Assembly (NCBI GenBank): GCA_951406725.2
Contig: OX597814.1
Location: 121,830,001 to 121,894,000 of the forward strand
Origin: Octopus vulgaris
Taxonomy: Eukaryota
Reading direction: 5' to 3'
DNA: 64,000 nucleotides
Shown here: positions 1 through 64,000 of the stretch, one piece after another
Numbering within the stretch: the first letter of the stretch is position 1
Layout of the letters: every line of letters starts with the position of its first letter
Made by a program: the position numbers and the translations under genes
The notes under the pieces: model-generated
The model's database searches: none
The model's input: only the letters and a program-made list of their open reading frames with translations
What the model was told of the DNA's origin: nothing

Positions 1-635
1 CGTGGTCTTTTAACAGGATTTTGTCCAAACATGGCTATATTCAGCAGTTGTGGAATGTACAGCGTCGTGGTTACATAGCCAAACATCTATATTTTTCTTC
101 TTTTGCGAAACAAAAGAGATTTTTTCTTACCAACAATTTCTTTTCTGTATATGAAAGGCGAAAAAACTTTCTATAAGATTTCATTTCGCATGGAAGAATT
201 TTCCTTCCATTTAACATCAAACATCCATAGTTATCACCCACAAAGTGCAGTTGAACGATTGCTATGATTAATGCAGTCTTCTTTTTCTTATTGTTGTTGT
301 TTGTTTTTTATCACTTCCAACAATGTCTAATTTTGCTAAAACTACCATCGCTGCTTCAATGCGATGTTATTCCTCTTACTTTGATCTCGAATCTTTTGTT
401 GTTCTTATCAAATATTTAAATTCCTCAACAAGTTTTTGTGTCTGCCCTGCTATTCTAATTGAATTAATGATCACCTTTTTCGTTTTACTCATTAGCATTA
501 CTTTGCATATTTTTTTACATTTACTACCATTCCATATCTTCCTGAATTTTCACCAAGACGTGTTGTTTCATTTCTAAGTTTTTCTTCATTAAGTCCTATT
601 AAATCAATTATCGACAGCTGAGGAAAATTCTATTA
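1..635 (-). mobile_element. Decayed RTE-clade LINE fragment (reverse transcriptase C-terminal region)
   Basis: Manual minus-strand translation gives DLIGLNEEKLRNETTRLGENSGRYGMVVNVKK / CKVMLMSK...VEEFKYLIRTTKDSRSK*EE*HRIEAAMVVLAKLDIV, and near base 1 RRKI*MFGYVT...MFGQNPVKRP. This follows the RTE pattern downstream of YADD (GMxIxxxKxKVM, FKYLG, RIxxA, WFGHV, KRPRGRP). It has stops and frameshifts. Confidence 0.8.
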
Positions 636-929
636 TCCCGTACTTAATAAGTCTGCTTTCGTTTCATGATAACGATAATATTAACAATTGCTTCTAATTA
701 AGGAAGTAGGCCAACAGCTTCGGGAGGCTGAGAGTTAGTCGATACTATCACCTTAACGTTTGATTGGCGCTTCATCTTATCACCCCTGAAAGGATGAAAC
801 TTAAATTTAGCCATAGTGGGATCTGAACTCACTTCATAAAGACTGGATCAACTAGCAGTCATATTAACAATTCTTTCAACTGTAATCCCACAGTCTCGAA
901 ATTTTAACGATTATCACTTTTAACGATTA

Positions 930-1118
930 TTTTCTATGATAGGCACAAAGCCTGAAATTTGTAGGGAAGGGTGATAGTTGGTTATGTCGACAGGTACTTG
1001 TTTCATCGACCCTGAAAGGATGAACGTTAAAGTTCGAACTTGGTGGCATTTGAACTCAGAACGTAAAGACTGACGAAATGCCGCTAAGCGTTCCAACGAT
1101 CTTGTCAGCTCGCTGCCT
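930..1118 (-). mobile_element. SINE family A copy (tRNA-derived), degenerate
   Basis: Contains aggcacaaagcctgaaattt...atcgaccctgaaaggatgaa...atttgaactcagaacgtaaagac...agctcgctgcc, matching the other family A copies. A weaker copy lies at about 700-850. Confidence 0.8.
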
Positions 1119-3428
1119 TAAAGATTATGTTAATAGTAAAATCTAAGAAGCAAAAAAAGACTACTCGGTAGGTGGAAATATGAGGATGAAATAAATACCA
1201 GTCATATGTAGATCAGTTGGAACGATGACAACTCTCATATCTTTGGCGCTTTGCTCAATGTAGAAGTCAATGATAACACAGGCAAAATACCACAGTAGTG
1301 AGAGGATTGTTTTCATTCCAACTAGTCCATAATACTGAACAGGTGCTTATTTTTTTGCTTATTTTACTGACCTCCCTCACATGGCCAGATTGGAGTACGG
1401 CACAAAATGGGGCGTGACTAAATACCGCAAATCATTTTGTACTTAGTTTCTGTGGTGTGTTTTACTACAACAACAAAATTCAGTACAAATTCAACACAAA
1501 TCAGAGAGCTCTAAGGATCTATTAAGTTGACCACACATATATTATATTCAAAAATGTACATTACAAGATCTAGTTTCCTTCTTTTTTGCTTCAAAATACT
1601 TTATCAGTTGCCAGTCACTGAACTTCTTTTACTAAGCTCAAGATCTACATACGGATAGTGCTAACTTATTTGGCTATAATTCTATTATGCCTACGTTAAC
1701 TCAGTGGGAATCTGAGAGAGGATAAGTGGGTTAATTACACAATATATACCACATAACACTCTATGGTAAGTCTTAGATACGCACTATTTTTTCTCTAATT
1801 ACTTCCTCCCCACTAAATACGATAACTTACTTTCCCTGGTGTAGCATTCTTATCGTATCTCTCCTCCCAGAATCAACAACAAACATTTTACAATAAACAC
1901 TTTTCGGTCCTAGGAACGGAAGGCCCTGAAACTTGGAGTTCAAGCTGAAGAACGGTACTGATAAATGAATATTATGAAAAATAAAAAGGTAGCATCCGTG
2001 CATCCATGCATACACGCGCACATGCGCACGTACACAAACACGCTCACACACAGGTGTCATCTGAGACAAACAAAGAAAGGACAGATGCCGTCGAGTGAGT
2101 CGAACTACACACCCATTTCCTACCGAGCTTTCGTGTTACCGGTTACGCAAAATCGGTTTTACGATTTCCGTCAGTTAAAATTGGTTTTTCACAGTGTTTC
2201 ATTTGATAATCGAATAGAATTATCTCCTCTCGCATCGCAAGCCATTATAGAAATGTTTGCGACTAGAATTGTCTAACTACCGTTAAACAAAGTCCAGTAA
2301 TACTTCTTTGCTGATTTCTAGAAGAATCCATAGAATTATGAATAGTAATTAGCTATAAAGTAAATTATTTAAGATTTACTGTTCTGAGACCATATGGATT
2401 AATATTAAGACCCTGATCAGCCCTTCTCTGCTGTGATGTAGCCCTTAACATGGATGTAAACGTTGAACCATGAAGCCAGGTTGCAACCGCTGATCCATCA
2501 TAACTAGAACTCTACGGTGACCCATTAAAGAGCTTGTAGTTCCAACTCTCTCGTAACTTTCATAAAATTTACAAGTGGGAACTCAATATATTGGTACTTT
2601 GGAAAGATAGGCGTTATAAAGTATAAAATATCTAATATATAAACGGTTTATAATATCGAAAAGATTTATTTGTGTACTCGTAAGGAAATTGGAGAGTTTA
2701 GTTGAAATCGTTAACCAATCTAATGGGAATTAGCAGAGAAAAGTTTTAAGAAATTCAAAGCGAATGATATTAAATAAAGATATTATATCTGTTCAGAATT
2801 CTCAATTGGTTCCAACTTCTGACCTCTGGCACACATTAAACGCAGAATGTGGCATTGTGCAGTAGACTGTATCAAAATGCACAATATTTAGCTGTGATGA
2901 GGTATAAATCATATGATCTTCAGATAGTCATGTTTAATGAAAGGGAAAACTACTTCGCACTCTACTGCACCAATATTTATTATATTCCTCCAATGCATTT
3001 ACATATACAGCCAATATTTATTCGCAGAAAATTGCATATGTGTACATTCATCTCTTTCTCTCTCTCATTCTTTCTCTCTTTCTTTCTCTTTCCCTCCCTC
3101 TATCTCTCTTTCTCCCTCTTTCACTTCACAACCTACCTCTCTTCCTCTCTTGACTTACTTCTCTTTGTATGTGCTTCTATATGTATATGTATATATTTCT
3201 ACATGTGTGTGTGTATGTGTGTGTCAGTATGTGTGCATACACGTACAGACAAACGTGGGCGGGCTAATATATGTTTAATTATATATATGCTTACTTACAT
3301 ATTCGATATATAAACAAGTATGTGTGTATATGTGTATGTATATGTGTGTGTGTGTATGTGTGTACTCATATGCGTATACTTAGATGGGAAAGGAGTGGGG
3401 GAAAACGAAGGGAGATGTATGATAATCG

Positions 3429-4077
<649 letters not shown>

Positions 4078-4499
4078 GGCTAGCTGACTGATAGAGACAG
4101 GCAATTGATGTGCGCATGTAAACTAGTGAATGGTATTGATATTTGAAAGGTAAGAAGCCATATAATAATCGGGTCATTAGACAAGAGGCAATTGTGGATA
4201 TTTTCTGCTATTGAAGCAGAAAGCTGAGGGAATTGTGGTGCAAATCTGAAGAACTCTCGTATTTGGTGTTGACATAGACAGCTTTCACACATCTACATGC
4301 ATTAATTTCGATTTGTGTATTTAGCGATGGATTGGGAAAGAACGTTTATGCGCTTCTTTAATTGTATGGGAGTATGTGGGCGTTGATGCTTGTGTTCGCA
4401 TGAGAATATCTTTAAACTAAGTGTTTGCTTCTGTCTGTATGATGTGTATTTGATACATGTCTAATACTCCGTGATATTCCAAAATTCCAAAATATATGC

Positions 4500-4520
4500 A
4501 TGCATGTATATATGTGCGTG

Positions 4521-4551
<31 letters not shown>

Positions 4552-4592
4552 ATGATAATAATAATATTAGAGAGTATATCTCTAATTTAATT

Positions 4593-4631
<39 letters not shown>

Positions 4632-4657
4632 GTGTGTGTATGTATGTGCATGTATGC

Positions 4658-4692
<35 letters not shown>

Positions 4693-4975
4693 GTTTTTAT
4701 ATATATATATATATAACATATATTGTATGTATTATATATATGTAATCATGTATACATGTGCTTGTGTGTATGCATATATGTAGCATATGTATGTATATAA
4801 GCTTATATTCTGCCTTATTAATATATATATATATAAACACATGTATATAGATATATGTATAAAGATATATTCTTATATATATATTTATATTCTTATATAT
4901 ATATGTGTGTGTGTGGGTGGGTGTGCGTGTGTGTGTGAGGGTAGTTGGTTGGTTGGTTGGGTGACTGTGTGTGTG
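4500..4975. repeat. (TA)n/(TG)n-rich low-complexity tract
   Basis: Read directly. Confidence 0.9.
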
Positions 4976-6032
4976 TGGTGTAGTATTCAATCATCACAAC
5001 TGCTATTTCGTTTCGGAAGCCAATACAATTAAATATCAAACGGAACAATTTACCTAACAGCAAATTTGTTACTTGTAGTAGGATGTCCACGCTGCTGTAA
5101 GCGCAAACACCATTTTGACGTGTCCTCCACTTAAGATGCTACATGTCATACACGACTATTTCTTCGTTTAAGCGTAAAAATATAAGAGCGAATAAGACTT
5201 TTAAGGATTCACCTTAACATTCACTCCTTTTCCTCTCAAACGATATATGTATACATATGATATAATCAAATTTTACATTTGCATTAATTTCGAAATTTCT
5301 GTGAGAAAGTGTGAAATCTTTTATATGAAAACTATTAGCTTCCTTTGTGTATCCTGTATTTGTGGACCTTTGAGAAATAAAAGTGGAAATTCAACAAGAT
5401 TGAATTTTAACTCAGAACATGAATAATACATTATGCACCAGCCCTCAATCTGAATGATTATGTTGATTCAGTAAATTATTTACAGAGATCATTAGAATTC
5501 CGCAATGCAGGATTTGGATGAGATTTGTTATTGATTCAATGGACTTCGTATGTTACTGGTACATTATAATTGATCCGGGATGTTGAAAAGCTCTTATCAA
5601 TCTTGAATATAACAATGGCGGATGTAACTAAATACTCGAATTTAATTGATATTCACCCTCAAAGAGTATTACACTGAAATACCTGCGCAGTGTGTATAGC
5701 ATTTATAATGTATATATGCAGACAGACATGGATAAGTAGAAGCTGTAGAATTTTGCCTCAGAGAATTTTCTCTCTTCCCAAAGAGACCTATTTATCAAAT
5801 ATTATAAGCACACGGGATTTTGTTCAGAATGCCGGTAGATCGACAAACCACCACCCTATATATTAAGTATATATATATTTTATATATCTGACTAGATTCA
5901 AAACCAGATTTTATGAGAGTTACACATTTTTCAGTCGATTATACAATGTTGTTTAGCTCAAGTTTAAACGTCGTTCAGAAAACCTATAATTAAAGATATT
6001 TGCATTTGTTTTTGCTTGTTTTTATGGCTAAG

Positions 6033-7262
6033 TAAAGTGTTGGCCAAAAAGTCCGTTCGGTTTTTGACATCACTGAAGTTCAAGTAGTCTTATAAGCAAC
6101 TAACTTCAGTCTGTCCTTTGTGCATGCGCTTTCGTTAAATACTTGACACTTGAACGCAGTTCGACGCGCAGTTGCGATGCGACAGGATGTACTTTTTGTG
6201 CGTGCGATCACTCTGAAAATGAGGAACTAAAATGAACATTATCACACTTCATGTTTTTTTTTAAGCTTTAAAATAAGGCAAGAAGGCAGTGAAAACTTGC
6301 AGTAGGTTATACGCTGTATCCAGAGAGGTTGCTATTACGGAACGTATGTAACACAATTTGTTTCCAAGATTTCGACCACGAAAGTTTTTGGTTCCAATGC
6401 ACCTCGCTCCACCCGGTCAACTGAGATTAACAGGAATACAGGAATAGAACTTTCCTACCCCACTCAGCACCACAGCTGTTATACGACCAGGATGACCGCA
6501 GATATACCCCAAATATCCAAATAGAGTGGTGAAAATGATACGCATTACCTTGGCAACTTCAGTAGGCTTGATGTTTAGGTCCCAAATCAATTGAATGAAG
6601 CTAATATCGCCCAACGGATTTCTATTTGTGATTCGTTGCAGAAACATAAAGAAAATGATCCTTATTGAAGAGACTGGTGACAGGGAATGAAAAATTAGAT
6701 TTTTTTATAAAAATGGGAAGTGTAAACGATCGTGAGGGAAGCGTAACAATCTACCACAAACAACTTCCAAAGCAGGTCTTTATGCTTTCAATTTGGACCA
6801 TCAATTTAGATGTGTTCTGTGAAATTAAATGTAGCAACCCATCAGAAGCGTTCGATATTTGTTAATTATAAGAATATCGTCTTTCATCATGACAATACCA
6901 AACTGCACACATTTTTGCAAATGTATCATAAGTTACTGAGGCTTAGCTAGGAAGTTTGCTGCGCCCTCAATATTCGCCCGACTTGCTACTTCAGATCTGC
7001 ACTAGTTTCGATCTTTTAAAAATTCATTGAATGGACGGATCTTCAACTCTGAAGAGGACGTAAATATTCAGCTCGAAGTGATTTTCGCCAGTAAAGACAG
7101 GAAATTCTTTGAGCAAGAAGTAATGAATCTGTCCACAGGATGGCAGAAGATACTGGAACGAAATGGTAACTATGTCATTGATGGAATAAAACACTTTGTG
7201 TTTCATACTTTTGTCGTATATTCGCTTAAAAAAACGAAAGGGACATTTTCGCCAACCCAATA
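6033..7262 (+). mobile_element. Full-length decayed mariner (Tc1/mariner) DNA transposon, about 1.23 kb
   Basis: Imperfect TIRs: left TAaagtgttggccaaaaagtccgttcggttttt versus the reverse complement of the right end TAttgggttggcgaaaatgtccctttcgttttt, with TA at both ends. Transposase remnants include KRLVTGNEK (VTGDEKW), NIVFHHDNTKLH (HDNARPH), YSPDL at about 6971 and C-terminal FASKDRKFFEQEVMNLSTGWQKILERNGNYVID. Multiple stops and frameshifts. Confidence 0.93.
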
Positions 7263-8260
7263 CGACTAAGTTTTCGAAAGTAACCTCCATGTATTTAAAA
7301 AGGTAAAAAGTATTTTACAGGAGATTTGGCTGTCGTTACTTTCATGTTAAACGACCGTGTAGATACAGAGTTTGTTGACTTAGCAATCAGCTGAAAATTT
7401 TCTACGTCGTCCATAGCTTCTTTTTTTATTTACTAAGGCTTATTTCCATTGACATCGAAAGATAAATTCCAATGTCAGTGGATTTGAACTTCGAAAAGAA
7501 GATTGTAAAGAAGTTACTTTGACGCTATAAGAATTCTGTCAAATTGCCATCTTTATATAGCGATTACCATTATTTACATAAAATCTTGACTGTTACAATT
7601 CTAGCCATTTATACTGGAGCAATGCCAGGACATTCGTGTATTTTGTTTTTATTGATATTCTGCTATGATTCACCGCAGATGTTTTCCATTTGTGTTTCGA
7701 TACTTGGATGTTCTTTTGTCTTTTAACTTTATTAGTACTGAACTTCTTTTTCTATATCTTATTCATGATAAGCCATAAGAAATAGAAAGAAGGGTAAGAT
7801 GCGAGTTTTTATTGTTTGGTTTACCATCTTTATCTTAGCTGATTCATCTGAAAGAAGTAATGTTGCTTCTCTATTTTACCTAATGCTGCATAGAAATAAA
7901 TAACTTAATCATGGAGAGCAACTGCAGAAAGCGATCTTTCGAAAGTGGGAACTTTGTCAAAACATGCACACTATTTCATGTACAAAAATTCGTTCCACTG
8001 TCTCCCTTAACATCCATCATAGAAGCATGATATTGCGGTGACGTATAACAGGAAATTTAACAGCTTCCGGAACAAACTGTAACAGGAAATTTCTCAAGGT
8101 TATGTAGCAAGATAAAGATGGCTTCTTCTGAACTAGAGTGATGAGAACCAATATTCTACTGCGTGAAGTCTTGGCCAGATACTCAAAGATATGCTGAATG
8201 AAGGCAAACAAAACTGGATAGTTCTCGATTAAATACAATGCTGAGTATACAGAGTGAGAG

Positions 8261-8273
8261 TGAGAGAGAGAGA

Positions 8274-8305
<32 letters not shown>

Positions 8306-8323
8306 TGAACAGATAGATAGATG

Positions 8324-8411
<88 letters not shown>

Positions 8412-8412
8412 T
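8261..8412. repeat. (GA)n/(GT)n/(GATA)n compound microsatellite
   Basis: Read directly. Confidence 0.95.
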
Positions 8413-8953
8413 AGAGAAAGGGGTATATATAGAAAGTAAGAATATATATGTATGTTTGTGTGGTGTGCACATGGAAGCATGTATAAGATTATGTACATGT
8501 ACGTATTATTATGCGTTTACACACGTACATTTATATGTACACAAACAGATATACATACGTACAATCACGTATACTTAAATACAAACGGATCTTACACTAA
8601 CAGAGTTAATAACGCAGCTTTGTAGCTACACTAACATGTTAATACACACACTCACACACACACACAAACACACACACACAAACACACACACACACAACAG
8701 CTTTTCTGTTAAACATGCGTTAAAGACACGATCAAGTTTTTTTCTAAAGATATTTTTCCTCATAATTTCTTATGAGTTCTTTACAGTTGGTTTTGAAATA
8801 AAAATAAAATTCGAGCACAGTTTTTTTTTCCCATACACATGCATACATCTGTATGGGCATGTATTCGATTGTGTAGGTGGTCGAATGCTGATTTTGTAAA
8901 ACATAAATGTCCTACGGATGTACCAAAGTGAGTTAACACACGATTTTACTTTA

Positions 8954-8993
8954 GTGACCCTGAAGAAAATCGTGAGGTTTGAAACGTTGACAC
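8954..8993 (+). ncRNA. Degenerate minimal type I hammerhead-ribozyme-like motif
   Basis: gtgacc-CTGAAGA-aaatc(gtga)ggttt-GAAAC-GTT-gacac: both core boxes are present, with a 5-bp stem II and a palindromic AACGTT stem III. Stem I is only partly paired. Confidence 0.45.
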
Positions 8994-9036
8994 CTACGTT
9001 CCATTTACATTGTAATAGTTATTCTCTTCATTCGAT

Positions 9037-9620
9037 GGGCGTAGGCTTAGCTGTGCTGTTAAGCAGCTCTCTTTCCAATTTTGCGGTTTCGGTTTCAGTC
9101 CCAGTGCGTAACATCATGGTCAAGTATTTTCTACTAAAGTCAGGACCGACCAATGACATGGGAGTATATTTGTTAGCAGAAAACTGTATAGAAGACGCGT
9201 ATGTATGTATGTATGTATGTATGTATGTATGTATGTATGTATGTATGTATGTATGTATGTATGTATGTATGCATGCATGCATGCATGTCTGTATGTATGT
9301 ATGTTTGTATGTCTGTCTGTCTGTCTGTCTGTCTCTGTGTATGTATGTATGTATGTATGTATGTATGTATGTATGTATGTATGTATGTATGTATGTATGT
9401 GTGTGTGTCTTTATGTTTGTGTGTGTTTGTGTCTTTATGTTTGTTTCCACATCGCTTGAGAAACGGTGATGAATTATTTACGGCACCATAACTTAGCGGT
9501 TCAGCATAAGAGAGTAACAGAATAATTGCCAGGCTTGAAGATAAGTACGGGAGTGGAACATTTCGGCTAAAGTCCTTTACGCTACATACTAACGACTGAA
9601 AGAAATCGAAAACACAACAA
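9037..9620 (+). mobile_element. SINE family B copy, old, with expanded internal (TATG)n
   Basis: Degenerate head (ggcgtaggcttagctgtg...ggtttcagtccca) and 3' half (catcgcttga...taacttagcggttcagc...gactgaaa) flank a microsatellite of about 200 bp. Confidence 0.7.
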
Positions 9621-9913
9621 ATCGGAATGTGTTGAGTTCTATTATTAAAATCGATGTCGGTAGATATGTGTGTAGTGACGTGTGGCCCAGTGGTTAGGAT
9701 ATTAGCTTAATGATCATAACGTCATCGATTCGATACTTGAACCATAGGTCGTTGCTTTGAATACCAGCCAATGTATGGGCCTAAAATGATTACCGAATGC
9801 ACGGTACAAACTTTCAACTCATACATCATAGCGAGTCGTATGCATACTACCATATCATATATATATACATACATACTTACACATATGTGTTTGTGTGTAT
9901 GTATGAGTATAAA

Positions 9914-9914
<1 letters not shown>

Positions 9915-9957
<43 letters not shown>

Positions 9958-10001
9958 TTTATGTATGTATATATAAGTATAAATGCATGTGTGCCTGTGT
10001 G

Positions 10002-10069
<68 letters not shown>

Positions 10070-10401
10070 CCCAAATTACTTTTCATTTTGGGCATTTGCT
10101 ATAGAATAAACAACAGCGTTTCTGGGGGATTTTTTTTGTTTTGTTTTTTATTTTTTTTAATCAAAGAACTCATTCGAAAATAGGAAAAAGCATTGATAAA
10201 AAGTAGAAAAGTTAAATGCTGTCACGTTTCCAGTAGCAGAAATACATTTATGCATATATCTATCTATATCTGTATATCTACATCTCCTCTCTCTCTCTCT
10301 CTCTGTATGTATGTATGTATGTATGTATGTATGTATGTATGTATGTATGTATGTATGTATGTATGTATGTATGTATGCATGTATGCATGTATGCATGTAT
10401 G

Positions 10402-10432
<31 letters not shown>

Positions 10433-10468
10433 GTAAGTATGTATGTAAGTAAGTATGTATGTATGTAT
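9915..10468. repeat. (TA)n, (GATA)n, (CT)n and (TATG)n microsatellite cluster
   Basis: Read directly. Confidence 0.92.
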
Positions 10469-13400
10469 TGAAACATGCGTACATGTGTACACACGCACAA
10501 TAAAAACAAGCGGCATTATGGATACATATGTATATTCATTTTGGCGTTTGTGCGCATGTATATGAGTAGGTTCATTGTACAATTGCGGCTGCTTTTGTTC
10601 CCTTTCCATCTTCTAATTAGTAGATAACATAATCAGTAATGACAGTGAACCGTGTTACTAAATATTAGATCACCTCTACAGAAACTAATTGTTAAATTCA
10701 ACAAAACTGACATACGCCATCTTTATACAGAGTGTATTGTGTTATCTGCTGCTAAACAATTACATCGACCGTAAAACTGAGCCTAGAAATCTGATTGGCT
10801 TAACTGACGTGTCAGTCTGGAACATTCATTCATCTGAATGGGTTTTCGTTATTCTATTACCTGTTATTTCTCTAAGTATTCGATCTCTTAATTAACACTT
10901 TTCTATCTGTCAAGTAATATATATATCGTCTCCTTTTGTAGCAAAGATGCAATTATCTTATGAAATATTTATCTCAGCTAGTAATTGCTTTGTCTTTCAC
11001 GTTAATTAATTTAACTGAAACTTCTGGAAAATCATTGTAAACTCAATTGCTGTGGAATGTGATTCGACAAGACATATACAATACGAATATTTTGCTTTGG
11101 TATTCTGCGAACTGAATTCCTTAACCTTTGCAAAGTTTTGAATTATTCTTAGAGATTATGTAGAACATTTTATGAAAGCTGTTAGAATTTTATTGAAGTT
11201 ATTTCAATTCTGGAGAAGTCTGAGATTCTATAAGCCATTAGGTTGTCGGAACATCAATTTGTGAATAGATCGAACCTTGAAAGCCTGAGATAAAACGCTT
11301 GTGATGATCAGTTATTTGTTAGTTAAAATCCTATGTTAATTTTACCTCTCCTTCCAAAGTCAATAAAACCAAGTCACAGTTTAGTGCTGATGTCCATTTA
11401 CTATTCCTATATATTACCCAAGATGTGACTGGAATAAAAATACAAAACAGGGTAGACATCTAGATATATCCTTTCCTTTATTCTATAAGTATTGAATCTT
11501 ATCTCAAAAAAGAAAAAAAAAAATGGTACATGAAATAGTATCTATCAATATGTGATGTCTTTAGCAGAACTGTTTCAATGTTCTCGGTGCTTCTTACGAT
11601 AAACAGTATCTTCTTGTGATAATTCCATGGAGGATGGGTTATGAATTGTCAGTGTGTTTACCTATACTTTGTGATTGACAGTTCATTTGCCAATTTAATC
11701 TGTTAAATGGAATCTAATATTTTAGTGACTTGATAAGACTCAATTACTAAAGAGTGCAAACGTGGGTGTGTGATAGTGAAGATAACTTTAAATGTGTTCT
11801 CGGTCAGACTCAATAACATTCTATTCGGCTAATTTCTCTTCTATCTCTTCTATCATAGCATAGTTCCAATCCAAGCTTTGTGAGGGGAATTGAGTATGCG
11901 GAAACTGTGTGGAAGCACGCATAATAAATTATAAGTGTTGTTGAATTGTAGGGCTAATCCATCGTCCGCTTACAGACCAGCTTTTGGCTTTTGTACGCCT
12001 TAGCAGTCGTTATTGTGTTGCATTCATCCAGGTCTAGAGTCTGAGGCTAATTTTCTTTCTTCCTTCTACCAGTGTAGGAATTCCAACGAAAAGATGTAAA
12101 GGTTACCTTTCTTCCCTTAGTAGGCATTAATCTACAACAAATTGTACCGTAGTCATGAATTTTCATGTAATTCTATCAACGTTTTATTTTCAGCAAATCA
12201 TTAAATTCGTTCTGCATTTCTGATCTGACAGTAGAGCAAGAAAGAACCATAAGAGAATGGGGAATGACGATGAAAGTGAAAAAGCTGGAAAGACAAGACT
12301 AAATCTTCGTATTCATGCTTTTTCCCAATCAATACATAATTCGGATGAAATTTGTTGAAAGAATTTTCTCCAAGTCACTTCATGAGATTGCACTAAGATA
12401 ATTGCAAATAGTAAGGGCTTCAAACTGTTTCACAAAGCTACAATTTTCTAGAGAAAGGCTTTAAAAGAAACTCAACTTCATTGAGTTATTAGGGTCTATT
12501 TTATCGAACGGAGATATTTAAATCGAATTTAACATCTACCGATTTGATCCCAGGAGGAGAAGGGCTGCAACTAAATATAACAAATATTTTAGTCTCACGC
12601 AATGGTTTCTAGCATTGGCACCTATCAATACATGTTGAGCGAGTGACATCATGCATTTAATTGATCCTAGTGCCTGACGAATTGTTTTATCGATTCTACA
12701 AATAGTTAAAGGTAAGAGTCAACGCCAAGGTCGGACTCAAGTTATAATGGGAGGTAACTCAGTACTTAAGGAAGCAATTATAGTTACTCCTTTTCTAGAA
12801 ATTAGTAATATCTAAATGCCAGAGTCTAGAGTATTTTTCGAGAAATGAATAAAACTGAAGACAATAATAGATTAAATGCGCATTGTTTTAAATATTTGAG
12901 GTTTATGAATATTAATGACAAATATATACGCAATGGCAGACACATTCCTTATAGAGAAGGAAGGGAATAAAGCAAATGAAACTATATACGGCAGCAAACA
13001 ATTTACTAACAGATAATAAAAGAATATTGTAAATATTAGTGAGAAATAAGAAATCAAATTGGAACATAAATATTGAATTTTTGTTATTGAATAATGTGTA
13101 ATTGCCTAGAAAATTTGGTGCCACATCTTTAACGAATGAGAAGAAACATGGACAAGAAACCATTTATTAAATTAGTTCTATGATATTTATTAATGCTAAT
13201 ATTTTTATTATTGGCAGAATTGATAGACGGTAAGACCAAATGCGCAAGTGTACTTATCTATATATATTTATGTCCCGACCACAATGGGGAACAACTTACA
13301 GTCTGGGATCATTAAAATATGAACTACGCATGCTATGATGTGAATAAATTGATTACACCCACCCCAATATCTGAGAAGCTTTATATTAGAAAACAACGAT

Positions 13401-14107
13401 AACATGTAATAGGAGGTACTTGACGTTCGTATATCAGAGTACAACAGATTTTTACATAGGGTGCCCCAAAACACCGTCTGTGGTTGTCTCTCAATTCAGA
13501 AATCATTTCTTGTTATTTTATTGTTCTTTATTATTACTATTATAACATGTTTTTATCTACTTTCTTTATTGTTATTGTCGATCTTGGACAAAGTCACAAA
13601 ATGTTTTCAGAGTAACGCTGGTTCAAACTCCAGGAATGATTGAAAAAAATCTCTCCTCTCTCATACCTTAAAAATATGTAGACTTCAATAAATTTAAATA
13701 ATAATGAGTTGTTTACTATTCTTGTAGGGAGATCAGTAGATTTACTAAATATGGCATTATAATTGAGCTAAAACATCGTTAACTTAAGCTAGACGTACAT
13801 TTGACCTTGCGAAATACATGCACTCAAAATTAGTTTTCTTGAATATAAAATAAATGCTAGCTATTGAAAGTTTACGAATAAATAATGACGGGCTAATTAC
13901 ATGAACATAGACTTCCGCAGTAGCAACATATCACCAGTAGTAAGGTAATAATTTTCAGAAAACGTGTCTAAAATGCGATTACGAGACGAAAGTGGAAACA
14001 TTTCAGAAACTCAAATAATGCGATTGCTCGCGATGTTAATGATGCTTTTTCCCTGGGTTTTTTTTTCTGTTTAGTATAAACACAATGATGTTAACATTGG
14101 CATCAAT

Positions 14108-14317
14108 TTTTGACGCAAGGACAGCAATTGTGGAGTACGGTGCAGGTCGTTTACATTGACCCCAATTTACAACTGCTACTACTTATTTTATCGACCCCTC
14201 GAATGGATGAAAAGCAACGTCGATCCTGACGGCATTTGAACTTAAAACGTAAAGTCAGAAGAAATTATGCCAAGCAGTTTCTTTCCGCCACGGTAACGAT
14301 TTTTCTTTCTCATCGGC
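14108..14317 (-). mobile_element. SINE family A copy, degenerate
   Basis: tacttattttatcgacccctcgaatggatgaaaagcaacgtcga...atttgaactt matches the reverse complement of family A. Confidence 0.7.
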
Positions 14318-14349
14318 TTCAATGAGATTAATATTAAAAATATAACAAG

Positions 14350-14560
14350 GGCGGCGAGCTAGCAGAATTATTAGCACGCCGGGCAAAATACTTAGTGACA
14401 TTTCAGCCGCCTTTACTTTCTGAGTTCAAATCCTGCCGATGTTGACTTTGCTTTCCATCATCTTGGAGTCGATAAAATAAGTACCAGTGAAGTATTGGGG
14501 TTTGGTATAACTTACCTCCTCCCCAGAAATTTCGGACTGTGTGCAGTCGTAGAAAGGATT
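14350..14560 (+). mobile_element. SINE family A copy, near full length
   Basis: Head ggcggcgagc-TAGCAGAATT (A-box-like), then GAGTTCAAATCC (B box), core ctttccatcatcttggagtcgataaaataagtacc and 3' gaaatttcggactgtgtgc. Confidence 0.85.
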
Positions 14561-16119
14561 ATTACTAAGATGACATTTACGAGTCTAAGTCCAGTTAATT
14601 ATAATGCATCCCAACTGATTTAGCTTCAACATCCCGTATACCTTAAGCGCCAGACTGCCAGCTGGTGAGATCAGTAGAGCGTCGGATAATAGGTTCGATT
14701 CTCTGCAGACTACGTTCTAATTCCACTAAGGTGAACTCTTCCTTTCATTCTATCTGGGACTAATTTTTCTATTTGTCTGTATGAGTCCCATTTTTTTTTC
14801 GGATTAAATTAGCTGTATTTAGACTTGAAGAGGGATGAAATTTTCCCAAATCACGTCGTGCGCAAGGACGGTGCCCATATGACTTCCTCAGGGATTCGAG
14901 GGCACAAGGTCAAGCGAGGAAGACATATTAAAATGTAGTATTAAGTACATTGTGATATTTCTTCAAACGCTTTACGTTCTGAGCTCAATATCTGAATGGG
15001 TCAACTTCGCCTTTCATCCTTCCGGGTAAGATAAAATATAATATCGTTCAGGAACGGGGGTCGACGGAGCCGACTAAACTGCTCACCTCAATATGCTGGC
15101 CTTATGTCAAAATCGGAAAACATTATTTTGTGTATCATTAACTGCCTGAATAATATTTTATTTGGTAATAATTTGTGATATTACTCACTGTTTCAGCAAT
15201 ATCTTTCTGCTTTATTTCAAATTATTTCATCCATGAATTTCATATTACCAGCATTCCACTTACGCATGATTGTGCTAATATTTTTCTCCGCTTTTATTTC
15301 CAGATTGATATTGAGAACAAATAACTAACCGGACACACTGTACCAATTCTGAAGCGTGTAAGTGCTTTTTTATATATTGTTTTGCTGTTCTGTATTTATT
15401 ATTTATTCGATATATGCGCAAGGAAATTTTGCGAGACAGATGGTAAACACCAGCTCTCTTAGAAAACATTTTATAATTCCCATTCTCCATTCTCCATTCT
15501 TTTGTATTATTTATTTTCCAGAATGTTATTCCACAGATAAATATTTGGGATTCAAAACAGTATTCAATATTCAACATTGTTTCATAATTGCGTTCTTGTG
15601 CCCACTTTAGCGACATATTCAGAAATAATAGGTGACCAGACGTAAATGGTAGTCATCTGTCTTTTGAGAGAAATGTCTCCAAGTACTTCAGTTGAGGGAA
15701 TAAATGACTTTTCAGGATATAAATACTGCTTAGAAAAATTGTGGTAGTATTCGTTTATAAATAACCACATACATGCTTGTATACAATGTGATGGAAGTAC
15801 AAAAGAAACGTAATTCTGTAGAGTATGTGTCTGTGTATGCCTATCTAAGCAAGTCGATTATATATTTGCGTGCGTGTGCCTGTGTAGCGATGGCGTGTAT
15901 ACGTAAGCCTGTATAAATGTGACTGGTTCTCTGTTCAAATCGAGATAAAATCTCTGTCATTATGATGAATCGATGTAATATTGAAGGTTTTACGATATGT
16001 AAATTGCTATATGTATGTAGGCGTATGATAGGTAGCTTTTCATATCATATACGTGTATTACACCCATACGTATACACAAACGCTCACACATGCGTAGCCA
16101 AACTAAAACATTAATACGT

Positions 16120-16124
16120 ACATA

Positions 16125-16182
<58 letters not shown>

Positions 16183-16184
16183 TA

Positions 16185-16226
<42 letters not shown>

Positions 16227-16338
16227 TATATACATATATATATGTATACATATATATGTGTATATATATGTATGTGTGTATATATATATATATATATGTA
16301 TATGTATGTATGTGTATATATATATGTATATATATATG

Positions 16339-16376
<38 letters not shown>

Positions 16377-16417
16377 TACATACATGCATACACACACATA
16401 TATATATATATATATAC

Positions 16418-16492
<75 letters not shown>
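16120..16492. repeat. Long (TA)n-dominated compound microsatellite
   Basis: Read directly. Confidence 0.97.
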
Positions 16493-17021
16493 TAATGTGT
16501 ACATTTGTGTGTATGTATATGTAAGTTATAGATGTGGACGTGTTAGCAAATTTCGTGTAACTAACTCCATATATATTGATTCAAAGATAAATGCGCCCCC
16601 AAGACATGTATCAGAAAGAAATTGTTATTCTCAGCAGCCATGTCACCAGCTGCTAGTGTCATCCATACATTATATCATTATTAATATAGAGTAGTGTAGG
16701 CGGGTGAGACCTATGGCTATCGAGGCTGATACTCTGCTACAGCTCTTGTCTCCCCATTACGTCAAAAGTAGATGTATTATTTTGGAAAGTGCAATGACTT
16801 CTGGGATAGATTGAAATTCGGTGTATTTCGATGTACACAAGATATATACACTTCCTTGCAAATTAAGTATTATATATAATGTGCTTGTACGTGTAGCTCT
16901 AAATGGGTGTACCACTCCGTGTGTGTGGGGAGGTGTATTTGTGCGTGTGAGTGAGTGAGTGACTTGTCTGGTTAGGTCTAAATTCATATTGAGAAAATAC
17001 ATTTGTATAATTTCACCATAT

Positions 17022-17088
<67 letters not shown>

Positions 17089-18644
17089 CATGTATGTATG
17101 TATGCATGTATGTAATGTACATAAATGCAGACATAGAAAAATATGTGTGTGTGTGTATCGTGAAATATATTTGCCACCTAAATGTAGCGGAGCCATTGGG
17201 GATGATGCTACTTTGTTTATAGCCCCAGGAAGACATCTCCGCCAGCTGGCTAACGATACATAGCCTGTGTCCGTGGCAAATATACTTCACGATTCCGTGC
17301 TGCCACTGTTTACATCTCGCTCGGAGATTTATTACTGCTTGTTTCTCAAGTTTGGGCCTCAAAACGTAGTACCCTTAAAACCAGGAACCTTTCAACATCC
17401 CCTCGTATACAGTGGCGGAGTATCGGCAATCACGCACCGGCATTATTCTTTGAATAAATTGGCTTCAGGCTTGGCTCCATTTTCTTCTTGTGTTTCATTT
17501 TGTCTCATTTCAGTTATTTATATTCTTTTACCCCCGAAACTTCCTTCAGTTTTCTTGCTGTTTTGTAGTACCTTCATCCAATTTACAACGCCCGTTGATT
17601 TCATGTGCTATATTTTCTCCTTTTTTTTCTGAAATTCGAAACCTAACGGTCTCTCTGTAATTGAAAATTCCTTCATTAGTTTGATTTCCAATTATCTGTT
17701 ATTTATTTGAAAAGTTGTCCGTTCACTCTTTTACTCTTACTTTCTTAATCCTATAAACCTCCTTCATTATTTTACACGATTGAAACACTTTCTCTTCTTC
17801 CTCTCAATATCATATACAGATTTTCTTGTCCCCCACATCTCCCGTTATCTCTCTCTCTCCTGCTTTCTCGATTTCTTGTCTTCTATTTAACGGTTTAATG
17901 TGGCTTTCTTTATAATACTTTTCTTTCTTCTCTTTCACCTCTTTCATTACAGCCAAAGCTTTCTTCTTCCTCACAATCATGACAGACAAGGCGACAATAA
18001 GTCATCAAGAAAGGTACTTCCATCCATCTGCATATACATACATACATACATACATACATACATACATACATACATACATACATGTATAGGTACTCACATA
18101 CATACAGATAGATGTGTGTGCGTACAAACAGGGATATGAAGAAACGGAGAGAGAGAGAGAGAGAGGGAGACAGAGAGAAAGAATGAGAGAGAAAGTAGTG
18201 AAGATTGGGAGAGGGAGGTATATGAGGAGGAAAGGTTTTTACTGCATTTAGTTCTACATGTAATCCTCCATGTTCATTTTTCTCTCAAGTTTGTGTAAGA
18301 AAACAAGAAAACTAAAATGATGTACGAGCAATAATGTCAATTAGTGGAGAGAACAGGATGAAATATTTTGCAACACGATAATGCTGCGGGCTTGTAATTG
18401 GCCCTTTTTATGGTTTCGTTTGATAAGGCATAAACAACAATGACTATAGCCTTTAGCCGCACCTTCCAGGGTGAGGAAGATTCTGAAGCTGGATGCAATG
18501 CATTGAGATACCGAACTATCTTGAAACCAGGAACAAGGTTTGAAAATTTGCAATGGAGAAGATTTCATACCAAAGTCGAAAGCATTGAATTAATATTACT
18601 GACCGTTTGACTGAGGTTACATGTAAGCGGTTAACTTATCATAG

Positions 18645-18676
18645 GAACAACAACAACAATAATAATAATAATGTTG

Positions 18677-18735
<59 letters not shown>

Positions 18736-18736
18736 G

Positions 18737-18811
<75 letters not shown>

Positions 18812-18843
18812 ATAATAATTATTATTATTATTATTATTATTAT
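18645..18843. repeat. (AAC)/(AAT)n-(AGT)n-(TTA)n compound trinucleotide repeat
   Basis: Read directly. Confidence 0.95.
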
Positions 18844-18935
18844 TCAGTAGTTTTATTTTTATCCCGTGCTTTCACTGCACTACTGAGCGCAGCTCTGTGT
18901 GCCTTGGGTATGTGCAGTGGTTTGTTGAGATGCTC
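18844..18935 (-). mobile_element. Probable 3' UTR end of a non-LTR retroposon abutting (TAA)n
   Basis: The minus strand ends ...gtgaaagcacgggataaaAATAAAactactgaataataat. This terminal architecture resembles that of the R4/Dong-like element at about 63125. Confidence 0.5.
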
Positions 18936-20059
18936 ATATTCTTACTGTATCAACCGAGAGCTCACTTTCCTCCGCTCTCTCTTGCTCGTCCCGATCCCCG
19001 CTCCTTTTCCGGTGACCTTCCCTCGGCGGCCGTCTCTGTCGCTTATCTTTATTACTTTATGCTATGTTTTGCTTTTGCTTTCAGGTATACGAATTGCACC
19101 CAAGTCTCAACCAGGGACATCCAAGGATAAGAGTTGGCAGAATCTTTAACGCGTGTGACAAAATGCATAGCAACAATTCTTTTATATTCAGGGTTCAAAT
19201 TCCGGCAAGGTCGACTTTGCTTTTCATCCTTGCACTATTGACGTATTTTTAAATTTAAACTTTTCAATTTGGTTTTTCTAATTTTTTAAATGCATATAAA
19301 GATCACATATACTTCTATTGAGAATATAAACTATTTTCTTGTGTCTATATTTAGAAGTTTGTTGATATTTCATGACTGGGAATTAACTGTAGAATGGTGA
19401 CTCGTGTTTATATCAATGATCCTATGATAAAAATGGTTTCCTTTTAAGCCGTTTCACTTAATATCAGACTTCTGAAAAACATACCAGTGATGGTAAATGA
19501 GAACTTGTAATTTTCTCGAAACTTTGCAGTATACGATAATGAGATAAATTTTCGCAGTCTTTTCAGTAATAGCGTGAGGAGATAATTACAATATATAAAA
19601 TGGTGGCAATGAATAAAAGGTAAAGAAGATAAACACACTATATTATCCTATTTAAGGTGTTTTTATAATCTTCTTTGATTATTTTCTTATACTTGAAAAG
19701 GGAATTTATATCGGATTGTGATAGGATTAATAAACCTACGAAAGTTAATACAAATTTTTATGTTTGTCTTGCATTCGTTTACTCAAAACTTTACCAACCG
19801 TTAATTATCTGATTTAATTTTTTATTCGTTTATTTATTTATGTATTTCATGAGTTGATAATGACCAAATAAAACTGGTCGAGTTAATTTTCATTCTGTCC
19901 TTTAGAGAGAACCCTGTGGTTTCCCTAATGTCACTATTTTCGCTGACAAAATGAACGTTTATTTTACGAAACCATGTAAATTTATTAGCAAATTTTCTCA
20001 ACATACCCATTGTCCCAGAATTTTAGTTAGTTGATTTATTATGACACCGAGTGTACAGA

Positions 20060-20425
20060 TAAACAAACGAACGACAGCGACGTCGGCTGCTGGTCGCAAT
20101 TTCAGGTGACAGAATGGAACAAAAGCACAATAGAGGACATTAAAATGTTCGGGCAGATAGATGACACAAAGGCGGACAAGAGAAATAATTAGGACAAACA
20201 AAACAGACGGGTCATTCTTGGCTTTCTTTCATCAGTCAACTACCAGAAGTCACAACCATTTGGAGCAGTTACACTTGAGATGGTTCGATCTGGTTGTCCC
20301 CCAAAATGTCTAAGCTAAGAGCATTAGACCCCTTTGTAAGACGAAAAAAAAACAAACAAACGAAAAGAAACGGAGAACATGGTACACAATTACGAACACA
20401 AGAACAAGAAATAACAGGTGTCTTT
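20060..20425. mobile_element. Unclassified dispersed repeat 'X', copy 1
   Basis: Shares blocks with 43410-43760 and 51058-51420: tcatcagtcaa, cttgagat, ctaagctaagagcattaga and aataacaggtgtcttt. Confidence 0.6.
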
Positions 20426-20443
20426 ATATAAATATACATATAT

Positions 20444-20475
<32 letters not shown>

Positions 20476-20503
20476 TGTATGTATGTATGTATGTATGTAT
20501 GTA

Positions 20504-20539
<36 letters not shown>

Positions 20540-21594
20540 TGAATGTTTGTATGTATGTATGTATGTATGTATATATGTATATAAATATATTCAAAAGTTG
20601 ATTCGCACAAACACTCACAGATGCACTCTGATTATTGATGCGCACACAAGAGTATACATAAGCATACAAATATATAAACACATATATATTAGTATACGTC
20701 GATATAGATATACATATACATATACATACATATTTATACATATATACACATATACACACACCCACATATACAAACACAATTTAATATAATATACATTTAC
20801 GCATAGGAATATATAAACACGTATACGTTACTGTACGTCGATATAAATATAGATACACATATACATATGCATATACATACACATTGATACATAAACACCC
20901 ACCTATATACAGACACACATTTTAATATGATATATATTTACATTTATAATGAGTATATGCACACACATACACATATATATAAACAGACATATACACGCAC
21001 ATACATAAATAGACATATATGTGTCTATGTGTGCCTGCGTTTGTAGTATCTATCGATATGGCTTCAGTGACACTGGAACCTCTAATATCCTCTTATATGC
21101 CCATGTCTTCTAGAAGCCTTACACTGTCTTTTAACATAGAACGGAGCTACCATCTCTTTATAATATTGTTTATTTTAGTATAAACATTAATGGAGTTGAT
21201 CAATGCCTGAAGGCATTCGTGCGTAGCTATTCTTAGTAACAAATGCAAATTAAATGAACGCATCGAAATGCACCTCCAGAATCTCAGATAATTAATGAAG
21301 TCTTTTAACAGGGAAGGGTTTTATTTAGTTATTTATTTATTTTTCATTTATTTATTTATTTATTTTGAAAGAAATGATAAACGTATTTGAAATTAATTAG
21401 TTTCAGCTGCTATAGTAAAGGTAATCAATTTGAAATACCTAGATCAACCCGAATGAAAGAAATAATTTGTTTAATGCGTGAGTGATGTTTTTTGTCGAAT
21501 TTTTTTCCCCCTTTTAACGCGTTGTATAAAAACGAAATTTCAGCTCTTATACAAAAGAAAGATAAAATTATTATTCTTGTTATTAAATATTCAT

Positions 21595-21923
21595 TTTTAC
21601 TATAGGGACAATGGGTTAAATTTTAGCGGGGAAAGAGCTTCTTGATTACATCGACGTTAGTGCCTGACTTATTTTACCGATCCCGAAGTGATGTATTCGA
21701 CCTCAGAAGAATTTGAACTCAGAACGCAAGGAAGGACGAAATACGGTTAGCATTTTCACTGGCTCATGCTACCAACTCGCTGCTCCGGTCTGATGAGCTA
21801 ACATTAATGTTAGCAGAGTCGTTAGCAAGCTGGACGAAATGCATAGCGGTATTTCGCCTATCGCTACGTTCTGAGTTCAAATTCTGCCTTTCATCATTTC
21901 GGGGTCGATAAATTAAGTACCAG
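21595..21923. mobile_element. Head-to-head pair of SINE A fragments (minus about 21595-21785; plus about 21810-21923)
   Basis: atttgaactcagaacg on the first copy; gttctgagttcaaattc-tgcctttcatcatttcggggtcgataaattaagtacc on the second. Confidence 0.8.
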
Positions 21924-21928
21924 AAATA

Positions 21929-22177
21929 GGCGCAGGAGTGTATCTTGCTTACCAACCACGTGGTTCCGGATTCAGTCTCACTGCATGGCACTTTCAGCAA
22001 GTATCTTCTACTATAGGTGCAGGAGTGGCTGCGTGTTACGTAGCTTGCTTACCAACCACATGGTTCTGGGTTCAGTCACACTGCGTGGGACCTAGGGCAA
22101 GTGTCTTCTACTATAGCCTCGGGGCGACCAGAGCCTTGTGAGTGGATTTAGTAGGCGGAAACTGAAAGAAGTCTGTC

Positions 22178-22220
<43 letters not shown>

Positions 22221-22420
22221 TGTATGTATGTGTGTATGTATGTTTGCGTGTCAGTGTGTGTCCCCCCAACATCGCTTGACAACCGATGCTGGTGTCTTTA
22301 TGTCCCCGTAACTAAGCGGTTCGGCAAAGAATAAGTCCTGGGGTCGATTTGCTAGACTAAAGGCAGTGTTCCAGCATGGCCGCAATCAAATGACTGAAAC
22401 AAGTAAAAAAGTAAAAGATT
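21929..22420 (+). mobile_element. SINE family B with duplicated 5' head
   Basis: A truncated head ggcgcaggagtg...tcttctactata (21929-22015) is followed immediately by a complete copy with an A-box-like TGGCTGCGTG, B box GGTTCAGTC, internal (TA)n and tail gactgaaacaagtaaaa. Confidence 0.9.
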
Positions 22421-22863
22421 AAATATCAAGATTTATACACATATATCTCTGGTTAATTTGTTTAGAACATTCTTCAGAAGCTGGCATTTATCCTTTTCAC
22501 TTAGATTTCTTCTTTTATCTTTCCAAAGATAAAAAAAAAAGATAGTTTGTTTGCTTGTGTTATTTTTTTCATATAGTTATAAGATATATTTGCCAATGAT
22601 AGTGTTATCTGTTATAGGTTACAAAAGTCCAACAAACTAATCTTAGTTTACAATACGCAATGTGGTATGCTTACTGCATACAACATTTCTTACGTTGCGA
22701 GTGAATAGTAAATGTTTCTGTCGGAAAAATATCCTTCGGTGTTTTTGTTAGTAGCACCGATTGATTTACAAATTTCCTTCGACGTGAATACCTTTCAGGA
22801 ATAAACACATATCTAGATGCATATTTGTGTATATTCATACAAATGAAAAAAGGAAGCATATAC

Positions 22864-22952
<89 letters not shown>
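22864..22952. repeat. (GT)n(GA)n microsatellite
   Basis: Read directly. Confidence 0.97.
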
Positions 22953-22956
<4 letters not shown>

Positions 22957-24377
22957 GCTTCTGAAAAGATTTCATTAACCAAATTTCAACCCAAGACACT
23001 GGCATAAAAGTAGCAGCTCAAGATGTAACATCGTAAGTTCGTACCTGAAACCACTTTGTTACAAAGCAAATTATTCAAAGATGCTGTGGGGTCTATACCA
23101 AGTTGTTGATATAAATAAAATATTGATCCGTCTACAGAGGGCTCCAAGATATTTAATTCTCAAATTAGTTGTTCAGTCTACTTGACAGTAAATATGTAGC
23201 ATGGGATTGAAGTTCTAATTGCTAAAGGCAGCTAAAAACCACCAAGTTTAATTGAGTTTGCTTTAGTGTGGATGTAGATTGTGTAGACTTCGTTTCTACG
23301 AAAGTAATTTCAGTTTAAGTTTTGTCAATATAAATTTAACTTGAATATATTTTTTTAGCTTGCTTTTTGCGTTAAAACTAGAGTGGACTCCTTTGGCATT
23401 GTTTGTAATCTATGGTTAGTTCTCTTTAGAATGAGAGTAGAGCATATTAGAATGAGAGTAGAGCATATTAAAATGAGCAAAGCTTCAGTATATATTTTGC
23501 AATTACAAATGTAGCTTTAAGTTGGGTTTTGTATATAACATGAGCAATGGTTTTGTTAAAGGGTGAGTATTTCGTGCGTGCTGTATATGACATCTTCCAA
23601 AGTGCACATTTTTTTGCAGACCATTTCTTGAATTACCAACTACCAATAACACAAAGACTGACCTCGTGGTTATAAGACAAGCTAATTTACTGACCCGTGA
23701 TTTGGGGGAAAATTGCACAAATGCAGTAAGTTTCCTTATTTGTACACGCGTGTCTTTCGTGTATACGTTCTTATTTGTATAGCTTATTTCAGAACAGACT
23801 CTGTTAGACTATCATTGTTCTAAATATACAAAACAAAGCCGATATTCTGCGTACATAGATATATTCCACTACACCCACCCACTGTTTGTTATTGCAGAAT
23901 CTAATTTGAAATATGTTGACAATAACATTCATAGAATTATTTGTCTATTGTTTCTGATTGCTACAGATTTGCAGAGATATTAAAAAAATGGTAGCCTTAT
24001 GAATCTTCTGTATGGAGAATTATATATTGTATACGTATATAATTATGTACAAAATTATGTCTATTAGTACTAAATATAATCAATAATACATACTCTTATA
24101 ATTATAAAAGTATATATCAAACATATTGTGGTTAGTGGAATTGCAATATTCATTTCCAGACTAATAACGACCAAATATTACAACTCGCTTTACAACATTC
24201 CTGCTAAATCATTAAAGAATGAATTAATGGAAAACAGTCAAACCTAATACAATATACAGAACAGTATTTATAAACCTATACTCTCCTTTTATTCATGATG
24301 TTTATGAGTCTGTTTATATTGAGGTGCCAAAATATATTCAATGAACTCATCATAAATATTATGTACACGTACATTAA

Positions 24378-24570
24378 GGCGGCGCACCAGCAGAATCGTT
24401 CGTGCACCGGGCAAAATACTTTGCAGTATTTCGTCCGTTTTAATGCTCTGGGTTCAAACTCCATCAAAGTCGACGTTGCGTTTTATCCATCTGGGATAAT
24501 AAAATAAGTATCAGCTGAGCGCTGGAGTCGATGTGATCAACTTACTCCTTCCCAGAAAATTTTAAGTATT
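24378..24570 (+). mobile_element. SINE family A copy
   Basis: ggcggcgcaccagcagaatcgtt...GGGTTCAAACTCC...ttttatccatctgggataataaaataagtatc. Confidence 0.75.
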
Positions 24571-24597
24571 GTGCTTATACACGTACATACATATATT

Positions 24598-24990
24598 CTT
24601 TTTTTATTCTTTTACTTGTTTCAGTCATATGACTGCGGCCATGCTGGAGAATCGCCTTTAATCGAGCAACTCCACCCCAGGACTTATTCTTTTGTAAGCC
24701 CAGTACTTATTCTATCGGTCTCTTTTGCTAAACCGCTAAGTAACGGGGACATAAACACACCAGTATCGGTTCCCAAGCAATGCTAGGGGGACAAGCACAG
24801 ACACACAAACACACACACGCATATATATATATATATATATACATATATACGACGGGCTTATTTCAGTTTCCATCCTTTCATCCTTTCGGAGTCGGTTAAA
24901 TAATTACCAGTTACGTACTGGGGCCGATCTAATCGACTGGCACCCTCCCCCAAAAAATTTTCGGGCCTTGTGCCTAGAGTAGAAAAGAAT
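24598..24990. mobile_element. Fused SINE B 3' half (minus, about 24598-24870) and SINE A 3' half (plus, about 24871-24990)
   Basis: B-derived ...acgggcttatttcagtttcc runs directly into A-derived atcctttcatcctttcggagtcg...ccttgtgcctagagtagaaaagaat. Confidence 0.85.
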
Positions 24991-25502
24991 ATATAACAAT
25001 TTGTTTGATACTCTCAGTGGAAGCTGTACTCAAAATTATAAGTCTACGTGCTGACTCATGCGCCAGGAATGTTAGTTTGATAGTCAAACGGATGTGACTG
25101 AAAGGAAATCACAACAAAATGACCTGAGACAAAGATAAAATAGACCTTTATACTTTTTGATATCCAAAGAACTATCCCAGAGGAGGGGTAAAACAGGGTT
25201 ATGCACAATCGCAGTCATTGACTTGCAACGTATAACAAGCGTTAAACGCTTGAAATGAAGAATGTTTGTATCTCATTGATGCCAATACTTGAGGTATTTT
25301 TTTAATTCCGTTAATATAAAAGCAAATTTCTGTCATTTTTGTGAAAGCAGATGAGAGTGATGGACAGAAGGAAAAGGAAAGTATGATTGATAAGTTCTTA
25401 CTCATAAGCTACATCCCAAACTTAAGGAAAGCCTTTTAAAATATTATACCTAGGTGGAGGGGGCATCGGCAGCGCGAATTGTCAGAGGAAATTACACACG
25501 CA

Positions 25503-25536
<34 letters not shown>

Positions 25537-25988
25537 TATGCAATCCCGTTTGCTAAATCATGGCTAGTACGATTATGAGTGTGTGAGGGTTGCATGCATG
25601 TGCGTGCACGTGTGTGTATGTGTGTGTGTTTGTGTATGCGGATGCATGTGTTTAGTGGGGTGGGACATGTGAATATCTAAATCTAGGTTTGTGCTTAATA
25701 GAATGTGAACTCTCTTTTCTTTAGTAGTTAGTAATTATGCGACGACAGCTATGTTGTGCTTGAGCACGTAGTCCGCTGAGTGACACAGGCGTTCGTATGT
25801 TTACGGTTAAGTTTAGTCTGTTATATTCTAGGTGGGTATATGAATGTTAATTTCTTAATGAATCGCAATTATAAACTAACGAAAGGAAAACTTATTAGCG
25901 TTAATGAAGATCTTTCTTAGAAGAGGCAAGGGAGATAACTCCATAAATATCATTTAATTAATTATACCGAGAAAAGAATAAGGAATGG

Positions 25989-26039
<51 letters not shown>

Positions 26040-26804
26040 CTAGTTCTACTCTCTTCTCTTGTAGAGTAATTTCCTTCCCTTTGTACTGTGTCCCAACTAT
26101 TTCAAGTTGATGATTTTACATAATCTCATTAATATTCTTTGCTACTTACCAATTGATTACGCGTTAATTAGGCTCCATTCACTATGCCTTAGACTTAATC
26201 TCATTTATCAGTTTTCCTTAAAGACATGTTCTTGACGTCTTTGATTAACTAATTTCTTCCAAAGTCATTTTGAATTTATGTACAAAAAAAGAAAAAACAG
26301 AAAGAAAACTTTCATTTCTCTCAAAGTAATATCCGGCACATGTTAAGTGTTTTTTGCTTAACAACAACAGCAACTATAAAAACAACAACAACAATAATAA
26401 TAAAAATACTAGCAGCAGTAGCAATTCCATCTGACACAGCAATAGTAACCGACCTACAATTAACTACAACAATACTGGAACGAATAAGAGAAAATTCTTC
26501 TTCGGTGTTCAGTTAAGTCTTTAACATAAAAGTCGCCTTACTATACTAGTAAAATGAACGAAGGACATATTTGATAATGTAATGGAAATTTCGGAGGGCC
26601 TCAGAATATTTGTTGATTGGCCATTGACCAGTGGCGGGATTATGTTTACGAAAGAAGTTACCGAGAGCTAAAGAGAATGTAACACTCTTCTTTTTGGAAA
26701 GAAAACATGACTGGCAAATATTGTACGGGCAAGAATTGCAGTAACAAGCATTTTACAAAATAGATTATTTTTATATGTATCCACATACATATACATACAT
26801 ATAT

Positions 26805-27258
26805 ACTCTTTACTCTTTTAATCTTTCACTTGTTTTCGTCATTTGACTGCGGCCATGCTGGAGCACCGCCTTTAGTCGAGTAAATCAACCACGGGACTTA
26901 TTCTTTGTAAGCCTAGTACTTATTCCATCAGTCTCTTTTGCCGAAACGCTAGGTGACGGGGCCATAAACACACCAACATCGGTTGTCAAACAATACTAGG
27001 GAGACAAACACAGACACATAAACATACACACGCACATACATACATACATATATACGACGGGTTCTTTCAGTTTCCGTCTATCAAATCCACTCACAAGGCT
27101 TTGGCCGGCTCGAGGCTATAGTAGAAGACACTTGTCCAAGGTGCCCCGCAGTGGGACGGAAACCTGAACCATATGGTTGGTAAGCAAGCTGCTTACCATA
27201 TGGTTCAGGTTTCAGTCCCACTGCTTGGCACCTGCAAGTGTCTTCTATAGCCTCGGGC
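26805..27258 (-). mobile_element. SINE family B copy with inverted (fold-back) duplication of its head
   Basis: A full B body on the minus strand runs to about 27198. Bases 27191-27258 are a plus-strand copy of the same head. Confidence 0.9.
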
Positions 27259-27286
27259 TATATATATATTAATGTCTATATATATA

Positions 27287-27334
<48 letters not shown>

Positions 27335-27493
27335 TTATGAGAGGTAATGGTATCAGTGAGACCAAAGGTGTCAGGTAATGCTGAATAAGTGCTATGGATA
27401 GACCATAGTTGAGTTCCAGATTCGTATTTATAAATGTTCTAAAATTTACTCAGTCTTGGGTTTTTTTATCTCATTACGAAAACAAAATTTATA

Positions 27494-27592
<99 letters not shown>

Positions 27593-28130
27593 CTGTGTGT
27601 ACAAGCACACACTTATGCATACATAAATCAACGTAGATATTAAACATTCATACACAAACATGCATAAACAATCAAACTTAAAGTGAAATGGGTATGAATA
27701 TTCATAACTCTAAATACATATGCAGTTATATATTCGATAACTTTTTACTAATAGACATACTCACTTACGCACTAATAAAGCAAACTAAGCAGTAACGATA
27801 TATAAACGCAACTATAAACACGCACACATAAATAATAACATCCATACTTGTATTCAATAACATTACGCCGACACACATACACATACGCACGCGCGCGCAC
27901 TTAGGCAGTAAACATACTTATATACACATGCGATCACACATATAAACACACGAACATACTCGCACACATAAACCAAAATGGACCATCGGCATCCACGTTT
28001 TGTAAAAAAAAACTTTCATTCAGTTTTGCTTTATCTATTTTTCTTTATTGATATATTTCATTTTCATTATTTTCATTTATTATTAATCTTTATATCTGGC
28101 CCTCATATTTATTCTTATATACTTTAATTC

Positions 28131-28141
28131 ATTATTATTAC

Positions 28142-28198
<57 letters not shown>

Positions 28199-28205
28199 CA
28201 TCATC

Positions 28206-28265
<60 letters not shown>

Positions 28266-28288
28266 TATCATCATCATCATCATCATCA

Positions 28289-28366
<78 letters not shown>

Positions 28367-28380
28367 GTTCTATTATTATT
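28131..28380. repeat. (TTA)n/(TCA)n compound repeat
   Basis: Read directly. Confidence 0.97.
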
Positions 28381-28589
28381 GTTTTTAAATAGAAATAAAA
28401 AATATTAACGCATGTGTGCACACACAATAATCAAGCTTTCATCTGCTTAGCCTGTTGGAGTATCAAATGATCAAGATGTAAACTCTATAATGTCCATCTT
28501 GCCCTGAAGATCTTTATATAATCAAAATGCAAATTTATGTCATTAGCTATGTGCGTAATTTAAATATATATATATATATATCAATCATC

Positions 28590-29220
28590 TTTTATCTTTC
28601 AGCCATTGGACAGTAGCCATGGTGGGGCACCACTTTGGAAGGTTTCACTCGAATGATTCGATCCCAGTGCTTATTCTATCGGGCTCTGTAGACGAACCGG
28701 TAGCTAACAGGGACGTAAACAAACCAACATCGGTTGGCAGGTGGCGTGGGAGAGAAAAACACAAAGATAACATTCAGATGAATATAGGCATATATATATG
28801 TTTGTATGTATATACAAGAGGGGCTTCTTTCAGTTTTCAAAATCTACTCCCAAATCCACTCGCAAGTCTTTCGTTAGCCTGGGACTATATTAAAAAAACA
28901 CAAAAACCTAAGGTGTCACGCAGTAGAACTGGACCCGGACTTACACGGCTAGAAGCACGCTTCTTATTTCTTTACTGCCCACAAGGGGCTACACACAGAG
29001 GGGACAAACAAAGACAGACAAACGGATTAAGTCGGTTGCATCGACCCCAGTGCGTAACTGGTACTTATCTAATCGACCCCAAATGGATGAAAACCAAAGT
29101 CGACTTCGGCGGAATTTGAACTCAGAACGTAGCGGAAGACGAAATACCGCTAAACATTTCACCCGGTGTGCTAACGTTTCTGCCAGCTCGCCGTGTGGTG
29201 AGAAACACGCTTCTTACCAA
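28590..29220 (-). mobile_element. Old SINE B interrupted by a younger SINE A (28967-29193) with an 11-bp TSD
   Basis: cacgcttctta occurs at 28956-28966 and 29206-29216. The inner copy has the intact family A head (gccagctcgccg on the plus strand). Confidence 0.85.
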
Positions 29221-29317
29221 ACGTATATGTATATATCGGCACACACGCTCGCACATGCACGCACCCACATGCAAAGGTATATATAATATGTATGTAGTAT
29301 GCTTGTATGTAGTATGC

Positions 29318-29360
<43 letters not shown>

Positions 29361-31484
29361 TAAACGCACACCAGTTTCTAATAACAGATAAGAGTGGTTA
29401 AGCACAAATGTTAGCCCTTGTCATTTGAACGCTCATTAAACAAACTCGCCATGTAAAATTCGATCTACATTAGAATAGCGATATTTGCCAATATGTTTTA
29501 CAAGTTACTATCAATAAGCTAGCGGCTAGACGCAGATACAATGTTGTTACAGATACTGTACCTCAGCCAAAATTATGTATTAGTTCAATACCTATCCAAA
29601 CATGCTTACGATTCTAGCTGAAGGCATTCTTAAATTTTTATTACTCCTCGTTCACTAAAACGGATTCTCTCGTCTGACTTCTGAAGCAAGCTATCTACAG
29701 ACGTAATTGCCGGATAAAAATCGAAAGAATTAGAGGAAGAAGAGACGAAATAATAACAAATGTGTCAACACTTAGCGGTAAGGTGTTTGCCTTTCTCATA
29801 TATCATATATCACTTAAACAATTGCAACTTGTTTATTGATGAAAGATAAAGAAACGGTTAATTCTCCCAGCCAGTTACTTTGGATCACTGCCATTACAGG
29901 ATGACGATTCTGTCTGGTCTTCCTAACAAGCAGACGATTAGTACTATTGTGAGGCTGCTTGTATTGAAATGGATGGACGGACACGATGTTGGAAGTGGAG
30001 AGAGAGAGACAGAGAAATAGCAGGAAATTTGTCTGAACGAAGTTAATGATGGAGTGTGAAAGAAGTGATACTTTAAGAAAGCGCAGAGAAGTGAAGAAAG
30101 AACTTGATTAGCCCCGACCGCGGTGGAGGTGGACGTAGCTGTGATGGCGGTACTGTGGTCGTCGTCGTAGTCATAGATATAATGGTGCTGGTGTTGGCTT
30201 GATTAAAGGGGTCGTACCGAACATTTGGGACGGTAACAAATGCAAAATAAGAATGATAACGTTAAGGAACGGAAGATTGGTCACCGGGCAGTTGACTTAA
30301 TAGCACTCTGATATAATCCCTATCTGGCTAACCATATCGAATGATAGGCAATGTATTTATGTGTGCATGTATGTATGTATGTATGTATGTATGTATGTAT
30401 GTATGTATGTATATATATATAAATGCATGTATGTATATGTGCAGATTTGTAATTTTGTTTTATGTATGCATTCTCGTGCATACAGTTACATATCTAGACA
30501 TGCTCCTGTATGTATGGATGTTTATATGTAAGTAAATGTGTGCGTGTGTGTGTATGTGTGTGTGTGAGACTTTGTGAGTGCGTGTGTTCAACAAATAAAA
30601 GATAAGAATAACATATTTAATACAAGGACCATTAACAAACTAATTGGTTATACGCTAGTATAAGATCCACGATAGTAAATGACTAATAATCTCTTAATTA
30701 TTTCAGCAAGTAGAGGAGATATTTATGCAAGACAACAAGCTTTTGCTTTTATTAGGAGTTCATCAGTGAAGTATAGACTTCATAGTATTTGTCAAATTAA
30801 TGATGAGAGAAAACTTAAGAAAATGTATGACAGGAGATAGTGTTTGGTGTAAGAAAGCAAAGTTGTTTATCAATCAATATCTTGAGTGAATTACCTGGTA
30901 ATGAAAATTTACTCATTAGAGACCAGTTAAAACTATATAATATGATATAGAATTTATGATTGAATTAATATATTTGTATACAATTTAAGTTCTGTATCGG
31001 TAATTTTCTTCATAAGTATCTAGGTGGCCGCTTTATTTGTTAGATATACAAGTTTAATCTTCGGAAGGTCGCATTGAATAACTAACAAAGAAGAGTCGAA
31101 GATTTCAGATATGTTGGAATGTCTTTCATAATAGGTTTACTCGATCAGGGCGGACCTTGGGTTAAATTACAACGGCACCATGAACAAAATTTAATACAAC
31201 CATAAGATTCATTTTGTGACTGAACACTGGATTCACAGAATCTGTAGAACCTCAAATAAAAGCAACCAGCTTAGAACTTTCTTGTTGCGAAGCCGATGAA
31301 AATTTTAAAAAATTCATCTCATATATTATTACTGATAGCATTGAACTAAACAGGGTCCTACAAATCGGTGAATGATAAATGTAGATGGTTAAAAAGTTAC
31401 AGAAACAAGGTTATTGTGGGTGATTCTTAGATTTTGACTGGGCTGAAATGAATATTATAACCCTCGATATTATAACCCTCCGTT

Positions 31485-31524
<40 letters not shown>

Positions 31525-31706
31525 CTCCCTCTCCTTCTCTCTCTTCTCTCTCTCTCTCTCTTTCCTTCAGTTTAGCTTAAATGGTAAAGCACTTGACGCG
31601 TAATCACAGTCAAGTCGCATGGCTGGACGCCGACAGATTTTTCAGCAAAATATGGATAGTTGATCATGTTCGTGCTATATAATTATTTCCTTATCTGTGT
31701 GTTGTG

Positions 31707-31765
<59 letters not shown>

Positions 31766-32151
31766 GTATATCGTTGCCATTATGCAAGAGTGTCGTATGT
31801 CCAAAACGTTGCTTTTTCGGAATACGAAACAATAACCTCACCATTCAGTTTCTTTTTAAATTAGCAACAGTTTCAGCTTAACAATAATATCTTGTTGGGT
31901 GCCTAAAATCACATATGCACACATATATATGTGTATGTAGAGTGAGAGCGAGAGAGAGAGAGAGTGAAATGGGAGAGCGGGAGAAGAAGAGAGGAAGAAC
32001 GAAATGTGCAGGAAGTACTTTTGGTCGATGTGATGGGCTAAAGAACTTGAAGATGGTGCCCTAGTATGCCCACTCGTTGATAACAAAAAGCAGTAGATGA
32101 ATAAGAGCAACACACACCCACTCAACATACATATGATCCATGTATATGTGT

Positions 32152-32323
<172 letters not shown>

Positions 32324-32407
32324 GACTCTTCCTTTGTCACTTTCTTTCTCTTTAACTATCTATATGTATGTGTGTATGCCTATCTATCTACCTTTCCATC
32401 TATGTGT

Positions 32408-32454
<47 letters not shown>

Positions 32455-32840
32455 AATGCATGTGTGAGTTTGTGCGTGTGTAGCAATTCTGTACGTGGTA
32501 CTAAACCGTATAGCCTAACGGAATCTCAAGATTGTGTTTGTATTTTTTCGACTAAAATTTGAAGTGGTTTTATATTTCGTGGTTCATAAAGCAATGGCGA
32601 TCGATCTAATGAAGAATATTTCATCTACAGCAGAATGGGAGATTACACTTAAATGAATATAGTGAAATAATGGTTTTAATGAGAAAGACGGAGTGAAAGT
32701 AAGAGAGTAGAATGTAAGAGAAAGAGAGAGTGAGAGAGAGCGAAAGAGCGAGGGAGAGAGCGTGTGTAGGAGAAAAGGAGTGAGAAAGAGAGAAAGAAAA
32801 AGAGATAGGAAGAAAAACGTGTCTGATTATAATGTATAAT

Positions 32841-32877
<37 letters not shown>

Positions 32878-34434
32878 GGAAACGAGAGGATGTGCATATC
32901 TGTGTATGAGCATGATGTAAAAGTGTGTGAGAGGGACAGAGGCAGAGACAGAGAAAGCGAGAGAATGGGAGAGAAATAAGGAGAGAGGAAAAGAGTGTGC
33001 ATATGTGTGTATGTGTGTATGATGTATAATGAAAAGAGAGAGATGAGAGAGAGAGAGAGAAGACAAACTGCATGTGTGTTAGCGTAAGTCTATGTTGTTG
33101 TGTGTGTGTGAGTGTATGCGTGTGAATGAGTGATTGTAAAGTGTGGTGGAGAAGAAAAGAGCGAGATTTTTGCGAGGAGAGCTTTACTGCTCAGTGATAC
33201 GATAGAAACTAATGAATGATTAAACACATAGGGAAAAGTGTGTGTGTGTGTGTGTGTGTGCTTGTATTGTGCATTGTTATGTGTGGGTTTGTGTTTGTAT
33301 ATAAGTGTGATGTGTGTGTGTGTATGTATGTGTGTGTGGTTTGTGTTTGAGAGTGTGTGATGGGGAATGAGAAAGGGGAAGATCATTAATTATTGACCCG
33401 AGGAAATAAAGAAATATATTAGTTCCAGAGAAATAAGGGGTTTACTGCATGACAAATAAAAGAGAGAAAAGGAAAGTGATGGAGAGAGAAAGAGAGAGAG
33501 AGGGAGAGAAGGGGAGAGAAAGGAGTGAGGGAACAGAGAGGGAAATGGAAGGAAGATGTAGCGATAAGGGAGACAAGAAAAAAAATAAACACAAACAGTG
33601 GAAATTGTGGAATACAAAGTTTCAGTGGCACACACTTTACAAGCACATATGCACACATACGCACACACACACATACACATGTACACACACACAAAGGCGA
33701 CACAATCTCTCACACATACACAGTGACACACACACACACACAGCCGCATAAAGAAACACATACAAACGTACACCTGAATTAAAAAAGCAGCTAAGAAAAA
33801 CATCTCTCAAGTGAGCCATTGGCCTAAATTCATCAATTCTAGTTAGGTAGGGATGTACTAAATGATGTATGCAACGATTCAAAAGCAATAGAAATTTTCT
33901 TTTTAAGTGGAAAAAGTAAACAAAAACCTAATGGCAATTATTACCGTGTCTGAAAAATGGGGAGATAATTTCAACCAATCAAATAAATTTTGAAGAAAAC
34001 TAAAGATGTATGCCAAAAGAAGATAACTGAGTTTGTTAGTGGGCAAAGAAACGGCTAACAATTTTGCAGAATTAGTCTTAATGTTTTGAAATATCTTACG
34101 TTCTTAATTTTTTGAAAATTACCAATAATTCTAATATTTTTTCGCCACATAAGTATCATATTTAGGAATGTTTGCTTTCGTCATTTAGTAGTTCCCGAAT
34201 CTGCTGGCCTTGTGCCAAAATTTGAAACCAATATTAAGTTAAATAGTGATGTACATAAACAAAGTATTACTTGAGTTTGTATATGTCTTTATGGCGTAGA
34301 GAGATGAGAAACCTCATAGTCAAGGATTATTAATGAGAAACCTCATAGTTAAGGGCTATTTCTTCGTCTAAGAACGATAAATAAAGAAATGTTTCATTTT
34401 TTATTCGTATGATTTTAATATAGTCATATTAATC

Positions 34435-34620
34435 TTTTATCTTTTATTTTTCCAGTCAATGGTCTGCTACCATGCTGTGCCACCAGTTTCAAGGATTTAG
34501 TTAAACAAAACAATGCCTGTACTTGTTTGTTGGGGTTTCTTTTTAAAGTCTGGTGCTTATCTTATCGATTTCTTTTACCTAACCACTAACTGAAACGGAA
34601 CGGAAACAAACTAACAGCAG
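34435..34620 (-). mobile_element. Degenerate SINE B 3' fragment
   Basis: tccagtcaatggtctgctaccatgctg...gtgcttatcttatcgatttc...aaccactaac resembles the reverse complement of the B 3' end. Confidence 0.55.
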
Positions 34621-34710
34621 GTTATTATTATGCATCTGACGGATTTTTGATTGTTGTTAACACGTTTCGGCTGGTATACTCGCCAGCCTTCTTCAGGTGT
34701 CCTGGGGAAA
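34621..34710 (-). ncRNA. Hammerhead-ribozyme-bearing repeat (Penelope-like LTR type), copy 1
   Basis: The minus strand reads gacac-CTGAAGA-A-GGCTGG(cgagtata)CCAGCC-GAAAC-gtgtt. Core boxes are intact, stem II is a perfect 6 bp and stem I is GACAC/GTGTT. The cleavage triplet appears deleted. Confidence 0.65.
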
Positions 34711-34789
34711 GATAGTGTGATTCAAAGGCGAGAAAACGTTTCTGAAAGGCAATGAGCAATCTGGAAGACCTGCCACAAGCGTTACCCCC

Positions 34790-35284
34790 GAAATGAAGTA
34801 TTGTAAATCGAGAATTTGGCCCACGGGGTCAGATCATCAATCGAGAGTTCTAATGCGATGTTATGAAGCGCTTGAAAGAGGTCATTCGCCGAAGGCGACC
34901 GGATCAGTGGAGCACAAAGAAATGGATTCTTTATGACAGCAATGCACCCTGTCACCGAGCTCTCCTCACCTGCAAATTCTCACAACATGGTGGTATCGCC
35001 TCTACATCCGCCCTATTCACCAAAGTTAGTATTTCTGTTTAAAGTGCTGCTCAAAGGTCTCTGTTTTAAAACCTTTGTCAAGATCTACAGCGAATCGCAG
35101 ACAGTCTTCGACTCTTTTACGGAAGACGACTTCCAGGCCGAATTCCAAAAGTAGCAGGGATGCTTGGACCGGTGTATTACTGCGCAAGGTGACTATTTCG
35201 AAGGAGATGGCGATAGAACTTAGGTAAATAAGTTATTTTTTGTTAAACATAACTAGTCTGGGAACTTTTTGATACTACCTCGTA
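34790..35284 (+). mobile_element. 3' fragment of a second mariner family
   Basis: Translates to NREF*CDVMKRLKEVIRRRRPDQWSTKKWILYDSNAPCH, LHPPYSPKL and DDFQAEFQK*QGCLDRCITAQGDYFEGD. It ends in a TIR-like ctgggaactttttgatactacctcgTA. Confidence 0.88.
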
Positions 35285-35649
35285 TAAAGCTTAACTAAGG
35301 CGTGTGTTTCTGTGTGTATTTGTATATGTGGTTCGGATGTGGTTCCTTAGCAAAATGGGATCAGATTCAACTGAAATTTGTATTCTTCACATGTCCAACA
35401 TCGTATGCTCACAGCACGAGATTAAAAGGATCAGAAATATTTGAGAGAAAATCTAAACACTCGTATATGAGTTTGCTCCCAATAAAATATATCCTTCATG
35501 TGTCATATGCTGTGGTACTTAATAGTAAAATATTTTGCATGGACAAAAGAAGACATACAAACAGACAGACAAACAGGCATACAGACAGGCACATAGAAAG
35601 ATGGCAGGCAGACAGGCAGACAGATGCATACATACATACATGAATGCAT

Positions 35650-35712
35650 ATATACATAATCATATATATTCATATATATACATATATGTGTATATATATA
35701 CATATATATGTG

Positions 35713-35800
<88 letters not shown>

Positions 35801-35847
35801 TATTTATATATATGCACATATGTATGTATATATACGTTGGTAGCTGG

Positions 35848-35928
<81 letters not shown>

Positions 35929-35938
35929 TGATAGATAG
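35650..35938. repeat. (TA)n followed by (GATA)n
   Basis: Read directly. Confidence 0.95.
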
Positions 35939-36087
35939 ACGGATTAAGAGGCAAGTGATAAATATAGATATATTTGTTAAGCAAGCTTTCTTTGTATTCC
36001 AGCAAAAGGATTTAAGAGTACATGATGGATTGATAGTAAAGCTTGCCATCCTTCAACCGACATTATTGCAAATCAAATGACAATACC

Positions 36088-36152
<65 letters not shown>

Positions 36153-36474
36153 TTATACACAGATGTGTAGACATTGAGAGAGAGACAAGGTGGAGAGAAT
36201 TAGTTGAGGCTTGTATTTGCGTTAGCTGTTGGTGGAGATTAGGTATTGAGAAGCAGGGTGCAGGTTGCAGGGTGCAGGGTTTAGATTTGCAGGTGAAGAG
36301 AAATGCATTGAAGATTTATTTCCAGAAGCGGAATCTCTTCGGCTACTGTGTAGAGCTGGTTACGTATTATGCATTATGTATTATGCATTCAGTTTATTAT
36401 GTATAGAACGTTGAGGAAGGAAGGAAAATGTAAAGCTGAGAATTAAATATCTCCTATGTATCTCTGCTTCGCCG

Positions 36475-36526
36475 TCATCGTCTCCTGCTATTTTCAATAT
36501 CTTCACTATTAACAATAGCATCGTCG

Positions 36527-36600
<74 letters not shown>

Positions 36601-36910
36601 TTCGTCGTCGTTGTTGTCGCCATATTCACCAACATCAGCAGCAGCAGCTGCAACTGTGGCAGCGATGTCAACATCATCACCATCATTCTCAACACCATCA
36701 TCATTATAAGTCATTATAATCATCTGCAGCATCTTCGTCGTCGTCATCATCATCATCATCATCATCATCATCTTCATCGTCATCATCATCATCTACCATC
36801 ATCATTATCCCTTCGTCGTCATCGTCATAGTCATCGGCATCGTTTTCCTCCCTATCATCATCATCATCATCTTCGTCGTCGTCGTTGTTGTCAACAACAA
36901 CAGCATCATC
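36475..36910. repeat. (TCA)n/(TCG)n low-complexity tract
   Basis: Read directly. It is the source of the poly-M and poly-D pseudo-ORFs. Confidence 0.92.
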
Positions 36911-37769
36911 AGAATGATCAGCAGTCGTACCACCACCGCTACCGCCTCTCTTAATAACACTAACTCCTGGAAGAATTGCCAGAAATATTACCTCAAAATT
37001 TTCTTTTTTTCTGAAATTACATGATGCCAGCTTAAAACAAGATTATATCTAAGACTTCATTATATAATGTAGCACTGATGGCTAATCAAATAAGACGAGA
37101 TTGTCATGGCTAGATTGCTACCGATCATTTGCTTGCTCGGTCAGTGGTTACCCTGTGGTTGAACCATAAAATCACATGTACAACAAGCAAAATCGATAAA
37201 AGACAACAATAGTAACAGCATTTCATCATTGATTTTTTTTTTTACTTTTGTTTGTTTTTTTAGTTTCCTGTTTTTTTTTTGTTCTCTTTTGTTTTTATTT
37301 TTGAAGCATGATTTCTGAATTCAAACCTCGTTGACAAAGCATATCGACTCAACTGCTAATCAAAAGTTTCCTCTTTCTAGGTTCACGAGACAGGAGAACA
37401 TCCAAACATTTGTTTTATATGACTAAATATTTCGTTTTTGCATTTCGTTTGCAATATTCTAAAACATCAACTGGCGTATCAAACCACCGTTTATTTTGTT
37501 TTTTGTATCTTGGGAGTGTCATTAGTTTAATAATAAACACACGCATTGGTTCCATTTCACTTCCTTTATTTTCATTATTATTATTAGTCATTTAATTAAC
37601 ATTTAACCAATTAACTAATCGATTGTTTTGATTACTCATTCAGTCAATCAAACAATCAGTTCCGCTCATCAATGTCCTTTCGTTGCCATTCACGACCTCT
37701 TCAAGATGTCCCCCCTATTCCAGGTCTGCTTCAAGTCTGGATGCTTGTCTCCCAATTTAGAAGTATGAA

Positions 37770-38217
37770 TGCGCGTGGCATAGACGCGATCGTAAGGTCG
37801 TGATTTCGATTTCCAGTGGTGCATTGTGTCCTTGAGCAGGACACTTTATTTCACATCGCTCCAGTCCACTCAGCTGGCAAAAATGAGTTTTACTGATATT
37901 CTTATTTCGTTACTGCCCATAAGGAGCTACACACAGAGGGGGCAAACAAGGACAGACAAACGGATTAAATCGATTCTATCGACCCCGAAAGGATGAAAGG
38001 CAGAGTCAACCTCGGCGAAATTTGAACTCAGAACATAATGGCAGACGAAATATCGCTAAGCATTTCGCTTGGCGTGCTAATGACTCTGCCAGCTCGCCAG
38101 TGTCACATTCTGTCACACTGAATCTACCAGACAACTATGTGTAAATTAATTCCACGGGCAGACTGTACCGTTAATTGGATCGACTAGAAGCCACGTCGTC
38201 GTAACCGACGGAGTGTC
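37770..38217 (+). mobile_element. SINE family C, interrupted by a minus-strand SINE A (about 37900-38098)
   Basis: A tRNA-like head is followed by gtgtccttgagcaggacactttatttcac-ctccagtccactcagctggcaaaaatgag. After the insert it resumes gtcacattctgtcacactgaatct...gtcgtaaccgacggagt. A related minus copy lies at about 45205-45540 and a probable head fragment at about 9676-9760. Confidence 0.7.
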
Positions 38218-38227
38218 GAGTTTGCAT

Positions 38228-38562
38228 ATTCTTTTCTAATCTAGGTAGAAGACCCGAAAGTTTTTGGGAAGGGGGGCAGTCGATTAGATCGATCCCAGTA
38301 CGCAACTGGTTACTTAATTTTTCGATCCCGAAAGGATGGAAGGCAAAGTCGAAATCGGCGGAATTTGAACTCAGAACATAAAAACAGATGTGTTAACGTT
38401 TCTTATTTCTTTATTGCCCACAAGGGGCTAAACATTGAGGGGACAAACAAGGACAGACAAAGGGACTAAGTCGATTACACCGACCACAGTACGCAACTTG
38501 TACTTAATTTATCAACCCCGAAAGGACGAAAGGAAAAGTCGAAATCGGCAGAATTTGAAATC
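38228..38562 (-). mobile_element. Tandem dimer of 5'-truncated SINE A units with two different 3' tails
   Basis: Two cores (ccgaaaggatggaaggcaaagtcgaaatcggc and its repeat). The tails on the plus strand are ttcttttctaatctagg and ttctttattgcccacaaggggc. Confidence 0.85.
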
Positions 38563-39119
38563 AACTACGTGGTTTCGGCTTCAGTCCTACTGAGTGGAAT
38601 CATAGCCTAGTTACTTTGTCTTTAGTTTTGATTTTTACTTTAGCCTTGAATGAATTGCTATATTCTAAATGAAATTCGATGGACGGACGCTGAGTTTAAT
38701 GCCACCACATAACACTTAGAAGCCGCTAGCAGTGACCTCAATATTACGGACCCTATCTGAGAATAACTTCCTTTCTTCCATCTGTCTCATCGATCCCAGG
38801 ACTTAACGCTTCTCTTGGCCCCTCCTCTTTTGAGTAAGTCACAAAAATAACTGTATCTAATTTAGGGACAACGTCAGTAATTTTAGGGTTAAGGGATCAG
38901 TCGATACCACTAAATCTACCTACATTATCATTACTGTAACAGCAATTAGTGATACTAACGTAACTAGCGCTGTTAGAGATCGATCACTACACCAATCGCA
39001 GATACCAATGCTACCACATTTCTAATCACGACCACCTCCACTGCTATCACTAAAGATCAGCCAAAAATCCAATCAAAGCCATCACCACTAAATGTACCAC
39101 AATAAAATCGATTATGGCC

Positions 39120-39510
39120 ACAACCACCACCACTAACATCAGTCAGAGCCACTACCACCTACACCAATCGGCCCAACAGCACCACCAACAACATTACCAC
39201 TATCACCACCACTATCACTACTACCATTACCACCACCACCACTAACACCACTACCACTATCACCACCACTATCACTACTACCATTACCACCACCAACACT
39301 ACCACCACTACCACTACAACTAACACCAATCACAACCACCTCCACCGCCACTAACTCTAATCACAGTCACTACCACCTACATTAATCGGCCCAACAGCAC
39401 CACCAACACTACCACTATCACCACCACTATCACTGCTACAACTAACACCAATCACAACCACCACCGCCACCACTATCACTACCGCCACCACCAGCACCAG
39501 CACCGCTACT
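39120..39510. repeat. ACC/ACT-rich minisatellite with an internal duplication of about 220 bp
   Basis: cactaccacctac...aatcggcccaacagcaccaccaaca occurs at about 39150 and about 39369. Confidence 0.85.
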
Positions 39511-39699
39511 ACTCTTTCCCATCAACCACAAACAATAACTATGTCAATTATTGTCACTTCTAACGACACCTCTACAACACCATCCGCATAGAATAAACCG
39601 TTTGATCATAGGGGCTTGATCAATCAAGACTGACCCGGGGCTAAACAGCAACAACAACAACAAACAATGCTAATAGAAAAGAGCAATAATAAGAGAGAA

Positions 39700-39700
39700 C

Positions 39701-39740
<40 letters not shown>

Positions 39741-39884
39741 GCAATAATAATAATAATATTAACAATAATAATAATAATAATAATAATAATATTAATAATA
39801 ATTAATAGCAATAATAATAATAATATTAACAATAATAATAATAATAATAATGATAATAATAATAATAATAATAGCAATAATATT

Positions 39885-39921
<37 letters not shown>

Positions 39922-39935
39922 GCAATAATAATAGC

Positions 39936-40014
<79 letters not shown>

Positions 40015-40025
40015 GCAATAATATT

Positions 40026-40059
<34 letters not shown>

Positions 40060-40085
40060 GCAATAATAATAATAATAATAATAGC

Positions 40086-40152
<67 letters not shown>
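39700..40152. repeat. (AAT)n tract of about 450 bp with AGC and ATT interruptions
   Basis: Read directly. Confidence 0.98.
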
Positions 40153-40359
40153 GGAGCAATAATAAGAGAGAAGCACAAGAAGAAGATGATGGAGAGTGAA
40201 AAGCAGGGCACCGTTACTAATAGGAGTTCAAGTGAAGTGGATAAAATAAAGGATGTTCTATCACACGAGGGCTAATTAGTAATAATGTTGGCAATTCTTT
40301 CTCGTAGCATTGATGTACAATGCATTACACTAACTGCCGCCTACAGGCTGATCATTATT

Positions 40360-40446
40360 GCAATCAGCATCATCAGCATCAGTATCATCATCATCGTTGC
40401 CATCGTCGCCGTCGTCGTCGTCGTCGTCATCATCATCATCGCCATC

Positions 40447-40487
<41 letters not shown>

Positions 40488-40530
40488 TACATCACATCAT
40501 CATCACATCACATCACATCATCATCATCAA

Positions 40531-40566
<36 letters not shown>

Positions 40567-40760
40567 TACATCACATCAACATCATCATCATCATCATCAT
40601 CACATCACATCATCACATCATCAACATCATCATCATCATCATCATCAACATCATCATCATCATCGCAATCGTCTTCATGATTGTCATCGCGATCCTTTTC
40701 TCCCCTCTTCATCCTCATCATCCTCATCATCGTCATCGTCGTCGTCGTCGTCGTCATGGT
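40360..40760. repeat. (ATC)n/(GTC)n tract
   Basis: Read directly. Confidence 0.95.
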
Positions 40761-41837
40761 CTTCATAAAATCAATAATCAGTAACGTTGTCGTTCTCATC
40801 GCCCTCATCACGACTACTGCTAGGCACTAGCCCCCTCCACCACGACCATCACAACTAAATCATCATTATCATCACCATTCTCCTCCGCCTTCTCCTTCTC
40901 CTCCCCCTCCTCATCATTATCATCATTATCACCACCACCAACAAAACCATCATTATTACCACTGCCCTCACTATCTTAATCCTAACACTAACCTCGTCGT
41001 AATTTTCACCATCACCGTCACAATTAATGAGTAAGAGAGGAAAGAAGGGGAGGAGGAGGAGAGGAGGAGAGGAGGAGGGGAAGAGGAGAGGAGGAGGGTG
41101 GTGGTAGTGGTGGTGGTGACGGTGGTCGCGGTTTGGTGGTGGCTGGTGGTGACAATAATGATGATGGTACTGTTGAGTCGAGGCGGATTATGGTGAACGT
41201 GGTGCTGTTGCTAAGAGGATAATGGGGTTCGTATTGAAGTGCTAAATGATAGTGGTTGGGGTGGGGGTGGTAGTGGTAGTGTTGGCGGTTAAGGAACGCG
41301 GTGGCTGTGACGGTTTTAGGGGTTGAATTGGTTGGGGGATCGTCATGGTCGAAGTGGCTGGAGAGGTTGTTGTTTGGGTGATGCTGGTTTTGCTGGTGGC
41401 GATTTCAGCAATTTTTGAAGAGGATGAAATGTTTGCGCTCAGGTGAAGTTGGTGAGATGGTTGTTGTAGTGGCGAAGGCAATAATGGAAATGAGAGCAGA
41501 AGTGATAGTGGCGACGGCGACGGTGGCGGTGGTGGTGGTAGTGGTGGTGGTGGTAATGCTGCTCTTTATTCTGTTTCATAGTTCGTTTATTTTTCAGTCA
41601 TTCGACTGCGGTCAGGTTGCGGCCCCGCCTTGAAGGTTTTGGTCGAACAGCTCGATCCCACTAAATATCTTAAGTCTGGTACTCATTTCTATTCAGTATT
41701 GTAAAAGAGCTACTTTCCGGGAAGCGAATTTTTTTTTTTTCCACGAGAGTTCCAGACCCCAGTTACGAACTCATTTGCATGCAACTAATGAGAGCTCCAT
41801 ACACAAGTGTCATATAATTAAGTACAATAACTATAAT

Positions 41838-41998
41838 AAATAGATCTATAATTCTTTTCTACTCTAGGCACAAGGCCAGAAATTTTGGGGAGGGGAACAG
41901 TCGATTAATTTATCGACCGCGAAAGGAGGAAAGGTAAAGTTGACATCGGCGGAATTTGAACTCAGAACGTGAAGATAGACGAAAATAGATCTATAATT
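41838..41998 (-). mobile_element. 5'-truncated SINE A with a 16-bp TSD
   Basis: aaatagatctataatt at 41838-41853 and 41983-41998 flanks the element. Confidence 0.9.
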
Positions 41999-42724
41999 AC
42001 TGCAAATATTATAATAGTACTCACAAATTTTCGTGACAATTTTTTTTTCTTTTTTTACAAAAGCTCATAAAATGAATAAAACTCATTTTCGATGAAGACC
42101 ACAGGAAAATGCTCACGTGATACATTAACAATACACACACGTCCAAAATTCGTATCAATGAATCAATGTGTTTTTATAAAACCTTCAAGCAGTTTCCGCA
42201 CTTTCATATTCGTCAACATCTGAAACCATTATTAACAAATGTAACATGGAGGCCGGCTGGCAAAACCGTTAGCATGCCGAAAAGAATGCTCAACGGCATC
42301 TTGTCCGTCTTTTCCTTCACAGTTGAAATTCCGTCGAGGCCGATTTTACCTTTCGTCATTTCAGAGTCGATAAAATAAGCCGATGTAAACGCCTACTCTT
42401 ATCCCCTAAACTTTTACGCTTTTGTTTGAACTTATCAAGACAGCGATCTTGTAGAATCGTCAGAAGGTCGGAAGAAGTTTTTTTTTTTTTAAATAATTCT
42501 TCTGGCTTTATCTATGACTTGTTTCAGTCATCAAATCTTGGCCAAGCGGGGGCATTGCCTTGAAGAATTTTAGTCGAAAAATCGACCCCAGTACTAATTT
42601 TCTTGAGCCTGGTAGTTATTCTTTTGGCCACTTCTGAGTTACGGGACGTAAACACAACAACACCGGTTGTCAAGCGGTGCTGGGAGAAACACAGACAAAA
42701 ACACAGATACATAAACAAACACAC

Positions 42725-42756
<32 letters not shown>

Positions 42757-42819
42757 ATATATACATATATATATATATGTGTGTGTGTATGTATATATAT
42801 GCATATACATATATATATA

Positions 42820-42958
<139 letters not shown>

Positions 42959-42965
42959 TACATAT

Positions 42966-43337
42966 ATATATTAATAAAAGGAATTCCGACCTTGTCTGAT
43001 TTTCACGTTTTATTTACAATCTTATAATGATATAAGATAATATAATAAAATAAAATAAAATAATAGAATGTTAAATGTTCATTCTGATTGTATTTCATGG
43101 TGATCTTCAGTTCATGCTTCACAATTTCACGGTCAAAAATTGTGAAGCATGACTGTCACCACTACGACATGAACCTCAAGATTGCAGAATTTAATGCATG
43201 AAAGTACTAGTTCAATCAGAATGAACATTTAACATTCTATTATTTTATTTTATTTTATTATATTATCTTATATCATTATAAGATTGTAAATAAAACGTGA
43301 AAATCAGACAAGGTCGGAATTCCTTTTATTAATATAT
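42966..43337. repeat. Perfect 125-bp inverted repeat with a 122-bp structured spacer (candidate Penelope-like inverted terminal repeat)
   Basis: 42966-43090 is the exact reverse complement of 43213-43337 (checked base by base). The spacer holds a 16-bp perfect hairpin and hammerhead-like motifs. Confidence 0.95.
43170..43214 (+). ncRNA. Minimal type I hammerhead-ribozyme-like motif with one core substitution
   Basis: TGAAC-CTCAAGA-t-TGCA(gaatttaa)TGCA-t-GAAA-GTAC-TA-GTTCA: perfect stem I, 4-bp stem II, palindromic AGTACT stem III and a UH site. CTGAAGA reads CTCAAGA. Confidence 0.65.
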
Positions 43338-43361
43338 TCTTCTATACACAATCACACACAC

Positions 43362-43409
<48 letters not shown>

Positions 43410-43412
<3 letters not shown>

Positions 43413-43760
43413 TAAACAGTAAAAATAATTACAGACATGGACAAGAACATGAAACGCCACAGAGACGACACAAGAACCACAGGACGGGACATTCGAAGCC
43501 CTCAGTCATCAGTCAAGAACCAGATCATCTTAGCAATTTCGGCTGATTAATCTTGAGATTGCTCCGATATGGCAGCCGCCAAGGGAAATCTAAGCCAAGT
43601 GCATTAGATCCCCTGGAAGAAAGCTTCGAATGTATACAACACGAGGACGGAAAACGAACGAATACACGAACAAAAATACAGAATACGTGACAACAATAAG
43701 AATACAAAAACGTAAAAACAATAACGGTAAAATAAAGTATAAAAAATAAACAACAAAACA
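43410..43760. mobile_element. Unclassified dispersed repeat 'X', copy 2, flanked by (TA)n on both sides
   Basis: Homologous to 20060-20425 and 51058-51420 (ccagatcatctt-gcaat, cggctg-tta, aaggga-aa-taagc, cattagat-cc-tggaa). Confidence 0.7.
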
Positions 43761-43783
43761 TATATATATATATATATATACAT

Positions 43784-43889
<106 letters not shown>

Positions 43890-44589
43890 GAAGGGCTTTT
43901 TTTCAGTTTCCGTCTACCAAATCTATTCACAAGCCTTTGACCGAGGCTTCTAGCATTAAACACTTGCCCAAGTCGGTACGCAGTGAAACTCACCACGGAA
44001 CCCTATGGTTGAAAAGCAAATTTCTTACCACGCAGCCACGCCTACTCTGATTTGAAACCACGGTGAGGTTAACTTTGATTTTGATACTTTCGGAAGATCG
44101 ATAAACTAAAGTACAAGTCAAACCAGTCGTAGTTGTACGCAAACCAGAACCGATTATTAACAAGTGTAATGTTCTAATTAATTGCGTGCATGTTCTAGTA
44201 GAGCATCCTTAAATATTTTATCGAAATTCATGCCATTGATCCATTTGAATTATTTCCCTTGGCACATTATTTTTGATCACTTTTTAGCGAAATGATCCGC
44301 TGCATACACAGGGGTTTCGTTGGATTATGCTGGCGCTGTTGATGATGACGATGATAGTGGAGGTGGTGGTGGTTATGGTGGAGGATGTGCTGTGATCTTG
44401 ATAGTAATGGGGAAAGGTGATGGCGGTGAATGGTGAAGATGCGGGGATATTTGTGAGTGTCTGTGATGGTGAAGTTGGGGTGGAGGTGGGCAGAAGCCGT
44501 GGTAGTGTTGGTGATGGTGGTGATGGTTGGTTGGAAATAAAATTGACAGCAAAAATAAAATCTAATTCTTCGTTCACAAGAAAGAGTAA

Positions 44590-44785
44590 AAAGAAGAGGA
44601 TGAGGAGGAATAAGATGAAGAGGAGGAAGGAGAAGCAACAGCAGCAGCAGCAGCAGCAGAAGAAGAAGAAGAAGAAGAAGAAGAAGCAGCAGAAGCAGAA
44701 GAAGAAGAAGAAGAAGAAGAAGAAGAAGAAGAAGAAGAAGAAGAAGAAGAAGAAGAAAAGGATGATGATGATGATGATGTTGAGG
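44590..44785. repeat. (AAG)n/(CAG)n/(ATG)n compound repeat
   Basis: Read directly. Confidence 0.95.
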
Positions 44786-45204
44786 AAGAGAAAAGGGGAA
44801 GGCCTGGATGTGAGGGCGATGTGGAGTGCAGAAGGAGGAGGGCGTATATACTTCAACGTTGTTTTAGTCCCATCTAATGTTTCTGTAGCTTGAGGTTAAT
44901 ATAATCAGTGGCTTCACTGACCTCAAACTGGCCTTTCATTGACCTTTCCTGCTAGTTCTATTATTAGACTCAAACAGACAGTGATAGTAAACACTACACA
45001 TTTTACTGCTCGGTAGAACCAAGTTTATTCACTTCTCCATTTTGTATTTCCTTTCTTTCTCTGCCTTAGACGGCGGCAACATTTATGAACTGATGAACAA
45101 AAGGAGACTCTTCGTTGTATTCTGCAACATCTTTGCTGCTGCTGCTGCTGTTGTTCTTGTTCTTGTTGTTGGTGGTGGTGGCGGTGGTGGTGATCAGGTT
45201 GCTA

Positions 45205-45540
45205 AAGGATTTCCGTCGTTCGACGATAAATATTCAGTGGTTCAATCAACTGAATTATCTACGCCTGAATTAGTCTGTAAGTGGCTGAGAATTCCGCAGA
45301 CCCTTATGGCCTTAATGTAATTCGCAGGTACAATCAGTGTGTCTCACTGTGTGACAAGGGCTGTTCCAAATTCAACTGCCCTTGTCACACATATACAATC
45401 CATCAACCGGTTGCCATGTGTTGCCCTACCTCCAGTTTCACTCAAAACCAATGAGTTGACTCGAAATATGAGCATTGAGTATAAGCTCAATATGCGATTT
45501 GAACCCGGACCTCATGGTTGCGAGGTAAATTTCATTGATC
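45205..45540 (-). mobile_element. Degenerate SINE family C copy
   Basis: Reverse-complement similarity to 37770-38217 (ttccgtcgttcgacga; cagtgtg...gtgtgacaag; tttgaacccggacctcatggttgcga). Confidence 0.5.
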
Positions 45541-45624
45541 ATGCGGTTGTGTTGCGCGAAGACGTTCGACCATAATCGCGTTATAAAATGTGTGGTTTTC
45601 TGTCAAGTTGAGATAGAAATCTTA

Positions 45625-45835
45625 GACATTTTGGCCAGCAATTTCAGGAGAGGGCGTAAGCCGATTACATCAACTCCAGTACTCAACTGTTGTCTATTTT
45701 ATCTATACTGAAAGAAAAAAAAAATTGAAAAGCAAAGATGACCGCAGTGGAATTTTACCTCAGAACGCAAAGAGTGACGAATTGCTGTTAAGAAATGTGT
45801 CCGGAGTGCTAACGATTGTGCCAGCTCACCGACTT
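45625..45835 (-). mobile_element. Degenerate SINE A copy
   Basis: cgattacatcaactccagtactcaactg...ctcagaacgcaaag...gctaacgattgtgccagctcacc. Confidence 0.7.
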
Positions 45836-46147
45836 AAAAAGGTTTCCTGATTTTGCACAGGATATTTTTTGCTTCCTAGGGAATAATTTCAGCCTAAACC
45901 CTCACCAATTATTTCTTCAACTGAGGGCGGAATGTCTTGGGTAATGGTAGCAGCAGAATCGATTTAAATGTTAAAATAAATGCTTTACTGTAATTTTTCC
46001 GAATGAGACAACTACCTCCGGAACTCGACACCACCTTCAACCCTACTGTGGCTGATTACGAGCGAAGTGCTGGAGTCGATTTAATCAATTAACTCACCCC
46101 AGAAAAATTTATGATGTTTTTATGTCATGGCGTTCTTACGTTAGAAA

Positions 46148-46309
<162 letters not shown>

Positions 46310-46589
46310 GAGGGAGTGAAAGAGAATGAAAGAGAGAAGAAGAAAATGATCGAATGAGAAGTGTGGCGGCAAAAAGATAAGGTGAAAGAAAGAAATTCAC
46401 TGCTGCGACATCAGTCTGTTACTAATAATATCGGAAAATAATTTTGCATAAAATTACTGAATATATTCGAGATAAGATTAATATACCTAGCGTATCTAAT
46501 AAATTTAAACGTGATTAAGTTATGAATAATAATTTAATTATGTTTCAATTAATTCGATGTGTAACAGTTAACTTAGTTTTCGGCCATTA

Positions 46590-46950
46590 TTGGCCCAGGC
46601 CTTGTTTAACTTAATAACATCACGCTGGACAGATTTTAAGTCATGTTTTGAGACAACATAGTCCACTCGAGTAGTGAATTATAGTCTGCAAAAATGTATC
46701 TTGGTGTCGGTGGTTCGTCTAGTATCTTTTGGAGGAATGTGTCCACGTTCTGTTTAAATGCTGTGGGAGTTTTTTTCCTTTGATTTCTTTCGGGATATCG
46801 TTAAATAAAGTAGAACGACTTGAATGTGAAGAAATGGTATCATAATATTAAGACATGATGCCAGTCCAGTTTTGGAGAGGATGTGTGACAGCAGGGTCTA
46901 GCTTTAAATAAATTGTGAAATGATATATGTTTGGACAAAGATGATGGACA
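46590..46950 (-). mobile_element. CR1/L2-like LINE 3' terminal fragment
   Basis: The minus strand translates to STLFNDIPKEIK / KTPTAFKQNVDTFLQKILDEPPTPRYIFADYNSLLEW. This matches the C-terminus of CR1-group ORF2 (LFNxLPxxIR, FKxxLDxFLxxIPDEP, NSLLDW). Confidence 0.75.
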
Positions 46951-47114
46951 GTAGCGCAGGAAAGGAAAGATGATATTAGAATTACAAGTTAAAACACAGA
47001 GAGCTAGAATAAAAACCGAAGGATATTATACCTGACGACTAAACCACTCATTTAGTTCCCGTCTTGTAACAAAAAAAAAGCCGTCTGATATATGTTTTTC
47101 ATAAACATTGTATA

Positions 47115-47513
47115 AGCGCAGGCGTGACTGTGCGGTAAGAAGTTTGCTTCCCAACTATATGGTTCCGGGTTCAGTCCCACTGCATAGCACTTTGGGAAAG
47201 TGCCTTCTATAATACCCTAGGGCCGTCCAAAGCCTTGTGGGTGGATTTGGTAGAGGGAAACTGGAAGAAGCCCGTCGTATTTATATATATGTATATATTT
47301 GTGTGTGCGTGTGTGTGTGTCCGTGTTTGACATTCCCGCCATCACTTGACAACCGATGGTGGTATGTTTATGTTCCCGTAACTTAGCTGTTCGGCAAAAT
47401 CTGAATAAATACTAGGCTTGCTAAGAAGAAACCCTGGGGGCGATTTTTCGACTAACACCCTTTAAGGTGGTGCTCCAGCATGGCCGCAGTCAAATGACTG
47501 AAACGAGTAAAAA
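47115..47513 (+). mobile_element. SINE family B, full length
   Basis: Head gcgcaggcgtgactgtgcggtaag, B box GGTTCAGTCCC, internal TA/TG repeat and tail ccagcatggccgcagtcaaatgactgaaac. Confidence 0.92.
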
Positions 47514-47583
47514 AATAATAATATATACAGATATATATGTATATATATGTACACACACACAAACACATATACACGCTCACACT

Positions 47584-47630
<47 letters not shown>

Positions 47631-48149
47631 ACGCATGCGTGTGTAGAAGACCAAGAATATCAAAGAATAAATGGATAGAAGACTGCCTAGATAATTAAAA
47701 CGCTAAAGAGAAATGTTTTGGTTCCGGAAAATTGAAACAACTGTAGCAATGATTGCATCAGAGCAGAAAAGGAAATGGCAGATGATGAGGAAAATAGAGT
47801 TAAGCATCTTGCCTAAGGTCGCAGTGCAATCATAATAGAATTCTTTTAATGGATTCTGACCTTGCCACCTTTATGCCTGAAGATTTCGCGTTATAACATT
47901 TATTCCTGTTGATGAAAGTTAGCGAACATGTTGGGGTTAAAATAACCGTCTTGAATAATTTCGTTTAAGCAACCAGTAGGCTGACTGGCTGGTTTGGTAG
48001 ATGAGTTGTAACCATGGTAACATGGCTGATCTTTTATTTTTATTTTTTGCCATTACGTTACTTTATAGTTTCTCCTTTTTCTCTCACTTTTTTCTCTGTT
48101 TCTTGCTTTCTTCCCCCGCACATATTCACCCATTATTGTCAGCTCCAAT

Positions 48150-48272
48150 GTCCTCCTCCTCCTCCCCTTCTTCTTCTTCTTCTTCTTCTTCTTCTTCTTC
48201 TTCTTCTTCTTCTTCTTCTTCTTCTTCTTCTTCTTCTTCTTCTTCTTCTTCTTCTTCTTCTTCTTCTTCTTC
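48150..48272. repeat. (CCT)/(CTT)n tract
   Basis: Read directly. Confidence 0.97.
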
Positions 48273-48617
48273 TCTCCTCCTCATATATCATTCATCCCCC
48301 CACCACCACTACCATTGTCCCATTCTTTGTCCTCTACTTCACCATGCATAAATCTAGCTTGATTTTATTTCTAATTTTTCTTCCCTTCTTCCACATATTC
48401 TTCAACGCTCCATCATAAATATGAGAAAAACATCAAACCTTCAGTCATATTTGATCTCCTTCAAGGATGCTTTATTTGTAATTAAAAATTTATGATCCGG
48501 TAAGCACTAACATACATTTTGTTATTGTTATTATTCACAATATTATGACTACATTTATTAATATTTTTTTGTTATTGCGATTATTGTTCATATTACATTT
48601 CTTCTTTTTTTCTTCTA

Positions 48618-48701
<84 letters not shown>

Positions 48702-49170
48702 GATGCTATAGCTGGTTGTTGGTATTTGTTGTAGTTAACAAGAGCTGCGTTAACACATCATGGTTTCCCTCTTCAAAGTAGGAAGCAAGGTAACTTCAGA
48801 AAGAGAAAACAAAAATGAAAAGGTGTATGATTTGTTTATATTCTTGCCCTTGTAGGTGATATTGCTCTATTATTCTTTTGGCTTCTTTTCTCTTTAACGT
48901 TGTTGCTATTGTTGTTATTTTAATTGGCTTCTAACCAACACTTTTAATGGACTATCTAAATTACTTTGATGGTTTTCTGCCAAGATGAAGAAAAAGAAGA
49001 AAAAAGAATGACTTAACTTAAAACTTGGACATCATCCTTACACAATGAAAGACATACACATACACACGTCGATTCATATATACATAGATATACATATACA
49101 TCCACACTCACATGCACATATAAACTTATATACATACATACATACATACATACATACATACATACATACA

Positions 49171-49202
<32 letters not shown>

Positions 49203-51057
49203 GTCGACTCATCTCCAACATCATATATTAAATGTCACCTCCACCATCACAAATCCCACCAAAACACACACCAACACCACAACAACATAAACAAGAATCT
49301 GAAACCCACTCACCACCAAACACTACGCGAGCAGAAAAAAATGGTAATTAAATTCTCTATTGTATTCCTGCTGACTATTCAATTTATTACAATTTAGTAT
49401 TGTGTATGTATTTTTTTATGCTGTTTCAAACATCGTCTACAATAGTTAGGCCGCAGATAAAGGTGTTCGCGATGATAGGATAGAAAAAAACAAACAAATA
49501 AAAAACGCTATATTTTCTCCAATGAGACCCATTTCCTGATAAGCTATTTATTTTAATCATGAATGCGCAGTCTTTAAATAGAAAATAATGTACTGTCAAT
49601 GTTTGTCTTATCGCGGATTGTTTTTTGCTGTTACAACCTCACAATCCTCATGTAGCAAAGCTTTTGGCTACGAGAAAGCATTTTGTTTCCCTTTAAACAC
49701 AACAACGATACATAAAGAGCCAACGATGAAGCAATGAAAGAACTTCTCTAAGAAAATTCAACACAGAATCTCGATCTGATAGAACTGGCTTCCATATATC
49801 TTTGAAATCACCCTCCAGTGTCATTAAAACAGGATACATTCGATAGTGAAAGATCGTAGCTATATAGCTTTTGTTCAGCAGTTTTGATCGACCTAAGGCT
49901 AAATTAGAATATCAAGTACTTAAGGGAGCATCTATGCTAGAAGCAGCAGTTGTCTAATTTACACATACACTACAATTGTAAAAGAGCACAAGGTGAAGTG
50001 ATCCTAGGTATTTTATGCCTCGAAAAATGAAGAGAGCGAGATTATCATGGTTGGATTGTCTTTTGATAATAGGTTGGCTTCATCAAGGCTAAAATGAGGC
50101 TAAATCATAAGGACATCAAATGTTACGCATTTAGAACTTTAGCTTATTTTATATCTACAAAGGAAAAAACGATAAAATAGAATTACGTGGTTATTATTGT
50201 CTTTGTTGTTGTTGCTGTTTTTTTTTTTTTTTTTTTTTTTACTGCAATATCTTGTGTAGCTCGAGTTCAGCTCTCATTGAGAAGAATTAAGATCAAAGAT
50301 TATACCAGCTATGACCATCCCAACAATATATCAAACGCAATTCATTGAAAGGCTGTGGATTTGAGAGAAATTTTACGGCAAATATCTAGCGGGTCAGCTA
50401 ATCACGGTGTGATTTTCTCGTTTTGGGTGACACCACAATGGTTGGAAATGAGAAAAAAAATATCTTAGTGTGGTGTGGAAAACAATTCCCTTAAACAAAG
50501 TAGTAGCAGATTGTCTTAATAATGACAAAGAAATAATCGATTAATTGAGAAAAAAAAAAAAATTTCTTAATCACTTTCCCACCCAAAATCTAACAGCTGT
50601 CAGCGATTAGTACTCATTTTCTTTCAATAGACACACGTGTTTCTATAAAAGATATTTAACCCTCAGACTATTTTAAGGTCCTCCAAGTTGTGTATAAGTA
50701 GTATCAGTAGATTAAACTGTCATACAGTTCCTTCGTCTGCGCATCTCCACTTATGCTCACAGCATTCAACCTGTTAAACCGAACTGGCTTCACTTGAATT
50801 TAGTTAGCTCTAATGGTAGATAACGGAGAGGCACGAATGAAATTGCAAAACATTACTATGAACGCTGTATTTAAGAAACCTGTTGTATAAGAATAATAAG
50901 TCTATAGATTCAGACACACACACAGACATGTACACATACAAACGCACATGTATATATATAAATACAAATACACGTACACGTACATTTACATATTTATACA
51001 CACGTATATACACAAAGGTACGAAAACAAATTGCAGGTATTAATTATATATATATAT

Positions 51058-51420
51058 AGGGAGAAGAACGCAAAACATCCAGACAGTTAGGTGATGCAAA
51101 AAAGGGACAAAATATCTAGTTCCAGATCATCTTTGCAATCGGCTGGTTATAGTTGAGACTGCGCCAATCTGGCCAGCTCGAAGGGAAAAATAAGCTAGGA
51201 TCATTAGATTCCATGGAACAAAGCAGCGAATGTATGCGAAAACAAACACGGAAAAATCCCAGAGAAATGTTACACAAATACAAATGCAATTAACATAACA
51301 TAATAACAGGTGTCTTTCGACTAAGGACGAATGAAATTAAGCTGGCTTGTGTGGAAGTAAAGCTTTACGGTAGGGTCATAAGATTTAACAGGCATAGGAG
51401 GGAACTTAGATGTTGCACGG
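51058..51420. mobile_element. Unclassified dispersed repeat 'X', copy 3
   Basis: Homologous to copies 1 and 2 and starts at a (TA)n run. Confidence 0.65.
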
Positions 51421-51469
51421 ATGCTATATATACATACATACAGGCATGTAATAAAAATCCCTAAACCTA

Positions 51470-51603
51470 CAACAACACATATGTATAGTCCTATATTTAA
51501 GAGATGAGGAATTATGTACGTTATTAACATTCGACAGATATTTGTCCTCATCTTGTTTGTTAACACATCGTTTCGGCTGATATACCCCCCAGCCTTAAGG
51601 TGT
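51470..51603 (-). ncRNA. Hammerhead-bearing repeat, copy 2 (core decayed)
   Basis: The minus strand reads acac-cttaa-GGCTGG(ggggtata)TCAGCC-GAAAC-GAT-GTGTT-aacaa. It is homologous to 34621-34710. Confidence 0.55.
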
Positions 51604-52079
51604 GTGTGTGTGTGTGCGTGTATGTGTGTGTGTGTGTGTTTGTGTGTGTATGTGTGTGTACACCTTTCCAGGTACATTTCTGTCTTTTTGATTCATTTGC
51701 ATGGAGACACACAGCATACATAGCTAGATATTTTTATGTATACCAATACACATGTATTACTACGCAAATTTGTGGACAAATACGTGTATACATATATACA
51801 TGCATAAATGCATAAATAGATACATTTACAAACGTATACATATATAGTGATATCTAGTGCCTGTTTTGTGTAAGCCTATATCCTTAAATGTATTCAGAAT
51901 TGCGTGGATGCATAGGCGAACAGTCCATACACACATGCATACACTTATACATTCCTGATACCCACATATACACCCACTTATTTACTGATCGCAGGTATGT
52001 GTTGTGTGTGTGTCTGTCTCTATGTCTGTGAATCTGCGTGTGTGAGTGCATATGTATGTATATATATCTATACATATAT

Positions 52080-52148
<69 letters not shown>

Positions 52149-52179
52149 TATTTATATATACACATATATATATACATAC

Positions 52180-52251
<72 letters not shown>

Positions 52252-52769
52252 TACATACATACATACATACATACGTACATACACAAATATATATATACCT
52301 TTATATATGGAAGGGCTGGGAAAAGGAGGAGGAAGAGGGAGAAGTAAGATATACGCTAATAATTATGTTCTCAATATATCAAGATATAATTAATCTGAAA
52401 CCATACAGATATCTTCAAGTAATAGAATCGTAGGTGTTAATTACTATCATCACCACAACCCGCACAATCAACATTCTGCCACAATGATTTATCAATTTCA
52501 TGAAGTGGAAAATATTCAATGCAATCATCTAAATAAATAATTCGTTAAGTTTCCCAGATTAATATATATATATTTTTCTTCTTAATTATCAAGCTTCCCA
52601 AATTAATCATGCCATTCACGAAAAATGTTTCAACAATATTTTACTTTAGCGGGGCTAAATTACTTCATAATTTATTGATAAACTGATACAGTGGGTTTGC
52701 TTTTTTGGGTACTTCATCGTTATTGTCTTTATCCTAACTATCACAGCAGTTGCAACAACAATAGCGGTT

Positions 52770-53156
52770 TATTGAGTAAAAACACCTAAGCTCCACGAGG
52801 CACCGGCGGGGATGGTTGCGAACCCCGTTGTACTCTTTCACCAAAACTTTCTCTCACTCTTTCTTCTTACTCCTGCCACAAAGCAAAGGAACCATGGTGT
52901 AACCCACAATGGTGTGGTAAACTTTCAGACCCTAGTCTAGATTGCGAATGCTCTGTACTCCAGGATGGTTCAGCTCTCCACCCGTTAAAAGCCACCGTTT
53001 ATGGAATGAGGATAACAACGTAGCTTTCACGCCCGTGCAACCGCCAGTTTATCGCGTGTGGTGAGTGGATCTTCAAGTTTCCTCACGCATACTTAGTAGC
53101 TTAGAGTAGGCTTGAATTAGAGATTATTCTTTGTGGCTGATGGCGTGAGTCCTAAT
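52770..53156 (+). mobile_element. Putative retroposon 3' region ending in a (GAA)n tail
   Basis: A GC-richer non-repetitive block ends ...ggcgtgagtcctaatt and runs directly into (GAA)n. I recognised no protein motif. Confidence 0.3.
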
Positions 53157-53408
53157 TGAAGAAGAAGAAGAAGAAGAAGAAGAAGAAGAAGAAGAAGAAG
53201 AAGAAGAAGAAGAAGAAGAAGAAGAAGAAGAAGAAGAAGAAGAAGAAGAAGAAGAAGAAGAAGGAGGAGGAGGAGGAGAAGAAGAAGAAGAAGAAGAAGA
53301 AGAAGAAGAAGAAGAAGAAGAAGAAGAAGAAGAAGAAGAAGAAGAAGAAGAAGAAGAAGAAGAAGAAGAAGAAGAAGAAGAAGAAGAAGAAGAAGAAGAA
53401 GAAGAAGA
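53157..53408. repeat. (GAA)n of about 250 bp with a short (GAG)n interruption
   Basis: Read directly. Confidence 0.98.
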
Positions 53409-55349
53409 CAGCGGTGATATCAACAGAAGCGACTGTGCTTTTAACACTGGTTTTGCTCGCCTGACTTCGGTAAATTTGCAGCAAGACATAACCATATCTC
53501 CCATCCATCAGACCCAACATTGTGAAATGTGACCTCACCACTTCATACATGCATACTTTGAACGTTTAATACGAATACACTTCAATGCCTATGCACGAGT
53601 CATTTAAGTGACCTTTAAATGTTCCCACAACCTGCTAGAAATAAGTGCCAAACTTCCCTCAAATCTTAGTGTTATTACCATGAAAATAGGACAGCGGCTA
53701 TGATTATATATCTACTCAAGCATACCTAAGCTGAGGTTAAACGTTCACTTTTTATACAAGGTAACATTCCAATGCGCTCATCTCTCGTACATATTTAACT
53801 TAGCTTGTCTATGGTTATCTCCCCTCTTTTTGATCTGACTTTTCTTTTTCTTTGTGTCTTCACCGTGATACTTTTATTATGGATTAAGAGAACATACCTG
53901 TCTTCCTCTGAGTATTTGTTTACCACTTTTTAGTTTAAATATTCCTATATAAGAAATTACATGTCAGTTTCAGTTATATATCACAACGTTCGGAGTTGTA
54001 CTCTTTGCTAGGCTGAAGAATTTATTTTTCTCATCCCTAAAATGTTTCCGAATCCCTATATTCAACCGACCTATGATGGTGTCTTATGTATATTCGAAAT
54101 AATCAGTTCCACATATTTATACTTTAAATGCGTGATGAGTGCCAATTTATGATTAAATTATGAATTAATCTCATTTCCAGTGGAACTTGATATTTTTATT
54201 CAAGACTTTTATACAAGCTAGTTGTTAATGTGCCACAACAACAAAAACAAATGTTTGAGCCTGATAAACGAGAGAAGTTCTGACGTATTACACTTGACTA
54301 TTTCCCGGAGAATAATGTAAATCTTACATTTGACCCTGCTCTGATTATTCTTGATGTTGAAACTATTATTTGAAATAATTGACCCTCCACCTATTTAGTA
54401 TTTTAGTATATGGTCAGTAAGCCTTTATAATTAAAGTATCAATTAATATTATTTCCTGGTAGCACTTAATATTTTGCTTTTTATTAATATTCCTTTATAG
54501 CAAACAAGAGCTACAATATGAGTAAAATAATGGAGAATTATTGACCTATAAAAGACTCCTTCATGGGAAAAATTTATGTTTTAATGGCAACAAAATATTC
54601 AACCTAGGACACGATTGCTATAATTGAGACAGATGTGAACATAAACATCACCAGGGTAAATGAATTAATCTATGCAATAAAAAATGGCAGTGGAGAGAGG
54701 CTTAATTATGTCAAACTGTGAGTCACCTAATAAATTATCCCTTTCCTGGCTTGGTATTCTGTCAAAATAAAAGTTGGGCGAATAAAAGCAAAAAAATATT
54801 TTCCTAATTTCTTCTGTAAAATTGACAATTACTGATGATATTTTGGTGAACTCAAACTCTTAGTGTTTAGTGGTGGGAGCGTAACCATCTACAGAAAAAA
54901 ATACCAAAACAAACTTGGCTGGCATAAATGTAAAAGTAAACCCCAAATCGGATATATAAAATCGATATTTTATAACGTCTGCAAAGAAAATGCATGGTAA
55001 TTTGTCCACAGTAAATTTTTTCCAAATTCTCGGAAGAAATAGTACGAATAGCGAAATGATAGGTCATATGTGCAATGATTCCAAGTTGGTAGAGGTTTGC
55101 CAGTGCATGTTTTCCCAAGAATTCAGGGCAGGTGGTATGAGAAAGGTATGAGGGCCATATGATGGGTGTTATGAGATAGTAGAATAAAGCACAGCTTAAT
55201 GTATGACGTGTCAATTTAACTGAAATCGTGTAGTCTATTCGAAGACAAAGTGAAAAATGACGGAATTATTACCCTTCGGTATAAACAACAGGAATAATGA
55301 ACATTCATCGCTTAACGGCGTTAATAAATTATGAATTTATTGATATAGA

Positions 55350-55516
55350 GGCGCAGGAGTGGTTGTGTGGTAAGTAGGTTGCTTAGCAACCACATGGTTC
55401 TGAGTTCATTCCCACTGCGTGGCACCTTGGGCAAGTTTCTTCTACTATAGCCTCGGGCCGACCAAAGCCTTGTGAGTGGATTTGGTAGACGGAAACTGAA
55501 AGAAGTCCGTCGTATA

Positions 55517-55556
<40 letters not shown>

Positions 55557-55776
55557 AGTGTATATGTTTGTGTGTCTGTGTTTGTACCCCCCCCCCCCAA
55601 CATCACTTGACAACCGATGCTGGTGTGTTTACGTCCCCGTAACTTAGTAGTTCGGCAAAAGAGACCGATAGAATAAGTACTAAGTTTACAAAGAATAAGT
55701 TCTGGGGTCGATTTGCTCGACTAAATGCGGTGCTCCAACATGGCCGCAGTCAAATGACAAGTAAAAGAGTAAAAGA
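55350..55776 (+). mobile_element. SINE family B, full length, young
   Basis: ggcgcaggag-TGGTTGTGTGG (A box), GAGTTCATTCCC (B box), ccttgggcaag core, internal (TA)n and a gtaaaaga-repeat tail. Confidence 0.95.
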
Positions 55777-56093
55777 ATACTAAAGTAAAAGACAATCTGA
55801 ACACACACACACACACACACACGGAGCATTTCTATTCACATCTCTGAGTTTCTCGGTAGCATCGAATGCGATTTCCTTGGATTTGTTACCGTTATACACC
55901 TGTCGTGAGCTGTCTGTTTCATGCTTTTGGAATTAAGTTTAGACCGTCAACTTTAACGATACAGAGGCTGCCTTTAGATGGTATGTAGTGTGTCGACATA
56001 AGTATACATGCATTTATATAAATGTGTATATATATGCACATATATATTTATTTATATATTGTATAGATATATGTGTGTTCGTGTGTACTTATG

Positions 56094-56158
<65 letters not shown>

Positions 56159-56174
56159 GTATGTGTGTGTGTGC

Positions 56175-56316
56175 GAGTGGCTGTGTAGTAAGTAGCTTGC
56201 TTACCAACCACATGGTGCTTGATTCAGCCCCACTACGTGTCTCCTACTACAGCCTCGGGCCAACCAAAGCCTTGTGAATGGATTTCGTAGACGGAAACTG
56301 AAAGAAGCCCGTTGTA

Positions 56317-56409
<93 letters not shown>

Positions 56410-56608
56410 TTGTGTGTCTGTGTTTGTCCCCCCAAAATCGCTTGACAACCGATGCTGTTGTGTTTGCGTCCCCGTAACTTAGCGGTTCGGCAAAAGATAC
56501 CGATAGAATAAGTACTAAGCTTACAAAGAATAAGTCCTGGGGTCGATTTGCTCGACCATGCGGAAGTCCAGCATGGTCGCAGTCAAATGACTGAAACAAG
56601 TAAAAGAG

Positions 56609-56610
<2 letters not shown>
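56175..56610 (+). mobile_element. SINE family B with expanded internal (TA)n(TG)n
   Basis: Same consensus as 55350-55776 with small deletions. Confidence 0.92.
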
Positions 56611-56681
<71 letters not shown>

Positions 56682-57084
56682 AGAGAAAGAGAAAGATGAC
56701 TCTTTCTCTCTCTCTCTCTCTCCCTTTCTCTCTCTCTCTCTAAATACATTCATAGATGATGATGATTAACGTAGAATATCACAGCCCTTTCGACGCATGC
56801 GGAACCAACTGCACTCACCATTAATCCAATACTTGTGTTAACAATGACACATCAAATCAGCTTTGAATAAGCAATATGTACGAAATTTACCTTTCCACAC
56901 CAGCGATTAGATTAGAGTGATGGACACTTGAGTGGAACTGTTATCAGTTTTGATAGCACCAAGTTGATGGAAACTAGCGTGGGACTTCAGGATATTTTTG
57001 TGATAGTAACAACGACTAAATATCACGTCCTCTGCACCCTTCATCACTTTTTAGTAACGGTTTTGAATTGCGTCTAGCCACCTT

Positions 57085-57108
57085 CATTATTATTATTACT
57101 ATTATTAC

Positions 57109-57193
<85 letters not shown>

Positions 57194-57213
57194 ATTATTA
57201 TTATTATCATTAT
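57085..57213. repeat. (TTA)n(TTG)n repeat
   Basis: Read directly. Confidence 0.95.
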
Positions 57214-57239
57214 TGTGTGTGTGTGTATGCGCTTGTTTG

Positions 57240-58197
57240 CGTACGTACATGCAGAGTGGTTGTCTCTTCCTTATACAGAGTTTGACCACCTCCTGTACAT
57301 ACACCTCACAATCATGGCATCTGATGTGACTTTTTAAACCAGACAATGTTCTGAAAAGACACCCAGAAAGATTGCACCTCCGATTTGGACCACCAAGTTC
57401 TGCTATTTGTGGATCTTAAAATGTCTTATGAGGCCTTGCAAACATTCTGGCATATACTGCATTCGAAGGTGTTCACATACATATAGGCAGAATAGTTGGT
57501 AAAGGTTCGTTTTCTATGCGTTCGCAGATGAGATTTGAGGCCAGCAAAAGACAGGCATGGTTTGTCCCAGACTGTGCACGCATAGAGGTCATTATCATTC
57601 ACCTTCTCAATTTTTACACATTTCCTTAGATCTCTTTTGAGTCTTACATGCGTTATTCTGGCCTCTTCAAATGCTTTCACTTCACTCCACACCTTTGTTC
57701 GCCATCCAGCTGAATCCGAAGCAAGGGTTTCTATATCTTTTACTCTCTTTTACTCCTAGTTGTTTCAGTCATTTGACTGCGGCCATGCTGAAGCACCGTC
57801 TTTAATCGAGCAACTCGACCCCGGGACTTATTCTTTGTAAGCCTAGTACTTATTCTATCGCTCACTTTTTCCGAACCACTAAGTAACGGGGACATAAACA
57901 CACCAGCATCGGTTATCAAGTAATGCTAGGGGGACAAACACAGACACACAAACACACACACGCATATATATACATATATACGACGGGCTTCTTTCAGTTT
58001 CCGTCTACCAAATCCACTCACAAGGCTTTGGTCGGCCCGAGGCTATAGTAGAATACACTTGCCCAAGGTGCCACGCAGTGGGACTGAACCCGGAACCATG
58101 TGGTTGGTAAACAAGCTACTTACCACACAACCACTCCTGCGCCTTCCATCTTGGAACAATTCCAAGTGACTTCATATTAGTCCTTATGCCATCCTTA
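57240..58197 (-). mobile_element. RTE-clade LINE 3' end with three C2H2-like zinc fingers, interrupted by SINE B
   Basis: [15 protein letters not shown] | SINE | IETLASDSAGWRTKVWSEVKAFEEAR (RTE C-terminal pattern). This is followed by CTVWDKPCLSFAGLKSHLRTH, CSICQNVCKAS (broken) and CNLSGCLFRTLSGLKSHIRCH. Confidence 0.82.
57736..58143 (-). mobile_element. SINE family B, full length, young, inserted in the RTE
   Basis: Near-consensus copy. A possible short TSD atctt lies at 57735-57739 and 58148-58152. Confidence 0.95.
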
Positions 58198-58210
58198 CAT
58201 ACATACATAC

Positions 58211-58241
<31 letters not shown>

Positions 58242-58266
58242 CATACATACATACATGCATACATAC

Positions 58267-58331
<65 letters not shown>

Positions 58332-58334
58332 TGC

Positions 58335-58622
58335 ATTTACAATCCAGGAACAGGAGATTGCCGAACAAGAGAGAGTGACGCCTTTGTAATCCCAAGGTGC
58401 AACCGCATGTATAGGCTACGTCATGCTTCTCTGGAAAACATTACGCATGTGATTAGCAGATGTCCTAAAATAGCCTTACGGTACTACCTCGCTATGCAGC
58501 ACAATGTTGTTGCTAAAACAGTTTACAATGCCATCCGTAAAAAAAGACTGTCCTGAAACAAAGTTAGAAAATCCTTCTGTTTTGGAATACATTCATAAAC
58601 ACCAACTCAAAGAATACTGGAA
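58335..58622 (+). mobile_element. Internal fragment of an RLE-type (R4/Dong-like) non-LTR element: decayed CCHC knuckle region
   Basis: [10 protein letters not shown]...[51 protein letters not shown] matches the pattern AIQEQ...CRLC...ExxxHxxSxC...RHDxVA. Confidence 0.8.
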
Positions 58623-58692
58623 GAGATATACATACATACATACATACATACATACATACATACATACATACATACATACATACATACATACA

Positions 58693-58726
<34 letters not shown>

Positions 58727-58769
58727 CGTAGGTATGCATGTACATATGTATCATATATTTTAGCATTTA

Positions 58770-59130
58770 CTTATTTTCGTCAATGGACGGCGGCCCTACT
58801 GGGCCAGCAGCTTGAATGGTTTAGTTCAAAATATCGATCTCAGTAATATTTCATTTTTAAAGGGCTGAAACTTGATCCATCAGAATCTCTTGCCGAACAG
58901 CTAGGTTACGGGGTGGGCGTGAGCAAGCCAGAATCGAGTCATGCGCCGGATGTGAAACACAAACAAACATACGTACCTACCTACACTAACAAACATACAT
59001 ATACGGGTTTTATAAAGTTTCCTTATACCATTCCAAATTTACTCATACGTGATTGATAGGACCAGTGATATGTCATTAGACATTTACCAAAGGTTCTGCA
59101 CAGCGGGTCAAGACTTGAAACCTCATGCTA
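58770..59130 (-). mobile_element. Highly degenerate SINE B
   Basis: ctcttgccgaacagctaggttacgggg and acatttaccaaaggttctgcacagcggg resemble the reverse complement of family B. Confidence 0.55.
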
Positions 59131-61264
59131 ATTCTACCCTTTTGCAAAGCAATACCCTTTTGCTCTTGTAGGTTATGGTTTCATTTCATCTCCTACTCAC
59201 CCCGCACATACACATATATGCGCATATATATGCACACGTACCCTGACACATAAGTTCAGAACATATGCATGTAAATGCATATAGAAAAAAGCAGGTTTCA
59301 TATATATGCTTTATAAACATTCACGGGTTTCAGCGAATTATGGTTATAATTACGCATGTGATGTTCAAGCATTAATGAATCATATTTAAAAGTACTTCAG
59401 ATATGAAAGGGGCGTGAGACCCACTGTTGATACTGAACGTTGGTTAAGGCTCACGCTTCAAGTGTATATATGCTCTACACTTTAATACGATTGTATGTGT
59501 CTATATGCATGTATCTATGTAAATATGTATGTAAGTATGAGTGATTCTTTCCTTCGAGAACGACGTATGATCGTTCACTTGTTTCATCAACTGAACGCCA
59601 TATTCATTGAATTATCGTGTGACACGTATGTGTATTTGAATAAGTGTAGTTCTTTATATATGTGGACATATATTCGTGTATGTAGGATGTATGTATGTAT
59701 CTATTGATCTATCTATGTGTTTATCTATGTATATAAATTAAGAATAATATAATACGATAAAAGGAATACAATTAGATTTTCCATTATAGTCATTTTGTTT
59801 CTGCTTTACTCCCAGATAAGGTTCAAAGATTACCATTGGTGGGTACAAATGAGATAATTTTCCAGCTCACTAGATAGTATCTTACTAGCTTAGGTTCGGC
59901 TTCAACTCATCGCCCATCAAATTTTATAGGAAGAAAAGCAGTTATTTACTTTTTAGAACCGCATCCTACGCACATGATTTAACATTCGAAACTGGTGTGA
60001 AAACAGAAATTTCATTCACATTTATCTAAGCGATATCAGAATAAAGTTGCAATTTTTTTCTTTCTCTTCCTAGATAATATAAAAGGGCGTAAAACGTACC
60101 CTTTAACATATTTTTGAATGACTAGTTGGCAGTGACAAGTTTACTGCTTCGAATAATCATATCACAATTCTAGATATTGACCGCTCGCAGAGAATATGGC
60201 GAACAAATTCCCCCACCAACACCACCACACTTAATCCATAAAAACGAAAGTGCGGATATTTCATGAATACAATCATATTGCTAAAATATCTTTCCCTTTC
60301 TCTCTCTCTCTCTTTCTCACTCGTATTCTTACGTGAACAATACTCCCGTCAACTAATCACAAGAAAGTGGTTATGTGACCTATGACCCATCTTTCTTTAC
60401 ACCTACTTATTTTAAAGCGCTATCACTTAACCATATTCTTTCTGGTAGTTGATTTACGCCCCTACTAAACTTTTGCTTTTATATTTTTCCCCAATAAATG
60501 CATTCTGCAAGCTCCCTTGACGACTATTTATCGTACACATATCGATTTCTGCAATGCACATAAGGCACCGGATTTATAAAGCAACAGAAATGAGAGGGTT
60601 GTGATATTCCAATCTTTTTCAGGAGTATTAACAACTAAATGGAATTTTAATACCTGCTCGATGCTATTGTACATTTCTCATGCAGGTGAATCTGTCTGTT
60701 AAGGCATCAATGTCACAATAACCGTTTCTTCTCTACTTATTAGGAATCGAAATGAAGTACTCTCAACATTTGTATAAGATATTGAATATTCTCTAAAGAC
60801 AGGATGCTATTACACAATGGCGTACTGTACTATAATTTTAACTATGCAAAATGTACAGACACATACACACACAGAGCATGTAAGACCAATTCTTAGAATC
60901 AAAAGTCCAAGAAATCCCTGTGCGTGAATTAGTTTTTGTGTGGGTATAGTGATGTACGGCATTGAACGTACTTTTCAATGCAAATAGCTAAAATCACTAG
61001 TGGAAAAAAATCAGGTTGAGCCGACAGAAAAAGTCTTTCTAATGAATATTAATTCGCACTTCTAAGCTAACCTGGATGTGTTGTTTCTAAAGCCGTAAGC
61101 TGGTAAACGTCCCAGGAAATCATTTCGTATAGACGACAAAAGCTAAAAGTCATCAAAATTCTACCAGTTGACTAAATTTAAACACAACTGGTGGATGGCA
61201 CTACTGTATCACATGTTTTAACAAATAGCTAGAATAGTTAAGGAACCAACGACATTTTGTTGGC

Positions 61265-61797
61265 AAGATCATGATAACTTTCTTTTGTACTCTAGGCACA
61301 AGGCCCGAAATTTATCGACTCCGAATTCGGCGGAATTTGAACGCAGAACGTAAAGACAGACGAAATACCTACTTATATTTCTTTACTACCCACAAGGAGC
61401 TAAACACAGAGGGAACAAACAAGGGCAGACAAACGGATTAAGTCGATTATATCGATTATATGGTACTTAATTTATCGACCCCGAAAGGATGTAAGGCAAA
61501 GTCGAACTCGACGGAATTTGAGCTCAGAACATAAAGACAGACGAAATACCTATTTCTTTATTACCCACAAGGGGCTAAACATAGAAGGGACAAACAAGGA
61601 AAAATAAATGTATTAAGTCGATTACATCGACCCCAGTGCGTGACTGGTACTAAATTTATCGACTCCGAAAGGATGAAAGGCAAATTCGACCTCGGCGGAA
61701 TTTGAACTTAGAACGTAACGGCAGACGCAATACCGCTAGGCATATCGCCCGGCGTGCTAACGTTTCTGCCAGCTCGCCGCCTTAAGATCATGATAAC
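61265..61797 (-). mobile_element. Trimeric SINE A composite flanked by a single 14-bp TSD
   Basis: aagatcatgataac occurs at 61265-61278 and 61784-61797. Three cggaatttga-ctcagaac-type units lie between, and only the last has a complete head. Confidence 0.92.
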
Positions 61798-62004
61798 ATT
61801 GAATAAATTGTCTGGTGGAATTGTATTAATATACTTTATAAAATGAGTTGAAATTCCGCTGAGATCGTATTTGCCTCTCATCATTCTGAGGCTGATAGAA
61901 TAGCGTACCAGCCAAATGCTGGTGCTAATTTAATCCTTTTTAATGTTCCTGAATACGTATGTCCGGACATTGATGTCTGAAATCAATAACAAGGTCTGTT
62001 TTTT

Positions 62005-62180
62005 TTTTCGAGGAGTGGTATTATGGATCCCAGTAATGGCTAGGTAGTTTCATTTATCGACCACGAAAGGATGAAAGACAAGTTTGACCTCGGCGACATT
62101 TGATCTCAGAACCTAAAGAACTGGAACAAATATCACAAGGCATTCACTCCAACGCTCTAATGACTCAGCTACTCCACCGT
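62005..62180 (-). mobile_element. Degenerate SINE A
   Basis: tttatcgaccacgaaaggatgaaagacaagtttgacctcggcg. Confidence 0.7.
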
Positions 62181-62454
62181 CCATCCGTGAATAATAATAA
62201 TGAGAAGACTCGTTAATTAATCATTGTTCACTAATTGATGTTGATTTTGTTGCTCACCCAAATAAACATACATTCCGAATCAATTAAACTACTTAATTGG
62301 ATTGTACACTATTGTAATTCGAGTTTTTTTTTTACACTTACCTTATCACCACCGTCGCCGCCGCCGTCACCAGCACCAGCACCACCACTATCGCCAACAT
62401 CATCATCATCGCTATAATCATCACAAAGTGATAACTCCGACAAATCAAATTCAC

Positions 62455-62700
62455 AACAGTCACCTGCTCATCGAATTAACCAGATCTGGATCCCTCAAGA
62501 TATGCAGGTGTATACAAGCAGATTGGACATTGGAGAGAATACAACGCGTCCAGACGGCAAACGCTGGACTTCAAATGTATTAGCATCGTGCAGTATGGTC
62601 AAAGATAAAGAAGACACATGGCATAAATTCATAAACGGAAATGCTCTTTGCCTCAAGTTCTACGACCGACGATCTCAATACCATGGCTACAATCAGAAAT
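62455..62700 (+). mobile_element. Decayed RTE-like LINE 3' end
   Basis: TRSGSL...TLE, then RPDGKRWTSNV...MVKDKEDTWHKF resemble the RTE terminal pattern GHxxR...GxxEG...RGRPxxRW...DRxxWR. It ends at a (TTG)n run. Confidence 0.5.
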
Positions 62701-62868
62701 TGTTGTTGTTGTTATTATACTTCTCAAAGACCTCGGCTTACTTACTCTAGTTGATTCTGTGACAGCGGACAGCAACATGTTGTCAAATGTCTCACTAGGT
62801 CTCTTATCTCACATTATATTGAAGTCTTTCAATATAATGTCTGGCCTATTCGCATCTATCTTTCTGTC

Positions 62869-63124
<256 letters not shown>

Positions 63125-63128
<4 letters not shown>

Positions 63129-64000
63129 CTTCTAGTATTTTATTGCCTTTGCACAGCTTTTAACGCTGGAGATGTACTAAAGTGTCAGCTGTTCACTACC
63201 AGTAAACTAAGGTAACACCCCTTATTTTTTGAGCACCATCTGGAATATTCGAGCAGTTCCAAGCAGTGATGTTTTCTGCAAGTATTGCACCCTTATTGCA
63301 GCCACTATTTGTTCCATGTATTTCTCAAGATTTTACTCACTGTTCCTAGAGCTCCGACAATTATTGGTATTATTACCAACTTTTTTAGCGACCACAACTC
63401 CACAAGCTAACCTACCAAGCTAACCTGTTATGTATATCGACTTTTCTTCTTTATCGCTTTATTGTTCAGTAGCTGATCTTTACAACCGTATGAGCCCTCG
63501 CAGCATCCCTTCTACTCTTCTGGGAAGAGGTTTTCTTCCAGATGTTAGCCCATTCTCTGCGATATTATTACAGTAAAGTCTTTGTAAATTGTAGGGAGAC
63601 AAGTTATTGGTCTGTAATTTTGTGGGTTTGCCGTTTCAGTGGATTTGGGAATTAGGAGAGCTTTGCCTTCCGTGAGCCATTTAGACATTGTCTCTGGTTC
63701 TGCATTTTATGTGTTCCTGTTAGGTATATTAATCAGAAGTTAGAGATTTTGTCATGCTCGGGTGCCTTCCATTCGCTTAATTTTTGTAGTGCCTTGGTGA
63801 CCCCTTCAGTTGTAATAGGGGTCCAGAATTGTTGAGGTGCTGTGTTCGTTGCTTTGATGGATCATTTCTGAGGTTGTTCCTTCGCTGACGATATTTCTTT
63901 CCAAAATTCGTCTACTTCTTCTTCTGTTGGTGCTGCATTCATCTCTATTTTATTTTTGCCAAGTTCTTGGTAGAATCGTCTGGGGTTGGAGTTGAACTGT
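63125..64000 (-). mobile_element. Internally deleted R4/Dong-like non-LTR retrotransposon (continues beyond the window)
   Basis: The RT N-terminal motifs KWLTEGKALLIPKSTETANPQNYRPITCLPTIYK...FPEE*KGCCEGSYGCKDQLLNNKAI join at about 63450 to the RLE C-terminus LWSLKKLVIIPIIVGALGTVS...LQKTSLLGTARIF. The 3' UTR has AATAAA and abuts a (TAA)n-rich tract. Confidence 0.9.

Follow-up and report, generated by a model that had tools for sequence, protein, structure and literature searches.

A head-to-head pair of truncated hammerhead repeats in Octopus vulgaris, probably formed by one fold-back insertion of a Penelope-like element

The inverted repeat and its parts

The window analysed here is a 64-kb stretch of Octopus vulgaris DNA (64,000 nucleotides of contig OX597814.1), and an exact inverted-repeat scan located in it a hairpin locus of about 400 bases. 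The two arms (42966–43090 and 43213–43337) are complementary at 125 of 125 positions and enclose a spacer of 122 nt, and they form the longest perfect non-simple inverted repeat of the window. The original prediction, made from the letters of the window, had described two 125-bp arms with zero mismatches, which the scan bears out. It had also called every other repeat of the window decayed, which is slightly overstated, as a perfect inverted repeat of 66 bp, the second longest (55440–55505/57988–58053), is also present. Two further features were absent from that prediction. One is a 16-bp perfect inverted repeat nested inside the spacer (43112–43127/43137–43152, with a 9-nt loop) and the other is a 26-nt stretch (43338–43363) that separates the right arm from the (TA)n following it and is derived from the dispersed repeat family described below.

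The locus consists of two copies of this family joined head to head. The left target flank is a (TA)/(CA)n microsatellite (42725–42971, TRF) that extends into the beginning of the left arm, and the right target flank is a (TA)n run (43364–43410, TRF); a target duplication is indistinguishable inside (TA)n. The sense copy (about 43128–43363, plus strand) is 5′-truncated. It starts at the 9-nt loop (43128–43136), which forms the head-to-head junction and, judged by the points at which relatives depart, marks the truncation point. It continues through family sequence upstream of the hammerhead (43137–43169), in which the run contigs identify a private base at 43166, and through the hammerhead itself (43170–43214) into the right arm, which is 81% A + T and which we read as the 3′ part of a pLTR. 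Only this copy ends in the 26-nt extension, in which 20 of the 26 nt are A or C; family contigs cover it in all four sequencing runs compared, and we read it as the ‘tail’ of a Penelope-like element (PLE). The inverted copy (43127–42966, minus strand) opens with the 16 nt that perfectly mirror 43137–43152, the junction palindrome, and closes with the left arm, which stops at the short, untailed end of the family, an end that in relatives passes into (TA)n. The two copies are perfect mirror images over these 16 nt and over the 125 nt of the arms. Between the two stretches lies a scrambled remnant of the hammerhead region (43091–43111, minus strand), traced by alignment and block matching and matched by no descriptor, in which about 21 nt replace about 60. 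In the sense copy, 43238–43305 is predicted to form a long AU-rich hairpin that contains AATAAA.

Several other repeats lie in the window. Beyond the right (TA)n flank, a second dispersed element (43411–43720, minus strand) sits between two (TA)n runs and is 76% and 70% alike to window copies at 51122–51255 and 20206–20332, respectively. A CTGATGA half-core is present in two of its three copies, no complete hammerhead was found by descriptor in the three window copies, and the element is possibly the end of another TA-targeting retroelement. On the other side of the locus, a common SINE-like family is represented at 42400–42725, and about nine decayed relatives of this copy occur elsewhere in the window. 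The 66-bp repeat mentioned above falls within an inverted pair of another short repeat family (55349–55505 and 57988–58144), whose members are 2.5 kb apart and share perfect stretches of 66, 29 and 27 bp. A plus-strand frame at 58170–58553 includes a Cys/His-rich stretch with the look of what is presumably a zinc-knuckle remnant of a non-LTR retrotransposon.

The hammerhead motifs

The right-hand motif (43170–43214) has the layout of a minimal type I hammerhead, as had been described. Stem I is formed by 43170–43174 and 43210–43214 and stem II by 43183–43186 and 43195–43198, while the core CTCAAGA occupies 43175–43181, GAAA 43200–43203 and the palindrome 43203–43208; the predicted cut site is 43209^43210. 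Among the 17 rows returned by a relaxed type I scan, this motif alone has a palindromic stem III. A stricter descriptor, which was tuned after the motif had been seen, matched once in the window and not at all in 300 dinucleotide shuffles, both strands being scanned. The isolated fold is no more stable than shuffles (z −0.29). Rfam, which had been proposed as a check, did not recognise the motif: at E ≤ 10 no hammerhead model was among the 43 and 20 matches, all of which are of hairpin or microsatellite type and lie under the gathering score. A reading of the hairpin as a miRNA precursor was rejected.

The canonical core CUGANGA...GAAA...UH is broken in the window copy by a C in place of G at 43177 (G5C). 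Because this private change is among the core mutations known to abolish catalysis (PMC11875169), the one complete hammerhead of the locus is predicted from its sequence to be inactive. The G10.1–C11.1 pair is also missing; U and U flank stem II, which opens with U–A. The palindromic helix III can pair with itself (predicted duplex −6.8 kcal/mol), and the predicted pairing probability of stem I falls from about 0.5 in the sense copy alone to 0.03 in the whole element. According to these folding models, read-through RNA of the locus would form the 125-bp duplex instead of the ribozyme.

Stems I and II and the palindromic helix III are present in the right copy only. The left motif (43116–43090, minus strand) had been put forward as a deleted counterpart that keeps the canonical core. 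The core letters are indeed there, as CTGAAGA at 43110–43104, but no ribozyme fold is possible: the motif has no stem III, no cut site and no 3′ strand of stem I, and it went unmatched in both the relaxed and the strict scans. As a second ribozyme or dimer partner it was rejected, lying on the opposite strand and lacking helix III. Its alignment with the right copy requires four or five small deletions, and by block matching one of its blocks corresponds to a part of the sense copy out of order. Two readings of the left CTGAAGA are available, one as the original core following a deletion between two CATGA repeats, the other as a two-piece junction of CTG with AAGA. The lesions of the inverted copy cover the ribozyme body and are flanked on either side by perfect sequence, and the perfect arm begins 3 nt beyond the predicted cut. 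At the position of 43177, where the right copy has C, the left copy seems to retain G, and therefore at least one change is copy-specific; a very recent event on a single template accounts for this difference only by polymerase error.

An abundant dispersed family

Contigs of four of 24 public sequencing runs (X21, X22, X12 and X1, the last only guessed to be RNA) were aligned to 42960–43365 at 80% likeness, with the repeated parts 42960–43074 and 43229–43280 skipped. Under three organism labels, 747 (X21), 432 (X22), 94 (X12) and 17 (X1) contigs aligned. They identify 43137–43363 as part of an abundant dispersed family, and the relatives that the original prediction had anticipated do exist in all four runs. 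The comparison gave no cover of 42960–43099, slight cover of 43100–43127 and no piece across the inversion, and is uninformative about the inversion itself. The family has about 3,000–13,000 times the depth of the low-depth contigs listed, which hints at thousands of copies, depth not being copy number. No second copy of the element, or of the upstream family motif, is present in the 64-kb window.

The window base is private at 43166, 43177 and 43315, where another base accounts for 98–100% of depth in every run. At 43177 this other base is G, which makes up more than 99% of depth in all four runs (167676.6 of 168121.8 in X21), and the family majority has the canonical CUGAAGA, in agreement with the CTGAAGA core that was to be sought in the consensus. 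Four polymorphic sites are listed in the 45-nt hammerhead, three in the 8-nt loop II and one at U4, and none falls in its 24 stem positions (Fisher p 0.014, post hoc); no compensatory stem changes are among the hammerhead variants listed. At the sequence level, variation of the loop and not of the stems is as expected if the hammerhead fold were under selection in the source elements. The variant at U4 (U4C, 43176) reaches 37%, 20%, 40% and 77% of depth in X21, X22, X12 and X1, respectively, in few but deep contigs, and represents a large subfamily with an altered ribozyme core.

Upstream of 43137 the relatives pass into other, non-inverted sequence, seen over 30 nt (at least 8–10 contigs each in X21, X22 and X12), most of those listed departing from the window sequence before 43137 and some before 43132. 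The hairpin therefore looks specific to this copy. Outside the skipped repeated parts, no strand-change joints indicative of other inverted copies are listed in the run contigs. Downstream, the family has two 3′ ends about 26 nt apart. At the short end, 43337 is followed by (TA)n in at least 15 contigs of X21 and at least 10 of X22, and the long end near 43358–43363 is followed mostly by (TA)-rich sequence (at least 16 in X21, at least 10 and 6 in X22, and at least 2 in X12). Among the ends listed, loose ends occur behind 43358 in X21 and X22 and behind 43363 in X22 and X12. At the locus itself, the left arm stops at the short end and the right copy runs on through the extension.

An 18-nt family pattern matched five loci in metagenomes, all without flanking similarity and taken as chance matches. 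Two scans of viral contigs and two of GTDB gave no match. Short DNA motifs of the family and of the neighbouring element had no exact match in the supplement of PMC8557442, in which line breaks can hide matches, or in that of PMC13282606, which contains no sequences; short peptide motifs met only unrelated RT-core rows in the former.

One reading frame has no stop from 43301 across the tail, and five of the seven variants listed at 43312–43327 are third-position changes (p 0.045, post hoc). Rarer relatives have an in-frame start codon that precedes the short end by about 12 codons (region 43297–43327; few table rows), as in Pen2a_Av, whose pLTR and tail hold the first ORF codons, 12 and 22 aa (PMC3846280). 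Together, the frame, the start codon and the third-position bias may be an extra pointer to a PLE origin, as a weak hint at the sequence level. The window copy has no start codon in this frame, and the abundant form of the family may therefore be non-autonomous.

Origin of the head-to-head pair

We consider it very probable that the element is of PLE type. The Penelope-like context proposed originally is upheld: the head-to-head truncated copy, the junction palindrome, the one-sided tail, the (TA)n target and the minimal hammerhead fit the PLE signature. PLE insertions have been described with inverted 5′-truncated copies, a tail of 30–40 bp at one end and (TA)n targeting (PMC8557442), and head-to-head inverted pLTRs with junction palindromes, one of them with a 31-bp tail, have been read as products of self-priming (PMC3846280). 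As no RT or GIY-YIG sequence is linked to the family, the assignment rests on non-coding signatures; among the long stop-to-stop frames of the window, none was recognised by eye as a PLE-like ORF. The locus is probably a truncated and recent PLE insertion and not a new kind of fold-back element. The family is a putatively new member of a kind already described, the architecture of which is in print, and with 190 Penelope-like families counted in O. vulgaris (PMC13282606) it may already be catalogued in a repeat library of the species.

The reading that we favour, and judge to be probable, is that this pair of 5′-truncated copies of an abundant hammerhead repeat, likely a PLE pLTR, arose by one recent, self-primed fold-back insertion. 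A PLE RT/GIY-YIG protein encoded at another locus would act in trans, nick (TA)n and begin reverse transcription at the tailed end, internally on the family RNA. Synthesis of the first copy would halt about 35–45 nt upstream of the hammerhead, whereupon the cDNA end would fold back and prime a second copy. The second copy would slip several times over the first 80 nt, leaving the scrambled left hammerhead and the 9-nt loop, before its resolution at the untailed end and attachment to (TA)n. We prefer this fold-back origin because the truncation points of the two copies lie within 9 nt of each other and because both arms carry a rare allele, C43315/G42988, which makes up 0.4%, 0.1%, 1.5% and 0% of depth in the four runs; the shared allele and the near-equal truncations fit one template copied twice. 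The insertion is a dead-end copy with no encoded protein.

Two separate cDNAs of the same PLE-type family, primed on the two strands of one (TA)n cut, at the tailed and the untailed RT start site, and united 5′ to 5′ by error-prone end joining, are a rather unlikely source of the pair, to which we nevertheless allow some weight since the two arms terminate at different ones of the family's two ends. On AT-rich DNA the anole PLE protein cleaves both strands and extends them, and from its two adjacent RT start sites the PLE tail has been explained as the interval, an AC-rich region, between two internal starts (PMC11167929). Two cDNAs would also permit a left G together with a right C at 43177, and only 3 nt separate the perfect arm from the predicted cut. 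A cleaved or folded ribozyme may have hindered synthesis of the left cDNA. Against this, two independent truncations must coincide within 9 nt, the shared rare allele demands that both cDNAs came from the same source RNA, and for the anole element no reads ending at the cleavage site are reported in vivo (PMC11167929).

We also regard as unlikely an older PLE insertion in which a palindrome with arms of about 200 bp decayed by deletions at its centre while conversion kept the outer arms identical. Such a history matches the private allele shared by the arms and the right-only changes in the spacer, and microhomology deletions do disable PLE copies after insertion (PMC3846280). The weight of the identical arms depends on assumed age. 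Of about 177 assessable sites, 3 distinguish the sense copy from the family majority, and the zero differences between the arms have a P0 of 0.24, 0.06 or about 0.014 if one, two or all three of these changes followed insertion; conversion is not required in the first two cases but would be in the third, and over this range the zero differences are compatible with youth. The deletions, moreover, are all on one side and leave intact the innermost palindrome, which is expected to be the most fragile part, and the out-of-order block in the left copy points to template switching in one burst.

The original prediction had proposed a distinct fold-back retroelement with the hairpin as its unit, which the relatives do not support. 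A self-contained element, whether MITE-like or ribozyme-bearing, would explain the long perfect terminal inverted repeats, the non-coding interior and the TA target, and is very improbable given that the relatives are non-inverted and divergent upstream of 43137 (the same at least 8–10 contigs each in X21, X22 and X12), that they run 26 nt past the right ‘TIR’ and that the arrangement, with its one-sided tail, is asymmetric, unlike a TIR element. An assembly or read fold-back artefact is just as improbable, for although the arms are perfectly identical and PLE inverted structures are known to trouble assemblies (PMC8557442), the mirror halts at the natural short end of the family and leaves out the tail, and the inner parts of the two copies are not mirror images.

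The coincidence of the inverted-copy lesions with the ribozyme and its cut site is the one odd detail left over. With lesions that cover the ribozyme, lie between perfect stretches and end 3 nt beyond the cut site, the inverted copy could be the fossil of reverse transcription across an RNA that its hammerhead had already cleaved in vivo, which we hold to be doubtful. Were it true, hammerhead cleavage would shape inverted insertions, and a family-wide pile-up of breakpoints at the cut site would be the first genomic evidence of PLE hammerhead cleavage during retrotransposition. The role of the hammerhead in endonuclease-bearing PLEs is described as unclear (PMC8557442), and the anole PLE protein does not require the ribozyme in vitro (PMC11167929). 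As a truncated copy with a published architecture, the single locus matters little in itself. It is an entry to an abundant hammerhead-bearing octopus family, and in the literature searched a single listed paper names a cephalopod PLE hammerhead, Hydra-1_oBim, which differs from that of the window family. With so high a copy number, the role of the hammerhead and the origin of inverted pLTRs can be tested by junction counts in one genome.

Comparison with known elements

Non-LTR retrozymes (PMC7229834; bioRxiv 10.64898/2026.07.22.740005) resemble the octopus element in being non-coding and AT-rich, in having a type I hammerhead and in their proposed PLE origin. Unlike these, the octopus locus has no head-to-tail tandem, and the relatives listed end in (TA)n and not in the next monomer. 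Head-to-tail units, each with a hammerhead, are expected of a non-LTR retrozyme; the locus has no such array, and the listed 3′ ends at 43337–43363 are (TA)-rich.

Minimal hammerheads (PMC4209133) share with the octopus motif a 5-bp stem I, an unpaired base after position 9 and a self-pairing palindromic helix III. Their G10.1–C11.1 pair is reported as conserved, and pairs of motifs 100–700 bp apart on opposite strands have been noted among them. The octopus motif differs from them in its lack of the G10.1–C11.1 pair, in its 4-bp stem II and, in the window copy, in G5C.

Some likeness is seen with hammerheads of the Hydra clade (Penelope-1 to -8_HM, Hydra-1_aJap and Hydra-1_cRog; PMC8557442 File S2), which have CUGANGA followed by U, a 4-bp stem II, U before GAA, a short stem I, a (TA)n target and a position near the 3′ end. 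U stands on both sides of stem II in 14 of the 25 Hydra-clade families in File S2, as it does in the octopus family; the comparison covered the Hydra-clade rows, and with respect to Neptune and Poseidon this layout may not be clade-specific. The helix III region is a 6-nt palindrome in octopus versus 9–10 nt in the Hydra-clade rows, and the octopus member of the clade, Hydra-1_Obim, differs from the window family in both its hammerhead and its 3′ end (PMC8557442). An inverted copy with a hammerhead on each strand has been described for Penelope-13_HM (PMC8557442).

The architecture as a whole is like that of EN+ PLEs with inverted pLTRs. Pen2a_Av of Adineta vaga (PMC3846280) and the insertions in Fig. 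2 of PMC8557442 have a head-to-head inverted truncated copy with a junction palindrome, and EN+ PLEs of this arrangement further share the tail at one end only and the AT-rich or (TA)n target. In contrast to them, no ORF lies between the octopus repeats and the octopus inverted copy is internally scrambled. The octopus tail, at 26 nt, is slightly below the 30–40 nt of published PLE tails (PMC8557442). The distance from the cut site to the family end is 124–155 nt in the octopus family, compared with 29–152 nt in 23 of the 24 families tabulated and 354 nt in one outlier. Among PLEs, inverted pairs of this kind are an ordinary by-product that has already been published.
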